A program made the translations under genes and the position numbers. 64,000 nucleotides of DNA, taken from contig CAAGHO010000049.1 in assembly GCA_900769695.1 (NCBI GenBank), positions 11,347 through 75,346 on the forward strand, given 5' to 3'. Shown piece by piece: positions 1 through 64,000 of this stretch. Origin of the DNA: Bacilli bacterium (GTDB lineage: Bacteria > Bacillota_I > Bacilli_A > RF39 > UBA660). The notes under the pieces were generated by a model, which saw only the letters and a program-made list of their open reading frames with translations, was not told where the DNA came from and did not search any database. Within the stretch, counting starts at the first letter, position 1. Each line of letters opens with the position of its first letter.

Positions 1-1
1 T

Positions 2-250
2 ACTGGAAATTTTTATAGCCCTACCATAATCATAGTACCTTTAACTTCTAAGGTTAAAAGAGAAGATTTACTCACACATTATACATTATCTAAAGAAAAA
101 AATAAATTTCTTATAGATGATAGTGTTGCTTGTGCTGAACAAATTCGTGCTGTAGATAAGTCAAGGTTTAAAAATTATATTGGAACTTTGAACAAAGCTG
201 ATTTAAGAGCAATTACTGGCATTGTATTTGCTAACCTTTGTGGTGACTAA
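2..250 (+). CDS. MazF/PemK-family toxin (type II TA endoribonuclease), C-terminal part; 5' end outside window
   Basis: Frame 2 reads ..SPTIIIVPLTSKVKREDLLTHY..DDSVACAEQIRAVDKSRFKNYIGTLNKADLRAITGIVFANLCGD, stop 248-250; fits the remembered PemK/MazF pattern (vPlTS .. eQiRtvDk.Rl..iG.L). Confidence 0.6.
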   Translation, partial: TGNFYSPTIIIVPLTSKVKREDLLTHYTLSKEKNKFLIDDSVACAEQIRAVDKSRFKNYIGTLNKADLRAITGIVFANLCGD

Positions 251-309
251 TTGGAATAAAATGAATAAATGGACAATAAAAGGAAGAAGGGTATTTTATG
301 ATAAAGTAG

Positions 310-690
310 GTGAGATTTGTGGAAGATATGACAGCACATGAAATTAAAGAAGATTTAAGAGAGGTTAAGTTAAAAGTAGACGAACATACACAAGATATTA
401 CTAGACTTCAAGAAAGTCATAAATTTATTCAGCAATTATCAGAACAAGTTGTAAAAACTAATACTGCTTTAAACGAAACTATTCAAGATATTAAAATTAC
501 AATGATTTCTTTACAAAGTGATGTTTCAGACGTTAAACTTCAAGTAAACGATATTAAAACGGATTTTAATAAAATTAAAGAAGAATCCAATTTTAATATT
601 ATGGAATACATAAAGAAAAATTTCCCTACAATAATTATTGCAATATCTTTTGTAGGATATATATTAGCAACTAAATACGGATTCAAATAG
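310..690 (+). CDS. XhlA-like lysis-associated protein (coiled coil plus C-terminal TM anchor)
   Basis: 126-aa ORF, heptad-like N-terminal two thirds, one C-terminal TM (FPTIIIAISFVGYILATKY), directly upstream of a holin as xhlA is in PBSX-type cassettes; start GTG 310 or ATG 328. Confidence 0.45.
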   Translation: MRFVEDMTAHEIKEDLREVKLKVDEHTQDITRLQESHKFIQQLSEQVVKTNTALNETIQDIKITMISLQSDVSDVKLQVNDIKTDFNKIKEESNFNIMEYIKKNFPTIIIAISFVGYILATKYGFK

Positions 691-705
691 AAAGGACTTG
701 ATATT

Positions 706-975
706 ATGCCAGATTTCGGAATTGTAAGTGTACCTGTAATTGTAGTTATTGCTTATCTTGCAGGACAGTTTGTTAAAAATTATACTAAGTTAGATAATAA
801 TAAAATTTTACCGATTGTTGGATTGATTGGTGGAATTGCAGGTGTTTTAGGTTATAGATATATGGTTGATTTTCCTGCTGACGATATTATGACGGCTGTT
901 GCTATTGGTATTGTGTCTGGAATGGCTTCTACATGGGTAGACCAAGTTGCAAAGAAAGTGGTTACTGATAAGTAG
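706..975 (+). CDS. holin (Phage_holin_4_1 / LL-H-like)
   Basis: 89 aa, hydrophobic segments ..VPVIVVIAYLAGQFV.., ..ILPIVGLIGGIAGVLGY.., ..AVAIGIVSGMASTWVDQVAKKV with charged tail; RBS gaaagga 9 nt before ATG. Confidence 0.7.
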   Translation: MPDFGIVSVPVIVVIAYLAGQFVKNYTKLDNNKILPIVGLIGGIAGVLGYRYMVDFPADDIMTAVAIGIVSGMASTWVDQVAKKVVTDK

Positions 976-1102
976 AAATAGGGTGACATTGGTTTGAATG
1001 GATTGTATGATAAATTGGTAGGGTAAACTTTTTGAAAGGGTATCACGTTTCGTTACACCCTTGTACATAGATTATGGAATAAAACGAAAGGAATGGAATA
1101 AA

Positions 1103-1552
1103 ATGATTAATTTAGAAGAAAAAGTGATAACAATTCCTTATACTGAGGACAAAAAAGGTGAAAAATATACAGTAAAACACTATTTAACACCAGAACAGGT
1201 TGAACTTATTGGAAATAATATGTTAAAGTGTTCAAATGCTGTTGAGAGAAATGTTGTTAAAAATACAATGCTTGTTAAGTTAATGACTGATATTCCAGAG
1301 GAAATTGCTAAAGATTATGATATGCTTGTTAAATCTGGAATTATTGAAACTGTGAATTTTGATGTGTTTAACGTTAGTGAAATTGATGATTATGTAGAAG
1401 ATGAATTATCAATCAGAACTAATGTAAATAAATTTTTAGAACAGTTGAATAAGACTTTAGATAAATATGCTAAGAAAATGCCTAACAATAAACAGATTGA
1501 GGATATGTTAGCAGACAGTAAAAAGTTAGTAGAAGCGTTTGGAAAGAAGTGA
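1103..1552 (+). CDS. hypothetical protein (tail-assembly-chaperone-like position only)
   Basis: Track ORF 1061-1552; ATG 1103 follows a gaaaggaatgg RBS; acidic 149-aa product; no motif recognised. Confidence 0.4.
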   Translation: MINLEEKVITIPYTEDKKGEKYTVKHYLTPEQVELIGNNMLKCSNAVERNVVKNTMLVKLMTDIPEEIAKDYDMLVKSGIIETVNFDVFNVSEIDDYVEDELSIRTNVNKFLEQLNKTLDKYAKKMPNNKQIEDMLADSKKLVEAFGKK

Positions 1553-1561
1553 TAAGGTAAA

Positions 1562-2071
1562 ATGGCTTATGCTAAAAACGTAGCTGAGTTTTATTCCTTG
1601 TATAATGAACCAGTTTCTAAAGCTGTTGAATATGTAATGCAACAAATGATTATAAAATACAAAGAATTAATCAATCAGATTGTATATACACATATGCCAG
1701 AAGAGTATGAAAGAACATATGAGTTTCTGGAAAGTTGGCAAACAATTTCACAAAAAACAAGCAAAGGTGGGTCTGGGATTTTATCTCAAGACCTTACTTT
1801 TATGTCTTATAATCCAGAAATGTTCCAACATGGTAGTTTATATACTACTTATGGTGATGTAAGAGATGAATTAACTGGAATTATATATCAAGGTCTTGGT
1901 GGCGATTTGTTTGGGTATGGTTGGTGGAATAAACCAAGAGATGCTTGGACACCACTAATTGAACAGTTGAATAAAGGTGAATTAAAGAAATGGTTTATTG
2001 AAGGTATGCAAAAACAAGGAATACAGTGTAGAAGTGTAGGAAGAGGTAAAAATATATCCTCTTTCTGGTAG
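1562..2071 (+). CDS. hypothetical protein
   Basis: 169-aa ORF starting 9 nt after the previous stop; no family recognised. Confidence 0.55.
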   Translation: MAYAKNVAEFYSLYNEPVSKAVEYVMQQMIIKYKELINQIVYTHMPEEYERTYEFLESWQTISQKTSKGGSGILSQDLTFMSYNPEMFQHGSLYTTYGDVRDELTGIIYQGLGGDLFGYGWWNKPRDAWTPLIEQLNKGELKKWFIEGMQKQGIQCRSVGRGKNISSFW

Positions 2072-2091
2072 AATTTGGAAAAGAGGATTAT

Positions 2092-2679
2092 ATGGAAAAT
2101 GTTGTAATTGGACTGGATATGTCAACGAAAAGTTCTGGATATTCAGTTTTTAAAAATGGTAAATTGATAAAATTTGGCGTTTGGAGACAGAAGCAAGAGA
2201 TAGCTTGGAGAGAACGTTGTATATATATGGGGAATGAGTTATCCACGCTATTGGACACTTATTCCCCATATTTTATTTATTGTGAAGATACAATTTTAAG
2301 TGGTGAATGTGGTAATAATGTACAAACAGTAAAACAATTATCAGTGTTACAAGGAATCGTATTAGGTGTTTGTGCTGTACATAATGTAAAAATAGAATTT
2401 CTTATGCCTAGTAAATGGCGTAGTGATTTGGGCGTTTATGATGGTACTAGAGATGGAACCAAACGCCCAGTAATGAAATGGAAAACTATAGAAAAAGTCA
2501 ATCATATTTTTGGGTTGGAATTGTTTTATGATTTAGACAAACCTAAAAGCGTGAAAAATGATGATGATATTGGAGATGCTATTGGAATAGCATGGTCGCA
2601 GATTAAACCTACTGAAACAAGTAAGGGATTTGGTAAAAAGCCAAATATAAACGCTAAGAAAGGTAGGTGTAAAGGTTAA
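2092..2679 (+). CDS. RuvC-like Holliday junction resolvase
   Basis: VIGLDMSTKSSGYSVF (first Asp), YCEDT (Glu) and NDDDIGDAIGIAW (Asp pair) match RNase-H-fold RuvC resolvases of Gram-positive phages. Confidence 0.7.
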   Translation: MENVVIGLDMSTKSSGYSVFKNGKLIKFGVWRQKQEIAWRERCIYMGNELSTLLDTYSPYFIYCEDTILSGECGNNVQTVKQLSVLQGIVLGVCAVHNVKIEFLMPSKWRSDLGVYDGTRDGTKRPVMKWKTIEKVNHIFGLELFYDLDKPKSVKNDDDIGDAIGIAWSQIKPTETSKGFGKKPNINAKKGRCKG

Positions 2680-3322
2680 TGGCAATGAATAGTAGTAACT
2701 TCCAGATACTTGTAAATGCGGTATTGGATGCAAAAAATATTCAAGCACAATTAGATAAGATAAGTCAAAAGTACGCAACTATGAAAGTTGGTATTGATGT
2801 AGATACAAGCAAACTTAATAGTGCGTTAAGTGGACTTAAAGGTTTAAAAGTTGGATTTGATGATACAAGTAGTAGTGCAGATAAGACTTCTCAGAGTATT
2901 GGTGATATATTTACTAAAGTATCTAAGTTTGGTGGCGTAACACTTGTTATTAATGAGTTAAGACAATCGTTAATGGACGGTGTAGATGCTGTTAGGGAAT
3001 TAGATGCCGCTGTTACTGAATATAAGAAAGTATCTGATTTAACAGATGAGGGAATGAAAAGTTTTGTAGAAGATGCTAGAGAATTAGGACTTGAAGTAGC
3101 CCGTACCGGCGAAGAAATGGTATCTGGAGCTGCTGAATGGAAAAAAATGGGATATTCTGACGCAGATAGTTTGCAACTTGCAAAAGTAGCGGCTGTTTTA
3201 TCCAATGTAGCTGATGAAGCATTAAGTACCGCAGATGCTTCTTCTATTTTAAACTCTCAATTAAAAGCGTTTAAATTAAATGCTGATGATGCAATGAGTG
3301 TTGCTGACAAAATCAATGAGGT
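2679..3322 (+). CDS. tail tape measure protein, exon 1
   Basis: ATG overlaps the ruvC-like stop (TAATG); ..GGVTLVINELRQSL..AAEWKKMGYSDADSLQLAKVAAVLSNVADEALSTADASSILNSQLKAF..ADKINEV is a typical TMP N-terminal core; ORF then hits a stop at 3327 inside the proposed intron. Confidence 0.8.
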
Positions 3323-3414
3323 AGAATAACTTGCCTTTGAAGAACTATATCGGTTAAAAGCCAGAAGTGGTTAAGACCGAGGAAAGATTTTAATAAAAAA
3401 TAAGGAATTACATA

Positions 3415-3443
3415 TTGCAAAAATATTTGAAACATAGTATAAT
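3415..3443 (+). promoter_or_regulatory. sigma-A-type promoter inside the intron, upstream of the endonuclease ORF
   Basis: TTGCAA-17 nt-TATAAT. Confidence 0.55.
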
Positions 3444-3463
3444 AAAGTCTATAGAAGAAAAAT

Positions 3464-4606
3464 ATGGAGGTAGATTATACTATGGAATATTGTACGAAAT
3501 GTAAAATAAGAGAAGCAACTTGTAAACACAAATGTAAATTTTGTAACTATATTGACCGTAGAAAAACAGATATTGGTAATATAATAAAAGAGGGATTTTG
3601 GTCTGAAAAAGAAATTCATTTTATTATAGAAAATCTTATTTATGGTAAAATTGATATTTTGAATGATTTTTTACCGTATTTGGATGATAATAAAACTTTG
3701 GATGATTTGGTAATTTTAGTTAATACTACTATGAAAATCAGGGGACAGCTGACTTATAAAGTAAGAGTAAAATGTTCTGTGTGCGGAAAAGATTATTTAA
3801 TTTCTCCTTCAAGATATTTACGAACAAAGAAAAATAAATTGAATTTTTATTGTGATTTTGAGTGTAGAAATAAAGGATTTAAAATTTTTGGTTCACATGC
3901 CAATGAAAGAAATAGTCAATATAATTCAGAATGGACAAAATGTTCTATGTGTGGTAAGAAAATTTTACTTCCAAAATATAAAAGAGAACAGAAAAATAGA
4001 TTTGGAGATAATCACACTTTTTGTTCCCAAAAATGTTATTGGAATTTTCGTTCAAAATATTATGTTAAAGATAAAAATATGAATTATGGTATTAAATTTG
4101 ATGAAGAAAGATTGGAAGAAATGAGAAAACAAACTTCTAAACTTCACAGTGAACATTTATATTCGCAAACACAAACAAAAATTCAAAAAATAATAGTTGA
4201 TTTATTAATTAATAATGGTATTAACTATCAAGAGGAATATTTTTTAGGAGAACAATCTTTAGATATTTATTTATCAGATTATAACTTAGGTATAGAAATA
4301 AATGGAGATTATTGGCATACAAATCCTATTAAATATAAATCAGATGATAAATTAAGTAAACAACAATTAAAGCAATTCACTTATGATTTAAAGAAATATA
4401 ATTATTCGTTAGAGCATTTTCCAATATTATATTTATGGGAAAATGATATAAAGAATAATTTAAAATTATGCGAATTATTAATAATGTTGTTTATAAAAGA
4501 AGGACAATTAAAAGATTATAATAGTTTTAATTATACTTTAGATGAAGATAAAATTAAATTAAATACAAATATTATTATTCCTTATTATTTATTAAAAAAT
4601 CCGTAA
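3464..4606 (+). CDS. intron-encoded homing endonuclease: N-terminal zinc-ribbon repeats plus C-terminal Vsr/DUF559-like PD-(D/E)xK nuclease domain
   Basis: Repeats CSVCGKDYL..FYCDFEC and CSMCGKKIL..TFCSQKCY; C-terminus ..NGINYQEEYFLGEQSLDIYLSDYNLGIEINGDYWHTNP..ILYLWENDI fits the D..E.xG..WH layout of Vsr-like nucleases; alternative start ATG 3482 after GGAGG. Confidence 0.55.
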   Translation: MEVDYTMEYCTKCKIREATCKHKCKFCNYIDRRKTDIGNIIKEGFWSEKEIHFIIENLIYGKIDILNDFLPYLDDNKTLDDLVILVNTTMKIRGQLTYKVRVKCSVCGKDYLISPSRYLRTKKNKLNFYCDFECRNKGFKIFGSHANERNSQYNSEWTKCSMCGKKILLPKYKREQKNRFGDNHTFCSQKCYWNFRSKYYVKDKNMNYGIKFDEERLEEMRKQTSKLHSEHLYSQTQTKIQKIIVDLLINNGINYQEEYFLGEQSLDIYLSDYNLGIEINGDYWHTNPIKYKSDDKLSKQQLKQFTYDLKKYNYSLEHFPILYLWENDIKNNLKLCELLIMLFIKEGQLKDYNSFNYTLDEDKIKLNTNIIIPYYLLKNP

Positions 4607-4794
4607 CGACTACAGGACTTTTGTGGTAACATAAAAGTTGAAGTTCTTCCTTGCTTAAAAAGTAAGTAATATATAGTCTGAACCTTGCGATATAACTAAA
4701 CAAGAAACGCAAGAATAAGGTAGAAATTCCTTATCGCCATAAATATTTTATGGTCAGTATCTTTAATTTTAATTAAAGAGAAAGTAACAGAAAG

Positions 4795-7700
4795 AAGCAA
4801 TGATTTTGCAGTATCAAGTAGTGATATTTCAAGAGCATTAATGACTGGTGCTTCTGGTATGGCAGCATTAGGTAACTCATTAGATGAAACAATAGGTATA
4901 ATTTCTAGTGTAGTTACTGAGATGCCGAACCAAGCCAGCAGAGCAATTCGTGGTATTCAGTCATACGGAAACGCTATAGCAAAATTAGCAAATGATTCTG
5001 GTGAATTGAGTTATAAAGTAGATGGAGTTACTAAATCCATATCCTTATTAGATAGTACAACAGGAGATATTAAATCCACATTCGCAGTATTATCAGAAAT
5101 AAATAAAGACTGGAATAAAATGTCTAACGCTGAAAAACAAGCGTTAGGTTTAGCATTAGCAGGTAAGAACCAGTTCGCAGTATTTGAGGCGTCTTTAAAT
5201 TCTTTTGATGTTGCTTTAGACGCAACTGAAAAAGCGTTGGGTTCTACTGGTTCAGCACTTAAAGAAAATGCACGTTATCTTGATTCTATTCAAGGTAAAG
5301 TATCTCAGTTTACCTCAGAATTAGAGAAGTTTTGGACTGAGGGTATTTCCTCAGATAGTGTAAAACGCCTTGTAGAATTTGGTACGCAAGTATTAAAACT
5401 TATTAATGATTTAGGCGGTATGCCCACTGTACTTACTGCTATTACAGGTGCTTTTATTACTCTTAATGGACATAAAGTACCAGAAATGATAGCAAAAATA
5501 TCTACAAATGTTTTAGACATGATTGCTAAATTTGATTATGCTTATGCCGCTACAGGTTCTTTAGCACAAGGATTTACGGCTATGGCAGGTGCAGGTAGTT
5601 TATTAACTGCAAGTTTAGGTGCAGTATCACTTGTTATTACTGGACTTGTAGCCGCTTATAGTTATTATAATACTCAACAAGAAAACGCAAGAAGAGCCGC
5701 AGAACAAGCAGGTAGTAGTTTTGAAGATGAAAGAAAAAATCTTTATAATTTAAGACTTGAATATATTAATGCTAAAGAAGCTACAGGTGATGAAGATGAA
5801 AATAAACAAAAGTTAAAATCTACAATTTCTAAACTTGCTAAGGCTTACGGTATTGAAGAAGAAGCACTATCAAATTTGAACGGAACAAGAGCAGAAGGTT
5901 TAGATTTACTTAGTAAAGAAAATGCTGAAAAATCACAAGATTTTTTGAACAGAAATCAAGCTGAAATTCAGAAAGCACAAAAAGCAACACAGGATATGTT
6001 AAATAGAACTTCATTTTACATTCCTTTAAAATTTACTTATGATACTGAATCCAGTGAATCTTTTAAGGCGTTTTATAATAAATATACACAGAGTTTGGGC
6101 GAAGGCGTTTATAAAGCGGCAGGTGGTTATAAAGAATTAATAGCGGATTTAAACACTACTATTACCGCAATGCAACAAGAAGATAATCAAACAAAATTAC
6201 ATCAGCAAACTTTAGCGTTCTTAAGTAATACTCTTGTTGAATTAGAGGATAAATATAATAAAACTGCTACACTTACAAGAGAAGCCGCTGACGCAACAGT
6301 TGATGTTGATAAAAAGACGCAATCTTTTATAAATACTCAATATAATAGCCTTAGTTCCTTTGAAAGTGTATACAATGCGTTGCTTGAAAATAATTCGCAG
6401 ATTCCGTTGTTTAAAGAAGCGTTAGATGAAGTTGTTGCTACGCAATTCCCAGATTTTGCAAAAGCATTAGGAATTGAATTACAAGATAATGGTGATAAAG
6501 CAAAAGAAGCCGCTGATGGCGTAAATCAATATGGCGAAGACGTAGGTGAAGCCGCTTCTCAAACAGAAGAATTTGAAAAAGCTATTAAAAGTCTTACTTC
6601 AGAATTAAAAGGCGTTCAAGACGCTTATGATACTTTACATGAAGTAGCAGACGAATACAATAAAACTGGTAGTGTTACAATAGATACAATGGCTGATTTA
6701 TTATCTTTAAACCCAGAATATCTCAATTCTTTACAAATGGTAAATGGTCAATTAGTTGTTAATGATGCTTCTTTAATGTCAATGGCACAAAGCTTTACTG
6801 AAAGTGGGATTTCTGCTATTTCTAGTTCACAAGGATTAGATACTTTTAGTGAAAGTGAGCAAAAAGTTGGCACAAACGCAGAAACAGGGAAACAAGGTTC
6901 TGATAATTTAGGAACTTCTATTCAACAAGTGGGAACAGCAAGTTCACAAGCAAATCCTTATTTAACAACGATTGGTAATACAGCTATAACAACAGGCAAC
7001 CAATTTGCACAAGGAGCGCAAGGAATTTTACAATTTGCTTCTAGTTTAGATGCTGTATCTGGTGCCGCACCAAAAGCTAGAACAGGCAGTAGCGGTGTTG
7101 GTGTTCAATCTTACTCAGAAGGATTTGACGCACAAGTTCAAGCTTACCGTAATCAACAAAATCAAAAACTTTTAGAGGAATTGAAAAAAGGATTACAATT
7201 TAAACCTTCTACTTCTGGTAGTAAAGGAGGTAAAGGTGGTGGTTCTAAGAAATCCTCAACCTCAGATGCAGAAAAACAAGCAAAAGCAGACGCTAAAGCA
7301 TATAAAGAAGCATTTGAAAAAGAACTTGCTACTTTAGATAAACAAAAGGTTTCAATGAAAGATAATGCCGCTACAGATAAATGGTATTATGAACAGCTTG
7401 AAGAACTTACAAATAAATACTACAAAGATAAAGAGGGGTATGAGGATGAATATAACAAGTACCATGAGAAAGCCTTAGACGGTATGACAAAAGCCCATGA
7501 TGCGGCTTATACTGAGCGTTATAACCTCTTAAAACATCAACTTGCTATGGATATGATTTCTGAACAGGAATACTATGACGAACTTGAAGAATTAATGAAA
7601 GAGTTCTATAGTAATGAAGAAAAATATGGCGAACAGCGTTGGAAAATTGAGGAAGAGATTTATTCTGGAAGAAACAAACTTGAAGAAGAATCTACGAGAA

Positions 7701-8812
7701 AAGCTGAACAAGAAGCCGAAAAACGTAAGAAAGCACGTAAAGAGGAATGGGAAGAAGAAAAGGAATGGTATGAGGAACAACAATCTAATCTGGAAACAGC
7801 GTTTAATTATGTTGCTTCATTAGCACAGAAAGAGATTGATAAACTTAATGAGCGTAAACAAGCTATTCAAGACCAGTATGACGCTGAGATTGACAAGATA
7901 AATGAGAAGAACGATGCAACAAATGATGAAATTGAACTACAAGAAAAGTTAGATGCTTTAGCAAAAGCACAACAAAAGAAAGTAAGAATTTATAGAGAAG
8001 GAGAAGGTTTTGTCTATGAAACTGACCAATCTGCTGTAGATGAAGCCAAATCTGCTCTTACACAATATAAGAAAGAGCAAGACACTAAGAAAGAGATAAA
8101 ACGTCTTGAAGATATTCGTGACGCTACAATTAATTCTGTTGAAGAACAGATAAAATACTGGGAAAAGTACAAAGATGAATGGGGTAGTGTTACAGATAAT
8201 TATACAACTGAACAGAACAAACTTCTTGCTGAACAAGTATTAGGTATTAGTTTAGAGGGTGAAAACTGGGAGAAACGTCTTGGTAATCTTCAAGATTATG
8301 TAGATAGATACAATGAAATAATGAGTACACTTAAGACAAGATATAAAAGTTACGATGATGATGACGATGAAGATTTTGGTGACGAACTTGACCCAGATGA
8401 ATATTATTCTGATAAAGAACCTAGTTATTCTCATGGGTCTGGTGGTGATAACTGGTATGAAGATGATACTTCACATGGCCCGGGGGCTTATGCAAACGGT
8501 ACAACAAAAGGTTATGGTTTATCTATGGTTGGTGAAAAAGGTCGAGAATTAAGAGTTCTTGGTTCAAGGTCTAATGAGGGTGACGGTATTATTCCTAATC
8601 ATTTGACTGAGAATCTTATGCAACTTGGTAAATTCTCACCTACACAATGGTTAAACAGTATTGTAGGAAAAATGGGTGGACAGTCTGCACCTATTTATAA
8701 CTACGCTTTTGAAAATCTTACATTACCAAATGTTACCAACGCACAATCATTTATTGACGAATTAAAGAATTTAAAAAACAGAGCATTACAGATGGGTGGA
8801 AGGAGAGATTAA
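4795..8812 (+). CDS. tail tape measure protein, exon 2
   Basis: (V)SNDFAVSSSDISRALMTGASGMAALGNSLDETIGIISSVV.. TMP core, TM-like Gly/Ala segment, long charged coiled coil, C-terminal ..GYGLSMVGEKGRELRV..; exons 644+4018 nt = 1554 codons. Confidence 0.8.
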
Positions 8813-8825
8813 TTCTCTCCTTTTA
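8802..8825 (+). terminator. weak hairpin/attenuator at the TMP stop codon
   Basis: GGAGAGA-5 nt-TCTCTCC followed by TTTT; stop codon lies in the loop. Confidence 0.4.
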
Positions 8826-8869
8826 CTATAAAGATTTTGTTTGTTTTGGTAAAGGAAGTGAATTGAATT

Positions 8870-9724
8870 ATGCAAAATTTATACAACAATAAAGGAACCG
8901 ATGTTAAGCGAGGGAATAGTAGCCTTGATGCTAAAACATGGGATATAAATAAAGAAATACTTGAAGCTATGAGAATTATTGCAAAACAGGAAGTTAATAA
9001 AGCACCTAGAGATATTACTAAAACTGGTTTGATTAAAAGTTTAAATTCTGATGGTACATATAATGTTGTTATAGATAATAAAGAATATAGCAGAGTTCCT
9101 AGTTACTCTGTCGCAAACTTTAAGATAAATGATATTGTAAAAGTCACATACCCACAAAATCAAGCAAGTAATATGTATATAAGCGGTGGTGGAAGTAGCA
9201 AATCTGGTGGTATTAGTGCTTTAGATGTTTATCCTATTGGTTCAATTTATCTTTCTTTGGTTGCTACTAATCCTTCAACTTTTTTTGGTGGAAGTTGGTT
9301 GTTAATAGGACAAGGAAGAACTTTAGTAGGCGTTGACACTAATCAAGATAGCTTTAATCAAGCAGGAAAACTGGGCGGTGTGTATAGTAATGATTATACT
9401 CACGCACACACAACGCAAAATCATGTATTAACAATAAATGAAATTCCAAACCATCAACATGGTATGGATGGCAATACAAATATTATAGCAGTAAAACATG
9501 GCTCTGCGGCACCTAATGAGTTTTCTCCAATTTCGACTAATAATGGTTTTCAAATTCATAACAACGGTGGTTGGTTTAATGATTGGAGCAAAGGTACTAT
9601 TACAACTACATTAGGTGAAGGTGGAGGACAAGGACATACACACGGAGATGTAACATTGACAAAACAAACTATTTCAACTGTACAGCCATATCTTTGTTGT
9701 TATATTTGGCAAAGAACATCTTAA
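8870..9724 (+). CDS. tail/baseplate protein with tail-collar-like C-terminal domain
   Basis: ..YPIGSIYLSLVATNPSTFFGGSWLLIGQGRTLVGV..LTINEIPNHQHG..GQGHTHG resembles phage tail-collar receptor-binding domains with HxH motifs. Confidence 0.5.
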   Translation: MQNLYNNKGTDVKRGNSSLDAKTWDINKEILEAMRIIAKQEVNKAPRDITKTGLIKSLNSDGTYNVVIDNKEYSRVPSYSVANFKINDIVKVTYPQNQASNMYISGGGSSKSGGISALDVYPIGSIYLSLVATNPSTFFGGSWLLIGQGRTLVGVDTNQDSFNQAGKLGGVYSNDYTHAHTTQNHVLTINEIPNHQHGMDGNTNIIAVKHGSAAPNEFSPISTNNGFQIHNNGGWFNDWSKGTITTTLGEGGGQGHTHGDVTLTKQTISTVQPYLCCYIWQRTS

Positions 9725-9744
9725 AAAGTAGGTGATTAAATTTT

Positions 9745-10869
9745 ATGGTAACTAAACCGATATTATATTCAATAAATGCATTTGATGCTTCTCAAAAGTC
9801 AACATTTACATTCTATTCAACTGGTGGTAATCAAGTTGTAAAGAACCAATTAACAATTCGTAACAATACCACAAACCAAGTTGTATACCAACAGTCTGTG
9901 GACTCATTTAAGTTTGAGCATACTGTTCCACCTAATACATTAACTAATGGTACATATTATAACGCTTATGTAACTACTTATGACGCACAAGGCGAAGCAA
10001 GTAGTCCAAGTGACCCTATACAGTTTTGGTGCTATACTCAACCTACAATAGAGTTTACCAATTTACCTGCAAATAATATTATCAATTCTTCAAGTTTTTT
10101 ATTTGAGTTTACATATAATCAGATTGAGGGTGAATTATTAAACTATTACAATGTGATTTTATATAATTCTAACCATGTTGAAATTAATAACAGTGGTGAG
10201 ATTTATGGTGGTCAGAGTATTAAACCACCAGTAACTCAAACTTATTTATTGACTGGATTAGATGATAAAGCAACTTATTACATTGAAATCAAGGGTTATA
10301 CTATTTATGGAACTTATGTAACAACTGGTGAAATATTAATCACTGTTACATATTCCAGTCCAACTGTGTTTGGTATTCTTGGTTTGACTAATGATTGCAC
10401 TAATGGTTATATCACTGGTGAAAGTATTGTTAGTATTATTGAGGGTTCAAGCAATCCAGAAGAACCAATATATATTACTAATGTAGACGGTAAAGAAATT
10501 GATTTAAGACCAGACGGTTACTGGGTAAAGTGGACAAGTGGTTTCCAATTAAACGGAGATTTTACGGCTCAATGGTGGTTTAGAGATATGAACGTAGACA
10601 CACCAATCTCATTTTTTACTAATTCACAAGGTCAAAAGATTACGTTTACTTATAGGAACGGATATTATAGAAATGAAACAGAACTTAAAGCCTATGTAGA
10701 TATGACTGTGGACAGTGGTATTGCAGAAGATGTTTATTATAGATATTCTCAATATATTCCATTACCACAAAATACAGATTATCTTACTTTATGGGTGAGA
10801 AGAATAGGAAATGTTTATAATATTTCTTTGATAAATTTAGGTAGCGTAATTCCTACTGCAACAAATTAA
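9745..10869 (+). CDS. tail/baseplate structural protein with FN3/Ig-like repeats
   Basis: 374-aa ORF with good RBS in the post-TMP block; beta-rich Thr/Asn/Tyr composition; position-based call. Confidence 0.4.
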   Translation: MVTKPILYSINAFDASQKSTFTFYSTGGNQVVKNQLTIRNNTTNQVVYQQSVDSFKFEHTVPPNTLTNGTYYNAYVTTYDAQGEASSPSDPIQFWCYTQPTIEFTNLPANNIINSSSFLFEFTYNQIEGELLNYYNVILYNSNHVEINNSGEIYGGQSIKPPVTQTYLLTGLDDKATYYIEIKGYTIYGTYVTTGEILITVTYSSPTVFGILGLTNDCTNGYITGESIVSIIEGSSNPEEPIYITNVDGKEIDLRPDGYWVKWTSGFQLNGDFTAQWWFRDMNVDTPISFFTNSQGQKITFTYRNGYYRNETELKAYVDMTVDSGIAEDVYYRYSQYIPLPQNTDYLTLWVRRIGNVYNISLINLGSVIPTATN

Positions 10870-10905
10870 TAATAACAATAAATAGAAAGTAGGTGAGAGG
10901 ATAAT

Positions 10906-11838
10906 ATGTTTTCTTTCTTAGGGTACAATTTCGTACAAGACGGTAACAGCCTAGATATTGCACCTACCAGTGTAAATAATGTAACAACAGTTCAAGTTCA
11001 GAACGGTATCTTTGACCATTTTCATTTAACTAGTAATGTAACTAGTGATTATTCACCTATTAAAAATACTGAATGGGCTTATCTTGATATTATTGTTGCT
11101 AATTTTGACGGTAATATCAATGGCGGTAATGTAGATTTCTTACTGCAATATTTGACCGCTATTAAAGTAAAACGTAGAATTAAAGGTACATTTAACTGGG
11201 TTACTTTAAAGACAGTTACAGTAAAAGCATTTGAAGATTTAAACTTTGCTTTTAATGATTATATAGCCGCTAATAATACAGATTATGAATATGCTTTAGT
11301 TCCTATATTGAACGGTGCTGAGGGCGATTATATTACCAATAGTATTACTTCTCAATTCAAGGGCGTATTCATTTGTGAAAAGGATAGTATATATAAATTC
11401 TACGCTGGGGTAGCATATGGTACTGGTAAACGTGTTAAGAAAATAGGAGTGTTTGAGCCTTATGGTAGTAAATATCCAGTAATTGTTGCTAATGCTAAGA
11501 CGAATTATTATAGTAATAGTATTAGTTTTACTGTCTTACCTTTAGATTATGAAAAAAATAGAATAATGGATAGATATGAAATCAATAAATTAACAGAGGA
11601 AATACTAAATTATATCACAGACAATAAAGCGAAAATTATAAAGGACTGGAATGGAAATATTTTCTTAATTTATCCAAGTTCAGAACCAAACATTACATAT
11701 GATAATAACTGGGGTATGGGAAAAATAGATATTTCTTTTGATTACGTTGAGGTTGGTGACGCAAATAACGAAAAAGACCTTATGGAATTTGGATTAGTAG
11801 AACCAGTAGTAAGTGGAGTTTCTACTACTGGAACGTAA
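10906..11838 (+). CDS. tail/baseplate structural protein
   Basis: 310-aa ORF, RBS aggtgagagg; position-based call. Confidence 0.4.
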   Translation: MFSFLGYNFVQDGNSLDIAPTSVNNVTTVQVQNGIFDHFHLTSNVTSDYSPIKNTEWAYLDIIVANFDGNINGGNVDFLLQYLTAIKVKRRIKGTFNWVTLKTVTVKAFEDLNFAFNDYIAANNTDYEYALVPILNGAEGDYITNSITSQFKGVFICEKDSIYKFYAGVAYGTGKRVKKIGVFEPYGSKYPVIVANAKTNYYSNSISFTVLPLDYEKNRIMDRYEINKLTEEILNYITDNKAKIIKDWNGNIFLIYPSSEPNITYDNNWGMGKIDISFDYVEVGDANNEKDLMEFGLVEPVVSGVSTTGT

Positions 11839-11851
11839 GGGAGGATAAATT

Positions 11852-13264
11852 ATGCCATTAAATATAACGCAGAATTTATACAATATCGCAAAACAACGAA
11901 TGAGAGAACGTCAAATAAAGATAAATCTGCTCAATTATGAGTATCAGACCGTAAATGAAATACAGGGTTATGTTATCAGTGGTAATATAAATTGTGATAG
12001 TAACAATGACCAAAGGCGTTCATGTAGTATTACTTTAGCACTGAAAGATACCGCTGATTTTGAGATAAAATCTGGTGGAAGAATATGGTTGGATAGATAT
12101 GTTCAGATTTATATAGGTGAATATGATATACTTGCAAAAGACTGGGAATGGGTAAATTTAGGTATTTATCTTATCAATACCCCTACATGGAATTATGACG
12201 CTTCTACTAATTCATTATCATTTGAGGGACTTGACCTTATGGCAAGACTGAATGGTACAAGAAATGGTTATATTTCAGATATGCCAACAACGATTCCACA
12301 AGGTAGTAACGTAAGAAACGCTATGATTAGTGTGTTAAAGTTAGTAGGAGTAACTAAATATGTCCTTGAAGAATTGCCATATGCTTTACCTTATGATATA
12401 CAAGTAGACGTTGGTGATAGTGTTTATTCATTACTTTCTCAATTAAGAGATGTAGACGCAACTATGGAAATTTTCTTTGATGTGAACGGAGTATTTAGGT
12501 ATCAAAAAATTCCAAGTGGTCATAATGAACCGTCTTTATTGGATGACGATGTATGGGATAATATTGTAACATCAGAAAGTATTACGTCTGATTTTGAAAG
12601 CGTTAAAAATGTAGTAAGAGTATTTGGAAAATCAATCGACCCAACATATTATCCAAGTAATATAACTCAGAGTGGAAATACTTATACTCTTACTATTGCA
12701 GATTATCCAACAACTTTTGATGCAGATACAAGTTTCACAGTAGGTTGGACGGCTACTACAGCAGTTGCAAGTCCTTATATTAAAGTGAATGATAACAGCG
12801 CATTACCTTTGGTTAATGAGGACGGAACAGCGGCGGTACTAGACCGTAACAACCAGTATTACGTTGCCAGATACCAGAATGGTAAGTTTATATACCTAGG
12901 CTATCAACAGATATATGGTGAAGCTAAAGACGATAATCCACAAAGTCCTTATTATGTGGGAAGTACAATAGGTGAAATAGCAATCCCTTTATCAGGGGGC
13001 GAATACGATAATATTTACACTAATGATTTAGCAAGACAACGTGCCAAATATGAATTATATTTACGAACCAGAATGAATGACAGTGTGAGTTTGACATGTG
13101 TCCCTATATGGTGGCTTGACGTAAATATAGTTGTTTCATACACACCTAAAGATTCTACGGTTCCAAAACAGTATCTTGTAAAAAGTTTTAGTGCTGATAT
13201 GCAAGAAAGTGGTTCAATGAATATAAGTATGATTGCTTATTATCCAGAATACGAAAGTTTCTAA
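11852..13264 (+). CDS. baseplate hub / tail-associated (Tal-like) protein
   Basis: 470 aa; N-terminus ..RRSCSITLALKD..RIWLDRYVQIYIG..WVNLGIYLINTP.. resembles prophage-tail/Tal N-terminal folds; weak by-eye call. Confidence 0.4.
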   Translation: MPLNITQNLYNIAKQRMRERQIKINLLNYEYQTVNEIQGYVISGNINCDSNNDQRRSCSITLALKDTADFEIKSGGRIWLDRYVQIYIGEYDILAKDWEWVNLGIYLINTPTWNYDASTNSLSFEGLDLMARLNGTRNGYISDMPTTIPQGSNVRNAMISVLKLVGVTKYVLEELPYALPYDIQVDVGDSVYSLLSQLRDVDATMEIFFDVNGVFRYQKIPSGHNEPSLLDDDVWDNIVTSESITSDFESVKNVVRVFGKSIDPTYYPSNITQSGNTYTLTIADYPTTFDADTSFTVGWTATTAVASPYIKVNDNSALPLVNEDGTAAVLDRNNQYYVARYQNGKFIYLGYQQIYGEAKDDNPQSPYYVGSTIGEIAIPLSGGEYDNIYTNDLARQRAKYELYLRTRMNDSVSLTCVPIWWLDVNIVVSYTPKDSTVPKQYLVKSFSADMQESGSMNISMIAYYPEYESF

Positions 13265-13291
13265 ATAAGTGGAAATATTTCAAAATAACTA

Positions 13292-13320
13292 TTGACACAA
13301 GGCGTAAAGTATGGTAAGAT
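13292..13320 (+). promoter_or_regulatory. sigma-A-type promoter with no protein gene downstream
   Basis: TTGACA-17 nt-TAAGAT with TGg extended -10. Confidence 0.6.
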
Positions 13321-13511
13321 ATAATTAAGTTAAGGAAAGGAAATAAAAGATATATGTTCTCCTTATAAATTGTATACATTGTTGTTCGTATCCATGTGCG
13401 AAAAATCCACAACGTTCCTTTTCTTAACTGGATTTTCATTATCATTTACTTGCCATAGTGATAATGAAATTAATTCAGCTAAAGTTGAAAAAAGCCTGTG
13501 ATGGTGACAAT

Positions 13512-13640
13512 TCAAACTAACCTATGATTAGATAGGTAGTTAGTCACAAAAAGCTGAACCCTTTTATGTGCGAGAGATAAAAGGTGAATGGTGACGTAAT
13601 GCTTGGAAAAAAGAACTAAGCATATTTTTCTTATTTTCAT
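13512..13640 (-). CDS. possible 42-aa peptide antisense to the orphan RNA
   Basis: AGGAGG 4 nt before ATG; MKIRKICLVLFSKHYVTIHLLSLAHKRVQLFVTNYLSNHRLV; no promoter recognised, short SD spacing. Confidence 0.25.
   Translation of the reverse strand: MKIRKICLVLFSKHYVTIHLLSLAHKRVQLFVTNYLSNHRLV
13599..13637 (+). terminator. intrinsic terminator 1 of the orphan unit
   Basis: ATGCTTGG-9 nt-CTAAGCAT then ATTTTTCTTATTTT. Confidence 0.55.
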
Positions 13641-13672
13641 TAAACCTCCTGTAATACGTTTTTGGTAGCAAG

Positions 13673-13707
13673 AAAGAGTGTTTCTTAATAGATTCACTCT
13701 TTTTTGT
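13673..13707 (+). terminator. intrinsic terminator 2 of the orphan unit
   Basis: AAAGAGTG-14 nt-CACTCTTT then TTTTG. Confidence 0.55.
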
Positions 13708-13769
13708 TGTAATAAAATAAAGAATAATATATAATAATATTTAGATTACATAGAAAGGAAGTGTGATTT

Positions 13770-14501
13770 ATGAGTGAACGTTACCCTCAATTTCTGAGTA
13801 CGACTTTTCCTAATCAAGTACAAACATTTACAACTTTTTTGGATATTACGGCTTCTGACGCACAATTAATTCAGCAATATCAGACAGCTATTCAGTCTAA
13901 TGATTATGAAACCGCACAAAATATATTTGCACAAATTCCAAACGGTAATCAAAAGATTATCAATGCTCAAAAATTAAATACGATTATCAATACTTGTGAA
14001 GCGTTGGAAAATTTTTATAAAACTGATGTGCAACCTTATGTAGAGGGCAAGCAAATTGAATGGCAGAATATCATCAATTTATTTGGCTATAAGGGAATAT
14101 ATAACCCTACTATAACCTATTCTAAGAATAACTTTGTAACATACACCTATAACGGTGTAAATTATGTGTATATTGCTGTTACTAATCCACCTTTGGGAAC
14201 AGATCCCACAAATACAACTTATTGGCGAGTGCTTTCTATTCGTGGTGAAAAAGGTGATTCTGGTGAGGGATTGTCTTTCTTAGGAGAATGGGATAGTACA
14301 GTACATTACACCACACAGAACGTAGTAACATACGGTAACTATGTGTGGGCTTGTATTGAAGCTAATAATAACCAAGCACCTTTTGAGGGTTCGCAATACT
14401 GGGTTAATATTGGTTCTGTTAGACCTAGAGAAATTCCAGTACAAAGGGGAACGCCAAGTCAACAAGAAACTGGTGATTTATGGTTTAGAATTGTGAACTA
14501 A
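13770..14501 (+). CDS. tail-fibre-associated protein with two CBM5/12-like carbohydrate-binding motifs
   Basis: YSKNNFVTYTYNGVNYVYIAV..TYWRVL and WDSTVHYTTQNVVTYGNYVWACIEANNNQAP..YWVNIG fit the W/Y..Y..GD.V.Y.G..Y.A...N...P...W pattern. Confidence 0.45.
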   Translation: MSERYPQFLSTTFPNQVQTFTTFLDITASDAQLIQQYQTAIQSNDYETAQNIFAQIPNGNQKIINAQKLNTIINTCEALENFYKTDVQPYVEGKQIEWQNIINLFGYKGIYNPTITYSKNNFVTYTYNGVNYVYIAVTNPPLGTDPTNTTYWRVLSIRGEKGDSGEGLSFLGEWDSTVHYTTQNVVTYGNYVWACIEANNNQAPFEGSQYWVNIGSVRPREIPVQRGTPSQQETGDLWFRIVN

Positions 14502-14515
14502 GAAAGGAAAAAAAT

Positions 14516-15205
14516 ATGGCAAGTTTTGAAGTCAGACGTTGGCAAGACTTATCATTAAGTAATAGAAACTTAATGCAACAGTTTTCTCAATATTTTAGAG
14601 AGGGTTATTTTAGTCAAGCATTAGCGTTAATTATGAACAATGATGACATTGATTCTGAAACGGTTATGCCAATATGTTTCAATATGATTCATACGGCTCT
14701 TGAATATTTACAGAATTTATATTACAATGCAGTAGAGGTTAAACTTGCAGAAGATGAACAATTATTTCAGACAATGCTTAATAATTACATAAATAAGAAA
14801 GAATATCAAGCTGATATACAATATGAAATGTATAACTTTGTTGTTTATGACAAACAAGTTTATATGTGTTTAAAACAATCAACTGGAAATCTGCCTACTG
14901 ATATGGAATACTGGGTGTTGATTGGCTTAAAAGGTGAGGTTGGTGCGACAAGTATTGACGTTCAGTTAAAAGATGTTTGGGATAAAACAGTAAATTATGC
15001 TATTAATGACGTTGTTACTTATGAAAATGTAATGTATATTGCTTTAAAAGCGAATACAAATGTTCAACCAGATACCACACCTAGCACATGGCAGGTATTT
15101 ATGAAGTTTCCAAAAGCAAGAGTTATTGTATCTGAAACAGAACCAACTGACGAACAATTAGAAGTTGGTGGTCAATGGTGGAAAATTTTATCTATCGAAG
15201 TTTAA
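14516..15205 (+). CDS. paralogous tail-fibre-associated protein with CBM5/12-like motifs
   Basis: Same architecture as 13770-14501: helical N-terminus, then YEMYNFVVYDKQVYMCLK..EYWVLIG and WDKTVNYAINDVVTYENVMYIALKANTNVQP..TWQVF. Confidence 0.45.
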   Translation: MASFEVRRWQDLSLSNRNLMQQFSQYFREGYFSQALALIMNNDDIDSETVMPICFNMIHTALEYLQNLYYNAVEVKLAEDEQLFQTMLNNYINKKEYQADIQYEMYNFVVYDKQVYMCLKQSTGNLPTDMEYWVLIGLKGEVGATSIDVQLKDVWDKTVNYAINDVVTYENVMYIALKANTNVQPDTTPSTWQVFMKFPKARVIVSETEPTDEQLEVGGQWWKILSIEV

Positions 15206-15225
15206 TAAAGAAAGTTGGTGAAAAT

Positions 15226-15591
15226 ATGGCAAGTTATAACATAGAAATGAATGTAAAAACTGATACTGGATATGACCAATTATATCCTCAGACTAAAATA
15301 GAAAATGTAGAAAATGGTGCTTCTAAATCTGTAAGTGTGCAAGTAAATGCTCCTAGTGCAGATTGGCAAGGTGATAATGCACCATATACATTAACTTTAA
15401 CAGTAAATGGTGTTACGGCTGAGAATAATATTGAGGTTGGTTTAGCTTCAAATGCAACCTTAGACCAAATTAAACTATCCATGAAATGTATCATTCAGTG
15501 TACAGCACAAGCAGAAAATCAGATTACTCTTACAGCTTATAAGAATAAGCCAACGGAAGATTTACCCATCCAAGTGCTGATTATTGGATAA
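15226..15591 (+). CDS. small beta-rich tail-fibre-associated protein
   Basis: ATG 15226 after ggtgaaaat RBS (track ORF starts 15175); 121 aa. Confidence 0.4.
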   Translation: MASYNIEMNVKTDTGYDQLYPQTKIENVENGASKSVSVQVNAPSADWQGDNAPYTLTLTVNGVTAENNIEVGLASNATLDQIKLSMKCIIQCTAQAENQITLTAYKNKPTEDLPIQVLIIG

Positions 15592-15618
15592 GTTTTATTA
15601 ACAAAAAGAGGTGATTTT

Positions 15619-16956
15619 ATGTCAATTATGAATAGATTTCCTACTGGTGGTGGTAGTTCTGATATTGCAACTGCTGAACCAAATAATGTATTAAAAGGAT
15701 ATACATTCGTAGGAAAAGATAGTGACGATATACAAACTGGCACATTGGAACTGACTGGAAACGCTATAGAAAGTCATGTTATCAAAGGTGCTACGTTTTA
15801 TAATACAGACGCTAAAATTAAGGTTACTGGCACAATGGAAGTTGGTAATGTAAGTAATTTAAACTTAGCTGTTTCTAGTGGTAGAAATATTACTGTTACT
15901 TGGTCTAACCCTATACAAACTACTGGTAGACCTTATAGTGGTGTATATGTTAAATATAGCACAAGTGGAAATCCTGGGACTGGTGGTACTCAGATTTATA
16001 AAGGTACTGGAAATAATACTACAAGTGGTGGTAGAAGTAGTGTTACTTTGGGGTTTCCTAATCTTGGAACTAGGTATTACATAAGTGTGTATAGTTATTG
16101 TGTGACAAGTAATGGGGAATTGATAGGAACACCAATACAAGGTAATATTGTAAGTGGTAGTACATATACACAGACGATTACAAGTAGTACAAATGTAACT
16201 GTACCAAGTGGATATAGTCAAGTTGATATATTTTGTGTTGGTGGTGGTGGCGGTGGTGGGCATGGAGAAAGTCGAGATAGAAATTCAACTTATGGTGGCG
16301 GTGGTGGCGGTGGTGGCTACACTAAAACTGCTTCTAATGTTAGTGTATCTTCTGGACAAACTTTAGTATGCTCTATTGGTGGCGGTGGCGGCGCTAATGG
16401 GGGTACTGGTGGCACTACTTCTGTAACAAGAAGCGGAACTACATTATGTACTGCTTCTGGTGGATATGGCGGTGACGGTGAAACTACTTCACCATATTAT
16501 CGTGCTAGTTGTGGCGGTAGTGGCGGTGGTACTGGTGGTTCAGCGTATGGATATACTTATGGAAATAATGGCGGTAGTAATGGTGGCAATGGTGGTAATA
16601 GTCCTGGTGTCACAAATAGTCAAGGATTAGGTCAAGGAACAACAACTCGCCCATTTGATGAAAGTTCTGGTACTGTTTATTCTGGCGGTGGTGGTTCTGG
16701 TGGACAAGGATTAGGTGCTTTAACACCGGGTAACTGGGGTGGTTCTGGTGGTTCTATAGGTGGCGGTCATGGTGGTAATGGTACCTATAGAAGTGGAGGT
16801 TCTTCTAGTGAACCAGATTACATTCTTGCTAGTGCGGGCGGCAATGGTTCTGCTAATACTGGTGGTGGAGCAGGTGGTGGCGGTGGTGGCTATGCTTATA
16901 GTGGTAGGGACGGTGGTACTGGTGGTTCTGGAATTATCCTTATCCGTTTCAAATAA
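15619..16956 (+). CDS. tail fibre protein with FN3-like module and C-terminal glycine-rich domain
   Basis: ..NITVTWSNPIQTTGRPYSGVYVKYS.. FN3-like; ..VDIFCVGGGGGGGHG..YGGGGGGGGYTKTASNVSVSSGQTLVCSIGGGGGANGGTGGTTSV.. matches the Gly_rich domain layout. Confidence 0.6.
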   Translation: MSIMNRFPTGGGSSDIATAEPNNVLKGYTFVGKDSDDIQTGTLELTGNAIESHVIKGATFYNTDAKIKVTGTMEVGNVSNLNLAVSSGRNITVTWSNPIQTTGRPYSGVYVKYSTSGNPGTGGTQIYKGTGNNTTSGGRSSVTLGFPNLGTRYYISVYSYCVTSNGELIGTPIQGNIVSGSTYTQTITSSTNVTVPSGYSQVDIFCVGGGGGGGHGESRDRNSTYGGGGGGGGYTKTASNVSVSSGQTLVCSIGGGGGANGGTGGTTSVTRSGTTLCTASGGYGGDGETTSPYYRASCGGSGGGTGGSAYGYTYGNNGGSNGGNGGNSPGVTNSQGLGQGTTTRPFDESSGTVYSGGGGSGGQGLGALTPGNWGGSGGSIGGGHGGNGTYRSGGSSSEPDYILASAGGNGSANTGGGAGGGGGGYAYSGRDGGTGGSGIILIRFK

Positions 16957-16971
16957 AGAAAGGAGTATCAT

Positions 16972-17217
16972 ATGGCTATAATTAATAATTTTATATCTGG
17001 TGGCGTTGATACTTCTGAATTGACTGCAACCAAATCAGAAGTTATGAAAGGTTATATCTTTCTTGGTTTAGGTTCTGATGATGAACAAACTGGAACCCTT
17101 GAATTAACTGGTAACGCCAATGTAAATCAAGTATTAACTGGTACAACTTTTTATACCACTAATCCACAAGCCCAACAAACTGGCACTTTAACAGTGAATA
17201 GTATTTTCGCTTATTAA
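16972..17217 (+). CDS. 81-aa truncated paralogue of the N-terminal module of 15619-16956
   Basis: MAIINNFISGG..VMKGYIFLGLGSDDEQTGTLELTGNA..GTTFYTTN..TGTLTV parallels MSIMNRFPTGG..VLKGYTFVGKDSDDIQTGTLELTGNA..GATFYNTD..TGTMEV. Confidence 0.5.
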   Translation: MAIINNFISGGVDTSELTATKSEVMKGYIFLGLGSDDEQTGTLELTGNANVNQVLTGTTFYTTNPQAQQTGTLTVNSIFAY

Positions 17218-17242
17218 TATAGAATGAAAGGATAGAAATGAT

Positions 17243-17803
17243 ATGATTGTACATCAAGTTTTTGCTATTGTACATGAGGAAACTGTACAGAATATTATTG
17301 TATGCGACAATTATGAACTTGCTAATCAGATTGCAAGAGGTACTTACGGCAATGAAGCTATCGCAGTAGACTGTTTACAATACCCTTGTTTTATAGGTTG
17401 CAAATATAAAAACGGCAAGTTTTATGACTTAGAAGATAATGAAATTGCTTACGTTCCAACACAAGAACAGCAAGTTGCGACTTTACAACAAATTAATAAG
17501 ACCCTTTATAAAACAGCTAAATTATCAGCACAGAATTTCACAGACGAACAAGCCGTAGAAGTTCCAGAAATCTATCCAGTATGGACTGAGGGCGTTGAAT
17601 ATAAAGAGGGAGATAGGGTTACTAACGAGTACGGTGAGTTATACAAGACTGTAGTAACTCATGTGTCCAATTCTAAGGATAAAGAGGAAATTGGTGAGGA
17701 AACGGCTGTTACTAATTCATTTGAGAATGATGATAATGGAATTATGTTGACAAGTGTTGAAGATGAAATTCCAACTACAAGTAAATGGATAAAATTATCA
17801 TAA
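17243..17803 (+). CDS. tail-fibre-associated protein with C-terminal CBM5/12-like motif
   Basis: 186 aa; ..YPVWTEGVEYKEGDRVTNEYGELYKTVVTHVSN.. Confidence 0.4.
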   Translation: MIVHQVFAIVHEETVQNIIVCDNYELANQIARGTYGNEAIAVDCLQYPCFIGCKYKNGKFYDLEDNEIAYVPTQEQQVATLQQINKTLYKTAKLSAQNFTDEQAVEVPEIYPVWTEGVEYKEGDRVTNEYGELYKTVVTHVSNSKDKEEIGEETAVTNSFENDDNGIMLTSVEDEIPTTSKWIKLS

Positions 17804-17819
17804 AGTGATTAAAATTCGC

Positions 17820-17848
17820 TTGACAAATAAGGTGACAAGTAGTATTAT
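17820..17848 (+). promoter_or_regulatory. sigma-A-type promoter of the small moron gene
   Basis: TTGACA-17 nt-TATTAT. Confidence 0.6.
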
Positions 17849-17983
17849 AAATAAAGAACAATTCATATAGAAAGTTTACAGACTTACTGTTTTAAATGAA
17901 AAATAAAGTGCTATAAAAATTGTTCTAAAACTATTTTAAAAATTATGTATTTCTGTATATTAACCTTAAAGGAGGTAATTATT

Positions 17984-18163
17984 ATGGCAGTAGCAACTGG
18001 AAAGCATGCAGACCATAGAACCAAGGAACAGATGGCAAATGATTTAGCACAGACTAAAAGACCAAAGGGCGCACAGGATACAACCTATGTAACAACTGGC
18101 CCTGCAACTGGTAAAACAGATGAACGTGTAAGACCTCAGACCCAAAGACCTGTTAAGGATTGA
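17984..18163 (+). CDS. 59-aa hydrophilic protein of unknown function (moron)
   Basis: AAGGAGG 7 nt before ATG 17984 (track ORF starts 17945); own promoter and terminator. Confidence 0.6.
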   Translation: MAVATGKHADHRTKEQMANDLAQTKRPKGAQDTTYVTTGPATGKTDERVRPQTQRPVKD

Positions 18164-18187
18164 TAATTAAATAAATATATTACAATG

Positions 18188-18219
18188 GAGAGGAATTAAT
18201 AATAGTTCCTCTCTTTTTG
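18188..18219 (+). terminator. intrinsic terminator
   Basis: GAGAGGAA-10 nt-TTCCTCTC then TTTTTG. Confidence 0.7.
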
Positions 18220-18247
18220 TTATCATAAATTAGAAAGGGGTTCGTAA

Positions 18248-20896
18248 ATGAGAACAGTAAACAAAGTTGGTGGTGCTAACGGCACAATTTTTACAGAATT
18301 TTACGGCAATACCACAGATGTAAAACCAACAGAAGATGTTCCTAACGGTAGTGCTTTTTATGAAGTTGATAATAACATGCAAGAATACCGTTTTGATAAA
18401 GAAAACAAAATTTGGTATCCAATAACTAGAGGTGGTACTGCTCCAAGTGATGAATATTTACCGTTATCAGGTGGTATTATGACTGGTGACATTAACATGA
18501 ATGGCAATTCATTACTTAACGCTAAGTCTATTTATGCAAATGATAATACGGACATAAATAAAGTAAAATATATAAGTGGTTTATTACCTACAAATATTTT
18601 TATTAATAATTATAATACTGTAGGATACAATTTAGTAGGAATAGATATTAGCGAAAATACTTTTACTTTTTGCTCAAACGATAAAAATAATAAACATAGT
18701 CAAATTGAAATAATATATAATGTTGAAGATAATTTGCCACGTTTGAGTTTTAAGGCAGGATATAATGACAGAATAAATTTACCAGTTTTATTAAAAGGTG
18801 TTGATACACCAGTAGATGATACAGATGCAGCAAACAAGCAGTACGTAGACCAAGAAACCACCAAGTATTTACCTTTAACTGGTGGAAAAATGACTGGCAA
18901 TATTAACCTTAGCAAAAAAAGCATCTATGAAATTTTTGATATGACTTTTATCTACAGTGTTCAATTAAAAAGTGGAATTGATAATAATAGAAATTATTTG
19001 CAAGTTGTTAGGGATGGTACTGATAATAAACTCTCTATTAAGGCCGCAGACGCTGTTGAGGATGATGAACTTGTTACCAAATCTCAAATGGAAACTGCTG
19101 ATAGTAAGTATCTTCCATTAACAGGAACCACAGAGGACAATCCAGTTACAGGCGTTGTCACATTTAATGGCGAAAGCACTATTACTGGTGTTAGCACTCC
19201 TGTAAACGATACTGACGTTGTAACTAAGAAATATGCTGATGATATTAAGACAGAATTAGATGATAAGACTAATCAGCTAAATGAAGATTTAGAGAACTAT
19301 GTTTTTTATAATATCGCTTATGATATTTCTAAAACAAATGTATGGTTGGATAATACAGGTAACGAAGTACAAGCCGGTGGTTGGAGTGTAAGTAATTACA
19401 TAGACGTTGCGGTAGGAAATGTTTATACCATCGAAGGAATAACTACGCCCACAACAGTAAGAAAATATGCTTTATACAATGAAAACAAAGAATTTACAAG
19501 AATAATTGAAAACAATACTAATGAACATTCACTAGACGTTATACCACAATATAATGAACGATACATTAGACTGTCTATTAGATTTAATGATGCATTAAAA
19601 ATCTTAACTTCTAAAAATGTGTCAAAAAATGATTACAGGGTGAAAGACAAATTAAATGTAAAATATTTTGGAGCAACTGGAAACGGGACAGCTGATGATA
19701 CAGGCGTTATTCAATATGTACTAAACTTAGCCAAGGAAACAGGCTCGTCAGTGTATTTGCCTACCGGTAAATATCTAATTACCAATATTGAAATCCCTGA
19801 GAACGTCACTTTGCTTGGCGAAAACGGCAATAGCGCACCAGAAATCTCAGGGAGTGTTTTGTATTGCACTGATAAAAATAACCCTGCTGTTATTTTAAAT
19901 TCGCGTTCTACTATCAAAAATATTGCTTTTTTTTATCCAAACCAAAAAATTGTAAACAACTACCCTGTCACTTACCCAGAAACAATCAAATTGACAGACA
20001 CTGCCATATCTACATTAGTAGAAATTGACAACATAAATTTAATCAATTCTTATTATGCTATAAACGCAACTCCAAAGCATGAAAAATTGCGCATAAATAA
20101 TGTGTGGGGTTATGCTATCAACAAAGGATTGTTTATTGATGGTTCTACTGATGTTGATATTGTAAACAATGTGCATTTTAATTACAACACCTTACGTGGT
20201 TTTTATGACGAAACTGTTAATGAGGAATTTGAATCCTTTACAAGTCGTGTTGGCGTTGCATATCAGTTTGGACGGTGTGATACAGCCATTATTCAAAATA
20301 TCTTTGCCTATGGTTACAGGATTGGGATGCAACTGGTGACATCCGTAACTGCACAAAATAAATTACCGCCAACTTACGTTATATTCACAAACACTAGCAT
20401 GGATACCTGCAATTACCCTCTATGGGTTGGTAATGCTTCTCACGTTTTGTTCGATAATTTTGTAGGAATTTCAAATAATCACACAGGAGATTACTCTGAT
20501 GTTAAAGCTTGCGTCTATATTACTGGTGGAGATGGCATCTGTATGTCAAACTCGATTTTAACAGGTTTCGGCAATATGCTTAAATCATCCGGCAATGATA
20601 TTGCACTATCAAATTGTAATATCCGAAATTATAATAGAGAAGGTGCTACTGAAACAGGCTTTGCAATCGAAACGAGCAATGGTGACATTGCAATTAATAA
20701 CAGCATTATTATAGGTTCAACTAATAGAGTTACTGGCTTTGTACACGGTAATAGCAATGCAAATTCTATTACGGCAACAGGTTGCATTATAAAAAATATT
20801 ACTATGCAAGGAAAGCTAATTCAGGTTGATAATGTTGACACAATCATTACACAAGGATTAAATACACTGATTAATAGTGATGGTGTAATTAACTAA
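18248..20896 (+). CDS. tailspike / receptor-binding protein with pectate-lyase-like beta-helix (depolymerase) domain
   Basis: ..VKYFGATGNGTADDTGVIQYVLNLAKETGSSVYLPTGKYLITN.. is the Pectate_lyase_3-type signature; N-terminus shared with 21041-23266; DAxNKxYVD collar motifs. Confidence 0.7.
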   Translation: MRTVNKVGGANGTIFTEFYGNTTDVKPTEDVPNGSAFYEVDNNMQEYRFDKENKIWYPITRGGTAPSDEYLPLSGGIMTGDINMNGNSLLNAKSIYANDNTDINKVKYISGLLPTNIFINNYNTVGYNLVGIDISENTFTFCSNDKNNKHSQIEIIYNVEDNLPRLSFKAGYNDRINLPVLLKGVDTPVDDTDAANKQYVDQETTKYLPLTGGKMTGNINLSKKSIYEIFDMTFIYSVQLKSGIDNNRNYLQVVRDGTDNKLSIKAADAVEDDELVTKSQMETADSKYLPLTGTTEDNPVTGVVTFNGESTITGVSTPVNDTDVVTKKYADDIKTELDDKTNQLNEDLENYVFYNIAYDISKTNVWLDNTGNEVQAGGWSVSNYIDVAVGNVYTIEGITTPTTVRKYALYNENKEFTRIIENNTNEHSLDVIPQYNERYIRLSIRFNDALKILTSKNVSKNDYRVKDKLNVKYFGATGNGTADDTGVIQYVLNLAKETGSSVYLPTGKYLITNIEIPENVTLLGENGNSAPEISGSVLYCTDKNNPAVILNSRSTIKNIAFFYPNQKIVNNYPVTYPETIKLTDTAISTLVEIDNINLINSYYAINATPKHEKLRINNVWGYAINKGLFIDGSTDVDIVNNVHFNYNTLRGFYDETVNEEFESFTSRVGVAYQFGRCDTAIIQNIFAYGYRIGMQLVTSVTAQNKLPPTYVIFTNTSMDTCNYPLWVGNASHVLFDNFVGISNNHTGDYSDVKACVYITGGDGICMSNSILTGFGNMLKSSGNDIALSNCNIRNYNREGATETGFAIETSNGDIAINNSIIIGSTNRVTGFVHGNSNANSITATGCIIKNITMQGKLIQVDNVDTIITQGLNTLINSDGVIN

Positions 20897-20910
20897 AAAA
20901 TGAAGCTACA

Positions 20911-20959
20911 GTAACTCATGTGGCTAGTTCTTCGGATAAAGAGGAAATTGGTGAGGAAA
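20911..20959 (+). repeat. non-coding relic of the 3' end of gene 17243-17803 (copy of 17654-17702)
   Basis: By my count 44 of 49 nt identical, last 25 identical (ggataaagaggaaattggtgaggaaa). Confidence 0.7.
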
Positions 20960-20968
20960 TTTTACTTT

Positions 20969-20996
20969 AGAGAGGACTAATAATCCTCTCTTTTTT
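20969..20996 (+). terminator. intrinsic terminator
   Basis: AGAGAGGA-7 nt-TCCTCTCT then TTTTT. Confidence 0.7.
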
Positions 20997-21040
20997 CATG
21001 TTTATATATATTAATCCTATTTTTTGAAAGGAGATTTATA

Positions 21041-23266
21041 ATGAAAACAATTAATAAAGTTGGTGGTGCTAATGGACTTTCCTATACTGAATTTTATGGT
21101 ATTACCACAGACATTAAACCTACTGATGATACAATCCCTAACGGTAGTGTGTTTTATGAAATAGACCACAATATGCAAGAGTACCGTTGGGATAAAGAAA
21201 ATGGCATATGGAGAAAGATAAGTTCTACTGCTAGTGGTGGTGGAACGTCTGTTACTGGCGATTACTTGCCTTTATCTGGTGGTACTATGCAAGGTGCTAT
21301 AGATATGTCTGGTTATCAAATTGAAAATATAAGTGAATTAACTTTAGGTGAAACTGGATATGTTGGTATCATTCCACATGAAATTACAAGTGCTACTGAT
21401 AATGGGACTACTGTTGAATTATCTAACCCTAAGACAAAGAAAGATATTAAACTTAGAGGAATTGACACACCTATAAATGATAATGATACTGTAAATAAGA
21501 AATACGCTGACGATATAAAAGATTATGGAATTGAGCATAATCCAGTTTTGGACAGTGGACAAGAGGAATTTGTTTTAGGACAAAATGACTTGGCTTATGT
21601 ATTTAAAAATTCAATGGTAATGGATAGTGGAGATAGATTTTATTTTGCTGACCCAGTATCATTAACAAATGGAAAATTAGTTCCTTTTATAACTTCTGCT
21701 ATGACTGGTGAGGAATATCACTTATTGGTTGGCACTTATCCTAAAGGTGTTCAAGATGGAACACTTGCACCTGTTCGGATTGATGGCGTTGCTGAACCTA
21801 CTGGTGATAATATGGCTGTCAATAAGAAATATGTTGATGATAAAATGGGTAGTGTAAGTGGCGAATATATTCCTTTAAGTGGCACTGAAACTGGTAAACC
21901 TGTCACAGGTAATATTGAATTTAAACCAGTGGCCGTCACTAGGGCTGGTGGTGGTAATGTTTCATCATTCACTTTAGGCGGTGTATCACAGTATGGTAAC
22001 ATATTTGGCTGTTTTGATTTTACAGATAACAAGTTTATCTTTGATGGCAGTTCTATTTTATTTGTTGGTGCCACAGGTCTGTTATCGTCTTTTACTACAC
22101 ATGGTTTAATTTTTGATGACAATGACACAAGCAAAAAGTATGAAATGAATTTTTCTACAGGAAAATCTGGCAGAATATCATTCATGCACAGTGATGGAAG
22201 TGGTCTTGAAACTGGCTCAGTTGAATTAGATGGTATCAACACCATTACAATGAAGTTTGCAGAGACAGGTGGTCAGCCAACTATTAAAGCTACTAATGCT
22301 AGTACTATCACATTAACAAGCGAAGATTCCAATGTTTCTAATGACTTAACATTAACTGGTCTTGCTTCACCTGTAAATGAAAAGGATGCTGTAAATAAAC
22401 AATATGTTGATAGTGCTATAAATTCTGTTACAGAAAATCAAGTAACCATTCAAAAAGCAGATAATGCTAATATGTGTATTAATCTTGCTGTAGATGGTGA
22501 TGAAGCAAGTGGTGTATTAGATTTAACTGATAAAAATGGCAACCCAGTTATCGTTAGAGGTGTAGATACACCAGTTCAAGATACTGACGCTGTTAATAAA
22601 AAGTATTTTGAAACTCATTTATCCAGTGATTTTGTTCCAAATAAAGATTTAGATATGAAACAGTATAAATTAATCAATACTTCTGCTGTAGAGATTTATG
22701 GTGGAATTAATGACAGTGTGAATAATACTTATTTTATCAGAGAAACTTCACAAGCTTCTATTAATACTGACACAAAAATTCCAGAATATGTAAAGGTTAT
22801 TACTGGCGTTCATACTGGTAATACAAACCAAGATGTAATTTTAAGAGGTATTAGGGCAGGACAACAGAAAAATGACGCAGTAAACTATAATCAGTTTAAA
22901 ACATTAGCAGATTCATTTGAAAGATGTCAACATGATGTTGAAAGTCTGAATGCTTGGAAAATGACTTTTGACGAGAATCAAGTAACTAATACTGTAAATT
23001 CTATTATTAAATATACGGATGTTGCTTATGAATTGACAATCGCAAGTGGTGAGGAACAATGGTATAGTTATGATTTAGCAATGCAAAATGGTTATACTCC
23101 AATATCTGCTACTTTAGTTATTGATGATACCAACCCATTTGTAGGTCATTGTTCTTTGGATATTACACCAGACGGTACTTACAATGCTTTAATTTATCTT
23201 AAATCCCAAGGTGACGATAAGACTTGCAACTGTAAAGTAAGACTTGTGTGGATAAAAAATCAGTAA
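21041..23266 (+). CDS. tail fibre / second receptor-binding protein
   Basis: N-terminal 60 aa paralogous to 18248-20896; repeated DTPxxDxDAVNKKY collar motifs; divergent C-terminus. Confidence 0.65.
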   Translation: MKTINKVGGANGLSYTEFYGITTDIKPTDDTIPNGSVFYEIDHNMQEYRWDKENGIWRKISSTASGGGTSVTGDYLPLSGGTMQGAIDMSGYQIENISELTLGETGYVGIIPHEITSATDNGTTVELSNPKTKKDIKLRGIDTPINDNDTVNKKYADDIKDYGIEHNPVLDSGQEEFVLGQNDLAYVFKNSMVMDSGDRFYFADPVSLTNGKLVPFITSAMTGEEYHLLVGTYPKGVQDGTLAPVRIDGVAEPTGDNMAVNKKYVDDKMGSVSGEYIPLSGTETGKPVTGNIEFKPVAVTRAGGGNVSSFTLGGVSQYGNIFGCFDFTDNKFIFDGSSILFVGATGLLSSFTTHGLIFDDNDTSKKYEMNFSTGKSGRISFMHSDGSGLETGSVELDGINTITMKFAETGGQPTIKATNASTITLTSEDSNVSNDLTLTGLASPVNEKDAVNKQYVDSAINSVTENQVTIQKADNANMCINLAVDGDEASGVLDLTDKNGNPVIVRGVDTPVQDTDAVNKKYFETHLSSDFVPNKDLDMKQYKLINTSAVEIYGGINDSVNNTYFIRETSQASINTDTKIPEYVKVITGVHTGNTNQDVILRGIRAGQQKNDAVNYNQFKTLADSFERCQHDVESLNAWKMTFDENQVTNTVNSIIKYTDVAYELTIASGEEQWYSYDLAMQNGYTPISATLVIDDTNPFVGHCSLDITPDGTYNALIYLKSQGDDKTCNCKVRLVWIKNQ

Positions 23267-23283
23267 AAATATAAGTATATCTA

Positions 23284-23312
23284 TTGACTTTTAGAAAGCT
23301 ATGTGCTATTAT
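23284..23312 (+). promoter_or_regulatory. sigma-A-type promoter upstream of the endolysin
   Basis: TTGACT-17 nt-TATTAT with TGc. Confidence 0.55.
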
Positions 23313-23364
23313 CGTAAGTAGAAGCATATAGTTTTCTAAATTTATATGAAAGGAAAATGGAATA

Positions 23365-24285
23365 ATGGCTAATAAAACAGCAAAAGGTTTAGTGGAATTT
23401 GCCAAAAGTAAAATAGGCGTTCATTATGTTTATGGTGCTAAAGGTGAGATTCTTACTAAAACTAAGATATATTCATGGGCTAGGCAATATCCAAATATTT
23501 ACACACAAGCCTATATCAATAAGGCTTTACAATGGGTAGGTGAAGAAGCTGTTGACTGTTCTGGATTAATTTCATGGTATACTGGTATCATTCGTGGCTC
23601 TGGACAGTTTGAACAGACTGGTAACAGCAAAATCCCGCCGTCTAAATTAACAGATGATAAACTGGGTTACGCAGTGTGGAAACAAGGTCATATCGGCATT
23701 GTACTTGACCGTAACCATGTAATCGAAGCAAAAGGTATCAATTACGGGGTTATCCAGAGCAACTTAAATTCGACACCATGGAAAAAAGCATTTAAGATTA
23801 AAGATATTATATATGATAATACCGTTACTGAATATAAAAACGGTTTCTTTAAGGTAAACGGCTCATGGAGATATTACAGAAATGGAATTATTGTAGTGAA
23901 ATCATGGGTTAATGATAATAACCGTTGGTATGTTGTTGATGGTGAAGGAAAATTAATCACAAATCAGTGGTTCTATGAAGATGGAAAATGGTATTATTTG
24001 TCTGGTGATGGTGGTATGATTTCTAATCAGTGGCTTGAATATAAGGGTAATTGGTATTACTTTGATGGAGTAGGAGTATGTTTAACTAACACTTGGTATA
24101 AGTATCACGATAAATGGTATTATTTGGACGATACTGGTGCTATGAGAAAAGGACTGTTAGAAGATAACGGTAAATGGTATTATCTTGATGAAAATGGTGT
24201 TATGGTATCAGATGTTAATATTAAATTTAGCGCAAGTGATGATGGAAGTCTTAAATTTAGTGGACTTACTAATAAAGAAGATTAA
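23365..24285 (+). CDS. endolysin: NlpC/P60 (C40) peptidase plus CW_binding_1-type repeats
   Basis: ..EEAVDCSGLISWYTG.. (Cys), ..KQGHIGIVLD.. (His); about six repeats of the G(K/N)WYYLxxxGxM type. Confidence 0.85.
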   Translation: MANKTAKGLVEFAKSKIGVHYVYGAKGEILTKTKIYSWARQYPNIYTQAYINKALQWVGEEAVDCSGLISWYTGIIRGSGQFEQTGNSKIPPSKLTDDKLGYAVWKQGHIGIVLDRNHVIEAKGINYGVIQSNLNSTPWKKAFKIKDIIYDNTVTEYKNGFFKVNGSWRYYRNGIIVVKSWVNDNNRWYVVDGEGKLITNQWFYEDGKWYYLSGDGGMISNQWLEYKGNWYYFDGVGVCLTNTWYKYHDKWYYLDDTGAMRKGLLEDNGKWYYLDENGVMVSDVNIKFSASDDGSLKFSGLTNKED

Positions 24286-24312
24286 GATAAAAAGCGAAGG
24301 GAAAATAAAAAT

Positions 24313-24507
24313 ATGAGTACAGTTTCTATTATTTTATCGGCAATTTCTATTTTAAGTTTAATATTTGCATTTATTTTACTTGTAATTATATTTATGATTA
24401 GTTCTTTTAAACGTAATTATGACTATGCTGTTATACTTGCAAAGGCTGTTACTTATTTATCAGTATTTGCTACGGTGACAATGCTTATAGCTGTTTCTAT
24501 TAAATAA
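24313..24507 (+). CDS. small membrane protein (holin-like position)
   Basis: 64 aa, 2-3 hydrophobic helices, directly downstream of the endolysin. Confidence 0.45.
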   Translation: MSTVSIILSAISILSLIFAFILLVIIFMISSFKRNYDYAVILAKAVTYLSVFATVTMLIAVSIK

Positions 24508-24574
24508 GGCGAGAACACTCGTTACTTTAGTGGTGTGAGGTTCAATAAATAAAGGTTTAAAGGAGAAATAACTT

Positions 24575-24763
24575 TTGAGTATGTTATCAATCGTTGGTTT
24601 AATGCTCTTAGCAGTGGCAGTGATACTTATATTTTTCTTAATTGTAATATTTATTGCTTTTATAGTAGACCTTGGTTTAAATGAACCACAGGCTTTGTTA
24701 TCTATAATAGGAATTATATTAATAATGATTGTTTTACTTGTACTAATTTTTAAATTTTGTTAA
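24575..24763 (+). CDS. small membrane protein (holin-like position)
   Basis: 62 aa, two hydrophobic helices; TTG start 9 nt after AAAGGAG. Confidence 0.45.
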   Translation: MSMLSIVGLMLLAVAVILIFFLIVIFIAFIVDLGLNEPQALLSIIGIILIMIVLLVLIFKFC

Positions 24764-24769
24764 ATTATT

Positions 24770-24797
24770 AAGAGGGCTTAAACAGCCCTCTTTTTTA
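24770..24797 (+). terminator. intrinsic terminator ending the + strand block
   Basis: AAGAGGGC-7 nt-GCCCTCTT then TTTT. Confidence 0.75.
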
Positions 24798-24887
24798 TTA
24801 TACAGAATGTCATAATTAAATTACATGGTATCAGTTAGTAACAAAGAGTTAGGAAGATTACGACATTAAAAACGATAACTTGATTAA

Positions 24888-24917
24888 CAAAATAAAAGAG
24901 GGGTGTTAGCCCCTCTT
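24888..24917 (-). terminator. intrinsic terminator ending the - strand block
   Basis: - strand AAGAGGGG-6 nt-CCCCTCTT then TTATTTT. Confidence 0.7.
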
Positions 24918-24930
24918 TACTTATTCGTAT

Positions 24931-25485
24931 CTATTCGGTTTTTTCGTCTACTTCTGGATTACCGAGTTCTGCAATAACTTTATTTAAACAACCCCCTACA
25001 TTCTCAATACATTCCATTGTAAGTTTAGTGAACAAGTATAAAAATCTTGTTTCGTTATCTGTAATAAGTTCTGGTTTTTTCACAAAGTCATTAAAATTAA
25101 TGCCATATCGAGTTTGAAAGACTTTTACAATCAAATCTGCGTTTTTAAGTGTTTCTTTGAGGAGTCCTTTAACAAGCATAATCTGCTCAATAGAATTTGT
25201 AATGTTTTCTTTTGAAATAGTTGTAGTTTTTGGTTTGGGTTCTTTTTCTTTTGTTTCTGAATAATAATAACGTGTAAATAATTCCCAGTCATTGCTTAAT
25301 AAACTTTCTTTACTAGGAGTATAACTAATATCAGCTTTTTTAAAAAGCGGCTCACCATAAAACCATCTAAAGCTAACTGGGTCAATTAAATTTTCCCAAC
25401 TTTTTCTACGAATATAAACTTTACCACAAGCATCTAAACTTTTCTGTTTCTTTTCTGCTTCTTTGATTGCTTCTAAAAGTGTCAT
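24931..25485 (-). CDS. protein with N-terminal DUF2829 (Tad2-like) domain and unknown C-terminal domain
   Basis: MTLLEAIKEAEKK..VYIRRKSWEN..YTPSKESLLSNDWELF fits the remembered DUF2829 pattern (f.eAl.alk.G..v.R..W ... tPs..DLLA.DWev). Confidence 0.4.
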   Translation of the reverse strand: MTLLEAIKEAEKKQKSLDACGKVYIRRKSWENLIDPVSFRWFYGEPLFKKADISYTPSKESLLSNDWELFTRYYYSETKEKEPKPKTTTISKENITNSIEQIMLVKGLLKETLKNADLIVKVFQTRYGINFNDFVKKPELITDNETRFLYLFTKLTMECIENVGGCLNKVIAELGNPEVDEKTE

Positions 25486-25515
25486 AATGTTTTTTCTCCT
25501 TTTTTATAGAATTTT

Positions 25516-26241
25516 TTATTTAACACCACTACTACCAAAACCACCTCTTGTTTTTCCATCTAAATGATCTACTTTTTCAAAAACAATAGTAGGCTGTTTC
25601 TTTACAATACGGAACTGGCAAATACGGTCATTAAAGTCGATATGTGTATCTCTTGTTGCGTAAGCTGGGAACATCCATTTATCGTTATCTCCACAATAGA
25701 GGTTGTCAATTATCCCTGTCGAATTTACTAAAAGAATACCATAGTTTTTAAACGTACTACTTCTTGGAACAATATGTGCTTCATAACCATCTGGAAGTTT
25801 CATACTTACACCAAGAGAGATAAGTTTAAATTCACCAGTTTTTAAGTCAATTCCATTAGGTTCAGCACATCTTAAATCAATCCAATCTGAATTTGCACCA
25901 TTGATATTTTCAAGAGGTGTAATAGGTTCATGGTATTTGATTTTGATTGTTTCGTTATTAGATACTTCATTGGAAGTGGTAATTGGTTCAAGTATTTCTT
26001 CTGATAAATAAAATTTCTTTTCTATATTTTTAAACCAAATAAGATAAGGTAAAATATTATTTGCGTTAGCTTCGATAACTACACCAGTATCTAATAGCAA
26101 TGAATTATAAAAAGTATCAGTTCTTACAATTCCACAAATTCCACATTCTTTTAATTTTGTGTAAATGTCTGGTAATAATTTAATTGTAACAATATCACCC
26201 ACTTTGAATTTTGGTTTTAATTTTACTGATTTTTCATTCAT
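25516..26241 (-). CDS. dut: dUTPase with about 110-aa N-terminal extension
   Basis: ..DWIDLRCAE.., ..IVPRSST.., ..STGIIDNLYCGDND.., ..RICQFRIV.., ..KTRGGFGSSG are the five trimeric dUTPase motifs. Confidence 0.8.
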   Translation of the reverse strand: MNEKSVKLKPKFKVGDIVTIKLLPDIYTKLKECGICGIVRTDTFYNSLLLDTGVVIEANANNILPYLIWFKNIEKKFYLSEEILEPITTSNEVSNNETIKIKYHEPITPLENINGANSDWIDLRCAEPNGIDLKTGEFKLISLGVSMKLPDGYEAHIVPRSSTFKNYGILLVNSTGIIDNLYCGDNDKWMFPAYATRDTHIDFNDRICQFRIVKKQPTIVFEKVDHLDGKTRGGFGSSGVK

Positions 26242-26283
26242 AATTAATCTCCTTTGATATATTTTGTATTGCTTTGTACGTTA

Positions 26284-26312
26284 ATCATAATACTTTTTAT
26301 AGTAAAAGTCAA
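26284..26312 (-). promoter_or_regulatory. sigma-A-type promoter (dut operon)
   Basis: - strand TTGACT-17 nt-TATGAT. Confidence 0.5.
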
Positions 26313-26389
26313 TGGTTTTTATAAAATTATGTGTTAGATTTTTATGTAGAAAATATTAAATATTCAGACTATTTAAAATGAGATTGCTA

Positions 26390-26418
26390 TTGATTTTATA
26401 TAGGAAAAGTGCTAATAT
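26390..26418 (+). promoter_or_regulatory. sigma-A-type promoter of the + strand islet
   Basis: TTGATT-17 nt-TAATAT with TGc. Confidence 0.5.
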
Positions 26419-26452
26419 TATTATATAAAATAATATGCCAAAGGAGAATAAA

Positions 26453-27031
26453 ATGTATAAAGATAAAGAAAAAAGACTTCAATATTGTAGGCAATGGGGT
26501 AAAGATAGTAGAAAATTTGCTTTAGAACATCATTTGTGTACATGCTGTTTTAAAGAACGTACTTATGGTAAAGAACGAATGTGTTTATTATGTAAGGCAA
26601 AAGCATATGAACGTAGGCAAAAAAGAAAAGAATCAATGTCGGAAGAAAAATATAAAGAGTTTAAGTTAAAATATCGTGAAAAAGATTTAGAACAAAAGAG
26701 AAAGATTAAATTAGAAAGAAAAGAAAAAGGTTTATGTGCAGAATGTGGTAAAAGAAAAGCTATGAACAATAGAGTACGTTGTGGCATTTGCCTTGCTAAA
26801 GATAGGGAAAGACATAATTTAAAGAACGCCGAATTAAAAGACCCAACTAAAAATAGACAATATAGATTAGAAAATCATTTGTGTTATACTTGTGGTACAT
26901 CTTTAGATAAAGATAGTAAAAGTACGGTATGCGATAAGTGCCATAAAATTTTTAGTGAAAGTGCTAAAAAAAGTGGCGTTATTGTAAAAATGAAATATCC
27001 TAATATGAATCATAGATTATTTGTTAAATAA
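26453..27031 (+). CDS. basic protein with repeated CxxC zinc-ribbon motifs
   Basis: AAAGGAG 7 nt before ATG 26453; CTCC..CLLC, CAEC..CGIC, CYTC..CDKC pairs separated by Lys/Arg/Glu-rich helices. Confidence 0.55.
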   Translation: MYKDKEKRLQYCRQWGKDSRKFALEHHLCTCCFKERTYGKERMCLLCKAKAYERRQKRKESMSEEKYKEFKLKYREKDLEQKRKIKLERKEKGLCAECGKRKAMNNRVRCGICLAKDRERHNLKNAELKDPTKNRQYRLENHLCYTCGTSLDKDSKSTVCDKCHKIFSESAKKSGVIVKMKYPNMNHRLFVK

Positions 27032-27095
27032 TAGAAGAAAAGGAGATAATAACTTTTAAAGAACTGAATATAGCAATAATTAAAGGAGAAATAAA

Positions 27096-27422
27096 TTGAA
27101 AGCTGAAAAAACTATACCTATAAATGTAGAATTGATGACAGGAAATAAAAATACAAATAAAAACGAGGACAATACAGTATATGTAAATGACTGCTCAAAA
27201 TATCCAATTAAGAGTGATGAAGAATATGTTTGTATTTTTGATGGTAATGTAATCAATAATAATTTTGTAAATATTAATATTTATGGAATTATAATAGATA
27301 TAAACGAAAAGAATATTGTTGTTTATAATAAAGAAAACAAAAACATTAGTATAGTAGATAGAAAAAGTATTAAATGTCTTTTACCTAAAGAAGAATATAA
27401 TTTAATACGTGGTAGAGATTAG
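27096..27422 (+). CDS. hypothetical protein
   Basis: 108 aa; TTG start 7 nt after AAAGGAG. Confidence 0.5.
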   Translation: MKAEKTIPINVELMTGNKNTNKNEDNTVYVNDCSKYPIKSDEEYVCIFDGNVINNNFVNINIYGIIIDINEKNIVVYNKENKNISIVDRKSIKCLLPKEEYNLIRGRD

Positions 27423-27547
27423 TAACAAAGAGTATAAGGAGTTTGGTTATGGGACTTGATATAATTAGTGTGTTTAGTATTTTGATTGAAAATTTAGAAA
27501 AAAGAACAGTATAATAAAAATAAAAAAGAAAGCAGGTAATAAATAAT

Positions 27548-27718
27548 ATGGACATTTTAGAAAAAGAAATCTATGTGGTTTATGGTACTGAAAATATTGC
27601 AGGAGAAGCAATGCAAGTAATTGAAAAAGTGTTTAGAAATAAAGAAAACGCTAAGAAGTATTGTGAAGAACACAAGGATAAGAATTGTTCTTATGACGTT
27701 TGGAAACTTGATGATTGA
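27548..27718 (+). CDS. hypothetical 56-aa protein (below the track cut-off)
   Basis: MDILEKEIYVVYGTENIAGEAMQVIEKVFRNKENAKKYCEEHKDKNCSYDVWKLDD; followed by a terminator; weak RBS. Confidence 0.4.
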   Translation: MDILEKEIYVVYGTENIAGEAMQVIEKVFRNKENAKKYCEEHKDKNCSYDVWKLDD

Positions 27719-27745
27719 TTAAATGAATAATTGAATATTAAATAG

Positions 27746-27776
27746 CCCTCCGGCAATAAGTCGGAGGGTTTGTTTT
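27746..27776 (+). terminator. intrinsic terminator
   Basis: CCCTCCG-9 nt-CGGAGGG then TTTGTTTT. Confidence 0.7.
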
Positions 27777-27856
27777 ATATGATTGTTGAAAATGTGAATT
27801 TAAACTTTATTCTGATACGGTTACTAATCAGTAGAACTATGGTAACAGGTGTTTGG

Positions 27857-28384
27857 TTAGTTTGGTTGATAAAGTGTTAGGGTGTGAGTTGAGAAGGTTT
27901 GTTTTACATCTATTACTCGTTGGTTAGAACTTCCTCTATAGTATAAATTACTATCTTTTTTATCATATTCAAATCTTCCATCTACAAAAACATCACAAGA
28001 AGCTACTAATTCATATCTTAAATAATCAATTTCATTATAAGAAGATGCTTCATAAATTTCTTCCCAAGTATAACCAGACCACAACCATATTTTTTTACCA
28101 AGTTTATGTGTTCTTTTACATAATTGAATAAGTTGTTCTAATCCTTCTTTATTTTGGCATAAAGGATCACCGCCTAGTATTTCAAGGCTATAAATATAAT
28201 CTTTGTTAAGTAATGATAAAATAATATTTTCAGTATTAGAAGTATATGGTTTACCATAATTAAAATCTTGCTGTTCTTTATTAAAGCATTGTGGACAAGC
28301 GAATTTGCATCCACTAACCCATAAACTTACTGAAAATTTTGGTGAGTTGCTTATATCCATTTCTCTTATTTGAGCATAATTCAT
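27857..28384 (-). CDS. nrdG: anaerobic ribonucleotide reductase activating protein (radical SAM)
   Basis: ..SLWVSGCKFACPQCFN.. CxxxCxxC cluster; 175 aa; starts 2 nt after the nrdD exon-2 stop with RBS inside it. Confidence 0.8.
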   Translation of the reverse strand: MNYAQIREMDISNSPKFSVSLWVSGCKFACPQCFNKEQQDFNYGKPYTSNTENIILSLLNKDYIYSLEILGGDPLCQNKEGLEQLIQLCKRTHKLGKKIWLWSGYTWEEIYEASSYNEIDYLRYELVASCDVFVDGRFEYDKKDSNLYYRGSSNQRVIDVKQTFSTHTLTLYQPN

Positions 28385-28386
28385 AA

Positions 28387-28488
28387 TTATTTCTCCTGTT
28401 CCTCTTTGTATAAATGGTTATCAATATGAACATATCTTTCTTTTATTTCTTGTGTGCGTCCTTGATTCCAGTAATTATTCCCTATATA
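28387..28488 (-). CDS. nrdD: anaerobic ribonucleoside-triphosphate reductase, exon 2 (glycyl-radical tail)
   Basis: Reads YIGNNYWNQGRTQEIKERYVHIDNHLYKEEQEK*; not in the ORF track because there is no start codon. Confidence 0.75.
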   Translation of the reverse strand, partial: YIGNNYWNQGRTQEIKERYVHIDNHLYKEEQEK

Positions 28489-29393
28489 CCTTTATACCCT
28501 CGGTTTCCCGATATTTATTAGGGGAGTGGACTATGCCTTTCATTCCTCATACATTAATATAGCTTGTTAAGGCAATGATGATTATTATAGTCTCTGCACC
28601 TTTTTATTGACTAAATTTTGAATTTCTTTTTTTCTACTTTCCAAAATTTGTGGCTCTGATTTTGGATAAGCAAATTCTTTAAATAAAATTTGTTCCGCAT
28701 ACCAACGTGCATATTTAGCTTCTTCTTCGTAATTAAAACTACCTAAATGTATTTGTTTTTGATTAATTTTAATTTTTGCAATCCATTTTTTGTTTATAAA
28801 ATAATAACCTTTATATTTTACATTCATTTGATTTGTGCTTTTATCGGTAATTCTTAAATTACACTTTCTATTATCCAATCTATTACCGTTAATATGGTCT
28901 ACCATTGTATCTGTATCTAAAATTCTACGATGCATAAATTCATTTGTATTAGAATTATTTATTGCATATCCATTACAATTTTTCCTCCACTTTATATTTT
29001 GTACCTTTTTTATATCGGTTTTATCTATTATTGCTTTATCTATTATATTATAAAATTTATCATATAAATAAATATAAGCAATTTCTCCTTGTACAACAAT
29101 TTCATTTTTATCACGTTGATTTCTTGGTGAATTATCTCTAAAATATCCAAATTTCTTAAATTGAGAATAGTGTTTACAACAAACTGTTTTACCGTCTGCG
29201 GTTAATTTTTTTCGCCACATTTTACCGCAAACTTCACATTTATGCTCTAACAATATTAATTTATTCCTTTCTTTTTTAATTTTATGTTATATTTTAGTCA
29301 ATAAACTTGGCTCAAAATTGCCATGCTTTTTATAAATAAAAAGTTTAGGTTTCCTTTGAGTTTCAATCATTTTACTGCGGCAATATTAGGTTT
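28489..29393 (-). mobile_element. group I intron (905 nt) with HNH-AP2 endonuclease ORF, inserted in nrdD
   Basis: 5' exon ends in U; P1 UGCGGU(29399-29394)/GCCGCA(29381-29376) with U.G; terminal G at 28489; GACUA(29299-29295)/AUAGUCC(28534-28528); junction restores RRTCG|YIG. Confidence 0.75.
28585..29253 (-). CDS. intron-encoded HNH endonuclease with AP2 DNA-binding domain
   Basis: ..MVDHINGNRLDNRKCNLRITDKSTNQMN.. (HNH_3) and ..YKGYYFINKKWIAKIKINQKQIHLGSFNYEEEAKYARWYAE.. (AP2); TTG start. Confidence 0.75.
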   Translation of the reverse strand: MLEHKCEVCGKMWRKKLTADGKTVCCKHYSQFKKFGYFRDNSPRNQRDKNEIVVQGEIAYIYLYDKFYNIIDKAIIDKTDIKKVQNIKWRKNCNGYAINNSNTNEFMHRRILDTDTMVDHINGNRLDNRKCNLRITDKSTNQMNVKYKGYYFINKKWIAKIKINQKQIHLGSFNYEEEAKYARWYAEQILFKEFAYPKSEPQILESRKKEIQNLVNKKVQRL

Positions 29394-31481
29394 ACCGCAC
29401 GTTCTTCGACTTACCCTCATTTTATCATGGTCTTTATTGCCACAAATAGGGCATTGCCAATCAAGAGTACCGTTTTCATCTATAATCTTCATTTCCACTT
29501 CATTGCCACATGCTTGACAATAATCAGATTTAATGTTCAATTCTGCGTACATAATATTTTCATACATAAATTGTAAAATTTGTAATACTGCTTCAATATT
29601 GTGGGAAAGATTAGCACTTTCACAATAACTAATCATGCCGCCCGGACTTAATTTTTGAAATTCACTTTCAATTTTTAACTTTTCAAAAGGATTTATTTCT
29701 TCAAATACTGGAATATGATAGCTGTTTGTAATATAATTTCTGTCAGTAATTCCTTTAATTTCACCAAATTCTCTTTTTAAGGCTTTAGCTAATTTATAAG
29801 TAGTTGCTTCTAAAGGAGTACCATATAAACTATATGAAATGTTTTCATTTTCTTTCCATTTATTACACTTTTCGTTTAAAAATTTCATTACTTTTATTCC
29901 AAATTCTTTACCAACACCATTATCAAAATGTGAATGACCTGTCATATATTTTACACATTCATAAAGTCCTGCATAACCTAATGATACAGTAGCGTAACCA
30001 CCAAACATTAAATCCCCTATCTTTTGGTCTGAATTTAATCTGCCAAATGCACCGTATTTCCATAAAATAGGAGCAACATTTACAGAAGTTTCTTTTATTC
30101 TATCTACAGAAATTTTTAATGCTTTATGACAAAGTTCGGTATATTTATCTAATTCTTCCCAGAATTTTTCAAAATTACCATTAGACATTAATGCAATATA
30201 AGGTAAAGAAATAGTGCAAACACCACAATTATATCTGCCATAATATTTAGGATTACCAAAATTATCAATAAAAGGTGTTAAGAAACTTCTACACCCCATG
30301 CATGGATACACATTGCCTTTACCATTTTTATCAATCTTTTGTTCCAACATGACTTTTTCGCTTATGTAGTCTGGAACCATTCTTTTAGCTGTGCATTGAG
30401 CCGCTAATTTAGTAAGCCACCAGTATTCGCTATCCTCTGTAATATTTTTCTTTTCAAGACAATAAATTAATTTAGGAAACGCCTGCGTAACATAATGTCC
30501 TGTTTCATCTTTCATGCCTTTAATTCTTTGTAATAAGAACTCTTTAATTAGCATTGCTATTTCTTTCGTGTATTCTGGATTTTCATTTAGATACATAAAT
30601 ACCGTGATAAAAGGTGCTTGACCATTAGTGTTAGTCATGCTATTAATTTGATAATTAAATGTTTGTACAGCGTCTTGGATTTCTTTTTCTAAATCTTCTT
30701 GGGCAAATTGTAAAACTTGTTCGTAAGATAAGTTTCTCTTTTTATATTTTTCAATATAATAATTATAACTATCTCTTACAAACGGTGCTAAATGAGTTAG
30801 AGTAATTGTACAACCTCCATATTGGCTACTACTAACTGCCGTAATAATTTGAGTACAGATTGTAGTTGCTGTTAATAAGCGATGAGGTTTTTCAATACTA
30901 ACCCCATTAATAACAGTACCATTTTGTAACATATCTTCAAGATTAATTAGACAACAATTCGTCAAAGTTTTTTGAGCCATATAATCCATATCATGTTTAT
31001 GAATGATACCTTTGTCATGTGCTTTAATAACATCTTTAGGGAAAATAAAACGCCTTGCAATATCCGTACTTGTGATACCTGCAATATAATCTCTTTGCAC
31101 AGTAACTATTTTAGCGTTTTTATTTGAATTTTCTGTATTCCAATAATCAGAATTTCCTTCAAGTAATTCTTTAATATCTTTATCTGTGGTATTGCTTTCT
31201 CTCACCAGTTCTCTTTTATATCTGTATCTGATATATGCTCTAGCAACTTGTTTTTCACCACTATCCATAAGTAAATTTTCAACTCTGTTTTGGATTTCTT
31301 CTACAGATATTTCATCTTTTAATTCTCTATATTCAGTTTCAATTTCATCTGCAATATAATCACAAATAGAATTACCTTTATTATTGATTTCATTTTTAAC
31401 TTCTATCCATGCTTTTTTTACAGCTTTTCTTATTTTACTTTTTTCAAACTTTACTTTTTGACCGTTTCGTTTAATTACCAT
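29394..31481 (-). CDS. nrdD: anaerobic ribonucleoside-triphosphate reductase, exon 1
   Basis: N-terminal ATP-cone (MVIKRNGQKVKFEKSKIRKAVKKA..), class III RNR body, C-terminal zinc site CQACG..CPICG, ends ..RRTCG at the splice site. Confidence 0.85.
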
Positions 31482-31610
31482 TTCACAAAGACCTCACTTT
31501 CTATTTTGCAATAGGTTATCAAGCATTACAACCATGCTAACTCCTATTTAATCTACTTATACGATAACTTTATCATTTGTGAATCTGGAACGCTTGTACT
31601 AAGTGTTACC

Positions 31611-31667
31611 ACAAAACTAAAACGTGCCTAATCGGATTTTAAATAAAACCACTAGATTTAGGCACGT
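31611..31667 (-). promoter_or_regulatory. 5'-terminal stem-loop plus U-tract in the nrdD leader (attenuator-like)
   Basis: - strand ACGUGCCUAAAUC..GAUUAGGCACGU followed by UUUAGUUUUGU, starting at about the predicted +1. Confidence 0.4.
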
Positions 31668-31671
31668 TTTT

Positions 31672-31701
31672 ATTATAGCATACTATATGTTGAGTTGTCA
31701 A
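31672..31701 (-). promoter_or_regulatory. sigma-A-type promoter of nrdD-nrdG
   Basis: - strand TTGACA-18 nt-TATAAT. Confidence 0.55.
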
Positions 31702-32174
31702 GAGTTATCTACATCTTCTTCGATATTCTCTCTATCTAACTCCCTAGCTTTTTCCATTAAATTACTTATCTCGTCTTGTGAATAATGCGGTTCTTCTTTA
31801 ATAAGACTTTTTAAAATATTTCTAGCAGTAACTAATTGTTGATAACTACTACCGAAGTTGTTTTTATCAATATATAAATCAAAATGCCAATAATAATCTT
31901 TTCTATTACAACGTTCTCTTTGAAATTTAGAATTTTTGCTATTTCTGTAAATATTACAAAATACTTGAATAATAAGCCTTTCTTTTTTTATATTGCAAAA
32001 ATTAACTGAAATAGTATTATATTCCGACTGCATAAGTGATGGTATTATTGTAAGTATATCATTAAATATAAGTTTTGCAAATTTATCATGTGATAAATTA
32101 TATTCTTCTGGCTCTAAATTGTCCTTACGCTTATCCCATACTTTGATTATCCAATTTTTAATTCTCTCTAACAT
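31698..32174 (-). CDS. hypothetical protein
   Basis: ATG 32174 follows AAAGGAG (track ORF starts 32195). Confidence 0.55.
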   Translation of the reverse strand: MLERIKNWIIKVWDKRKDNLEPEEYNLSHDKFAKLIFNDILTIIPSLMQSEYNTISVNFCNIKKERLIIQVFCNIYRNSKNSKFQRERCNRKDYYWHFDLYIDKNNFGSSYQQLVTARNILKSLIKEEPHYSQDEISNLMEKARELDRENIEEDVDNS

Positions 32175-32463
32175 TATTTTTCTCCTTTTCTGCACTAACT
32201 TCTTCCTCTGAAAGTTTAATGAAATTTAATGGTAATCTGCCTTTAACTTTTGCAATGCCTTTAATATTTAACCACGCTTTTGCTATATAATTATTTAAAG
32301 ACAAGTTATCTTGATTGAGTTTTCTTAAATATTCGTTATCACAGTATATATAGTTATCACTTTCACTATATACTTCATAATATTCTCCCTTACGCCAAAT
32401 TAATGTAAGGGGATTCTGTTCATCTTCGTAAATATTACAGAATGTTTTAATATAATATTTCAT
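32158..32463 (-). CDS. hypothetical protein
   Basis: 101 aa; ATGA overlap with the upstream gene. Confidence 0.55.
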   Translation of the reverse strand: MKYYIKTFCNIYEDEQNPLTLIWRKGEYYEVYSESDNYIYCDNEYLRKLNQDNLSLNNYIAKAWLNIKGIAKVKGRLPLNFIKLSEEEVSAEKEKNNVREN

Positions 32464-32789
32464 AACAGTTCTTCAACCTTTCTAACAAGGACGATTTTAC
32501 AAACAGCAAGTGTGTTTGTATCATAGCAACTGTAAATCTGGTTCCAAACATTTTCATTGTTTTCAAATTTTTCGTTCCAAAAATCTTTAGCAATCTGTTT
32601 TGTTGAAAAAAGTTTAACATTGTGTAAACATACATCTTCTGTTCTTTTTCTAAAGAAATAATTATATTCGTTACTACTTTTTTTACTTCCGTCTTTTCTT
32701 GACCAAATATTAGAAGTCATTTCTTCTGTAAGGTAATAAATTTTACCTTGTTTATCTTTAATAGTAATAGCATATGACCTTTCAAACAT
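32460..32789 (-). CDS. hypothetical protein
   Basis: ATG 32789 follows AAGGAAG (track ORF starts 32825). Confidence 0.55.
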   Translation of the reverse strand: MFERSYAITIKDKQGKIYYLTEEMTSNIWSRKDGSKKSSNEYNYFFRKRTEDVCLHNVKLFSTKQIAKDFWNEKFENNENVWNQIYSCYDTNTLAVCKIVLVRKVEELL

Positions 32790-32808
32790 ATTATCACTTC
32801 CTTTCAAT

Positions 32809-35169
32809 TTAATCCCAATCATCAAAATCTAAATCTAAGCTATCATCTTCATCTTCGTAATCTTCTTCATCTTCCGTATCAGAAACGTCTGTACTGTCTG
32901 TTACTGAGTTGTAATCCTCTGAAATTTTCTTGTAACCGTCAAGTAAAAGGTCTTTCAACTGTGTCTGTCTATTTTCGTTTCCATCAATAGGTATACAACG
33001 ATTAACAAGCCCAATATCAGCAATATGAGTTACTTCTTTACTTGCTCTTGAAACACCAGTATAAAGCAAATTGTTATTATAACTCTTTTCATGGCAAGTT
33101 TCCGTAAGTAAGATGATATGTGGACACTGCGAACCTTGATATTTATGAATAGTTCCACAATATCCAAGCACAAGATTCTGAGCCAAAGAATAATCAAATA
33201 CTACCATATCTTCATTGAACTGAATTATAATATTGTTAAATTGGTCGATTTCGAGCACTTTTCCAATATCACCGTTAAATACCGCAATCGTTTTCGTGAT
33301 AAGTGTAGTATCGTTATTACCCTCGTCTAACATTTCTTTATAGCCCTCATAAGTAGGAACAGAATAATTATTCTTAGTGTTCATCACTATATCACCTTTT
33401 CTAAAAGTGATTGTTACTTTGCTGTACTGCCTTGTAACACTACGTTCATTTGCTTTAGATGGATTGATAGCCGACTGTATTATATTGTTAAGATTGTAAG
33501 TGCCAAGTTCTTTAACATTCCATGGAGTAATAACAGCAATGTCAATAGGTTTGATACCTTTGTTGATTTTTTCAACATAAATATCTACAATCTGTTCTGG
33601 TGTACCATCAGCTTTGATTAAAGTGTAGTCTTTATTTGCGCCAAGAGTATTAATGAGTTTATCTGGGTTAAGCTGTGTAGTATAGAGTTTTTTATCATAG
33701 ATGTCAGATGCAACCGCTGATAAACCACCCTGCCCATAACGGAATACTTTAGTAAGTTTTACTACTGGAATTAATTCACTTTCAATTAAATCTCTTAATA
33801 CACAACCTAATCCAATAGAAGGTAACTGGTGGTCATCACCAATGAATACTACTCTTGTCTTATTGTTGGTACATGCTTTTATAATCATACTCATATGGTC
33901 TAAGGAAAGCATTGAACTTTCATCTAATAGAATTACATCACTTTCAATCTCATTTGTTAAGCAACGCTTATGAATAGTATAAGCCATTCTATGTGTTTGT
34001 TCAGCCATTCTTTGACTAGCCCTGCCGGTCGGAGCCAGACATGTATAAGATATATTGGCATCATCTAACATATCCAATAAAGCTATAATAGAACTTGTTT
34101 TTCCTGAGCCTGCCCGTGAGACTAACATTAATACATTGTATAAGCAAAACTGATGTAGCAATTCACTCTGTTCTTCTGTCAATTCACCATCTTTAATCTT
34201 TTTATATCTTTCCCAAGGTAAATCTAACTCTTTATTATTCTTAATCTTATCTAAAATGAAATTAGCAATATTATTTTCAGCTATATATGTTTCTGCTTTT
34301 GCGATACGTTTGCTTTCATCATCATACCAGATAAGCGGACTATTAACACAAATATCCTTAATATGTTTAATACAATCTTTATCTATTTCAGCACAATACA
34401 TAGCCATAGTATTTGCGTCCATATAAGTATTATTATCCTCTTCATTAAGATTGAGAATGTGTAGTGCCAAATGTTCAATCCTATCATTTGTTTCTTTTAA
34501 TTCTGGACGAATCTCCATAAGCATTTTATCCACTGTTGGAAAACTCCTATGTAAATTGTCCATAAATACTTTATAAGGGTATTTCTGAATATTTTCGTCC
34601 ACATGCTCTACGGTACCGTAAAGGTTATCTAATTCTTGACAGTCCTTAATAGTCAGCTTGTACTGCTTGTTATTGGCTAGTATATAGTAGTATTTGAAAC
34701 GTGTGTTGATTTCTCTAATATAACAATTCATACGGTATTCTTTAATGTTTTTCAATTTAGATAAATCAATCTCATTTGCTTTACCATTGATAATCATAGA
34801 AATGAAATTAGGATAAACCGAAAGTAATGTATCAGCTTGTTTTTCTGTGGTGAATTTTGTAAGAATTTCCTTAGACTGTTCAACTGGCATATGGTCTAAG
34901 TCATTCATCATTTCATAGTCAGCAACTTTATCTACTGTGTATTGAACACCAAATCTAGGGTGAGTAGTTTCTTTAAGGTCTAAAGTATATTCTTCACCTT
35001 CATTAAGGAAAGGTAAATCACCAGAAATAGTAAAGTTACCATATTTGTTTAATACAATTTTATCTTCATCTTTGTTGTCTGTTAAAATACAACCAAATGT
35101 ACGGAAATTATTAGAAGCGTAAATTTGTCTAATAATTTTACATTTGACATTTTTAATGATATTCTCCAT
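32809..35169 (-). CDS. RecD-like SF1 DNA helicase
   Basis: Walker A ..SRAGSGKTSS.., Walker B ..VILLDESSML.., ..VVFIGDDHQLPSIG.., ..TIHKYQGSQ.., ..LLYTGVSRA..; acidic C-terminal tail. Confidence 0.8.
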   Translation of the reverse strand: MENIIKNVKCKIIRQIYASNNFRTFGCILTDNKDEDKIVLNKYGNFTISGDLPFLNEGEEYTLDLKETTHPRFGVQYTVDKVADYEMMNDLDHMPVEQSKEILTKFTTEKQADTLLSVYPNFISMIINGKANEIDLSKLKNIKEYRMNCYIREINTRFKYYYILANNKQYKLTIKDCQELDNLYGTVEHVDENIQKYPYKVFMDNLHRSFPTVDKMLMEIRPELKETNDRIEHLALHILNLNEEDNNTYMDANTMAMYCAEIDKDCIKHIKDICVNSPLIWYDDESKRIAKAETYIAENNIANFILDKIKNNKELDLPWERYKKIKDGELTEEQSELLHQFCLYNVLMLVSRAGSGKTSSIIALLDMLDDANISYTCLAPTGRASQRMAEQTHRMAYTIHKRCLTNEIESDVILLDESSMLSLDHMSMIIKACTNNKTRVVFIGDDHQLPSIGLGCVLRDLIESELIPVVKLTKVFRYGQGGLSAVASDIYDKKLYTTQLNPDKLINTLGANKDYTLIKADGTPEQIVDIYVEKINKGIKPIDIAVITPWNVKELGTYNLNNIIQSAINPSKANERSVTRQYSKVTITFRKGDIVMNTKNNYSVPTYEGYKEMLDEGNNDTTLITKTIAVFNGDIGKVLEIDQFNNIIIQFNEDMVVFDYSLAQNLVLGYCGTIHKYQGSQCPHIILLTETCHEKSYNNNLLYTGVSRASKEVTHIADIGLVNRCIPIDGNENRQTQLKDLLLDGYKKISEDYNSVTDSTDVSDTEDEEDYEDEDDSLDLDFDDWD

Positions 35170-35219
35170 AATGTTTTCTCCTTACTTAAATTTGATAATA
35201 CTATCTCAACTCTAGGAAA

Positions 35220-35248
35220 ATTATAGCATAATTCAAGCATTTTGTCAA
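35220..35248 (-). promoter_or_regulatory. sigma-A-type promoter (helicase operon)
   Basis: - strand TTGACA-17 nt-TATAAT with TGc. Confidence 0.6.
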
Positions 35249-35249
35249 T

Positions 35250-35283
35250 AGAAAATAAAGAAAAGAGAGAACTAAATCTCTCT
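35250..35283 (-). terminator. intrinsic terminator overlapping the stop of 35272-35514
   Basis: - strand AGAGAGA-6 nt-TCTCTCT then TTTCTTTATTTT. Confidence 0.6.
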
Positions 35284-35514
35284 TTTCTTTTTGATTTTTC
35301 TTAATTTCTTTGTAGTTTTAATAACCTTTTTCTTACGGTATGGATTACCATATTCATTAGTAAAGTTTTCACACCTAGGGGTTTTCCTTGCTTCAAAGAA
35401 ATTAAATGTGAATATACAAGTATCTAATTTGTGGTTTTTATCATAGATACAATAGTCACAATCTGAGCAATTTTCTTTTGGATAGATTGGCGGTCTACCT
35501 ACTGGATTAGGCAT
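35272..35514 (-). CDS. small Cys-rich basic protein
   Basis: 80 aa; CSDCDYC..C..C; Lys-rich tail; start overlaps the dnaE stop. Confidence 0.5.
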   Translation of the reverse strand: MPNPVGRPPIYPKENCSDCDYCIYDKNHKLDTCIFTFNFFEARKTPRCENFTNEYGNPYRKKKVIKTTKKLRKIKKKREI

Positions 35515-38117
35515 TAGTTATCATCTCCTTCGTCCAATTTATCAATACGGTCAAATTGTAAATCTAAGCTACGGTCTGGGTTAATGTTGGTTACTTTGAT
35601 TACACTGTGACGGTAAATGGAATTACGATATTTTTTTGCTACAAATTCGTCCTCACCTCTACGGTAGCCACTGATAATCAATATACTTCCTCTTGATAAC
35701 CAAGATTTGTCCGCTTCGTATTCATCTGTTTCTGCAATATCACGTTTATAATAAGCATATTGTCCTGCGTTAAATCTAACGATAACAACTTTTCCGTCAG
35801 TTGTTAAAACATTAAGATAATGTTTATCATCTTGACGTGATAAAACACACCCTGCTATTTTAGATAAATCATAAATTCGCCAAGTACGTTTACCAGATTT
35901 ATCAGATTTTTCAATAAACTGTGGTTCTTGTGGTAAATCTTTATAATCTTGAATATTATAAAAGTTTTTATCAATTCCCCATAACACATGTTTTTCTGGA
36001 AAATAAGATACAGTATCAAAATACCACATTTCTTGATTTTCTGTCTTAACAAGATTGAGATATTCATTCTGCCAATTTTTCTTATTAAACTCTTTTATAA
36101 TATTCTCGTTATTCATTTCTTTTGATAACGCTTCAAGTTCTGGTTTTAATACTTTATCTAAAGATTTATCTATCACAATAAGCATATCATTTTCATAATA
36201 ATAATCTTTATCTTCTGTAAGTTTATCAATATATTTTTCCTCAAAGTAAGGTCTAGCAAACTTAGGCTCTAATATATAATCTTTTTTGGATTTAAAATTA
36301 TCATTCTTCTTATAAAAGAATTGTGGACTTAATACATATTTTCTAAACCTATATGCTTTTACAAGAGTAGGTGAAAAAGTACAACCCAATTCTAGGGCTT
36401 TAGGAAGATTAGACGTAGAAAGTTCCGTCTTAGCAGGAAACTCCCAAGTTACCAACCATTTAACCATTGATACCCTATCTGTAGAACAATAATTAAAGCA
36501 CCCGGACTTGATTAATACAACCATAATACTTCGTGTTACTGACGAATTACGATAAATTATATTACCGTTTTCATCAACTTCGTTTGTGGGAAATTTATGA
36601 GTTTTATGATAATCATAAAATTCCTTAAATGAATTATATGGTCTGCCAGATAAAATATCTAAATAAACATCACGATTGATTTTAGTTACACCACCAAGTC
36701 CATAATAGATTTGATTATTTTCCTCATTTGGTGTAAATGAAAGATTAGACATATTAATATCTGGTGGTAAGGTATTTATACCATAATCTTTAATGCGATA
36801 AATAGCTTTTGCCATTTTCCCATAATTAGTACTAGCACCTTTTCTTTTCTGTGCTTCAATTTCATTTAATGTTTCATCTACAGAACCAGATTCCACAGTT
36901 AAACAAGCTGTAGCCCAGTAAGTTTTATTATAAAAAAAGTTTAAATTAAGTTCTTGAACTCCTATAACAGAGTAAATCAAACTATGCGCTTGCGAAAATG
37001 AATATCCAAAACTCATTGCAAATAATACATTCCAAACATAGTCTGCGAAAACTTTTCTTGTACCTTTTTCCTCACATCCTTTATAAAAAAGCTGTCTAGT
37101 TTCTTCTAGTATTTTTGGACTCTTCTTCGCCACCGCTTTGCGTAATTTGTTAGCAGTTTTTAATGTAAATCCCGCAACTTTCATAGAACCTACCATAACT
37201 TTTTCTTGGCTATCAAATAATTCTCTTGAAGAGCCTCCAATACTATCTATTATAGACATCTCTTCATCTGTAAGACCAATTTCTTTACAATCTTTTATCC
37301 ATTCATTTTTATCTGCATATCTTTCATATTTCTCTAATGGAGTTTCTTTTCCACCGTCACCCATAAGTCTTAACATACTATTAGTAGTTGATAGTTCCAT
37401 TAAACTTTTAGGTTTAATTTTATTAATAGCATTTACAGCAACAGCGGTATCAAACTGAAACAATGAATAAATATCCTTAATCATTCCCCACATTTTAGGA
37501 TTATCATATTCTATAACATCTGGTGAAATATATTTATCATAAGTTGCTTTTAAGGAACCTTGCCATTGCCAAATACCTGCTTCAAGAAGTAAATCCATAC
37601 ACGCTCTAATTTTTGTAGCGGCACTTGTTAATAACGCATCAACTTTAATAATTCCACATTCTTCTGTATCTGCTAAATCGTAGCAAGTACATAAAGTTCC
37701 ACTTGGAGAACGTATAGCACCTATCTGATTTACATAAGGTTCGTTACTAATAATTAAGCCTGCCGGATGTTCCCCACGATTTATTATAGTTCCTTCCAAT
37801 TCTAAAGCACATTCTCTTAATTTTGGATATTTAGCAATTTCTGTAATAAATTCTTTAACAGGTTTTCTATTTTTTTCTTCATTACCAAATAAAACTTCAT
37901 GTAAATTCCAAACATACCCCCTCTCGATCGGTATGAGTGATTTTAAAAACCCCCCCACCTCGTCTGGATAACCTAAACCTTTACAGCTTCTTTCTATAGC
38001 AGTTTTTGAGGTTATTTCAGAAAAAGTTGCCACTCTTAATACTTTATCTCTGCCCCAATATTCAGTTAAATTGTGAGCAATGATATGTTTTCTATTATCT
38101 TGTGAATCTGTGTCAAT
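35514..38117 (-). CDS. dnaE: DNA polymerase III alpha (C-family), exon 2
   Basis: Begins IDTDSQDN.. (second half of the PDxDxD motif); 867 aa of palm/fingers/OB-like region. Confidence 0.75.
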   Translation of the reverse strand: MDTDSQDNRKHIIAHNLTEYWGRDKVLRVATFSEITSKTAIERSCKGLGYPDEVGGFLKSLIPIERGYVWNLHEVLFGNEEKNRKPVKEFITEIAKYPKLRECALELEGTIINRGEHPAGLIISNEPYVNQIGAIRSPSGTLCTCYDLADTEECGIIKVDALLTSAATKIRACMDLLLEAGIWQWQGSLKATYDKYISPDVIEYDNPKMWGMIKDIYSLFQFDTAVAVNAINKIKPKSLMELSTTNSMLRLMGDGGKETPLEKYERYADKNEWIKDCKEIGLTDEEMSIIDSIGGSSRELFDSQEKVMVGSMKVAGFTLKTANKLRKAVAKKSPKILEETRQLFYKGCEEKGTRKVFADYVWNVLFAMSFGYSFSQAHSLIYSVIGVQELNLNFFYNKTYWATACLTVESGSVDETLNEIEAQKRKGASTNYGKMAKAIYRIKDYGINTLPPDINMSNLSFTPNEENNQIYYGLGGVTKINRDVYLDILSGRPYNSFKEFYDYHKTHKFPTNEVDENGNIIYRNSSVTRSIMVVLIKSGCFNYCSTDRVSMVKWLVTWEFPAKTELSTSNLPKALELGCTFSPTLVKAYRFRKYVLSPQFFYKKNDNFKSKKDYILEPKFARPYFEEKYIDKLTEDKDYYYENDMLIVIDKSLDKVLKPELEALSKEMNNENIIKEFNKKNWQNEYLNLVKTENQEMWYFDTVSYFPEKHVLWGIDKNFYNIQDYKDLPQEPQFIEKSDKSGKRTWRIYDLSKIAGCVLSRQDDKHYLNVLTTDGKVVIVRFNAGQYAYYKRDIAETDEYEADKSWLSRGSILIISGYRRGEDEFVAKKYRNSIYRHSVIKVTNINPDRSLDLQFDRIDKLDEGDDN

Positions 38118-38959
38118 CATTTAATACCCCTAGTTTCCTAGTATTTAAAAGGGATTAGACTATATCTTCATCTTTTTATAAAATTAATAAAAAAGAGGAT
38201 GGCACTGGATAGAGGGAATTTCACCCTCTACCACTTAGTCGTTTGAGTTTTTGGGTAAAACTATTAATTCATATTCTTTACATCTTCTATATCTTTGTAA
38301 AGAAGTTGTAGAAATTTTCAATTCATTTTCTTTGATGTATTTTCTAACTTCTGCATATCCTTTTAATTTCTTTGTCATTTTCCCAGTAATTGTATTTTTA
38401 ATACAATACCAATTATAATTTCTTGTAGCATCAATACCAGAAGTTATATATGATTTATTAACATTTTCTTTCTGACTAACCCATTCTAAATTTTTATAAT
38501 TATTGTTAGTTTTGTTGGCATCTTTATGATTTACTACTGCACCATTAAAATATCCGTCTACATAATACATTGCAACTAATTGATGTACTCCAATTCTCCA
38601 TTTTTTACCATTTTTACATAAACTAATATAAAGATAACCACCTTTATTTGTAAATAATTTTATTTCTTTTTTTATATTGTTTTTTATAAGAATACACAAC
38701 TCCTGTTTCAGTTATTGTATAATCTTCATATCCTTCAATTTCTTTTTCCATTATTATCACCTTCTTTCTTTTTTTATAATAATTTTACCCAACTTACCAC
38801 TAGATTACCATATTATAATTAACTTAGGCTTCCCCAGTCAGCATAATTCCTAACTATCATTTCCTATAGTTCCTATACGTGAATTATACACCCTATATTT
38901 ATAGGTTCACCACCTTATTTTCTATACATCACTGTATAGCCAGACTATGACACTAATTA
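38118..38959 (-). mobile_element. group I intron (842 nt) with HNH endonuclease ORF, inserted in dnaE
   Basis: 5' exon ends in U; P1 CCAGAU(38965-38960)/GUCUGG(38945-38940) with U.G; P10 GUGUCA(38953-38948)/UGACAC(38115-38110); terminal G at 38118; AAGAUAUAGUCU(38168-38157). Confidence 0.75.
38235..38699 (-). CDS. intron-encoded HNH endonuclease; its NUMOD4-like N-terminus lies in another frame (38751-38644)
   Basis: ..HQLVAMYYVDGYFNGAVVNHKDANKTNNNYKNLEWVSQKENVNKS.. (HNH_3); upstream ATG 38751 with AAGGTG RBS reads MEKEIEGYEDYTITETGVVYSYKK.. and stops at 38644. Confidence 0.6.
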   Translation of the reverse strand: MCILIKNNIKKEIKLFTNKGGYLYISLCKNGKKWRIGVHQLVAMYYVDGYFNGAVVNHKDANKTNNNYKNLEWVSQKENVNKSYITSGIDATRNYNWYCIKNTITGKMTKKLKGYAEVRKYIKENELKISTTSLQRYRRCKEYELIVLPKNSND

Positions 38960-40366
38960 ATCTGGAACCTCACTTCCTCTTTGCCGACTTATATGCCTCC
39001 AATAAGGGAGATAATCTCCATATGGAAGTGGGTCTAATTGTGTTATTTCCAATAAATAACATGTAAGAAAACATACGCTACTACCACGCCCAGGCATTGC
39101 TAAAGAATCAGATTGCCAAATAATTTTGATAAATTCTCTAATAGAAGAATAATAAGCCGCCATATGTGAATCAAAATCTTCACTCAAACCTTTTAGTTCC
39201 TTAAACTCTACATCAAGTCTTGCTATATAATCTTCTACTTTTTTACCCTTAGCTTCGATAAGATTTTTTAATCCTTCTTCTATCTCATAAAAGAAAAATT
39301 TATCTTGTATTGCTTCACTTTCTGTAGCATACCATTTAAAATATTCATATTTATCATAATATTTTTTATATCTATGCTCAATATGAAAATCTGGCATTTT
39401 ATCTTTTGGTACTTCTGGAATTATAGGCATATGTTTTAAATTATAGCCTTTAATTCGTTTAGATATTTCTTTAGTATTTAAAAATATTTGATTAATTTCT
39501 TCGTCTGTATAGGTTAATCTTAAATGACTTCTCATTTCATCAGCAGACATTAAATAGCACAATTCATAAAATTCATCAACTTCTCTTTCTGCTTCTTTAC
39601 TTTTTAATAATGCTCTATGAAAATCTCTACTTTCTTTAGATTTCATATGACTATCACTTGTACAAATAATCTTTAAATCAAATTCTTTTGCTAAAATTTT
39701 CATAGTCTTATTTACTATAAGTTGTTCTTCATTTGTTGAGGTAGCAGGTTGAATTTCTAAATAAAAATTCTCTTTACCAAAAGTGCTTATACACCAATAA
39801 ATAAAATCATATATTTTCTTTTTGTAAATTTCAGCCTTCGTATTATTCCAATCAAGAATTAATCTATCCAATCTTGAACCTAAACAAGCTGTACTACCAA
39901 TTATATGTCCTTTATTATTGCCTATAATTTCAGTAATATCTTCTGTATACGTTGGTCTACGCATTAATCCTTTAAAAGTGTAAGCACGTTCCCATGCTCT
40001 TGAACTCAATATTCTTAATTGCTTATGACCCTCAGTATCTAAAGCTATTAAAATAAAATGATAATAAGGCACATAATCAATTCTGTTTCTTATATTTTCA
40101 TCTTCTGTTTTATCAATCACATATGCTTCATTTCCTAAAGCTAATACATAATCTCTATCTTTTTGCATTTTATCGTAATAATTTAACGCTTTTATGTGGC
40201 AAGATAAACATTCATGGTCTGTAATTGCTATACCATCAAGCCCTAAATCATATCCACATTGTATTAATTCATTAACTTTCGTCAAAGCATCTGGTGTACC
40301 TATACTTGCACTACTATAACAAGTGTGATTGTGTAGCCCCATATAACTATTAATTATTTTATCCAT
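38960..40366 (-). CDS. dnaE: DNA polymerase III alpha (C-family), exon 1 (PHP domain and palm start)
   Basis: ..GLHNHTCYSSASIGTPDAL..GLDGIAITDHECLS.. PHP motifs; ends ..RGSEVPD at the splice site; ATG 40366 preferred over GTG 40372. Confidence 0.75.
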
Positions 40367-40368
40367 AA

Positions 40369-40770
40369 TCACATAACTCCCATATCCTCTAACTTCACCT
40401 TATTCATTTTCCATAACTTCCAATTTTCATGCTCTTCTTTTGCTTTCTCAATCCCTTTATAAATCCTAAAACTCAGCACCTCTAAAAATTCATCAATCTC
40501 CATAATAGTTACCAACCCCAACCCTTCTTTAGGTTTAATAACCACTTCACCACATTTTGAATAATCAACACTCATTTTGTATTGTCTATCGAAAATGCTT
40601 TTCTTAAATCTGAACTGGCTATCAGTTTCTACCATTTCTTTAATAACATTCTCAATATCCTTATTTACAATTTTACTAATGTTGCTTTCTTCCGTTCTCT
40701 CAAACAGACTATTGTTTAAATCAATTTTCTTTACAATTCTAATCAGTTCATAAGTTATATCATTAATCAT
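40369..40770 (-). CDS. hypothetical protein
   Basis: 133-aa ORF, tightly packed in the operon. Confidence 0.55.
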   Translation of the reverse strand: MINDITYELIRIVKKIDLNNSLFERTEESNISKIVNKDIENVIKEMVETDSQFRFKKSIFDRQYKMSVDYSKCGEVVIKPKEGLGLVTIMEIDEFLEVLSFRIYKGIEKAKEEHENWKLWKMNKVKLEDMGVM

Positions 40771-40784
40771 AACATTCTCTCCTT

Positions 40785-41216
40785 TTACATCACAATTTCA
40801 ATTTCTACGTCTGCGCCAAAACTTTTCTTTAAGTTATCAAGATAAAATGATAAACCGTCATTACCTACAATAATAACTTTTACAACGTCATTATAAAATC
40901 CAAAATTACCTTTTGACGGATTCTTAAATTCACTAATATTCAGCCATGAAATTTTAATACTTTCAAAAGGATTTAATCTGGAATAAATATATCCAAAGAG
41001 ATAATTTTTATCAACATTTTCCATTAATCTTAAATTCCCTCTGTAAGTTTCTTTGATTTTACTACCATTAATCGTTGTACTTTTAATCTCTCTGGTAATA
41101 CTTGGTTCGTCACTATCTCTTTGATAATGCTTATACATTTCTTTTCTCATGGCGTTTCTAGCTTTGTCAAAATCACTACAAACTACAACATAAGTTTTGT
41201 CTTTAAATTTCTCCAT
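40785..41216 (-). CDS. hypothetical protein
   Basis: ATG 41216 follows AAAGGAG (track ORF starts 41267). Confidence 0.55.
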   Translation of the reverse strand: MEKFKDKTYVVVCSDFDKARNAMRKEMYKHYQRDSDEPSITREIKSTTINGSKIKETYRGNLRLMENVDKNYLFGYIYSRLNPFESIKISWLNISEFKNPSKGNFGFYNDVVKVIIVGNDGLSFYLDNLKKSFGADVEIEIVM

Positions 41217-41273
41217 AATTTCTCCTTTCATATTCTCTATTATATCATAGAATTTATATAAAATCAATACATT

Positions 41274-42989
41274 TTACCATACTTCGTCCCATGAAAGTGG
41301 TTTAATTTCTTTTACCTCTTGTGGGGTTTCCTTAATTTCCCATTCCTCAATAATGGCTTGATAATATTTCCGACCATTCCAATAATTTATAGATAGGTTG
41401 CAAATAGTAGAAGCCAGTACAAACCGTTCTGACATATCATCTAACCAGTTCTCACTCTCTTTAAACTTAATGAATGTTACCCCATCTTTACTAAACCGTA
41501 ACGTCTTTTTGTCTTTGCCAATTACCTCTACATCAGAAACATTCAATTTAAAATCAATGGCAAAAACTGGTTTAATTAAATCATTATTCCAAATACATTC
41601 CCATTGGTCTGCAAACCCAAACAAACATTTTGGCAAATTATCTTTTTCCAAATCATAACTTTTTACAACTGGAATTGACGGTAATTCTATTTTTTCATTA
41701 GTAAATTTATCTTGAATATATTTATAAATCTTTTCTTCGTTTTCTTTTTTATATCCAATTCCAAATGCTTTATCATGTCCTTGTGCAATTTCAAATAACC
41801 CACTATTTTGACATAAATTAAGAATTTCATAATCAGACCGGCAAGAACCAGTTACAAATCCATTACTTTCATGTGTAGCAAATACAATCGGAGTTTCGTC
41901 TTTCAATTTATTAGCGATTAAACCACTGTAAGGGTACTGTTCCACGTTTTCAAGATACTTAATGCCTAACAACGGTACATTATCAGTGCGTAGAACCATG
42001 CTACAGCCGTCTTTAATTGTTTCAGCGACAATCTTATCCTGTATAGCTTTCTGGTCTTTAATTTTGGCTAGTACGCTTTCAAACATTTCTGAATGACTAT
42101 CAGTAAAACAGAAAAACAATTCAGCTTTCAATTGTTGGTTGTCACTCCTACATACTGCGTTAAGATAAGGACATATCATAAATCCTATTGACTTCCAAGT
42201 AACTTCATTAGTATAGTTTAAATTTTCATTCAGATAAGTTAAAAATTCATTCTGCATATTTGCTATAGAAGTGCCTACCATTAGAAAATCTCTATTCTCT
42301 TGTGAAAGCATATTGCAATTATCAGACACTAAACTAAATGCTACTAAGTCTACATATTTTGCACTTGCACTTGTTTTACAACTTGGGTTATTATTGCAAT
42401 AATATTTAATAAATTTATTCACAACGCCAGTACCACTAAGGCACTTATTCTTTACCCAACCTTGTTGATTACTAATCACCGCTGTTTCATAATTACTAAT
42501 ATATTCCCTTTTATATGGAACAATCTTATGGTGGTCTATTATCAATATATGGGTATTAAGGAAATTCAAATCTTCTTGTGCTTGATAGTCATTGCTACCT
42601 GCATCTGGCACAATTAACAAATTAATTTCATTATGTAGTACCCAGTTCTGTACGTTTTCTGTAATACCATGTTTTTTATCTGAATGAAAATATATGAAAA
42701 TAGGATTCTTAACTTTTAAATCGTTTTTAAGAAAATTATACATCATAACAGCAGAAAACAAACCATCACAGTCGCAATCTTGTACAATTCCTATATGATT
42801 AGTTTGATTACTTAATATCTTGTGTAATAATTCTTTTCCTTCTTGCATATTATCATATCGTTCTGGGCGTTCTACGTATTTGTAAGTAGGATACAAATAT
42901 TCTTCAACATCTTTAATACCAAACGCTTCTAAATATTGTTCTTCCCATCTGGATAAATCAATATTAGGTAAAATTTCTTTTACTTGCAT
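41274..42989 (-). CDS. RecJ-like DHH-family ssDNA exonuclease
   Basis: ..IVQDCDCDGLFSA.. (motif I), ..LLIVPDAGSND.., ..ILIIDHHKI.. (DHH), ..GTGVVNKF..; ATG 42989 after AAGGAG. Confidence 0.7.
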   Translation of the reverse strand: MQVKEILPNIDLSRWEEQYLEAFGIKDVEEYLYPTYKYVERPERYDNMQEGKELLHKILSNQTNHIGIVQDCDCDGLFSAVMMYNFLKNDLKVKNPIFIYFHSDKKHGITENVQNWVLHNEINLLIVPDAGSNDYQAQEDLNFLNTHILIIDHHKIVPYKREYISNYETAVISNQQGWVKNKCLSGTGVVNKFIKYYCNNNPSCKTSASAKYVDLVAFSLVSDNCNMLSQENRDFLMVGTSIANMQNEFLTYLNENLNYTNEVTWKSIGFMICPYLNAVCRSDNQQLKAELFFCFTDSHSEMFESVLAKIKDQKAIQDKIVAETIKDGCSMVLRTDNVPLLGIKYLENVEQYPYSGLIANKLKDETPIVFATHESNGFVTGSCRSDYEILNLCQNSGLFEIAQGHDKAFGIGYKKENEEKIYKYIQDKFTNEKIELPSIPVVKSYDLEKDNLPKCLFGFADQWECIWNNDLIKPVFAIDFKLNVSDVEVIGKDKKTLRFSKDGVTFIKFKESENWLDDMSERFVLASTICNLSINYWNGRKYYQAIIEEWEIKETPQEVKEIKPLSWDEVW

Positions 42990-43047
42990 ATACACTCCTT
43001 ATACTAATAAAAGCACCCTTGTATAAGAGTGCTTTTACTTTTTTGAA

Positions 43048-43872
43048 TTAATCTAAGTTGAATCCATTTGGATTATGTCTAGTTTTTACTGTGACTTTAT
43101 TACGTTTTTCTTTTACAGGTTTCTTTGGTTCAACTTTTACTAAATTGCTTACTTCACCGTTTTTGCTAACTAACATTGCATCTGCTACAGAAATTTCATA
43201 AGCAACCTTTTCTTCAACATTACCGTTTTCATATCGCTTATTGTACTTTCTACTCTGAACACGCCCATGAATATTAACCTGTGTACCAATTCCTAATTTA
43301 CCAATAGCAGAAGCGGCTTTGCCCCAAAAGATACAAGGAATGTAATAAGATACACTACGCTTATTTGTATTGATATTAACACCTAACATAACGTCAGCAA
43401 TGGTTCTTTCCTGTTTAACCCAAATACCTTTCTCATCTTTAAGACCGGGGGTTTTTCTTACAATTACATCTTTTACAATATAACCAGTAATTTCAATGTT
43501 ATTACTTGGTTTTGTATTGTCAGCAACGATTAAGATATTATTTGGTTTAACAAATAAAATTAACTTGCTCTTGCCGTTCTCAATATGCTCATTGTAAGAA
43601 GCCATAATTCCCTCAACGCAGACTGTGTAATTCTGTGAGCCGTAGGACTTTTCCTCAGTAAGTGAAAATGCTTCTTTAAGGACTTTTTCAGAAGCCATGA
43701 TAGGGAGTACATCATCAGTACCGCTATCTCTTTTTACACAAATGAAACTCTCATAAATATTTGTTCCTTTTGTGGAATGATGATAAGTAAAATCCTCTGT
43801 GATAGTTCCTGTTAAAACCACCTTGTTAAGTTCTAACTCTACTTCTTTTAATTCAGTTGTGTTCTCTGCCAT
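43048..43872 (-). CDS. ssb: single-stranded DNA-binding protein (two OB-like halves)
   Basis: ..IPCIFWGKAASAIGKLGIGTQVNIHGRVQSRKYNKRYENGNVEEKVAYEISVADAML.. is an SSB OB-fold signature. Confidence 0.6.
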   Translation of the reverse strand: MAENTTELKEVELELNKVVLTGTITEDFTYHHSTKGTNIYESFICVKRDSGTDDVLPIMASEKVLKEAFSLTEEKSYGSQNYTVCVEGIMASYNEHIENGKSKLILFVKPNNILIVADNTKPSNNIEITGYIVKDVIVRKTPGLKDEKGIWVKQERTIADVMLGVNINTNKRSVSYYIPCIFWGKAASAIGKLGIGTQVNIHGRVQSRKYNKRYENGNVEEKVAYEISVADAMLVSKNGEVSNLVKVEPKKPVKEKRNKVTVKTRHNPNGFNLD

Positions 43873-43910
43873 TGTTTATATTTTCCTTTCGTTATTAATT
43901 TGATAGATTT

Positions 43911-43939
43911 ATCATAACATATTTTGTACAATATGTCAA
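43911..43939 (-). promoter_or_regulatory. sigma-A-type promoter (ssb)
   Basis: - strand TTGACA-17 nt-TATGAT. Confidence 0.55.
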
Positions 43940-44109
43940 TGCTTTTTGAAATATTTTTCATATAATTTTATTAGCCATTCTACCATAACAAACACAATAG
44001 TTAATACAATTAAAATCGGTGAAATTAAAACAACCAATATCAGTTCACCGAAAAATCTTAACCAATTATATGATTTTTCTTTATTGTTCAACGATTTCTC
44101 TTTTTTCAT
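43936..44109 (-). CDS. possible 57-aa single-pass membrane protein (below the track cut-off)
   Basis: MKKEKSLNNKEKSYNWLRFFGELILVVLISPILIVLTIVFVMVEWLIKLYEKYFKKH; overlaps the primase 3' end by 29 nt; weak RBS. Confidence 0.35.
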   Translation of the reverse strand: MKKEKSLNNKEKSYNWLRFFGELILVVLISPILIVLTIVFVMVEWLIKLYEKYFKKH

Positions 44110-45208
44110 ATAATTTTTCCCATACTTCCTTGCCTTTATCAGAGGGAGAATCTTTATAGCTTAACAAAGGTTCTTTATCATTATCGTCATAGATAACATA
44201 AATCTCTTTTACAAAACCTTTAAACTTATCAATGATTTTGTTTACTTTTGCTTTCCATTTAATGTATTCTTCCGTAAGTTCACCATTATCATCGTATACC
44301 ATATGATATTGTTTATCTAAAGCAATTCCAATTTTTTCAACACCTAATTGGATAAGTTTATTTCTTTTAGCGTTTTGCAAATTCATTCCAAACATACCAA
44401 CAGTATTATTGATTGTTAATATATCTTCCATTTGCATTACACTCTTTGGTGCTTCAAATAAAATGGCTTCTTTGGTATTTTCTATATTTGCTTTTGTCCA
44501 ATTCAGTCCGTATAAGACAGTAGAAGCATTAAATCTGTATTCTGCATTGTTCTCTACAAGTTTAACTGGAAGATACTTGTAACCCATTTCTACTAACTCT
44601 GGATTGAGATTTCTGCCATGTAACCCAACCAATTCCCCGTTCTCGTCAAAAACAGGAATCACTATTTGTTGAGCATATGGATAAAATCTTATTTCAAACA
44701 TTTCCATAGTCTGAATACTTATACCATCATTAAGAAAAGAAGTGTGATATATTTTTGGAAAAAAATCTAAGATAGCTTTATCATAAGTTTGTGTGAGTGA
44801 ATTTCCATTTTTTATACGGATATATCTGCTTAAATCATCTTCCCAATTATATACTTTTGTACTTTTCTTATGAATCCTTTGTATATCATCATAAGGAATG
44901 TTACAAACATCACAAACATATTGTAATGCTTCTGGGAAAGTATATTCCTCTCCCAGAAGTTTTTTTCTTTTCTGAACTAAACTATAAACAGAGTAAGAAA
45001 CGTCACATATATAACAAAGAAATATCTTTTTATCTTTATAGAAATAAAGTTTATTCTTTTTACCATCTGGATTTCTCTCATGGCATATAGAAGTAAATAA
45101 TATTTCTCTGTCATTTTCGTGAATCACTGTAGCACCTAATGATACAGCAACTTTTCTATAATCGTCTATAGTTAGCTGTTTGGTTAAACGTTTTGCGTCA
45201 ATACCCAT
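44081..45208 (-). CDS. dnaG: DnaG-like DNA primase
   Basis: CHC2-type zinc finger ..SICHERNPDGKKNKLYFYKDKKIFLCYICD..; TOPRIM-like ..AILFEAPKSVMQM.. and ..GIALDKQ.. Confidence 0.7.
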   Translation of the reverse strand: MGIDAKRLTKQLTIDDYRKVAVSLGATVIHENDREILFTSICHERNPDGKKNKLYFYKDKKIFLCYICDVSYSVYSLVQKRKKLLGEEYTFPEALQYVCDVCNIPYDDIQRIHKKSTKVYNWEDDLSRYIRIKNGNSLTQTYDKAILDFFPKIYHTSFLNDGISIQTMEMFEIRFYPYAQQIVIPVFDENGELVGLHGRNLNPELVEMGYKYLPVKLVENNAEYRFNASTVLYGLNWTKANIENTKEAILFEAPKSVMQMEDILTINNTVGMFGMNLQNAKRNKLIQLGVEKIGIALDKQYHMVYDDNGELTEEYIKWKAKVNKIIDKFKGFVKEIYVIYDDNDKEPLLSYKDSPSDKGKEVWEKLYEKREIVEQ

Positions 45209-45227
45209 GTTTGACCGCCTTTTATCT

Positions 45228-45524
45228 TTACTTTGTTTTATTTACTTCTTTCATTGATTCTCTAATCAGTTTCTTTAATCTTAATGTTTCAGCTTTATAA
45301 TCAGCAATATAATCAGCCAATTCATAAGTTTTCTTTTTTGTTCTTCTGTTAATCAGTTCTGTGATAATTCTTTCTACGGCTTTATCAATAGAAGAATAAT
45401 AACCAAGTACATTCCATTTGATGTATTCTTTACCTTTAGATGATAATTTTGCACCACTATCTTCCTGTGCGATATACTGATAAGCGTCTACTAAAATATA
45501 AAAATCGTCAATTACATGAATCAT
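45228..45524 (-). CDS. hypothetical protein
   Basis: 98-aa ORF with RBS. Confidence 0.55.
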   Translation of the reverse strand: MIHVIDDFYILVDAYQYIAQEDSGAKLSSKGKEYIKWNVLGYYSSIDKAVERIITELINRRTKKKTYELADYIADYKAETLRLKKLIRESMKEVNKTK

Positions 45525-45547
45525 TTTTTTATTCTCCTTTATATAAA

Positions 45548-46060
45548 TTATTTAATTGAAAGTGACTGACTAATTCTTAAACCGTCAACACCATCAATAT
45601 GTTTTCCCTCTTTTTCTGCAACCTTTACATCAGCTAACAAAGTTTTCTTATCCAATTTCTTTTCTGTCACTACATTGAAATACTTTTCTGGAATACGGCT
45701 TTCGTCTAATTGTCCTAACTGCGGTGCATTATTTCTTATTGAAATAGTATACAAATTACCACCACACTTTTTAGTGTTTGTGGTCTGCATAGCATATAAT
45801 AATGCGTTTTTAAGTCTTTCGACAGCATTTTCTGCTGTTTTCTTTCTTGTGGTCAATCTATCAATCTCTTTCTTGATGTTCTCAATCTGACCTTCGTATT
45901 CTTTAATGACATATACATAATTTTCTGCTTTAGTATCTAACTCACCAGACAAGCCCTCTAATGTATCTTTTAACACGTCTGAATCTGGCTCATCTTCAAG
46001 CATAATCATTAACTGCATCATCTCTCCTGTGATTTCCCTTAAAGTTCCTGTTACTGCCAT
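45548..46060 (-). CDS. Gp157-like protein (Siphovirus Gp157 family)
   Basis: Coiled-coil ..DTLEGLSGELDTKAENYVYVIKEYEGQIENIKKEIDRLTTRKKTAENAVERLKNALLYAM.. resembles the Gp157 family; by-eye call. Confidence 0.45.
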   Translation of the reverse strand: MAVTGTLREITGEMMQLMIMLEDEPDSDVLKDTLEGLSGELDTKAENYVYVIKEYEGQIENIKKEIDRLTTRKKTAENAVERLKNALLYAMQTTNTKKCGGNLYTISIRNNAPQLGQLDESRIPEKYFNVVTEKKLDKKTLLADVKVAEKEGKHIDGVDGLRISQSLSIK

Positions 46061-46201
46061 TTGCGTTTCCTCCTTGTTTATTTAATCTTATTATATAATT
46101 TATCCAAAAAGCATACCCAGCTACGGACTGCTTTCAGATTTAACTTGATAACTTGTATGCCTACAAGTCTTAAAACGTCTGTTACCATATGTTACTAACC
46201 C

Positions 46202-47707
46202 CTATCTTAGTTTTATATCTGTCTTATCCACATTAATCGGCTGATTATATTGGTCTGTACAAAAGCAATCACTTATTCTACCAGTTCCCATATCTACATT
46301 AACCCATGCTTTAATGTTCTGTCCATAACGTGAAAATCTTGTTTTAAAATTATGAAGAATATGAGTAGGTCTTTTTTTACTTCCGAATCCTTTACGATTG
46401 ATTAATGTATCTACAAGTTCCAATTCTTTAGGTCTAAGAAAAGATAATATAGCACCGTTATCTAGTTTAGTCTTAATCTGTTTAGAACCATAAATGCATC
46501 TTTCATCTAAAAGTTCGTTGACTTGCTCATTACCATTTAACTGAGTACCTGTGCAAGTGCCTATATTAAATTCCTCAGATAAACTTTTAAGCGTAGTTGC
46601 AATTTGGAAAAGGACTTTATCTTCTCGAATAGGAATACTTGTCATTTGTTTATATTCAGTTCCAAACTCTGAGTTGTCCCAAATGTAATCAAAAAAGCAA
46701 TAACTCGCTCCCCATAAATGGCATTGACGATATATTTCTTTTAACTTTGTAGCCGTAAAATCTGGTTGGTCAAATAATTCAATATGACTTTCATAAAGAA
46801 TTTTTCCTGCTTCAATCAAACGTTCTTTTTCAAATTTGTTATATTTTCCGTCAAGGATTTTATGATATGGAACACCACTTATCCATGAGATAAACTTAGG
46901 TTGAATTTCAGTTGATAAATCCATTTCTGTATTAATCATAAATCCATCACCAGATTTATAAGGATTATCTACATATTTTTCTTCATCAAAATCCCAATAA
47001 CGATTAGCACATACATTACATAAATCACCAATGGAAGTTGTTGTCTTTCCTTGTCCAGATGAACCAGACCTTAATAATAAATGTCCTCTTTGCCAACCTC
47101 TGTATAAAGTAGTTAAATATTTACTTTGAAGTATAGCACCAATAACAGGTTCACTTTCAAAACCATTTAAAGTATCTTCCCATTTTTCACCTGCTCTTAA
47201 CGTTTCTCTACATAATTCTGTATTAAATTCCATTCTAAGAGAGGTCATTTTACCCTCAATCTTATTAAGGATTTCTTGCATGGAAAAACGATTAAACTTT
47301 TCTATTTCTGCTTCTTCTGGTTTAGTTTCATCATAAAATTCTGTAATGTCAATACCTAATTCTTTAGCTTTTCTAAGCAAACTATATTTTCTAATAATAT
47401 TATAATGCAGTTCATAATTATCCACATTAACCAATTTCTTAATAGTTGCTATAAATTCAAGATAATTGTTATCTGTACAAACCTCTAACTGTTCTGGATA
47501 ATTCTGTAAAAATTTATCTAAAACAATTTCGTCTATTTGTTCTGCACCATTTTTAAATAACCATGATATAGATTTATATAAAATCTCATGGAATAAAATG
47601 GGTTTAAAATCATCTGAGTTAATAGGGAACTTCTTACTGACTGTTAAAGAGGGATTCTGTAATAATACCCCCAAACACATTGAAGCATCTGACGCTGAAT
47701 ACAACAT
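46202..47707 (-). CDS. dnaB: DnaB-like replicative helicase
   Basis: DnaB-type N-terminal domain; Walker A ..RSGSSGQGKTTTS..; RecA-like C-terminal half. Confidence 0.7.
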   Translation of the reverse strand: MLYSASDASMCLGVLLQNPSLTVSKKFPINSDDFKPILFHEILYKSISWLFKNGAEQIDEIVLDKFLQNYPEQLEVCTDNNYLEFIATIKKLVNVDNYELHYNIIRKYSLLRKAKELGIDITEFYDETKPEEAEIEKFNRFSMQEILNKIEGKMTSLRMEFNTELCRETLRAGEKWEDTLNGFESEPVIGAILQSKYLTTLYRGWQRGHLLLRSGSSGQGKTTTSIGDLCNVCANRYWDFDEEKYVDNPYKSGDGFMINTEMDLSTEIQPKFISWISGVPYHKILDGKYNKFEKERLIEAGKILYESHIELFDQPDFTATKLKEIYRQCHLWGASYCFFDYIWDNSEFGTEYKQMTSIPIREDKVLFQIATTLKSLSEEFNIGTCTGTQLNGNEQVNELLDERCIYGSKQIKTKLDNGAILSFLRPKELELVDTLINRKGFGSKKRPTHILHNFKTRFSRYGQNIKAWVNVDMGTGRISDCFCTDQYNQPINVDKTDIKLR

Positions 47708-48358
47708 TTACAGTTCCTCCCATTTAGGAATATTTGTTTCTTTTTTCTTTCGTTCAATAAACACTGTTTCATCTTCTTCAATCTTATCTGTAATATCTTT
47801 AATTTTTCTTTGTTGATTCCAAAAATCTCTAGCTTGTATATAATATTTTGGAAAAATCTGTCCTAACCCCCATTCATTATTCCAGTCTAGTTTTAAAGTT
47901 TCATGGAAAAATTTCAATGTCATTATCATACCAGTCCACTTATACCCAAATTTATCATGTATCAGTGGTGCTTGCCTTTGTAGTAAAGGAAAATCACATT
48001 GTTTATTGCTCATATCGAAATAAATATAATCAAGAAATGTTTCCTCAAAATATGCTTCACTACCAACATATTTATTGTTATATTCATTTTCCGAACAATA
48101 ATAGTAACCTTGTTTTGTTATAAAAGATTTATCTTTTTGTATTTTTTTACCACAACAACGGCAAGTAGCTGTCTTGTCAGCATTATTACTATTCGTTTTT
48201 TTTGCCGATAATTCCTTTATTGCGTTGTTATAACATTCTTCATTACAATAATACATTCTTGGTTTATCTGGACTTGTAAAACTTTTGCTCTTATAAATAC
48301 TATTTTTACAGTATCTACATTTTACTTTTGTATCGCCTTTTTTAATTTTTTCTTCCAT
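47708..48358 (-). CDS. protein with two FCS/TRASH-like zinc ribbons (possible helicase loader by position)
   Basis: CRYCKNSI..YYCNEECY and CRCCGKKI..YYCSENEY; stop overlaps the dnaB-like start region. Confidence 0.45.
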   Translation of the reverse strand: MEEKIKKGDTKVKCRYCKNSIYKSKSFTSPDKPRMYYCNEECYNNAIKELSAKKTNSNNADKTATCRCCGKKIQKDKSFITKQGYYYCSENEYNNKYVGSEAYFEETFLDYIYFDMSNKQCDFPLLQRQAPLIHDKFGYKWTGMIMTLKFFHETLKLDWNNEWGLGQIFPKYYIQARDFWNQQRKIKDITDKIEEDETVFIERKKKETNIPKWEEL

Positions 48359-48383
48359 ATTATTTCCCTTTCAATATATATAA

Positions 48384-48412
48384 ATTCTATCACAAATTAT
48401 ATGATTTGTCAA
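48384..48412 (-). promoter_or_regulatory. sigma-A-type promoter
   Basis: - strand TTGACA-17 nt-TAGAAT with TGa. Confidence 0.55.
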
Positions 48413-48413
48413 T

Positions 48414-48456
48414 ATAAAAAATGAAACTCCTTACCGATTAAAGTAAAGAGTTTCAT
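48414..48456 (-). terminator. intrinsic terminator
   Basis: - strand TGAAACTC-18 nt-GAGTTTCA then TTTTTTAT. Confidence 0.6.
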
Positions 48457-48467
48457 TATAAATTTTA

Positions 48468-48779
48468 TTATCTTAACATTGACGGAGAAATGATATTTTC
48501 GTTAAATTCATCAAAAGCCGTAATACCGACAATCCGATTAGCCTTGTTTCTTTTCTCTCTTAAACTGCTATCATAATCGTCCAGATAACTTTTAAATCGT
48601 TCTTCTTGGTTCTCGTTCATAATAATATGAATGTCCGGCTTTATTTCTTCATCGTTCCTAATCAGTACAGCAATGTATTTAAACCCTGTGTTCATACTCA
48701 TTATATACTGATTAATAAAAGTTTCTCTACTTATTTTTACTTGCTTGTATCTGGATTTCTTTTTAGATTGAAACGGCAT
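48468..48779 (-). CDS. hypothetical protein
   Basis: 103-aa ORF. Confidence 0.5.
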   Translation of the reverse strand: MPFQSKKKSRYKQVKISRETFINQYIMSMNTGFKYIAVLIRNDEEIKPDIHIIMNENQEERFKSYLDDYDSSLREKRNKANRIVGITAFDEFNENIISPSMLR

Positions 48780-48782
48780 TTT

Positions 48783-49817
48783 TTATACCTCTACAACAAT
48801 TCCTCTGTCGCAACAGAAGTCCACAAAATTATTATAAATACTTTCAAGACAAGCAAGTTCATCATCTGTAGCAGAACTAATCTTCCTACCCTTTCCTAAC
48901 TGGTCGGCAACAACTTGATTAATATATTCTGGATAAGTTTTCCAAAGTTTCTGTACATATGGCTGAATTAAAGCTAACCATTCCTCTTTAGTTGTTACGT
49001 TTTCATAAGGCTTAAATGTAGTAAGTCCAACATTTTCATTCTCAGCAGATTTCTTAATAGCTTTTTCCATTGCATCGCACATGTTCTTTGCTGTGAATGG
49101 GTCAATAAATGCTTGCATAGCATATCTACTTCTAGCAAATACATGAGAAGTCTGCTTACAAATACCAGTAGACATTATTGTTTCATTTGTTTCTGGGTCA
49201 ATACCATTTGATTTAAGATAAATTGTAAAATCACAAATATCTCTAATCATACGCATAGAAGATTTAACATTTCCAGAACCTTTAGGCTGAACAAAAGTTG
49301 TGGTTTCACCTGTTAATTCATCAACGTGATTCTCGTCAACTTCCTCGTGAGCAATGAAAATAATAAAATATCCCTGTGATGTAAGTTTATTAATCTGCAT
49401 TGCAAATTTACGTCTAGCAATCTTATAACCATTAGATTTTCCTTCAATTTCACTTAAATCTCTTACACCAAACTCTTTACATACAGACTGTTCACAAAGG
49501 TCAACAAGGTTCTCCGCAGTATCAATAATTACTGTAAAAAACTTTTCATGCATTTCTTTACTTGTCTGTGGTGCTGTAAGATAATTTACATTAGTTGTAA
49601 AATCAGCCCAAGAATTAATAGCAATTTTATAACCCCTAACACCATTACCACCGCTCTCAGTCATTAAAAGTAAAGGCCTTTCACATTTCATAGCTTGTGT
49701 TGTCTTTCCCAATGAATTGCCAGAATATAACAAAACACGTTGACCAGCTAAACCTCCTACCATTTCTTCAATTTTAAGGTCTAAAAGTGGGTTATTTCTT
49801 TTCTTTTCGTCTGCCAT
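48783..49817 (-). CDS. AAA_24 / Sak4-like RecA-fold ATPase (recombination)
   Basis: ..RVLLYSGNSLGKTTQAMKCERPLLLMTESGG..INSWADF.. matches the AAA_24 layout. Confidence 0.6.
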   Translation of the reverse strand: MADEKKRNNPLLDLKIEEMVGGLAGQRVLLYSGNSLGKTTQAMKCERPLLLMTESGGNGVRGYKIAINSWADFTTNVNYLTAPQTSKEMHEKFFTVIIDTAENLVDLCEQSVCKEFGVRDLSEIEGKSNGYKIARRKFAMQINKLTSQGYFIIFIAHEEVDENHVDELTGETTTFVQPKGSGNVKSSMRMIRDICDFTIYLKSNGIDPETNETIMSTGICKQTSHVFARSRYAMQAFIDPFTAKNMCDAMEKAIKKSAENENVGLTTFKPYENVTTKEEWLALIQPYVQKLWKTYPEYINQVVADQLGKGRKISSATDDELACLESIYNNFVDFCCDRGIVVEV

Positions 49818-49975
49818 TATTTAATTCCTCCATATGAAATCATTATGTTTTATTTATATCAATTTTTATTTCTTAAATTAGTACAAGCGGTTTGATTTTT
49901 TTAGACTACCAATTTATCATCTAACCTATCCTAACCGCTTGTAACCACTTTATACTAACTCATAACTACTTATTT

Positions 49976-50986
49976 TTAGAAAGGAGCGTCACCCATATCA
50001 GCCATGTTCACATTTGGCTTACGTCCACCAAGACCTTTGCCACTTGATTTCTGAGAAGAACCACTGTCTTTATTTTCTTTTGCGTCCTTTTCAATCTTTT
50101 CAAGTTTCATCTTACGTTCATTCATAAGTTCTTTCATTACTTCTGGTGTGAAAGGCTTTTTCTTTTCGTCCTCAGTATCATCTGTATAAGCAGGCTCACC
50201 ACCAATTACAACCAGTTCTAATACATCAAATCCCTCTGCTACCTTTGCTTTTCTACCAAATCCCGCAGATTTCTTCTTTTCATCGCCCACATGACGCATA
50301 ACAAGTTCAACACCTAAACAGCAAGTATCACCTACAGCATAACCGTTTACTACTGTTCCTTCATCATCAGTCCAACCATTTACAAATGCTTCTGCTAAAT
50401 CTTCTGGAACAATTAAACTATAAGGCTCTGCTTCACTGTTAAAATTAATTGTAATAAATTCTACAAGTAATCTACCAGTTTCTTCTGCTTCTTCTGTGTC
50501 GCTCTTAGGGATTGTCATTTCTGGTTTAATAGAACGAATAACACCTTCAAGTGAAAAATCTGTCTGAGATTCTGCATCTGAATTTTCTCTATTTACAACT
50601 CTTAATCTAATCTGTGGTGAAGATACCATTTTACCACTATTCTGGTTATATCTATCCCAACAGCTAAGTCCTACGGTAGCACCAATAATACTTGGTGTAA
50701 GTGATTTATCTTTTGCGGCTTCTACAGCAGATACATAGCTGTTATGAAGTGTTTCAAAATTTGCATACAGCTTGGTCTTTGTACCATCTTTCTTACACTC
50801 TGGACAATTAACTCTTAAATTAAAATCACCGTTTACAGTAGAAACTACAATATTTCCCTGTACAGCATTGCACTTAAACTTGGTGTTATCGTCCTTCGTT
50901 AATTCAATCTGTTTAATCTCTGTATTCTTTTCAGAAAGAGTACCAATTAAAAGTCCTGTGTTAGTTGTCTGTCTTACATTCTTCAT
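49976..50986 (-). CDS. second SSB-like protein with acidic ..DMGDAPF tail
   Basis: 336 aa; Gly/Ser/Lys-rich linker and C-terminal MADMGDAPF like the SSB protein-interaction tip; no Shine-Dalgarno before the ATG. Confidence 0.5.
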   Translation of the reverse strand: MKNVRQTTNTGLLIGTLSEKNTEIKQIELTKDDNTKFKCNAVQGNIVVSTVNGDFNLRVNCPECKKDGTKTKLYANFETLHNSYVSAVEAAKDKSLTPSIIGATVGLSCWDRYNQNSGKMVSSPQIRLRVVNRENSDAESQTDFSLEGVIRSIKPEMTIPKSDTEEAEETGRLLVEFITINFNSEAEPYSLIVPEDLAEAFVNGWTDDEGTVVNGYAVGDTCCLGVELVMRHVGDEKKKSAGFGRKAKVAEGFDVLELVVIGGEPAYTDDTEDEKKKPFTPEVMKELMNERKMKLEKIEKDAKENKDSGSSQKSSGKGLGGRKPNVNMADMGDAPF

Positions 50987-51067
50987 AGTTTAGTTATCTG
51001 CTACTAAAAACATATACAAATGTGCATATGCTAGATGATTTGCTATAATCTCACGATTTATAGTTAC

Positions 51068-51163
51068 TGTTTCAACGTGTATGCTTTGGTGGTTAAAAGT
51101 AACACACTACTCACAAGTTCTTGTACACTCCACAGTCGTAAATTCCCGACTTAGCCATCGGTA
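51068..51163 (-). other. conserved leader element, copy 1 (in the 445-nt ORF-free spacer)
   Basis: - strand GUACCGAUGGCUAAGUCGGGAAUUUACGACUGUGGAGUGUACAAG..UGUGAG..ACGUUGAAACA; shares ordered blocks with 55373-55436. Confidence 0.45.
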
Positions 51164-51431
51164 CATATCTGTAAATTCTTATATTTGATTAGATACAGAT
51201 TTCATCTAAGTAGCTTTTCCTTTCTTAATATTTTATGTTTTGCTACTTGGTTTTCGTAGACTTCTACCATTGTCCAAACGCCACCATCAAGGTTCTATCC
51301 TATAATTAGCAAGGCTGTTCCAACTTGCACTGGTTACTTCTCGACGTTTCCGACTGCTTTGACGTTAGCACAAACGAATACTCTGGATTTTGAGTATATT
51401 TGAACCTATTTGTTCACATTTAATTGTATTT

Positions 51432-51704
51432 TTAGTTACTTATCTTTCCTCCTTTGATTTCTTTATTTGATTTTAAATAATTACTTTTAGTTCCCTGTTC
51501 TACTATTTCTTTTTTTGACAACTCAGCGGCACAAAAAGTGCTAAGGCCTGCGATATTTTTACCTCTGGTAATCATATCCTGTACAATCTTAATTGCAGAA
51601 TAATAACCACCCATAGCCGCATTGATAGCAATTTCTTTTTCTTTCTGCTTTAAGTTTTCTGTAATCTGATTAATTACTCTTTGTTTTTTATTGATTCTTG
51701 GCAA
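51432..51704 (-). CDS. hypothetical protein
   Basis: TTG 51704 follows AAAGGAG; track ORF extends to GTG 51749. Confidence 0.45.
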   Translation of the reverse strand: MPRINKKQRVINQITENLKQKEKEIAINAAMGGYYSAIKIVQDMITRGKNIAGLSTFCAAELSKKEIVEQGTKSNYLKSNKEIKGGKISN

Positions 51705-51748
51705 ATTGATTTTCTCCTTTCCTATTGATTTATATAGTAATAATACCA

Positions 51749-51997
51749 CTACATTACAATTTTGTCAAGGATAATATTACTAAATTTCTCAACAAAATCA
51801 TTAGCATTATCGGTATACAAAATAACAATAATAGGATTAGAAATATCCATTCCCATAAGACCAATTAAGGATTTACCATCTAAAACTTTACTGTTGTACC
51901 TAATATCAATATTATAATTGCAACTATCAGCCCACTTATTAAACTGAAACAAATCATCTTTACTGTTAAATTTTACTCTATAATATATTCTTTCCAT
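51749..51997 (-). CDS. HPr/Crh-like protein lacking the His15 site
   Basis: ..NIDIRYNSKVLDGKSLIGLMGMDISNPIIVILYTDNANDFVEKF.. aligns by eye with HPr ..[43 protein letters not shown].. Confidence 0.5.
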   Translation of the reverse strand: MERIYYRVKFNSKDDLFQFNKWADSCNYNIDIRYNSKVLDGKSLIGLMGMDISNPIIVILYTDNANDFVEKFSNIILDKIVM

Positions 51998-52004
51998 ATT
52001 GTCC

Positions 52005-52466
52005 TCACTTAGAAAACCAATGATTACCTAACTTAGTAAACCCGTGACCATTAGATTTACCCGTAGAAAAATAAACATATTCAGTTGTTGATAATGATGT
52101 ATTTCCATTTTCTAAAACATATCTTACAGCTTCAATATTTTCTTCATTAGGCGTTGTCTTACTTAACATTTTAGCTGTAGAAAACTGTTTTCTCTGATAA
52201 ATAACATCATTCACGTTATCTGGAAAATCACTACTAAGGCAACGATTTAATACCACTTCTGCTACTGCACGTTGGCCCTCAGTGCTTTCGCCTCTTGATT
52301 CACAGTAGACCAAGCGGCTCATTAGGTCTATATCTTCTTCTGAAATTTCAATTTCGTCATACGGATTCAATTTAGTCATTTCGTCCGCAAATGACGTAGT
52401 TACAAACAAGTAGCACATGGTTAAAACAGCTACAAGTAGTTTCATCTTATAAATTATTGACTTCAA
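52005..52466 (-). CDS. SleB/CwlJ-family cell wall hydrolase with signal peptide
   Basis: ..DIDLMSRLVYCESRGESTEGQRAVAEVVLNRCLSSDFPDNVNDVIYQRKQFS.. (Hydrolase_2 motif); hydrophobic N-terminus; TTG start after AAGGAG. Confidence 0.7.
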   Translation of the reverse strand: MKSIIYKMKLLVAVLTMCYLFVTTSFADEMTKLNPYDEIEISEEDIDLMSRLVYCESRGESTEGQRAVAEVVLNRCLSSDFPDNVNDVIYQRKQFSTAKMLSKTTPNEENIEAVRYVLENGNTSLSTTEYVYFSTGKSNGHGFTKLGNHWFSK

Positions 52467-52532
52467 TACAAAATCTCCTTTATCTCTTTTATACTAACTC
52501 ATACCACGATTTATAAACTTCCATATATAGAT

Positions 52533-52721
52533 TCATCTACTTTCACCAAACTTATCACATTTCTGTTCCAAAAATTGAATTGAATTTTCTATATTTTTAA
52601 TCAAAGTTTTCTTTTCTTCTGGTGAAATTATCTCATCAGAAGAAAAGAAAACAATGTTTTGCACTTTAACTAAAAGCATTTTCGCTCTTAATAATTTCTC
52701 ATAATCTCTAGTCATATTCAC
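52533..52721 (-). CDS. hypothetical protein
   Basis: 62-aa helical ORF. Confidence 0.45.
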   Translation of the reverse strand: MNMTRDYEKLLRAKMLLVKVQNIVFFSSDEIISPEEKKTLIKNIENSIQFLEQKCDKFGESR

Positions 52722-52724
52722 CTC

Positions 52725-53528
52725 TTAGAAAACAGATACCATGGCATTTTTAATAGTTTCCTCAGTGTTATGCACGTACCTCTGGGTCGTAGAGAGATTT
52801 ACATGCCCCACAACCTCTCTTGCTACGGCAACGCCACTTGTCAAAGTTACAGCCGATATAAACGAATGGCGTAAACTATGATTAGTTATATCCTCACTTA
52901 ACCCTGCTTTTTTAGCGTTTTTCTTTAACATTTTAGCAATTAAATCATGTCGCATAGGAGTACCATAATTACTTACAAACAGATTATCAATACCACTATC
53001 TTTACGAACCTTTAAGTATTCGTCAATATATCCTCTACACTTATCATTAAGATATACTTTTCTTTCTTTGTCACCTTTAGCAACGAATACGATTTCATCT
53101 TTCTCATACTGCTCTACAGTTAAATTTACCAGTTCATTAACTCGCATACCAGTTGAAAGGTATAATGCAATGATAGCTTTATCTCTGGGGGATTTAGCAA
53201 CATCCAACAATTTCTTTGCTTCGTTCATAGGGATATATTCTTTTTCGTGATTCTTTACTTTTGGAATTTTGATTTTAGCAGAAGGATTAGTAGAAATAAA
53301 TTCCATGTCAGAAAGAAAATTGAAATAGGATTTAATAGCTGTCAGTTTACGTGCTGTTGTAGCACTGCTGTACTCACTCATAGACACTTTGTAATCGTAA
53401 ATATCAGCATAAGTGATTTCAGTTTCGTCTTTACCAGTAAAATCAAAGAACTGTTTTAAATCATTCTCGTATGCTACCTTTGTATGTTCACTCTTTAAAC
53501 CATTTAAAAATCTTGTAATATTTGTCAT
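52725..53528 (-). CDS. tyrosine recombinase (XerC/D-sized phage integrase family)
   Basis: ..LYLSTGMRVNEL.. (Arg), ..HSLRHSFISAV.. (HxxR), ..GHVNLSTTQRYVH (catalytic Tyr). Confidence 0.75.
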   Translation of the reverse strand: MTNITRFLNGLKSEHTKVAYENDLKQFFDFTGKDETEITYADIYDYKVSMSEYSSATTARKLTAIKSYFNFLSDMEFISTNPSAKIKIPKVKNHEKEYIPMNEAKKLLDVAKSPRDKAIIALYLSTGMRVNELVNLTVEQYEKDEIVFVAKGDKERKVYLNDKCRGYIDEYLKVRKDSGIDNLFVSNYGTPMRHDLIAKMLKKNAKKAGLSEDITNHSLRHSFISAVTLTSGVAVAREVVGHVNLSTTQRYVHNTEETIKNAMVSVF

Positions 53529-53559
53529 AACTTTTATTCTCCTTTGTTTTTATACATAA

Positions 53560-53588
53560 ATAATAGCATAGATACTGATTTTTGTCAA
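53560..53588 (-). promoter_or_regulatory. sigma-A-type promoter of the recombinase gene
   Basis: - strand TTGACA-17 nt-TATTAT with TGc. Confidence 0.55.
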
Positions 53589-53629
53589 TACCTATGTTAC
53601 ATTTTCTTATAAAAAGTATTACATTTTTG

Positions 53630-54205
53630 TTAAAAACATTTTTTATCTTTCTTATCTTTATTTCTTTCAAGAAATTCTCTAATTAAAGGAATTTCTGCAA
53701 TAAATATCTTAGTAATATCATAGTCACAAATCTTACAATGTAAGTAAGCATTATTATACATTGGATAAGTAATAGACACTCTACGTTTACCGCACTTAGG
53801 GCAGTATAAATTATTCAGACGTTTCATCATTTTTCGTCTAGCTTCTGCCTTTTCTTTATAAGTTATATCTTCAACATATCTAAATATCTTGTCTAATTTT
53901 TCCCTTGCTAATTTAGCTTCACCTTGCCAGAGAACTTTTATTTTTTCTGTTTCCACAATTAAATCTTTTACTTCTTCATCAAGTTTAACACTATAATCTG
54001 AGTTCAATGTTGCCACTTTTAACAGTAAATGTGTATCATCATACTTCTTTGACTTTAAAACAAAACATAAAAAGTTAGGATATAAATAAGTAGAAAAGAG
54101 TACAATACGTCTATTAACATCTACTGTATATTTCCTATTCTTCTTCATTGTTTCACTGCGTTTTTTATTTGCTCTACGCCTAGCCATTAATGCTCTACCT
54201 GCCAA
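53630..54205 (-). CDS. hypothetical protein with C-terminal zinc ribbon
   Basis: 191 aa; CPKCG..CKIC; TTG start after GGAAGGAG. Confidence 0.5.
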   Translation of the reverse strand: MAGRALMARRRANKKRSETMKKNRKYTVDVNRRIVLFSTYLYPNFLCFVLKSKKYDDTHLLLKVATLNSDYSVKLDEEVKDLIVETEKIKVLWQGEAKLAREKLDKIFRYVEDITYKEKAEARRKMMKRLNNLYCPKCGKRRVSITYPMYNNAYLHCKICDYDITKIFIAEIPLIREFLERNKDKKDKKCF

Positions 54206-54656
54206 ATTTATCTCCTTCCGTATTCCAAGTGTCTACATGATTCCAGTACCATTCTAAATAATCATCTTGATAAACCTCGGTGATTTCTTTTTTGCCATAA
54301 TCATAAGCAAAATTAATATTCTGACTTGCTGTATCAGAACTACGTGTCACCCAAAATACTTCTGTGATATTTCTAAAACTTACGTTTTTTATACTGTGAA
54401 ATTCAGCCCAAATTTCAAATATCTGTTCTGCTTCATATTGAGTTTCAGCGGCAATATTAATAGGTTTTGCCACTCGCCTACGATTGGTTTCACTATCAAG
54501 ATAACTAAAATAAAAAGAATAAACATTAAAAGTCGGATTCTTTTTTTGCTCTTCTTCATCTTTTTCATCTAATAGTCTACGTTTATAACTTAAATATTCA
54601 TCAGCACTATCAAAATTCAAAGGTCTTTTTTTAGTTTTCAAAATAATCAACTCCAT
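54195..54656 (-). CDS. hypothetical protein
   Basis: 153-aa ORF overlapping both neighbours; start uncertain (ATG 54656 or TTG 54641). Confidence 0.45.
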   Translation of the reverse strand: MELIILKTKKRPLNFDSADEYLSYKRRLLDEKDEEEQKKNPTFNVYSFYFSYLDSETNRRRVAKPINIAAETQYEAEQIFEIWAEFHSIKNVSFRNITEVFWVTRSSDTASQNINFAYDYGKKEITEVYQDDYLEWYWNHVDTWNTEGDKFGR

Positions 54657-55206
54657 TTTCGTCTAATTTACATTTCAATTTTTTTCCTATATCTTTACAT
54701 ATTATTCTAACTCTTTCTCTTGTTATTCCAAATTCAGAAGCTATTTTCTCTAATGTGTCACCTTGTAATCTCATTATGAAAATTTCATAATTTCGTTTTG
54801 AGATTTTCAATTCACTAAATGCTTTTTTAGTATCAATTTTAAAACAAACATCATTTTCAAAAAACGAATTTTCATTCACGATAAAATCTAAAATATTATA
54901 ATTCTCTTTATCTTTATCAAATTTATATTCAAAATCTAAAGATAAAATTTCATCTTCTGGAATATACTTAACATATTTTTTATTTCTTAATACTAACAGA
55001 TATTCGTTTTTCATTATTTTAATTAAATAAGTGCTTAATTTAACACCTTTTGTTTCGTCATAAGAATTAATACCTTTCATATATCCAATAGCAATTATAT
55101 CATACCATTCATCTATATCTAAATGATTTTTCCAACAAAACCAATAGATAAGATTATGATTTTCTTCTGCTAATTTCTTTCTATCAATAGAGGGGGTAGT
55201 TTCCAC
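54631..55206 (-). CDS. sigma-70 family sigma factor (regions 2 and 4 only)
   Basis: ..NLIYWFCWKNHLDIDEWYDIIAIGYMKGINSYDETKGVKLSTYLIKIMKNEY.. (region 2) and ..NYEIFIMRLQGDTLEKIASEFGITRERVRIICKDIGKKLK (region 4 HTH); GTG start. Confidence 0.7.
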   Translation of the reverse strand: METTPSIDRKKLAEENHNLIYWFCWKNHLDIDEWYDIIAIGYMKGINSYDETKGVKLSTYLIKIMKNEYLLVLRNKKYVKYIPEDEILSLDFEYKFDKDKENYNILDFIVNENSFFENDVCFKIDTKKAFSELKISKRNYEIFIMRLQGDTLEKIASEFGITRERVRIICKDIGKKLKCKLDENGVDYFEN

Positions 55207-55372
55207 TTTTCAAATTCCTTTCATACTTTCTATATTAAAAATCGATTTGGATTTTCTAATGTCTTATATACTCTATAATATGCTTTCAGCACATACTTAC
55301 CATCTTTTTCAACTGTTTTAGTAAGGTCTAAAGTCTTGTGAACCGCCCATAAGTTAAAACTCATTGGCTTCT

Positions 55373-55436
55373 TGTTTCAACGTTCTCACAGCCTACAAAC
55401 TCCACAAGCGTAAAATTCCGATAGTTCCTACCGTAC
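55373..55436 (-). other. conserved leader element, copy 2 (in the 335-nt ORF-free spacer before the sigma gene)
   Basis: - strand GUACGGUAGGAACUAUCGGAAUUUUACGCUUGUGGAGUUUGUAGGCUGUGAGAACGUUGAAACA. Confidence 0.45.
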
Positions 55437-55541
55437 TAAATATATATTTCGCATTCTTCCCTTTAACTAGAACTAATAGGATTGCGAACTAATTTTTTTC
55501 AAAATCCTTACATTAAAAATTATAAATGAAATATTCTTTTT

Positions 55542-55772
55542 TTATTTATTAAGTTCTTTTTCTACATAAAAAGCAACATTAACGTTTTTATTACAACCAC
55601 TACACGCACAATAATCTCGTCTATCAATTTCAAAAAATACTGTATCTCTTAAAAATTTATTAATTTCAGTACAAAAATAGCATTTGTTAAATTCACCTTT
55701 TTCCATAACAGCTTTATCTCTGACGGTCATTTTTTCAATCTCTTCCTCAGTCAAAACTATTTCCATTTTCAT
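55542..55772 (-). CDS. small zinc-ribbon protein
   Basis: ATG 55772 after AAAGGAG (track ORF starts 55847); CYFC..CACSGC. Confidence 0.5.
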   Translation of the reverse strand: MKMEIVLTEEEIEKMTVRDKAVMEKGEFNKCYFCTEINKFLRDTVFFEIDRRDYCACSGCNKNVNVAFYVEKELNK

Positions 55773-55818
55773 AAAAAATTTTTCTCCTTTCGTTATGCGG
55801 TAATGACTTCTATATAAA

Positions 55819-55847
55819 AGAATAACATAAACATTTGGTTTTGTCAA
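55819..55847 (-). promoter_or_regulatory. sigma-A-type promoter
   Basis: - strand TTGACA-17 nt-TATTCT. Confidence 0.4.
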
Positions 55848-55917
55848 TAGATAAGATAAAGATTATAAAAGAAAATGTTTAAACAATAAAGAAAAATAAA
55901 AAAATAAATAAAAAACT

Positions 55918-56300
55918 CCGTGGGGAATTTTTTAATCTCGCTATTACCAAAACGAAAATCCTCTCTAGCTTCGTGGGGAAAAATCATTCTCGCATATTCT
56001 GGGGAAATTTCTTACCTCTGGGAAATTTCAGAAAATTCTGAAAGATAACCCCCGAACACTTGTTCGATTATGAATTGTTCCAAACAATTTGACAATTCAG
56101 TTCAAATTTCCAGAAAATCATTCAAAATTGAACATTGTCTTTCGTTCACCGGAAAAATCTCTTGCAACAAGCCGGATAATCTATAACCGGATAATCTGCC
56201 CGTTTTCAACTTTCCAGACCGATTAAAAACCATTTAAATCATGTTATAACACGCTACAAGCCGTTTCTAGCCGTTTTACATACTTACTTGAATAAATTAC
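55918..56300. repeat. intergenic repeat family, copy A
   Basis: Ordered motifs CCGTGGGGAA (55918), TCGTGGGGAA (55971), CTGGGGAAATTTC (55999), CTGGGAAATTTC (56018), CCCGAACACTTGTTCGATTA (56051), CCGGATAAT x2 (56172, 56187), ACGCTACAAGCC (56251). Confidence 0.65.
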
Positions 56301-56402
56301 CATTGACATGTTAAAACGTCTAATTTTAGCTTGTAGTAATTCATACCATTCTAATAGGTTTATTCTGGACAACTACAATCTTTTCTGTATTTGATTTTTC
56401 TA

Positions 56403-56454
56403 AAATAAAAAATAGGCATAAACACAAGAAATTTTATTCCTATGCTTATGCCTA
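56403..56454 (-). terminator. intrinsic terminator (long loop)
   Basis: - strand TAGGCATAA-24 nt-TTATGCCTA then TTTTTTATTT. Confidence 0.45.
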
Positions 56455-56523
56455 TGCTTTATTTGCTTTATATCGGCTCTATATGCAATTGTAAACCTTG
56501 TTACAGCCTTTTAATACTTCCAG

Positions 56524-56643
56524 TCAATAAAGACTTAACCACTGTTTAAAGCTGTATGCTATCTTATACTGCTTTCTATCTTTATTATACAATAAATGCA
56601 ATGCTACAGTATCAAGTTGTCTGTAGTCCTTTGTAAAATACAT
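56524..56643 (-). CDS. possible 39-aa protein (below the track cut-off)
   Basis: MYFTKDYRQLDTVALHLLYNKDRKQYKIAYSFKQWLSLY; has its own promoter (56677-56705), GAGGGAAG RBS and terminator. Confidence 0.4.
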   Translation of the reverse strand: MYFTKDYRQLDTVALHLLYNKDRKQYKIAYSFKQWLSLY

Positions 56644-56676
56644 CTTTTCACTTCCCTCTTTTTTATAATTATATAA

Positions 56677-56705
56677 AGTATAACAAATTTATATATAAAA
56701 GTCAA
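56677..56705 (-). promoter_or_regulatory. sigma-A-type promoter
   Basis: - strand TTGACT-17 nt-TATACT with TGt. Confidence 0.5.
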
Positions 56706-56844
56706 TGGAATATCATAAATAAATGTTTAGAATAGTATAAGAAAACATTAAAATTATCAGATAATTAAAAAATTGTACGTTAGCTGTTTGCCCTATCTTC
56801 TGCTACTTCTCTGCTAGGACTCCTCACATCTTTTGTATGGTTTA

Positions 56845-56873
56845 ATTATACCAGACTATCATAATTTTGTCAA
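56845..56873 (-). promoter_or_regulatory. sigma-A-type promoter followed by about 140 nt without an ORF
   Basis: - strand TTGACA-17 nt-TATAAT with TGg. Confidence 0.55.
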
Positions 56874-56892
56874 TAGTTTTATAATATTTTTC

Positions 56893-56923
56893 AAAAAAAT
56901 AAAAGGACTTTTTCAAGTCCTTT
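56893..56923 (-). terminator. intrinsic terminator
   Basis: - strand AAAGGACT-6 nt-AGTCCTTT then TATTTTTTT. Confidence 0.65.
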
Positions 56924-56934
56924 TATCCTATTCA

Positions 56935-57357
56935 TTATTCAATTCCCATGATATATTTTACTGCTTTTTCAGCTTTTCCAGAAGCGGGAACAATAAACTT
57001 ACTATCATTTTTCAAAACCTGTAACCAACTCTGAATATAAGCAGTTGAATTTTCAAATGTATCTGGTGTTTCAATTCCTAACTCATTCAAAATCATTGCT
57101 GAACCAATTTCCGCAACTAATTCTTCTTTGCTGTATTTTTCACTTCCAAACTTTGCATTAACCAACCTATCAAGTCTTTTCTTATGTCCAGTGCTATGTA
57201 TCATTTCATGAAAAGCTGTACTATAATATTCATTAATTTTTTCAAACTGTTCTTTACACGGAATGCAAATATAATCCCCACTAGGACTATAAAACGCTTT
57301 ATTTCCAACTTCTTCTATGATCTGGATATTTTCACGAACACTATAACCATTTTTCAC
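56935..57357 (-). CDS. ardC: ArdC-like antirestriction protein, C-terminal metalloprotease domain (separate ORF)
   Basis: ..AFYSPSGDYICIPCKEQF..YYSTAFHEMIHSTGHKKRLDR..FGSEKYSKEELVAEIGSAMI.. (HExxH zincin); GTG start; frame open upstream to 57459. Confidence 0.65.
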   Translation of the reverse strand: MKNGYSVRENIQIIEEVGNKAFYSPSGDYICIPCKEQFEKINEYYSTAFHEMIHSTGHKKRLDRLVNAKFGSEKYSKEELVAEIGSAMILNELGIETPDTFENSTAYIQSWLQVLKNDSKFIVPASGKAEKAVKYIMGIE

Positions 57358-57421
57358 TTTTTCGGCTTCCTCTATTGGTTCATTATAAATAGTTTCTATT
57401 GTTTCTAAAGGTTTAACTCCT

Positions 57422-57772
57422 TCAACTTGTTTGTGAAATATGAAAAATATTGTAATACTTTAACATTGGAATTGTTTTTGTAATGGTAGTACCATCTTTT
57501 TCTTCTTCCTCTACTAACATTTTCCAAAATACTACAAATTCAGACTTTGCTCCTTTTTTAATCTTTCCGCCCATTTCTTGCCATTGTTTAAATGTGGCAT
57601 ATTCTCCTTCATGCTTTAACATAAGCTGATTAAGTAAGCTATACGGCTTTTTGCTTACTCTGTTATAAGCACCATTAGAAATGCTTTTCCATGGCTTTTT
57701 CCATGGAATAACTCCTTTTTCTAATTCTTCAATAATTCTATCTGTTACCATTTCATATACATTTTTTGCCAT
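57422..57772 (-). CDS. ardC: ArdC-like antirestriction protein, N-terminal ssDNA-binding domain (separate ORF)
   Basis: ..IIEELEKGVIPWKKPW..GAYNRVSKKPYSLLNQLML..ATFKQWQEMGGKIKKGAKSEFVVFW..LKYYNIFHISQ matches the ArdC N-domain (DUF1738) layout. Confidence 0.65.
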   Translation of the reverse strand: MAKNVYEMVTDRIIEELEKGVIPWKKPWKSISNGAYNRVSKKPYSLLNQLMLKHEGEYATFKQWQEMGGKIKKGAKSEFVVFWKMLVEEEEKDGTTITKTIPMLKYYNIFHISQTS

Positions 57773-57821
57773 GATTTTATTCTCCTTTGTTCTGTAATTG
57801 GTTTATTAATACTATGGTTTA

Positions 57822-57850
57822 AGTATACTATTGTTATATTAAAATGTCAA
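57822..57850 (-). promoter_or_regulatory. sigma-A-type promoter (ardC)
   Basis: - strand TTGACA-17 nt-TATACT. Confidence 0.5.
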
Positions 57851-57860
57851 TAGAAAATAT

Positions 57861-57890
57861 TAAAAAAACAAGGATTTTTTATATCCTTGT
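57861..57890 (-). terminator. intrinsic terminator
   Basis: - strand ACAAGGAT-7 nt-ATCCTTGT then TTTTTTT. Confidence 0.7.
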
Positions 57891-57900
57891 TTTAATAATT

Positions 57901-58368
57901 TTATATAAATTTTTCTTCTTTTAAAGATAAATATTTATTTTCTGCAATAATAATATGGTCTAATAATTCTATTCCTAAAATTTCACCAGCTTGTTTTAAT
58001 CTATTTGTTACATTTATATCTTCTTTACTTGGAGTTGTTTCGCCACTTGGATGGTTATGTGCCAATATAAAATATACAGCACCACATAAACAAAGTCTTA
58101 TAAATATTTCCCTTGGATTTACTACAGAATAATTTACAGTACCATGGCTTACTTCAAATATTCCTTTGCAATTCATTTTTGTATCTAAGGCTAATAAATA
58201 AACAAATTCTTCTGTTTGTTTATTGGCATTAAAAACATAATTAAGCATTTTTGCAATTTTTTCTGGACTGTTTAAAGTCTGTACTTCTGTTATATTTTTA
58301 ATAAAATCCTTTACTAAAACGTTTGTTCTACTTTCATCAAACTGTAAACTATATTTTGTTATTCTCAT
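57901..58368 (-). CDS. radC: RadC-like JAB/MPN domain protein
   Basis: ..YFILAHNHPSGETTPSKEDINVTNRLKQAGEILGIELLDHIII.. is the RadC JAB signature (HxHPSG..PS..D). Confidence 0.8.
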   Translation of the reverse strand: MRITKYSLQFDESRTNVLVKDFIKNITEVQTLNSPEKIAKMLNYVFNANKQTEEFVYLLALDTKMNCKGIFEVSHGTVNYSVVNPREIFIRLCLCGAVYFILAHNHPSGETTPSKEDINVTNRLKQAGEILGIELLDHIIIAENKYLSLKEEKFI

Positions 58369-58411
58369 AATAAACCCTCCGTTATCATTTGTGTTATTTA
58401 ACTATAGTTTA

Positions 58412-58439
58412 ATTATACCACTTTTCCCCAACAAGTCAA
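58412..58439 (-). promoter_or_regulatory. sigma-A-type promoter (radC, proximal)
   Basis: - strand TTGACT-16 nt-TATAAT with TGg. Confidence 0.5.
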
Positions 58440-58579
58440 GTATTATTTTAAAATTAAATTGTATTACTTTTCTATAAAATCCTTTAAATATTCTGACATT
58501 TAAAAAATTGCATCTTCCATGTTTTTCCTATATCCGGACTAGGACTCTCCACCACAATTATTCTTTTTTAACTATCTTA

Positions 58580-58608
58580 ATTATAATACTTTTTATATAC
58601 TTTGTCAA
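58580..58608 (-). promoter_or_regulatory. sigma-A-type promoter (distal, followed by about 140 nt without an ORF)
   Basis: - strand TTGACA-17 nt-TATAAT. Confidence 0.5.
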
Positions 58609-58683
58609 TATTTATTTTAAAAAAATATAATGATTTTTATTATGCTTTTTATAATATTATCAATAATTGGATAACATACAAAC

Positions 58684-58790
58684 ATCCGGAATAAAACACA
58701 TAAATCAATTATCAGGATACAGCTACAACGCACTACAAGCCATTACAAGCAATTCTAGCACGTTACTTGATACATTTATCACCTAAAGTA
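58684..58790. repeat. intergenic repeat family, copy B (right-hand part only)
   Basis: TCCGGAATAA, AGCTACAACGCACTACAAGCC, TTCTAGCACGTTACTTGA in the same order as the right parts of copies A and C. Confidence 0.55.
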
Positions 58791-58821
58791 TAATTGCTGT
58801 TATTTTAGTTTGTATTAAATC

Positions 58822-58854
58822 AAAAAAAGAAAAGCAAGCGTTACGCCTGCTTTC
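58822..58854 (-). terminator. intrinsic terminator
   Basis: - strand GAAAGCAGGCG-tta loop-CGCTTGCTTTTC (one mismatch) then TTTTTTT. Confidence 0.6.
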
Positions 58855-58928
58855 TTCTCCCATAATCTTTATTGATTTTTCGCTTTTCTCTATTTGCTAA
58901 TTTTGTTCTTATCCTTTGCATATCCCTA

Positions 58929-59120
58929 TCATTTTCCAACTTTCCTATAAGTCTGGCAAACTTCACTAGGAAATTTATAAAAATCTTTCATTGCTTTATA
59001 TCTGGATTTTGCATTGCTGTTTTTGCCCAGAGAATTATTATAGATTTCCTCTGAAATTACTTTCTTCAATTCCTCAATTTCGCCGTTATTTAACATTTCC
59101 AGAATCTTTTCGTTTTTCAT
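58929..59120 (-). CDS. hypothetical protein
   Basis: ATG 59120 after AAAGGAG (track ORF starts 59141); 63 aa. Confidence 0.5.
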   Translation of the reverse strand: MKNEKILEMLNNGEIEELKKVISEEIYNNSLGKNSNAKSRYKAMKDFYKFPSEVCQTYRKVGK

Positions 59121-59175
59121 TTTTTGTTTTCTCCTTTTCAACTGTTTTCTTTAGTGGCTTAAATCTTATGGTTAT

Positions 59176-59204
59176 AATATACCACTGATTTATAGTTTTG
59201 TCAA
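59176..59204 (-). promoter_or_regulatory. sigma-A-type promoter bracketed by a 14-bp inverted repeat
   Basis: - strand TTGACA-17 nt-TATATT with TGg; IR arms 59171-59184 and 59205-59218. Confidence 0.55.
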
Positions 59205-59227
59205 TGGTATATTATAACTTTTTTTGA

Positions 59228-59410
59228 TTATTTTTCAAACCTTGCTATTAACTTATCATAATCATAAACAGTAATATATTTATCTGGAATACTAGCAATA
59301 CATATATGTTTTACTGCTCTAATGTGATTTATAACATCTTTGCAACGTTTAAATTTATTAGTGCTAAAAAGATAATTACCATTTAAAAAAACATTAATTT
59401 TTCTGTACAT
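59228..59410 (-). CDS. hypothetical protein
   Basis: 60-aa ORF, RBS AAGGAGG. Confidence 0.5.
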   Translation of the reverse strand: MYRKINVFLNGNYLFSTNKFKRCKDVINHIRAVKHICIASIPDKYITVYDYDKLIARFEK

Positions 59411-59423
59411 GAATTTCCTCCTT

Positions 59424-59699
59424 TTACTCTTCTACTGGCACAACTTTAATGATAAAATCGTCATAAATATTGATTGTATCATTATCGTGCATTGTAACCT
59501 TGTAATCATCACCAACTACAGCATAGTAATGATCGTATTCCCACAAGTTGCCGTCTGCATCCTTAAAGGTTGATACAATATCATTACCTTCACAGGAAAT
59601 ACAAGTCATTACTTCTGTTCTGTTTGCAAGTGTACAGCAATAAGCAAACATTCCAATAAATCCTGCCGTTCCTAAAACTGTTAATAAAATCTTTCTCAT
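59424..59699 (-). CDS. small secreted or membrane-anchored protein
   Basis: ATG 59699 after AAAGGAG; MRKILLTVLGTAGFIGMFAYCC.. signal-anchor, then acidic beta-rich domain. Confidence 0.5.
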   Translation of the reverse strand: MRKILLTVLGTAGFIGMFAYCCTLANRTEVMTCISCEGNDIVSTFKDADGNLWEYDHYYAVVGDDYKVTMHDNDTINIYDDFIIKVVPVEE

Positions 59700-59735
59700 G
59701 TCTTTGTTCTCCTTTGTTGTAATTTCTATGGTTAT

Positions 59736-59764
59736 AATATACCATATAATCATATAAAAGTCAA
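59736..59764 (-). promoter_or_regulatory. sigma-A-type promoter
   Basis: - strand TTGACT-17 nt-TATATT with TGg, then ATAACCAT. Confidence 0.55.
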
Positions 59765-59796
59765 TAGTTTATTTAAACTTTTTATATTTTTTGCAA

Positions 59797-59826
59797 TAAA
59801 AAAGAACGTGCTTTTATCACGTTCTT
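59797..59826 (-). terminator. intrinsic terminator
   Basis: - strand AAGAACGTG-7 nt-CACGTTCTT then TTTTAT. Confidence 0.65.
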
Positions 59827-59837
59827 TTCAATCTTAA

Positions 59838-61127
59838 CTAAAACACTTCTGTTTCTGTTTCTGTATAATCTACTTCAAATGTTTTCTGATCTGTAGCTTC
59901 TTCTGTCTGCACCTCTGTTTTGTTTTCCTCTGTCTGTACTTCTTCATCTGGCTTGCTTAATTCGTCAATATCAACATACTCTGCCACGTTTTCAGCTTCT
60001 TCCATTTCTTCTGTAAAATCTTCTGCATCTTCGCTGTATACGTTTTCAGTTTCTCCGTTGAAAAATTTTTCATATTCATTCATAAGTGCATTATGCCTTA
60101 ATCTAATTTTCATTCTACTTGCAGAACTATCAAAAAAGTTATTATTGAATGTTTCGCTGATAGTCGGCTCTTTTGCGTTCTTACCACTAAAGAATTTATC
60201 AAGAAAACTTGCAAATTCTTCTGCAATTTTTCCGTCATTCATTGCCTGTTCTGCAACAGGAATTAAAGATAAAAATGTTGTCTTGCCAACAATTCTTTTT
60301 TTAACTTTCTTACTTTCCAGAACGTTGTAAGTTTCTAAAATATAATCAAAAATACTATTTAACTCCTTTTTATCCGCTTCTGTAATATCAATAGATTTCA
60401 TTAACGGTTTAACGTCCTTATTGAGCAGTGACGGATTATCATTATTTAACATAATATAAGATTTTACAACGGTATCAAATGCGTTATTATCTAACGTTTT
60501 TTCGCTAAACATCAGCTTAAAAATATCATGGTTCGCAATATCAATGATTTCACCTCTTGACTTTGCTTCTGCTCTGTTTCTTTCCGCTGTGGTTAATGCT
60601 TTTCCGTTGTTTAGCTTAAGGAAAATCATGTCTGCTTCTGCATCCGTTGCATTATCAATGTAATAAACAGTGATAGAACGTGTTAAGAAGTCTAGTTTTT
60701 CATCTTCTGTTAAATCTTCAAACCCTATACCGTTAGGACTTACAAGTTCTCCGTTGCGCTCAATTCTGTAATCAAGTTTATCCCCTTCTTCATACTCTGG
60801 AATACCAGAAGTTTTGAATTCATTATTAATATATCTCATAATTGTTGTACAACGCTGTTTTCCATCACGCATTTCAAAAACGTATTTTACTTTTTTTACT
60901 TCTTTAATGATTTCTCCGCACTGTTCAACTTCTTTCTCTACAATCCGTCTTACATACAGGCAAGGAATAAGATCTCCTCTAAGTCCAGAATGTACAAACA
61001 AGGATTGTCTAGCTTTATCCCAAACAAAACCTCTCTGCGCTCCGCCACACTTAAAATTAATAGTTCCTTTTTTCATTTCCTCTGCAACTTTCTTAAAAGA
61101 CCACTGTGTATTTGTGATAGTATACAT
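59838..61127 (-). CDS. DUF262 (ParB/GmrSD-N-like) domain protein with acidic C-terminal tail
   Basis: ..FKCGGAQRGFVWDKARQSLFVHS.. and ..EMRDGKQRCTTIMRYI.. (DGQQR-type motif), ..FLKLNNGKALTTAER..; ATG 61127 after AAAGGAG. Confidence 0.6.
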   Translation of the reverse strand: MYTITNTQWSFKKVAEEMKKGTINFKCGGAQRGFVWDKARQSLFVHSGLRGDLIPCLYVRRIVEKEVEQCGEIIKEVKKVKYVFEMRDGKQRCTTIMRYINNEFKTSGIPEYEEGDKLDYRIERNGELVSPNGIGFEDLTEDEKLDFLTRSITVYYIDNATDAEADMIFLKLNNGKALTTAERNRAEAKSRGEIIDIANHDIFKLMFSEKTLDNNAFDTVVKSYIMLNNDNPSLLNKDVKPLMKSIDITEADKKELNSIFDYILETYNVLESKKVKKRIVGKTTFLSLIPVAEQAMNDGKIAEEFASFLDKFFSGKNAKEPTISETFNNNFFDSSASRMKIRLRHNALMNEYEKFFNGETENVYSEDAEDFTEEMEEAENVAEYVDIDELSKPDEEVQTEENKTEVQTEEATDQKTFEVDYTETETEVF

Positions 61128-61173
61128 AATTTTCTCCTTTTCTACAAATGTTTTTTCTTTGTTTCTGTAATAG

Positions 61174-61202
61174 ATTATATAGCATTTTTTATTATTTGTC
61201 AA
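61174..61202 (-). promoter_or_regulatory. sigma-A-type promoter (DUF262 gene)
   Basis: - strand TTGACA-17 nt-TATAAT. Confidence 0.5.
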
Positions 61203-61497
61203 GCATTATTACAGTAAAAATATTATTTTTTGTTTTAATTTCTTTCTGTTTTTTAAACTTGACTTCTTCTTCCAGAACAATGGAAAGAAATTTGTTAAAC
61301 CATTTTGTTGTGGTTGTTGAATAATTCCAGTTTTTATGAACATAAATAATATTGTTTACAATATCTAACTTGCAAATCGTAGAATCATAACTACTAAAAA
61401 AATAAGCTAACGTTTTATTTCCTATTGTTTTAATTTCTGTTACAATTTGATTGTTGGTAAGATTGTAACTTTTTACTGTTATATTTTTAAAATCCAT
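61192..61497 (-). CDS. hypothetical protein
   Basis: ATG 61497 (track ORF starts 61533); 101 aa. Confidence 0.5.
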   Translation of the reverse strand: MDFKNITVKSYNLTNNQIVTEIKTIGNKTLAYFFSSYDSTICKLDIVNNIIYVHKNWNYSTTTTKWFNKFLSIVLEEEVKFKKQKEIKTKNNIFTVIMLDK

Positions 61498-61542
61498 TTT
61501 TCTATTTTCCTTTTCTGATTTTTTATATATCACTATGATTTT

Positions 61543-62130
61543 TTAGCAATATGGATAACGCTCTTTTATTGTATCACGAATATTACTTTTTAACGTGCTA
61601 TAAGTATCTTCTGTTGTTTCTGTAACATTGTTTAATACTTCCATAGCGTTTTTATATGCTTCTCTAAAAGTATTATAAGCGTTATCAGCAATTTCCAGTT
61701 GCCTTTTTAAAGAAACAATATATTTTTCAAGGTAATCAATTCTATCATTTACAGCCTGTTTAATATCCTCTAAATCATAAACATAAACATCGTTAAAAGT
61801 ATTTTTTTCTCTTTTATCAATAAATTTGTTATTATCCATGTATTTTACATATTTATATAAAAACAATTCATCATTACAATATCCAGATAATTTAGTGTTA
61901 AAACAAACTTTTAAAGTTGGATTTAATACTTTACCTTTATATCCTTGCTCTAAGTAAGTGCTACCAAAATAAGTAGCGTTTTCAAAATTCTTACTCATTA
62001 TTGAAAAAGGTTCGCCGTTTTTCTTTGTTGGGAATTTTACACTTTCCCATTCTTTTTTCATACACTGGTACCTATCAATTTCTTTTTCAATGCTTTTTTT
62101 AACTCCGTCCAGATTGTAACAATTTGCCAT
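61543..62130 (-). CDS. hypothetical protein
   Basis: 195-aa ORF with RBS. Confidence 0.55.
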   Translation of the reverse strand: MANCYNLDGVKKSIEKEIDRYQCMKKEWESVKFPTKKNGEPFSIMSKNFENATYFGSTYLEQGYKGKVLNPTLKVCFNTKLSGYCNDELFLYKYVKYMDNNKFIDKREKNTFNDVYVYDLEDIKQAVNDRIDYLEKYIVSLKRQLEIADNAYNTFREAYKNAMEVLNNVTETTEDTYSTLKSNIRDTIKERYPYC

Positions 62131-62198
62131 AATTCATTCTCCTTTTCTTTTTGTTATCTTTGGTTTTGATATAACTATGTTATGTTTAACATGGTTAT

Positions 62199-62227
62199 AA
62201 TATACCACATATATATAAATAAGTCAA
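62199..62227 (-). promoter_or_regulatory. sigma-A-type promoter
   Basis: - strand TTGACT-17 nt-TATATT with TGg, then ATAACCAT. Confidence 0.55.
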
Positions 62228-62283
62228 TACTTTTCATTATGTTTTTTATATTTTTTTGATTTATATTTTTTCTCTATCAAATA

Positions 62284-62327
62284 CAAAAAAATCAGAAGTC
62301 AAACCATGTAAATGATCCAACTTCTGA
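62284..62327 (-). terminator. intrinsic terminator
   Basis: - strand TCAGAAGT-20 nt-ACTTCTGA then TTTTTTTG. Confidence 0.55.
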
Positions 62328-62394
62328 ATTTTGGACAACATTTAATTTTTTCAAAGTCTAAAAAATAAAAAGCAATTTGAATTTTTTAATATCA

Positions 62395-62889
62395 TTAATA
62401 TCTTGTTTTTTCTTTTCCGCAAATATAATCAAATAATATCATTGCTTCTTCATAACTTATTTCATAACGATTAATTAAATCGTCAATATCTCTTTCTCTT
62501 TTTACAATTTTTTTAATTCTATCAATACATTTATCTTTATCAGTGCGATTGTATTTTTTTAAAAAATTTTTCATAGATTTTCGACTTTCATAAATTGAGT
62601 TCTTAAATTTTTCGTCAAAACCTGCAAGAATATTTTCTACCATGATTTCCAAAATATTTCTAAAACTACCGCAACTAAACTCTTTAAGCTGATTTTCCGC
62701 ACTTTCTACAGAATCAAAAATTGAAATATGATAGCAAAAATTATCATCATACTCCGCATAACAAGAAAGTCTATATGCCTTTTCCAGTTTAGCTTCTTTG
62801 TGTGGTTTAATTTCCACTTCCTCAATTAATGCTCTGTTTCCATGTTCGTCTTTCCATTCTGATACAAGCTTTCCTTCTCTTAATCTCAT
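62395..62889 (-). CDS. hypothetical protein (first gene of the leftward early region)
   Basis: ATG 62889 is 9 nt after AGGAGG (track ORF starts 62913). Confidence 0.55.
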   Translation of the reverse strand: MRLREGKLVSEWKDEHGNRALIEEVEIKPHKEAKLEKAYRLSCYAEYDDNFCYHISIFDSVESAENQLKEFSCGSFRNILEIMVENILAGFDEKFKNSIYESRKSMKNFLKKYNRTDKDKCIDRIKKIVKRERDIDDLINRYEISYEEAMILFDYICGKEKTRY

Positions 62890-62947
62890 TTTTAAAATCC
62901 TCCTATTGCTCATTTATGTTGTTTTATTGCTTTGTTGTTATGTTTAC

Positions 62948-62976
62948 ACTATACCGCTAAAGAAAAGAAAAGTCAA
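62948..62976 (-). promoter_or_regulatory. sigma-A-type promoter (outermost early promoter in the window)
   Basis: - strand TTGACT-17 nt-TATAGT. Confidence 0.5.
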
Positions 62977-63110
62977 TAGACATAATATAAAAAGATTAAA
63001 AAAATAAAATAAATGAAAGACTTCCTTATTATAAAGGAAAAGAAAAAAAATAAAAAAGAAAAGACTTTTCGTTTTTGAATTGACTTTTCAAATTTTAAAC
63101 ATATTAAAAA

Positions 63111-63540
63111 TCCGTGGGGAAAAATTAAAAAACGATATTACCCACTCTGGGGAAATTTCCCTTTTTCCACTTGTTGATTTCCGTTGCCAAAATTACCCAA
63201 ACGTCTGTTCGGATTAAATTGTATCTACAATAGACACAATTAGTCTAGACTAACAGAACGCTTGTTCACCTATTGTAAACCCGAACACTTGTTTGATTAG
63301 ATATGCCTAACTATAACTACAACTTATAATTAGTTACTACTAACCTAAAATATTTTGAGATAACACAAAAAATATTGTGATTATAGTTAGACATAACTAA
63401 TATAGTATACAATCGTTAAAAGTGTAACAACGGTATAAACCGGATATGATACCGGATAAAACAGAAAGCAAACATAAACCGGATTATACTTGCCACTAAA
63501 CCGGATAAACCGGACACGCTACAACGCCATACAAGCCCCA
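63111..63540. repeat. intergenic repeat family, copy C
   Basis: TCCGTGGGGAA (63111), CTGGGGAAATTTC (63147), CCCGAACACTTGTTTGATTA (63280) plus two degenerate copies, five CCGGAYWA sites (63440-63515), CGCTACAACGCC (63517). Confidence 0.65.
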
Positions 63541-64000
63541 TATAGCCTTTTTAACGCCTATAGTCTATACGGTGTACGCCTAAACGATTAAACGGTTTTA
63601 AATAGGTTTTACGTGCGTTATATCGCATTATCAATATATTGATAATATCGCAGATAGCAAAACATCTATATCAAGCTTTTAATGTCGCCATATACCTATA
63701 CACGCCATATAAAGCCCGATACAAGCCTTTATGCACCTTTTAAAGCGTTTTAAACCCTTTACACGGTACTTTATACAGGTATAAGCGTAAAACGTCTTAT
63801 AATGGTTTTAAACGCTTTATAAACAAGGTTTAACATAAATACAAACAAGGTTTAGTGATCTGCTTATATATGCATATAAACCCACAAAAAAAGCAGTATA
63901 AGCCCCATACAGTACGCAAGGCATAAAGACCCCATAGCAACGCAAAAAAGCCTATAAAACCCCTTATATAGCGTTATAGGTATATCGTTCATTTTTAGTT
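63520..64000. other. ORF-free region of phased T-tracts alternating with short G/C clusters
   Basis: TTT(T)A tracts start at 63728, 63738, 63748, 63758, 63770 and at 63806, 63816, 63829; no ORF of 60 aa or more in the track beyond 63007. Confidence 0.6.
63621..63652. repeat. 18-bp perfect palindrome flanked by direct TATCGCA repeats
   Basis: TATCGCA-TTATCAATATATTGATAA-TATCGCA. Confidence 0.8.

Follow-up and report, generated by a model that had tools for sequence, protein, structure and literature searches.

Interruption of the Tape-Measure Gene

How can a single tail tape-measure protein (TMP) be made from a gene that is split, in a conserved region, by an insert carrying an ORF of its own? 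The question is raised by the window, a stretch of 64,000 nucleotides (all features described below are on its + strand), which belongs to an uncultured gut siphovirus of ~100 kb, a relative of the Enterocloster phages with SPbeta-like Yom tail genes. Gene callers break this essential tail gene up into ORFs of 216, 374 and 1323 aa that they report as unrelated. With a probability of about 90%, as judged from the sequence, the insert (3323-4794) in the siphovirus tape-measure gene is a mobile group I intron of the subgroup-IA type known from phages, spliced at 3322|4795.

The upstream TMP ORF (2679-3329) terminates in ..ADKINEVE* with its stop codon at 3327-3329, and the downstream TMP frame is open from 4724, as a previous sequence-only reading of the locus had indicated. 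Exon 1 (2679-3322, 644 nt, 3' end ..AAT GAG GT) is recognized from its ORF and translation, from TMP PHROGs and from a match to profile positions 2-84 of PF10145; exon 2 (4795-8812, 4018 nt including the stop) from its ORF, from Pfam and PHROG matches and from alignment with the TMP of Enterocloster phage PMBT24. These exons had been predicted to join in frame, and joining 3322 to 4795 does give 4662 nt, i.e., 1553 codons plus the stop with no internal stop, and a protein junction ..INEV|SNDFAVSSSDISRAL... The PF10145 profile, whose positions 86-201 are found from nt 4796, is then matched once over positions 2-201 of 201; the joined TMP scores 71.6 bits, where the separate pieces reach 35.3 and 22.0 bits.

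Uninterrupted homologues, with which an alignment had been recommended, agree with this junction. The joined TMP shares 51% identity over 432 aa with the uninterrupted annotated TMP of PMBT24, and the alignment is gapless at the junction (window DKINEVSNDFAVSSSDIS vs PMBT24 DAVNEVANNFAVSSGDIS); in this intron-less gene, the counterpart of the splice junction is AATGAGGT|AGCTAATAATTTTGC. In the same way, 14 metagenomic TMP homologues are continuous across the insertion site. The ligated exons are predicted to read ..AATGAGGT-AAGCAATG.. and the junction peptide of the spliced TMP would be ..KINEVSNDFAVSSSDISR. Splicing at 4797|4798 was considered as an alternative 3' site and rejected, as it would remove a Ser that is present in all homologues. 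An assembly chimera was also considered and rejected. More than 10 protein clusters, drawn from independent assemblies, contain the interrupted TMP allele, which can therefore be taken neither for an artefact of assembly nor for a single dead copy.

The insert could also be viewed as a free-standing endonuclease cassette that splits the TMP gene, the two halves being translated apart, without any splicing of the RNA, and assembling into a tape measure of two pieces. Endonuclease genes are known to split phage genes, the upstream ORF ends at a stop codon of its own, and the insert has its own ORF and a promoter-like site. Furthermore, most homing endonuclease genes (HEGs) are free-standing (Barth et al., PMC10448857). 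However, the opening 15 codons of exon 2 (4796-4840, SNDFAVSSSDISRAL) are conserved and do not include any start codon; the earliest one is ATG 4841, with no obvious Shine-Dalgarno sequence by eye.

Structure of the Intron

The intron (3323-4794, 1472 nt) is delimited by a U.G pair, a terminal G, P10, the restoration of the frame and the alignment with uninterrupted TMPs. Its G+C content is 23.8% vs about 35% in the exons. The non-coding flanks total 329 nt and fold into a complete group I core; all the canonical helices occur in it and pair perfectly, the P3/P7 pseudoknot included. P1 (3318-3337) pairs the exon end GAGGU (3318-3322) with the guide GCCUU (3333-3337), U3322.G3333 lying at the splice site, and the 3' end of the P1 loop (3323-3332), CUU (3330-3332), forms P10 with AAG (4795-4797) of exon 2. 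These pairings and the terminal G4794 had already been proposed; they were verified, and P1 co-varies in relatives.

No P2 helix was found in the window intron. One relative, L057, is also devoid of P2, and the P2-less form is therefore a conserved variant. The 5' strand of P3, GAAGAAC (3339-3345), pairs with GUUCUUC (4643-4649) in a helix verified by pairing and by co-variation (4 pairs compensatory), which makes the pseudoknot with P7. P4 (3350-3355/3375-3380) is invariant across the family; P5 (3360-3363/3368-3371), flanked by J4/5 AAAA and J5/4 UAA, co-varies in 4/4 pairs, and its loop L5 is GAAG in the window intron and a GNRA loop in most relatives. P6, verified by pairing, associates GGA (within 3381-3397) with UCC (4600-4602). 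It is followed by P6a (3388-3397/4588-4597), whose 8/8 tested pairs co-vary. The endonuclease gene lies in the P6a loop, and in ORF-less relatives this stem is closed by a short loop.

Within 4588-4612, pairing and comparison with T4 td identify J6/7 (GUAAC) and then GACUA (4608-4612), which pairs with UAGUC (4674-4678). The two strands had been suspected to form P7; they do pair, and their flanks are near-identical to those of T4 td. Thus, the J6/7-P7 region reads CCGUAACGACUA in the window vs CCUAACGACUA in T4 td, and the core strands are GUAAC-GACUA and UAAUAUA-UAGUC vs UAAC-GACUA and GAGAUA-UAGUC. The consensus of the Rfam model RF00028 for the P7/J8/7 strands (AGACUA / GAUAUAGUCu) is comparable. 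Between P7 and the 3' strand of P3, a hairpin of 8 bp with the loop GGUAAC (P7.1, 4617-4638) shows compensatory changes in 7/8 pairs. Such an extra P7.1-type element is typical of subgroup IA. This one hairpin is the IA hallmark seen, P7.2 being not found in the window intron.

P8 (4650-4654/4662-4666) is followed by J8/7 UAAUAUA. The 3' part comprises the co-varying helices P9 (4684-4689/4708-4713), P9.1 (4715-4720/4729-4734) and P9.2 (4737-4743/4747-4753), as well as a further co-varying hairpin (4761-4768/4771-4778). The 3' end of the intron, within 4684-4794, carries the conserved AGUAACAG and G4794.

The Intron-Encoded Endonuclease

The maximal endonuclease ORF (3464-4606) does have the 380 aa initially assigned to it, but the gene probably starts at ATG 3482, behind GGAGG (3466-3470) and where the homologues begin, and would encode 374 aa (3482-4606). 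Its stop codon, UAA 4604-4606, is located in J6/7. The protein consists of three N-terminal Cys4 zinc fingers (C4/C7/C18/C21, C98/C101/C124/C128 and C154/C157/C181/C185, with zf-FCS/MYM-type matches) and a C-terminal Vsr-like nuclease domain of the EDxHD type.

The description of the enzyme as a Vsr-like homing endonuclease is borne out by a family profile that matches I-Bth0305I (PDB 3R3P, E 1.1e-5) and by the predicted fold: the AF2 model (pLDDT 86) retrieves 1CW0 and 1VSR (Vsr) at the top Foldseek ranks, then 3R3P, with TM-scores to the target of up to 0.76. A single-sequence search of the PDB gave only noise, a profile being required, and the Pfam matches to Vsr, MTES_1575 and DUF559 are all under the curated cut-offs. 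Four residues, D261, E272, H279 and D302, are invariant among homologues, as is E252. In the alignment with I-Bth0305I, D261, H279 and D302 correspond to D196, H213 and the region of D222, and E170 of that enzyme, the first Glu of EDxHD, falls on a non-conserved position; its place may be taken by E252 and E272, both invariant. By profile and predicted fold, the endonuclease is a member of the Vsr-like EDxHD family. When back-translated and compared with IMG/VR, it retrieves only distant relatives of the nuclease domain, the informative relatives having been obtained by a search for protein homologues and their encoding contigs.

A putative promoter of the insert had also been proposed. The motif is present upstream of the endonuclease gene (3415-3443; TTGCAA 3415-3420, a 17-nt spacer, TATAAT 3438-3443), but such sites occur in this AT-rich region no more than by chance (37 found vs 33.5 expected). 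The relative L058 has TTGACA-17-TATAAT at the same place, whereas L057 has none. This site could be used for transcription of the endonuclease gene.

Conservation and Co-Variation among Relatives

The group I core pattern matches at least 49 viral contigs and 17 contigs of bacterial genomes. Relatives of the endonuclease sharing 45-50% identity are found, with homologous RNA on either side, at the identical nucleotide of divergent TMP genes. At the DNA level, the phage collection gave no match, either by megablast with 2600-5400 or by sensitive blastn with the 3' part of the intron; an ORF-less relative used as DNA query against this collection retrieved only two Thomasclavelia phages. One of them, TR-TP1, a cultured phage of T. 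ramosa YY17, carries an intron of the same family, with the exon junction ..GAGGAGGGT|GTTGGATGG... All that its annotation shows for the intron is an "HNH endonuclease", with a TMP fragment on one side and a "hypothetical protein" on the other.

Co-variation was scored for 72 base pairs in a MAFFT alignment of 23 distinct family members from which the ORF was deleted. Because these members were picked by the conserved core pattern, there is no variation, and hence no information, in P4, P6 and most of P7. Paired cells amount to 91.0% vs 29-40% in controls with slid partners, and changes on both sides, i.e., compensatory ones, are seen in 52 of the 72 pairs. The covariation score is 0.498 vs at most 0.10 in controls, and none of 500 shuffles reaches the observed values. 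P8 is paired in only 62% of cells in this alignment because its length varies.

Since P2 ranges from 0 to 2 hairpins, P1 and P2 are misaligned by MAFFT; P1 and P10 were scored on sequences anchored at the splice site and the guide G, and were excluded from the 72-pair test. P1 with its U.G pair is present in 23/23 relatives, with at least 5 bp in 22 of them and 4 bp in the remaining one, and exon and guide change in concert (e.g., from GAGGU/GCCUU to GCGGU/GCCGU). Counted from the splice site, P10 extends over 1-5 consecutive bp, and over at least 2 in 19/23 relatives. The terminal G is found in 23/23 introns as delimited, a count that is not independent, the 3' sites having been chosen among G positions by the reading frame.

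Together with the uninterrupted homologues, these compensatory changes support the claim that a group I intron occupies a conserved TMP region. They also weigh against the two-piece tape measure: a complete group I core co-varies in 23 relatives and its guide tracks the host exon, whereas a free-standing cassette needs none of this. Separate translation of the halves is accordingly very unlikely.

Covariance Model and Remaining Alternatives

The Rfam model Intron_gpI (RF00028) does not match the window, either at gathering (50 bits) or at E<=10, nor does it match contigs L001 and L004 at E<=1. Among four ORF-less relatives, three have no match and one is aligned with 22.1 bits (E 0.0012 in a 341-nt search), in the same register for P1, P4, P5, P6, P8 and J8/7. 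The absence of a covariance-model hit had been put forward as a refutation of the intron and, taken literally, this is the outcome. However, the proven T4 td intron obtains only 40.3 bits (E 9.5e-08) and nrdB 35.7 bits, both below the cut-off of 50; the model is therefore insensitive to phage IA introns and the miss in the window is uninformative. The 1.1-kb ORF within P6a reduces its sensitivity further.

The missing match and the missing P2 would suit a decayed relic that no longer splices, the TMP gene being then a pseudogene of a defective phage or prophage remnant. This is slightly less probable still than the two-piece tape measure: pairing is perfect in all the core helices, the endonuclease ORF is intact including its catalytic residues, both exons are open across 1553 codons, many independent assemblies contain this same allele, and P2 is lacking in L057 too. 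Any other intervening element, for which the interruption of the gene itself speaks and nothing more, is scarcely credible: the exon-1 frame meets many stops within the insert (no intein), the insert has no reverse-transcriptase, maturase or transposase domain (no group II intron or insertion sequence), and the boundaries and helices are of group I type.

Mobility and Proposed Mechanism

Under the preferred reading, a mobile group I intron, the internal guide of the late transcript would pair with the end of exon 1 (P1, with its U.G) and the start of exon 2 (P10), while the P3-P9 core would fold around the guanosine-binding P7. Two transesterifications would then join 3322 to 4795, leading in vivo to a single TMP of 1553 aa. 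During co-infection, the 374-aa endonuclease produced from the P6a loop would presumably cut intron-less TMP alleles near ..AATGAGGT|A.., and repair of the cut allele would copy the intron and flanking exon sequence (homing).

A mobility signature is observed around the intron. The window and its sister contig L001 share 92-94% DNA identity outside one divergent patch (window 3100-5248, L001 8422-10490), which includes 677 nt of exon in each. The two patches carry different introns at different sites. This mosaic exon patch makes the pair a clear example of exon mosaicism linked to an intron.

It is about an even bet that these introns form a previously undescribed TMP-specialised subgroup-IA lineage in phages of gut Firmicutes (Lachnospiraceae, Thomasclavelia and others). 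Such a lineage would occupy at least five conserved TMP sites by means of a retuned guide, swap in P6a several Vsr-superfamily endonuclease architectures, including a new triple-zinc-finger EDxHD form, and travel with exon cassettes of ~0.7 kb. If so, closely related phages would differ in the "allele" of the TMP core that they hold, and a different intron would go with each of these alternatives.

The intron of the window does not open any new question by itself; it illustrates once more that, in phage structural genes, group I introns and homing endonucleases tend to target the stretches that are most conserved, as is already known. As long as the exons are not joined, tail-length predictions and TMP-based phylogenies will be wrong for this phage group.

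Comparison with Known Systems

The T4 td intron is a self-splicing intron of subgroup IA2 that interrupts the thymidylate synthase gene and encodes the GIY-YIG endonuclease I-TevI. It shares with the window intron the order of helices, the extra hairpin between P7 and P3', and an ORF looped out from P6a with its stop UAA in J6/7 (..UAACGACUA); the J8/7-P7' strands are near-identical as well (..AUAUAGUCUG; td: GAGAUAUAGUCUG). However, the window intron resides in a structural tail gene, encodes a Vsr-like/EDxHD enzyme, and has a single hairpin and no P2, whereas td has P2, P7.1 and P7.2. Beyond the core strands, no overall sequence similarity between the two is detectable.

An intron in a tail-length gene had been called unusual in the sequence-only reading, which is overstated, since TMP introns are reported in PMC10448857 and PMC2504315. 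Prophages of the Bacillus cereus group carry IA1/IA2 introns (TMP-IVS1/2/3) at three TMP sites (Tourasse & Kolsto 2008, PMC2504315); related ribozymes fit their P1/IGS to different sites, and only some contain a HEG. The retuning to different sites and the mix of HEG+ and HEG- introns are the same pattern as in the window family. The host clade is different, and the core pattern of the window family was found in no Bacillus genome searched.

In the Vibrio phage ICP1, the TMP gene, termed a "frequently interrupted gene", carries an intron with an HNH HEG, and splicing that yields the full-length TMP was established by RNA-seq and RT-PCR (Barth et al. 2023, PMC10448857). ICP1 isolates vary in HEG content and their HEGs mark boundaries of genetic exchange (PMC10448857). 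As in the window, the TMP gene is split by a HEG-bearing intron, and the exchange boundaries resemble the mosaic patch of the window and L001. Unlike the window system, ICP1 has a Gram-negative host and an endonuclease of the HNH-3 type instead of a Vsr-like one.

The prototype of the EDxHD homing endonucleases, I-Bth0305I, is encoded by a phage group I intron (Taylor et al. 2011, PMC3239194; PDB 3R3P). Like the endonuclease of the window, it is intron-encoded and has a C-terminal Vsr-like domain with conserved Asp, His and Asp, although the sequence identity is only about 15-17%. Its N-terminus carries NUMOD motifs and a putative HTH where the window enzyme has three Cys4 zinc fingers, a difference in architecture that does not run counter to the assignment to the nuclease family. 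TMP group I introns being already known, the window provides a well-resolved further example and, with it, a sizeable family.

The Interrupted Tape-Measure Gene

The gene encoding the tail tape-measure protein (TMP) is interrupted, and the mechanism proposed by the sequence-only reading, a group I intron at 3323-4794 between exon 1 (2679-3322) and exon 2 (4795-8812, all on the + strand), is very probably right (probability of about 0.9), given the restored frame, the co-variation of the RNA and core strands like those of the T4 td intron. The upstream ORF (2679-3329) encodes 216 aa ending in ..ADKINEVE*. It is followed by a 380-aa ORF (3464-4606, + strand) and then by a long ORF beginning with ATG 4841, whose frame is already open from 4724. 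Positions 2-84 of the Pfam domain PF10145 match the end of the upstream ORF while positions 86-201 start at residue 25 of the frame open from 4724, i.e., at nt 4796; TMP coding breaks at the same place with the TMP profiles of PHROGs. With 3322 joined to 4795, the coding sequence measures 4662 nt, i.e., 1553 codons and a stop with no internal stop, and there is a single PF10145 match (positions 2-201 of 201, 71.6 bits, versus 35.3 and 22.0 bits for the separate pieces), which bears out the claim of an interrupted gene joined in frame. The 15 conserved codons at 4796-4840 include no start codon and could therefore be expressed only after RNA joining.

The junction is read straight through by 14 metagenomic TMP homologues (e.g., NNVSNNMAVSSSDIS). 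The joined sequence also has single, unbroken matches in the TMPs of the nearest cultured relatives, which are ~100-kb phages of Enterocloster bolteae. The annotated TMP of the Enterocloster phage PMBT24 shares 51% identity over 432 aa with the joined TMP, the junction being free of gaps. Its empty site reads AATGAGGT/AGCTAATAATTTTGC in DNA and the joined exons of the window read AATGAGGT/AAGCAATGATTTTGC (the slash marks the insertion site). As this site lies between N213 and D225, two of the seven invariant residues in the alignment of TMP homologues, its description as the inside of a highly conserved motif is fair.

Structure of the Intron RNA

The pairings and motifs initially read from the sequence are all present at the positions given for them, and every helix of the window copy is perfectly paired. 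These helices, on the + strand, are P1 (3318-3322/3333-3337), P10 (3330-3332/4795-4797), P3 (3339-3345/4643-4649), P4 (3350-3355/3375-3380), P5 (3360-3363/3368-3371), P6 (3381-3383/4600-4602), P6a (3388-3397/4588-4597), P7 (4608-4612/4674-4678), P7.1 (4617-4624/4631-4638) and P8 (4650-4654/4662-4666), then P9, P9.1, P9.2 and one further hairpin up to G4794. P2 is absent from this copy and from the related locus L057. The J6/7-P7 strand is CCGUAAC-GACUA in the window and CCUAAC-GACUA in T4 td, and J8/7-P7' is UAAUAUA-UAGUCUG and GAGAUA-UAGUCUG, respectively. Both introns carry their endonuclease ORF in the loop of P6a, with the UAA that ends it falling within J6/7. Between P7 and P3' there is one additional hairpin, which indicates that the intron probably belongs to subgroup IA (IA1 or IA2). 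The RNA is presumably catalytic and would be spliced out in vivo.

The Rfam model RF00028 (Intron_gpI) has no match on the window, either at its gathering cut-off (50 bits) or at E<=10; the structure was therefore tested by comparison with relatives. Lack of a covariance-model hit had been proposed as grounds for rejecting the intron, and to the letter it is what was found. It carries little weight because two introns established by experiment, T4 td and nrdB, likewise score below the cut-off (40.3 and 35.7 bits) and because, in an ORF-less relative scoring 22.1 bits, RF00028 places P1, P4, P5, P6, P8 and J8/7 exactly as the hand model does.

The Intron Family and Its Co-Variation

In the related loci L056-L060, whose TMP genes are much more divergent, homologues of the endonuclease (45-50% identity) occupy the identical nucleotide position and are flanked by non-coding RNA homologous to that of the window. 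A search pattern made of the conserved P3-P4...P4'-P6 strands (AACTATATCGGTTAAA..GACCGAGGAAAGA) matched 49 viral contigs and 17 bacterial genome contigs (Thomasclavelia, Lachnospiraceae, Butyrivibrio, Faecalibacillus and others). Some members are ORF-less, contiguous introns of about 300 nt. The pattern also matched positions 5860-5906 of L122, a Candidatus Absconditabacterales MAG (candidate phyla radiation), all other matches being in Firmicutes; this match may stem from a prophage or from faulty binning, or the host range may be wider.

Pairs of the hand model, pseudoknot brackets included, were counted in an alignment (A2) of 23 distinct members with ORFs removed. Standard pairs occupy 91.0% of 1547 cells; in controls with the 3' partners shifted by 1-3 columns, the figure is 29-40%. 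Both sides change in 52 of the 72 pairs, the covariation score is 0.498 (no higher than 0.10 in the shifted controls), and no observed measure was reached in any of 500 shuffles. Nearly every pair of P5, P6a, P7.1, P9, P9.1 and P9.2 co-varies, as do four pairs in P3 and one in P7 (A-U to G-C). The invariance of P4, P6 and the remainder of P7 was imposed in part by the search pattern, so that these helices are uninformative either way.

For P1 and P10, scoring relied on anchored sequences. All 23 members keep the splice-site U.G, with a P1 of at least 4 bp (at least 5 bp in 22), and P1 persists while exon and guide sequence both vary (GAGGU/GCCUU, GCGGU/GCCGU, CUGGU/GCCAG, UCUCU/GGAGA). Counted consecutively from the splice site, P10 comprises 1-5 bp, with at least 2 bp in 19/23 members. 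The terminal G found in 23/23 members as delimited is not independent, since candidate 3' splice sites were restricted to G. Other members of the family interrupt the same TMP motif 4 nt further downstream (NEVG/NN..) or other TMP motifs; they carry matching guide sequences and different nuclease ORFs in P6a.

The Intron-Encoded Endonuclease

Homologues and a Shine-Dalgarno sequence (GGAGG, 3466-3470) favour ATG 3482 as the start of the endonuclease, giving 374 aa. Single-sequence Pfam matches to Vsr, MTES_1575 and YHS all fall below cut-offs, and PHROGs assigns the ORF to homing endonucleases. A profile built from 19 family members matches, at E 1.1e-5, the structure PDB 3R3P, which covers the catalytic domain of the prototypic Vsr-like "EDxHD" homing endonuclease, I-Bth0305I (PMC3239194). 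For the AlphaFold2 model (mean pLDDT 86.3), the best Foldseek matches are, in order, E. coli Vsr (1CW0, 1VSR), 3R3P and a DUF559-like protein; the low pTM of the model, 0.46, fits a multi-domain protein with uncertain relative domain placement. D261, E272, H279 and D302 are invariant. The label of Vsr-like homing endonuclease is thus supported, and the protein is presumably active, but its DNA-binding architecture differs: three Cys4 zinc fingers of the zf-FCS/MYM type, in the N-terminal two thirds, stand in place of the NUMOD/HTH region of I-Bth0305I.

The TTGCAA-17-TATAAT site proposed as the own promoter of this gene does exist upstream of the ORF, and L058 has TTGACA-17-TATAAT at the corresponding place. 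Its role as a promoter is another matter: because L057 has no such site there and promoter-like sites in this region are no more frequent than expected by chance, independent transcription of the endonuclease gene stays a guess.

Probable Mobility and Mosaic Structure

The closely related contig L001 shares 92-94% DNA identity with the window to either side of the TMP core; its spliced TMP likewise has 1553 aa. The intron of the window is missing from it; 123 codons downstream of that site, following ..LALAG, there is another, intron-like insertion of 1392 nt (L001 9015-10406) with a different nuclease ORF. Similarity collapses only over 3100-5248 of the window and 8422-10490 of L001, a patch made in each contig of exactly 677 nt of exon and the respective intron, in which protein identity is 34-56% across five 50-residue windows. 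Co-conversion of the flanking exon during homing would produce such a patch, and so would the exchange of a cassette with nuclease genes at its borders.

Another closely related contig, L004, has two intron-like insertions with nuclease ORFs, at 8769 to ~10017 after ..ITAG and at ~10053 to ~11340 after a mini-exon of ~35 nt encoding VEIMPNQSARIVRG. The cores of the L001 and L004 insertions differ from those of the window's family, and Rfam gave no match on them at E<=1.

Other Features of the Window

The only above-threshold Rfam match within the window is a full-length one to RAGATH-18 RNA (51064-51136, - strand, 74.3 bits, gathering 44.9, E 4.6e-13). Adjoining the start of the TMP gene is a 195-aa ORF (2092-2679, + strand); its positional counterpart in PMBT24 carries the annotation RuvC endonuclease, and that in L056 gives weak RuvC/DUF3882 matches.

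Comparison with Known Tape-Measure Introns

A member of the family also lies in the TMP gene of the cultured Thomasclavelia phage TR-TP1 (PQ571309, ~2665-4150). In the GenBank record its only annotation is an "HNH endonuclease", flanked by a TMP fragment and a "hypothetical protein"; directly upstream of the TMP fragment, a further "HNH endonuclease" is annotated. In an IMG/VR contig (L097), a family member is followed ~290 nt downstream, within the same TMP-like gene, by another group I intron that belongs to a different family (10161-10534, RF00028 45.3 bits, E 1.3e-8).

The sequence-only reading regarded an intron in a TMP gene as unusual, a view that precedents show to be overstated. Prophages of the B. 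cereus group carry IA1 and IA2 group I introns at three sites of the TMP gene, and the P1 of related ribozymes there is adapted to the different sites (PMC2504315). In the Vibrio phage ICP1, splicing of a TMP intron with a homing-endonuclease gene was demonstrated by RNA-seq and RT-PCR, and TMP was termed a frequently interrupted gene (PMC10448857). The intron of the window therefore adds to an already known kind, and what it brings is incremental: the size and host range of its family, the presence of this family, unannotated, in cultured Thomasclavelia phages, the zinc-finger EDxHD architecture and the clean mosaic pair formed with L001.
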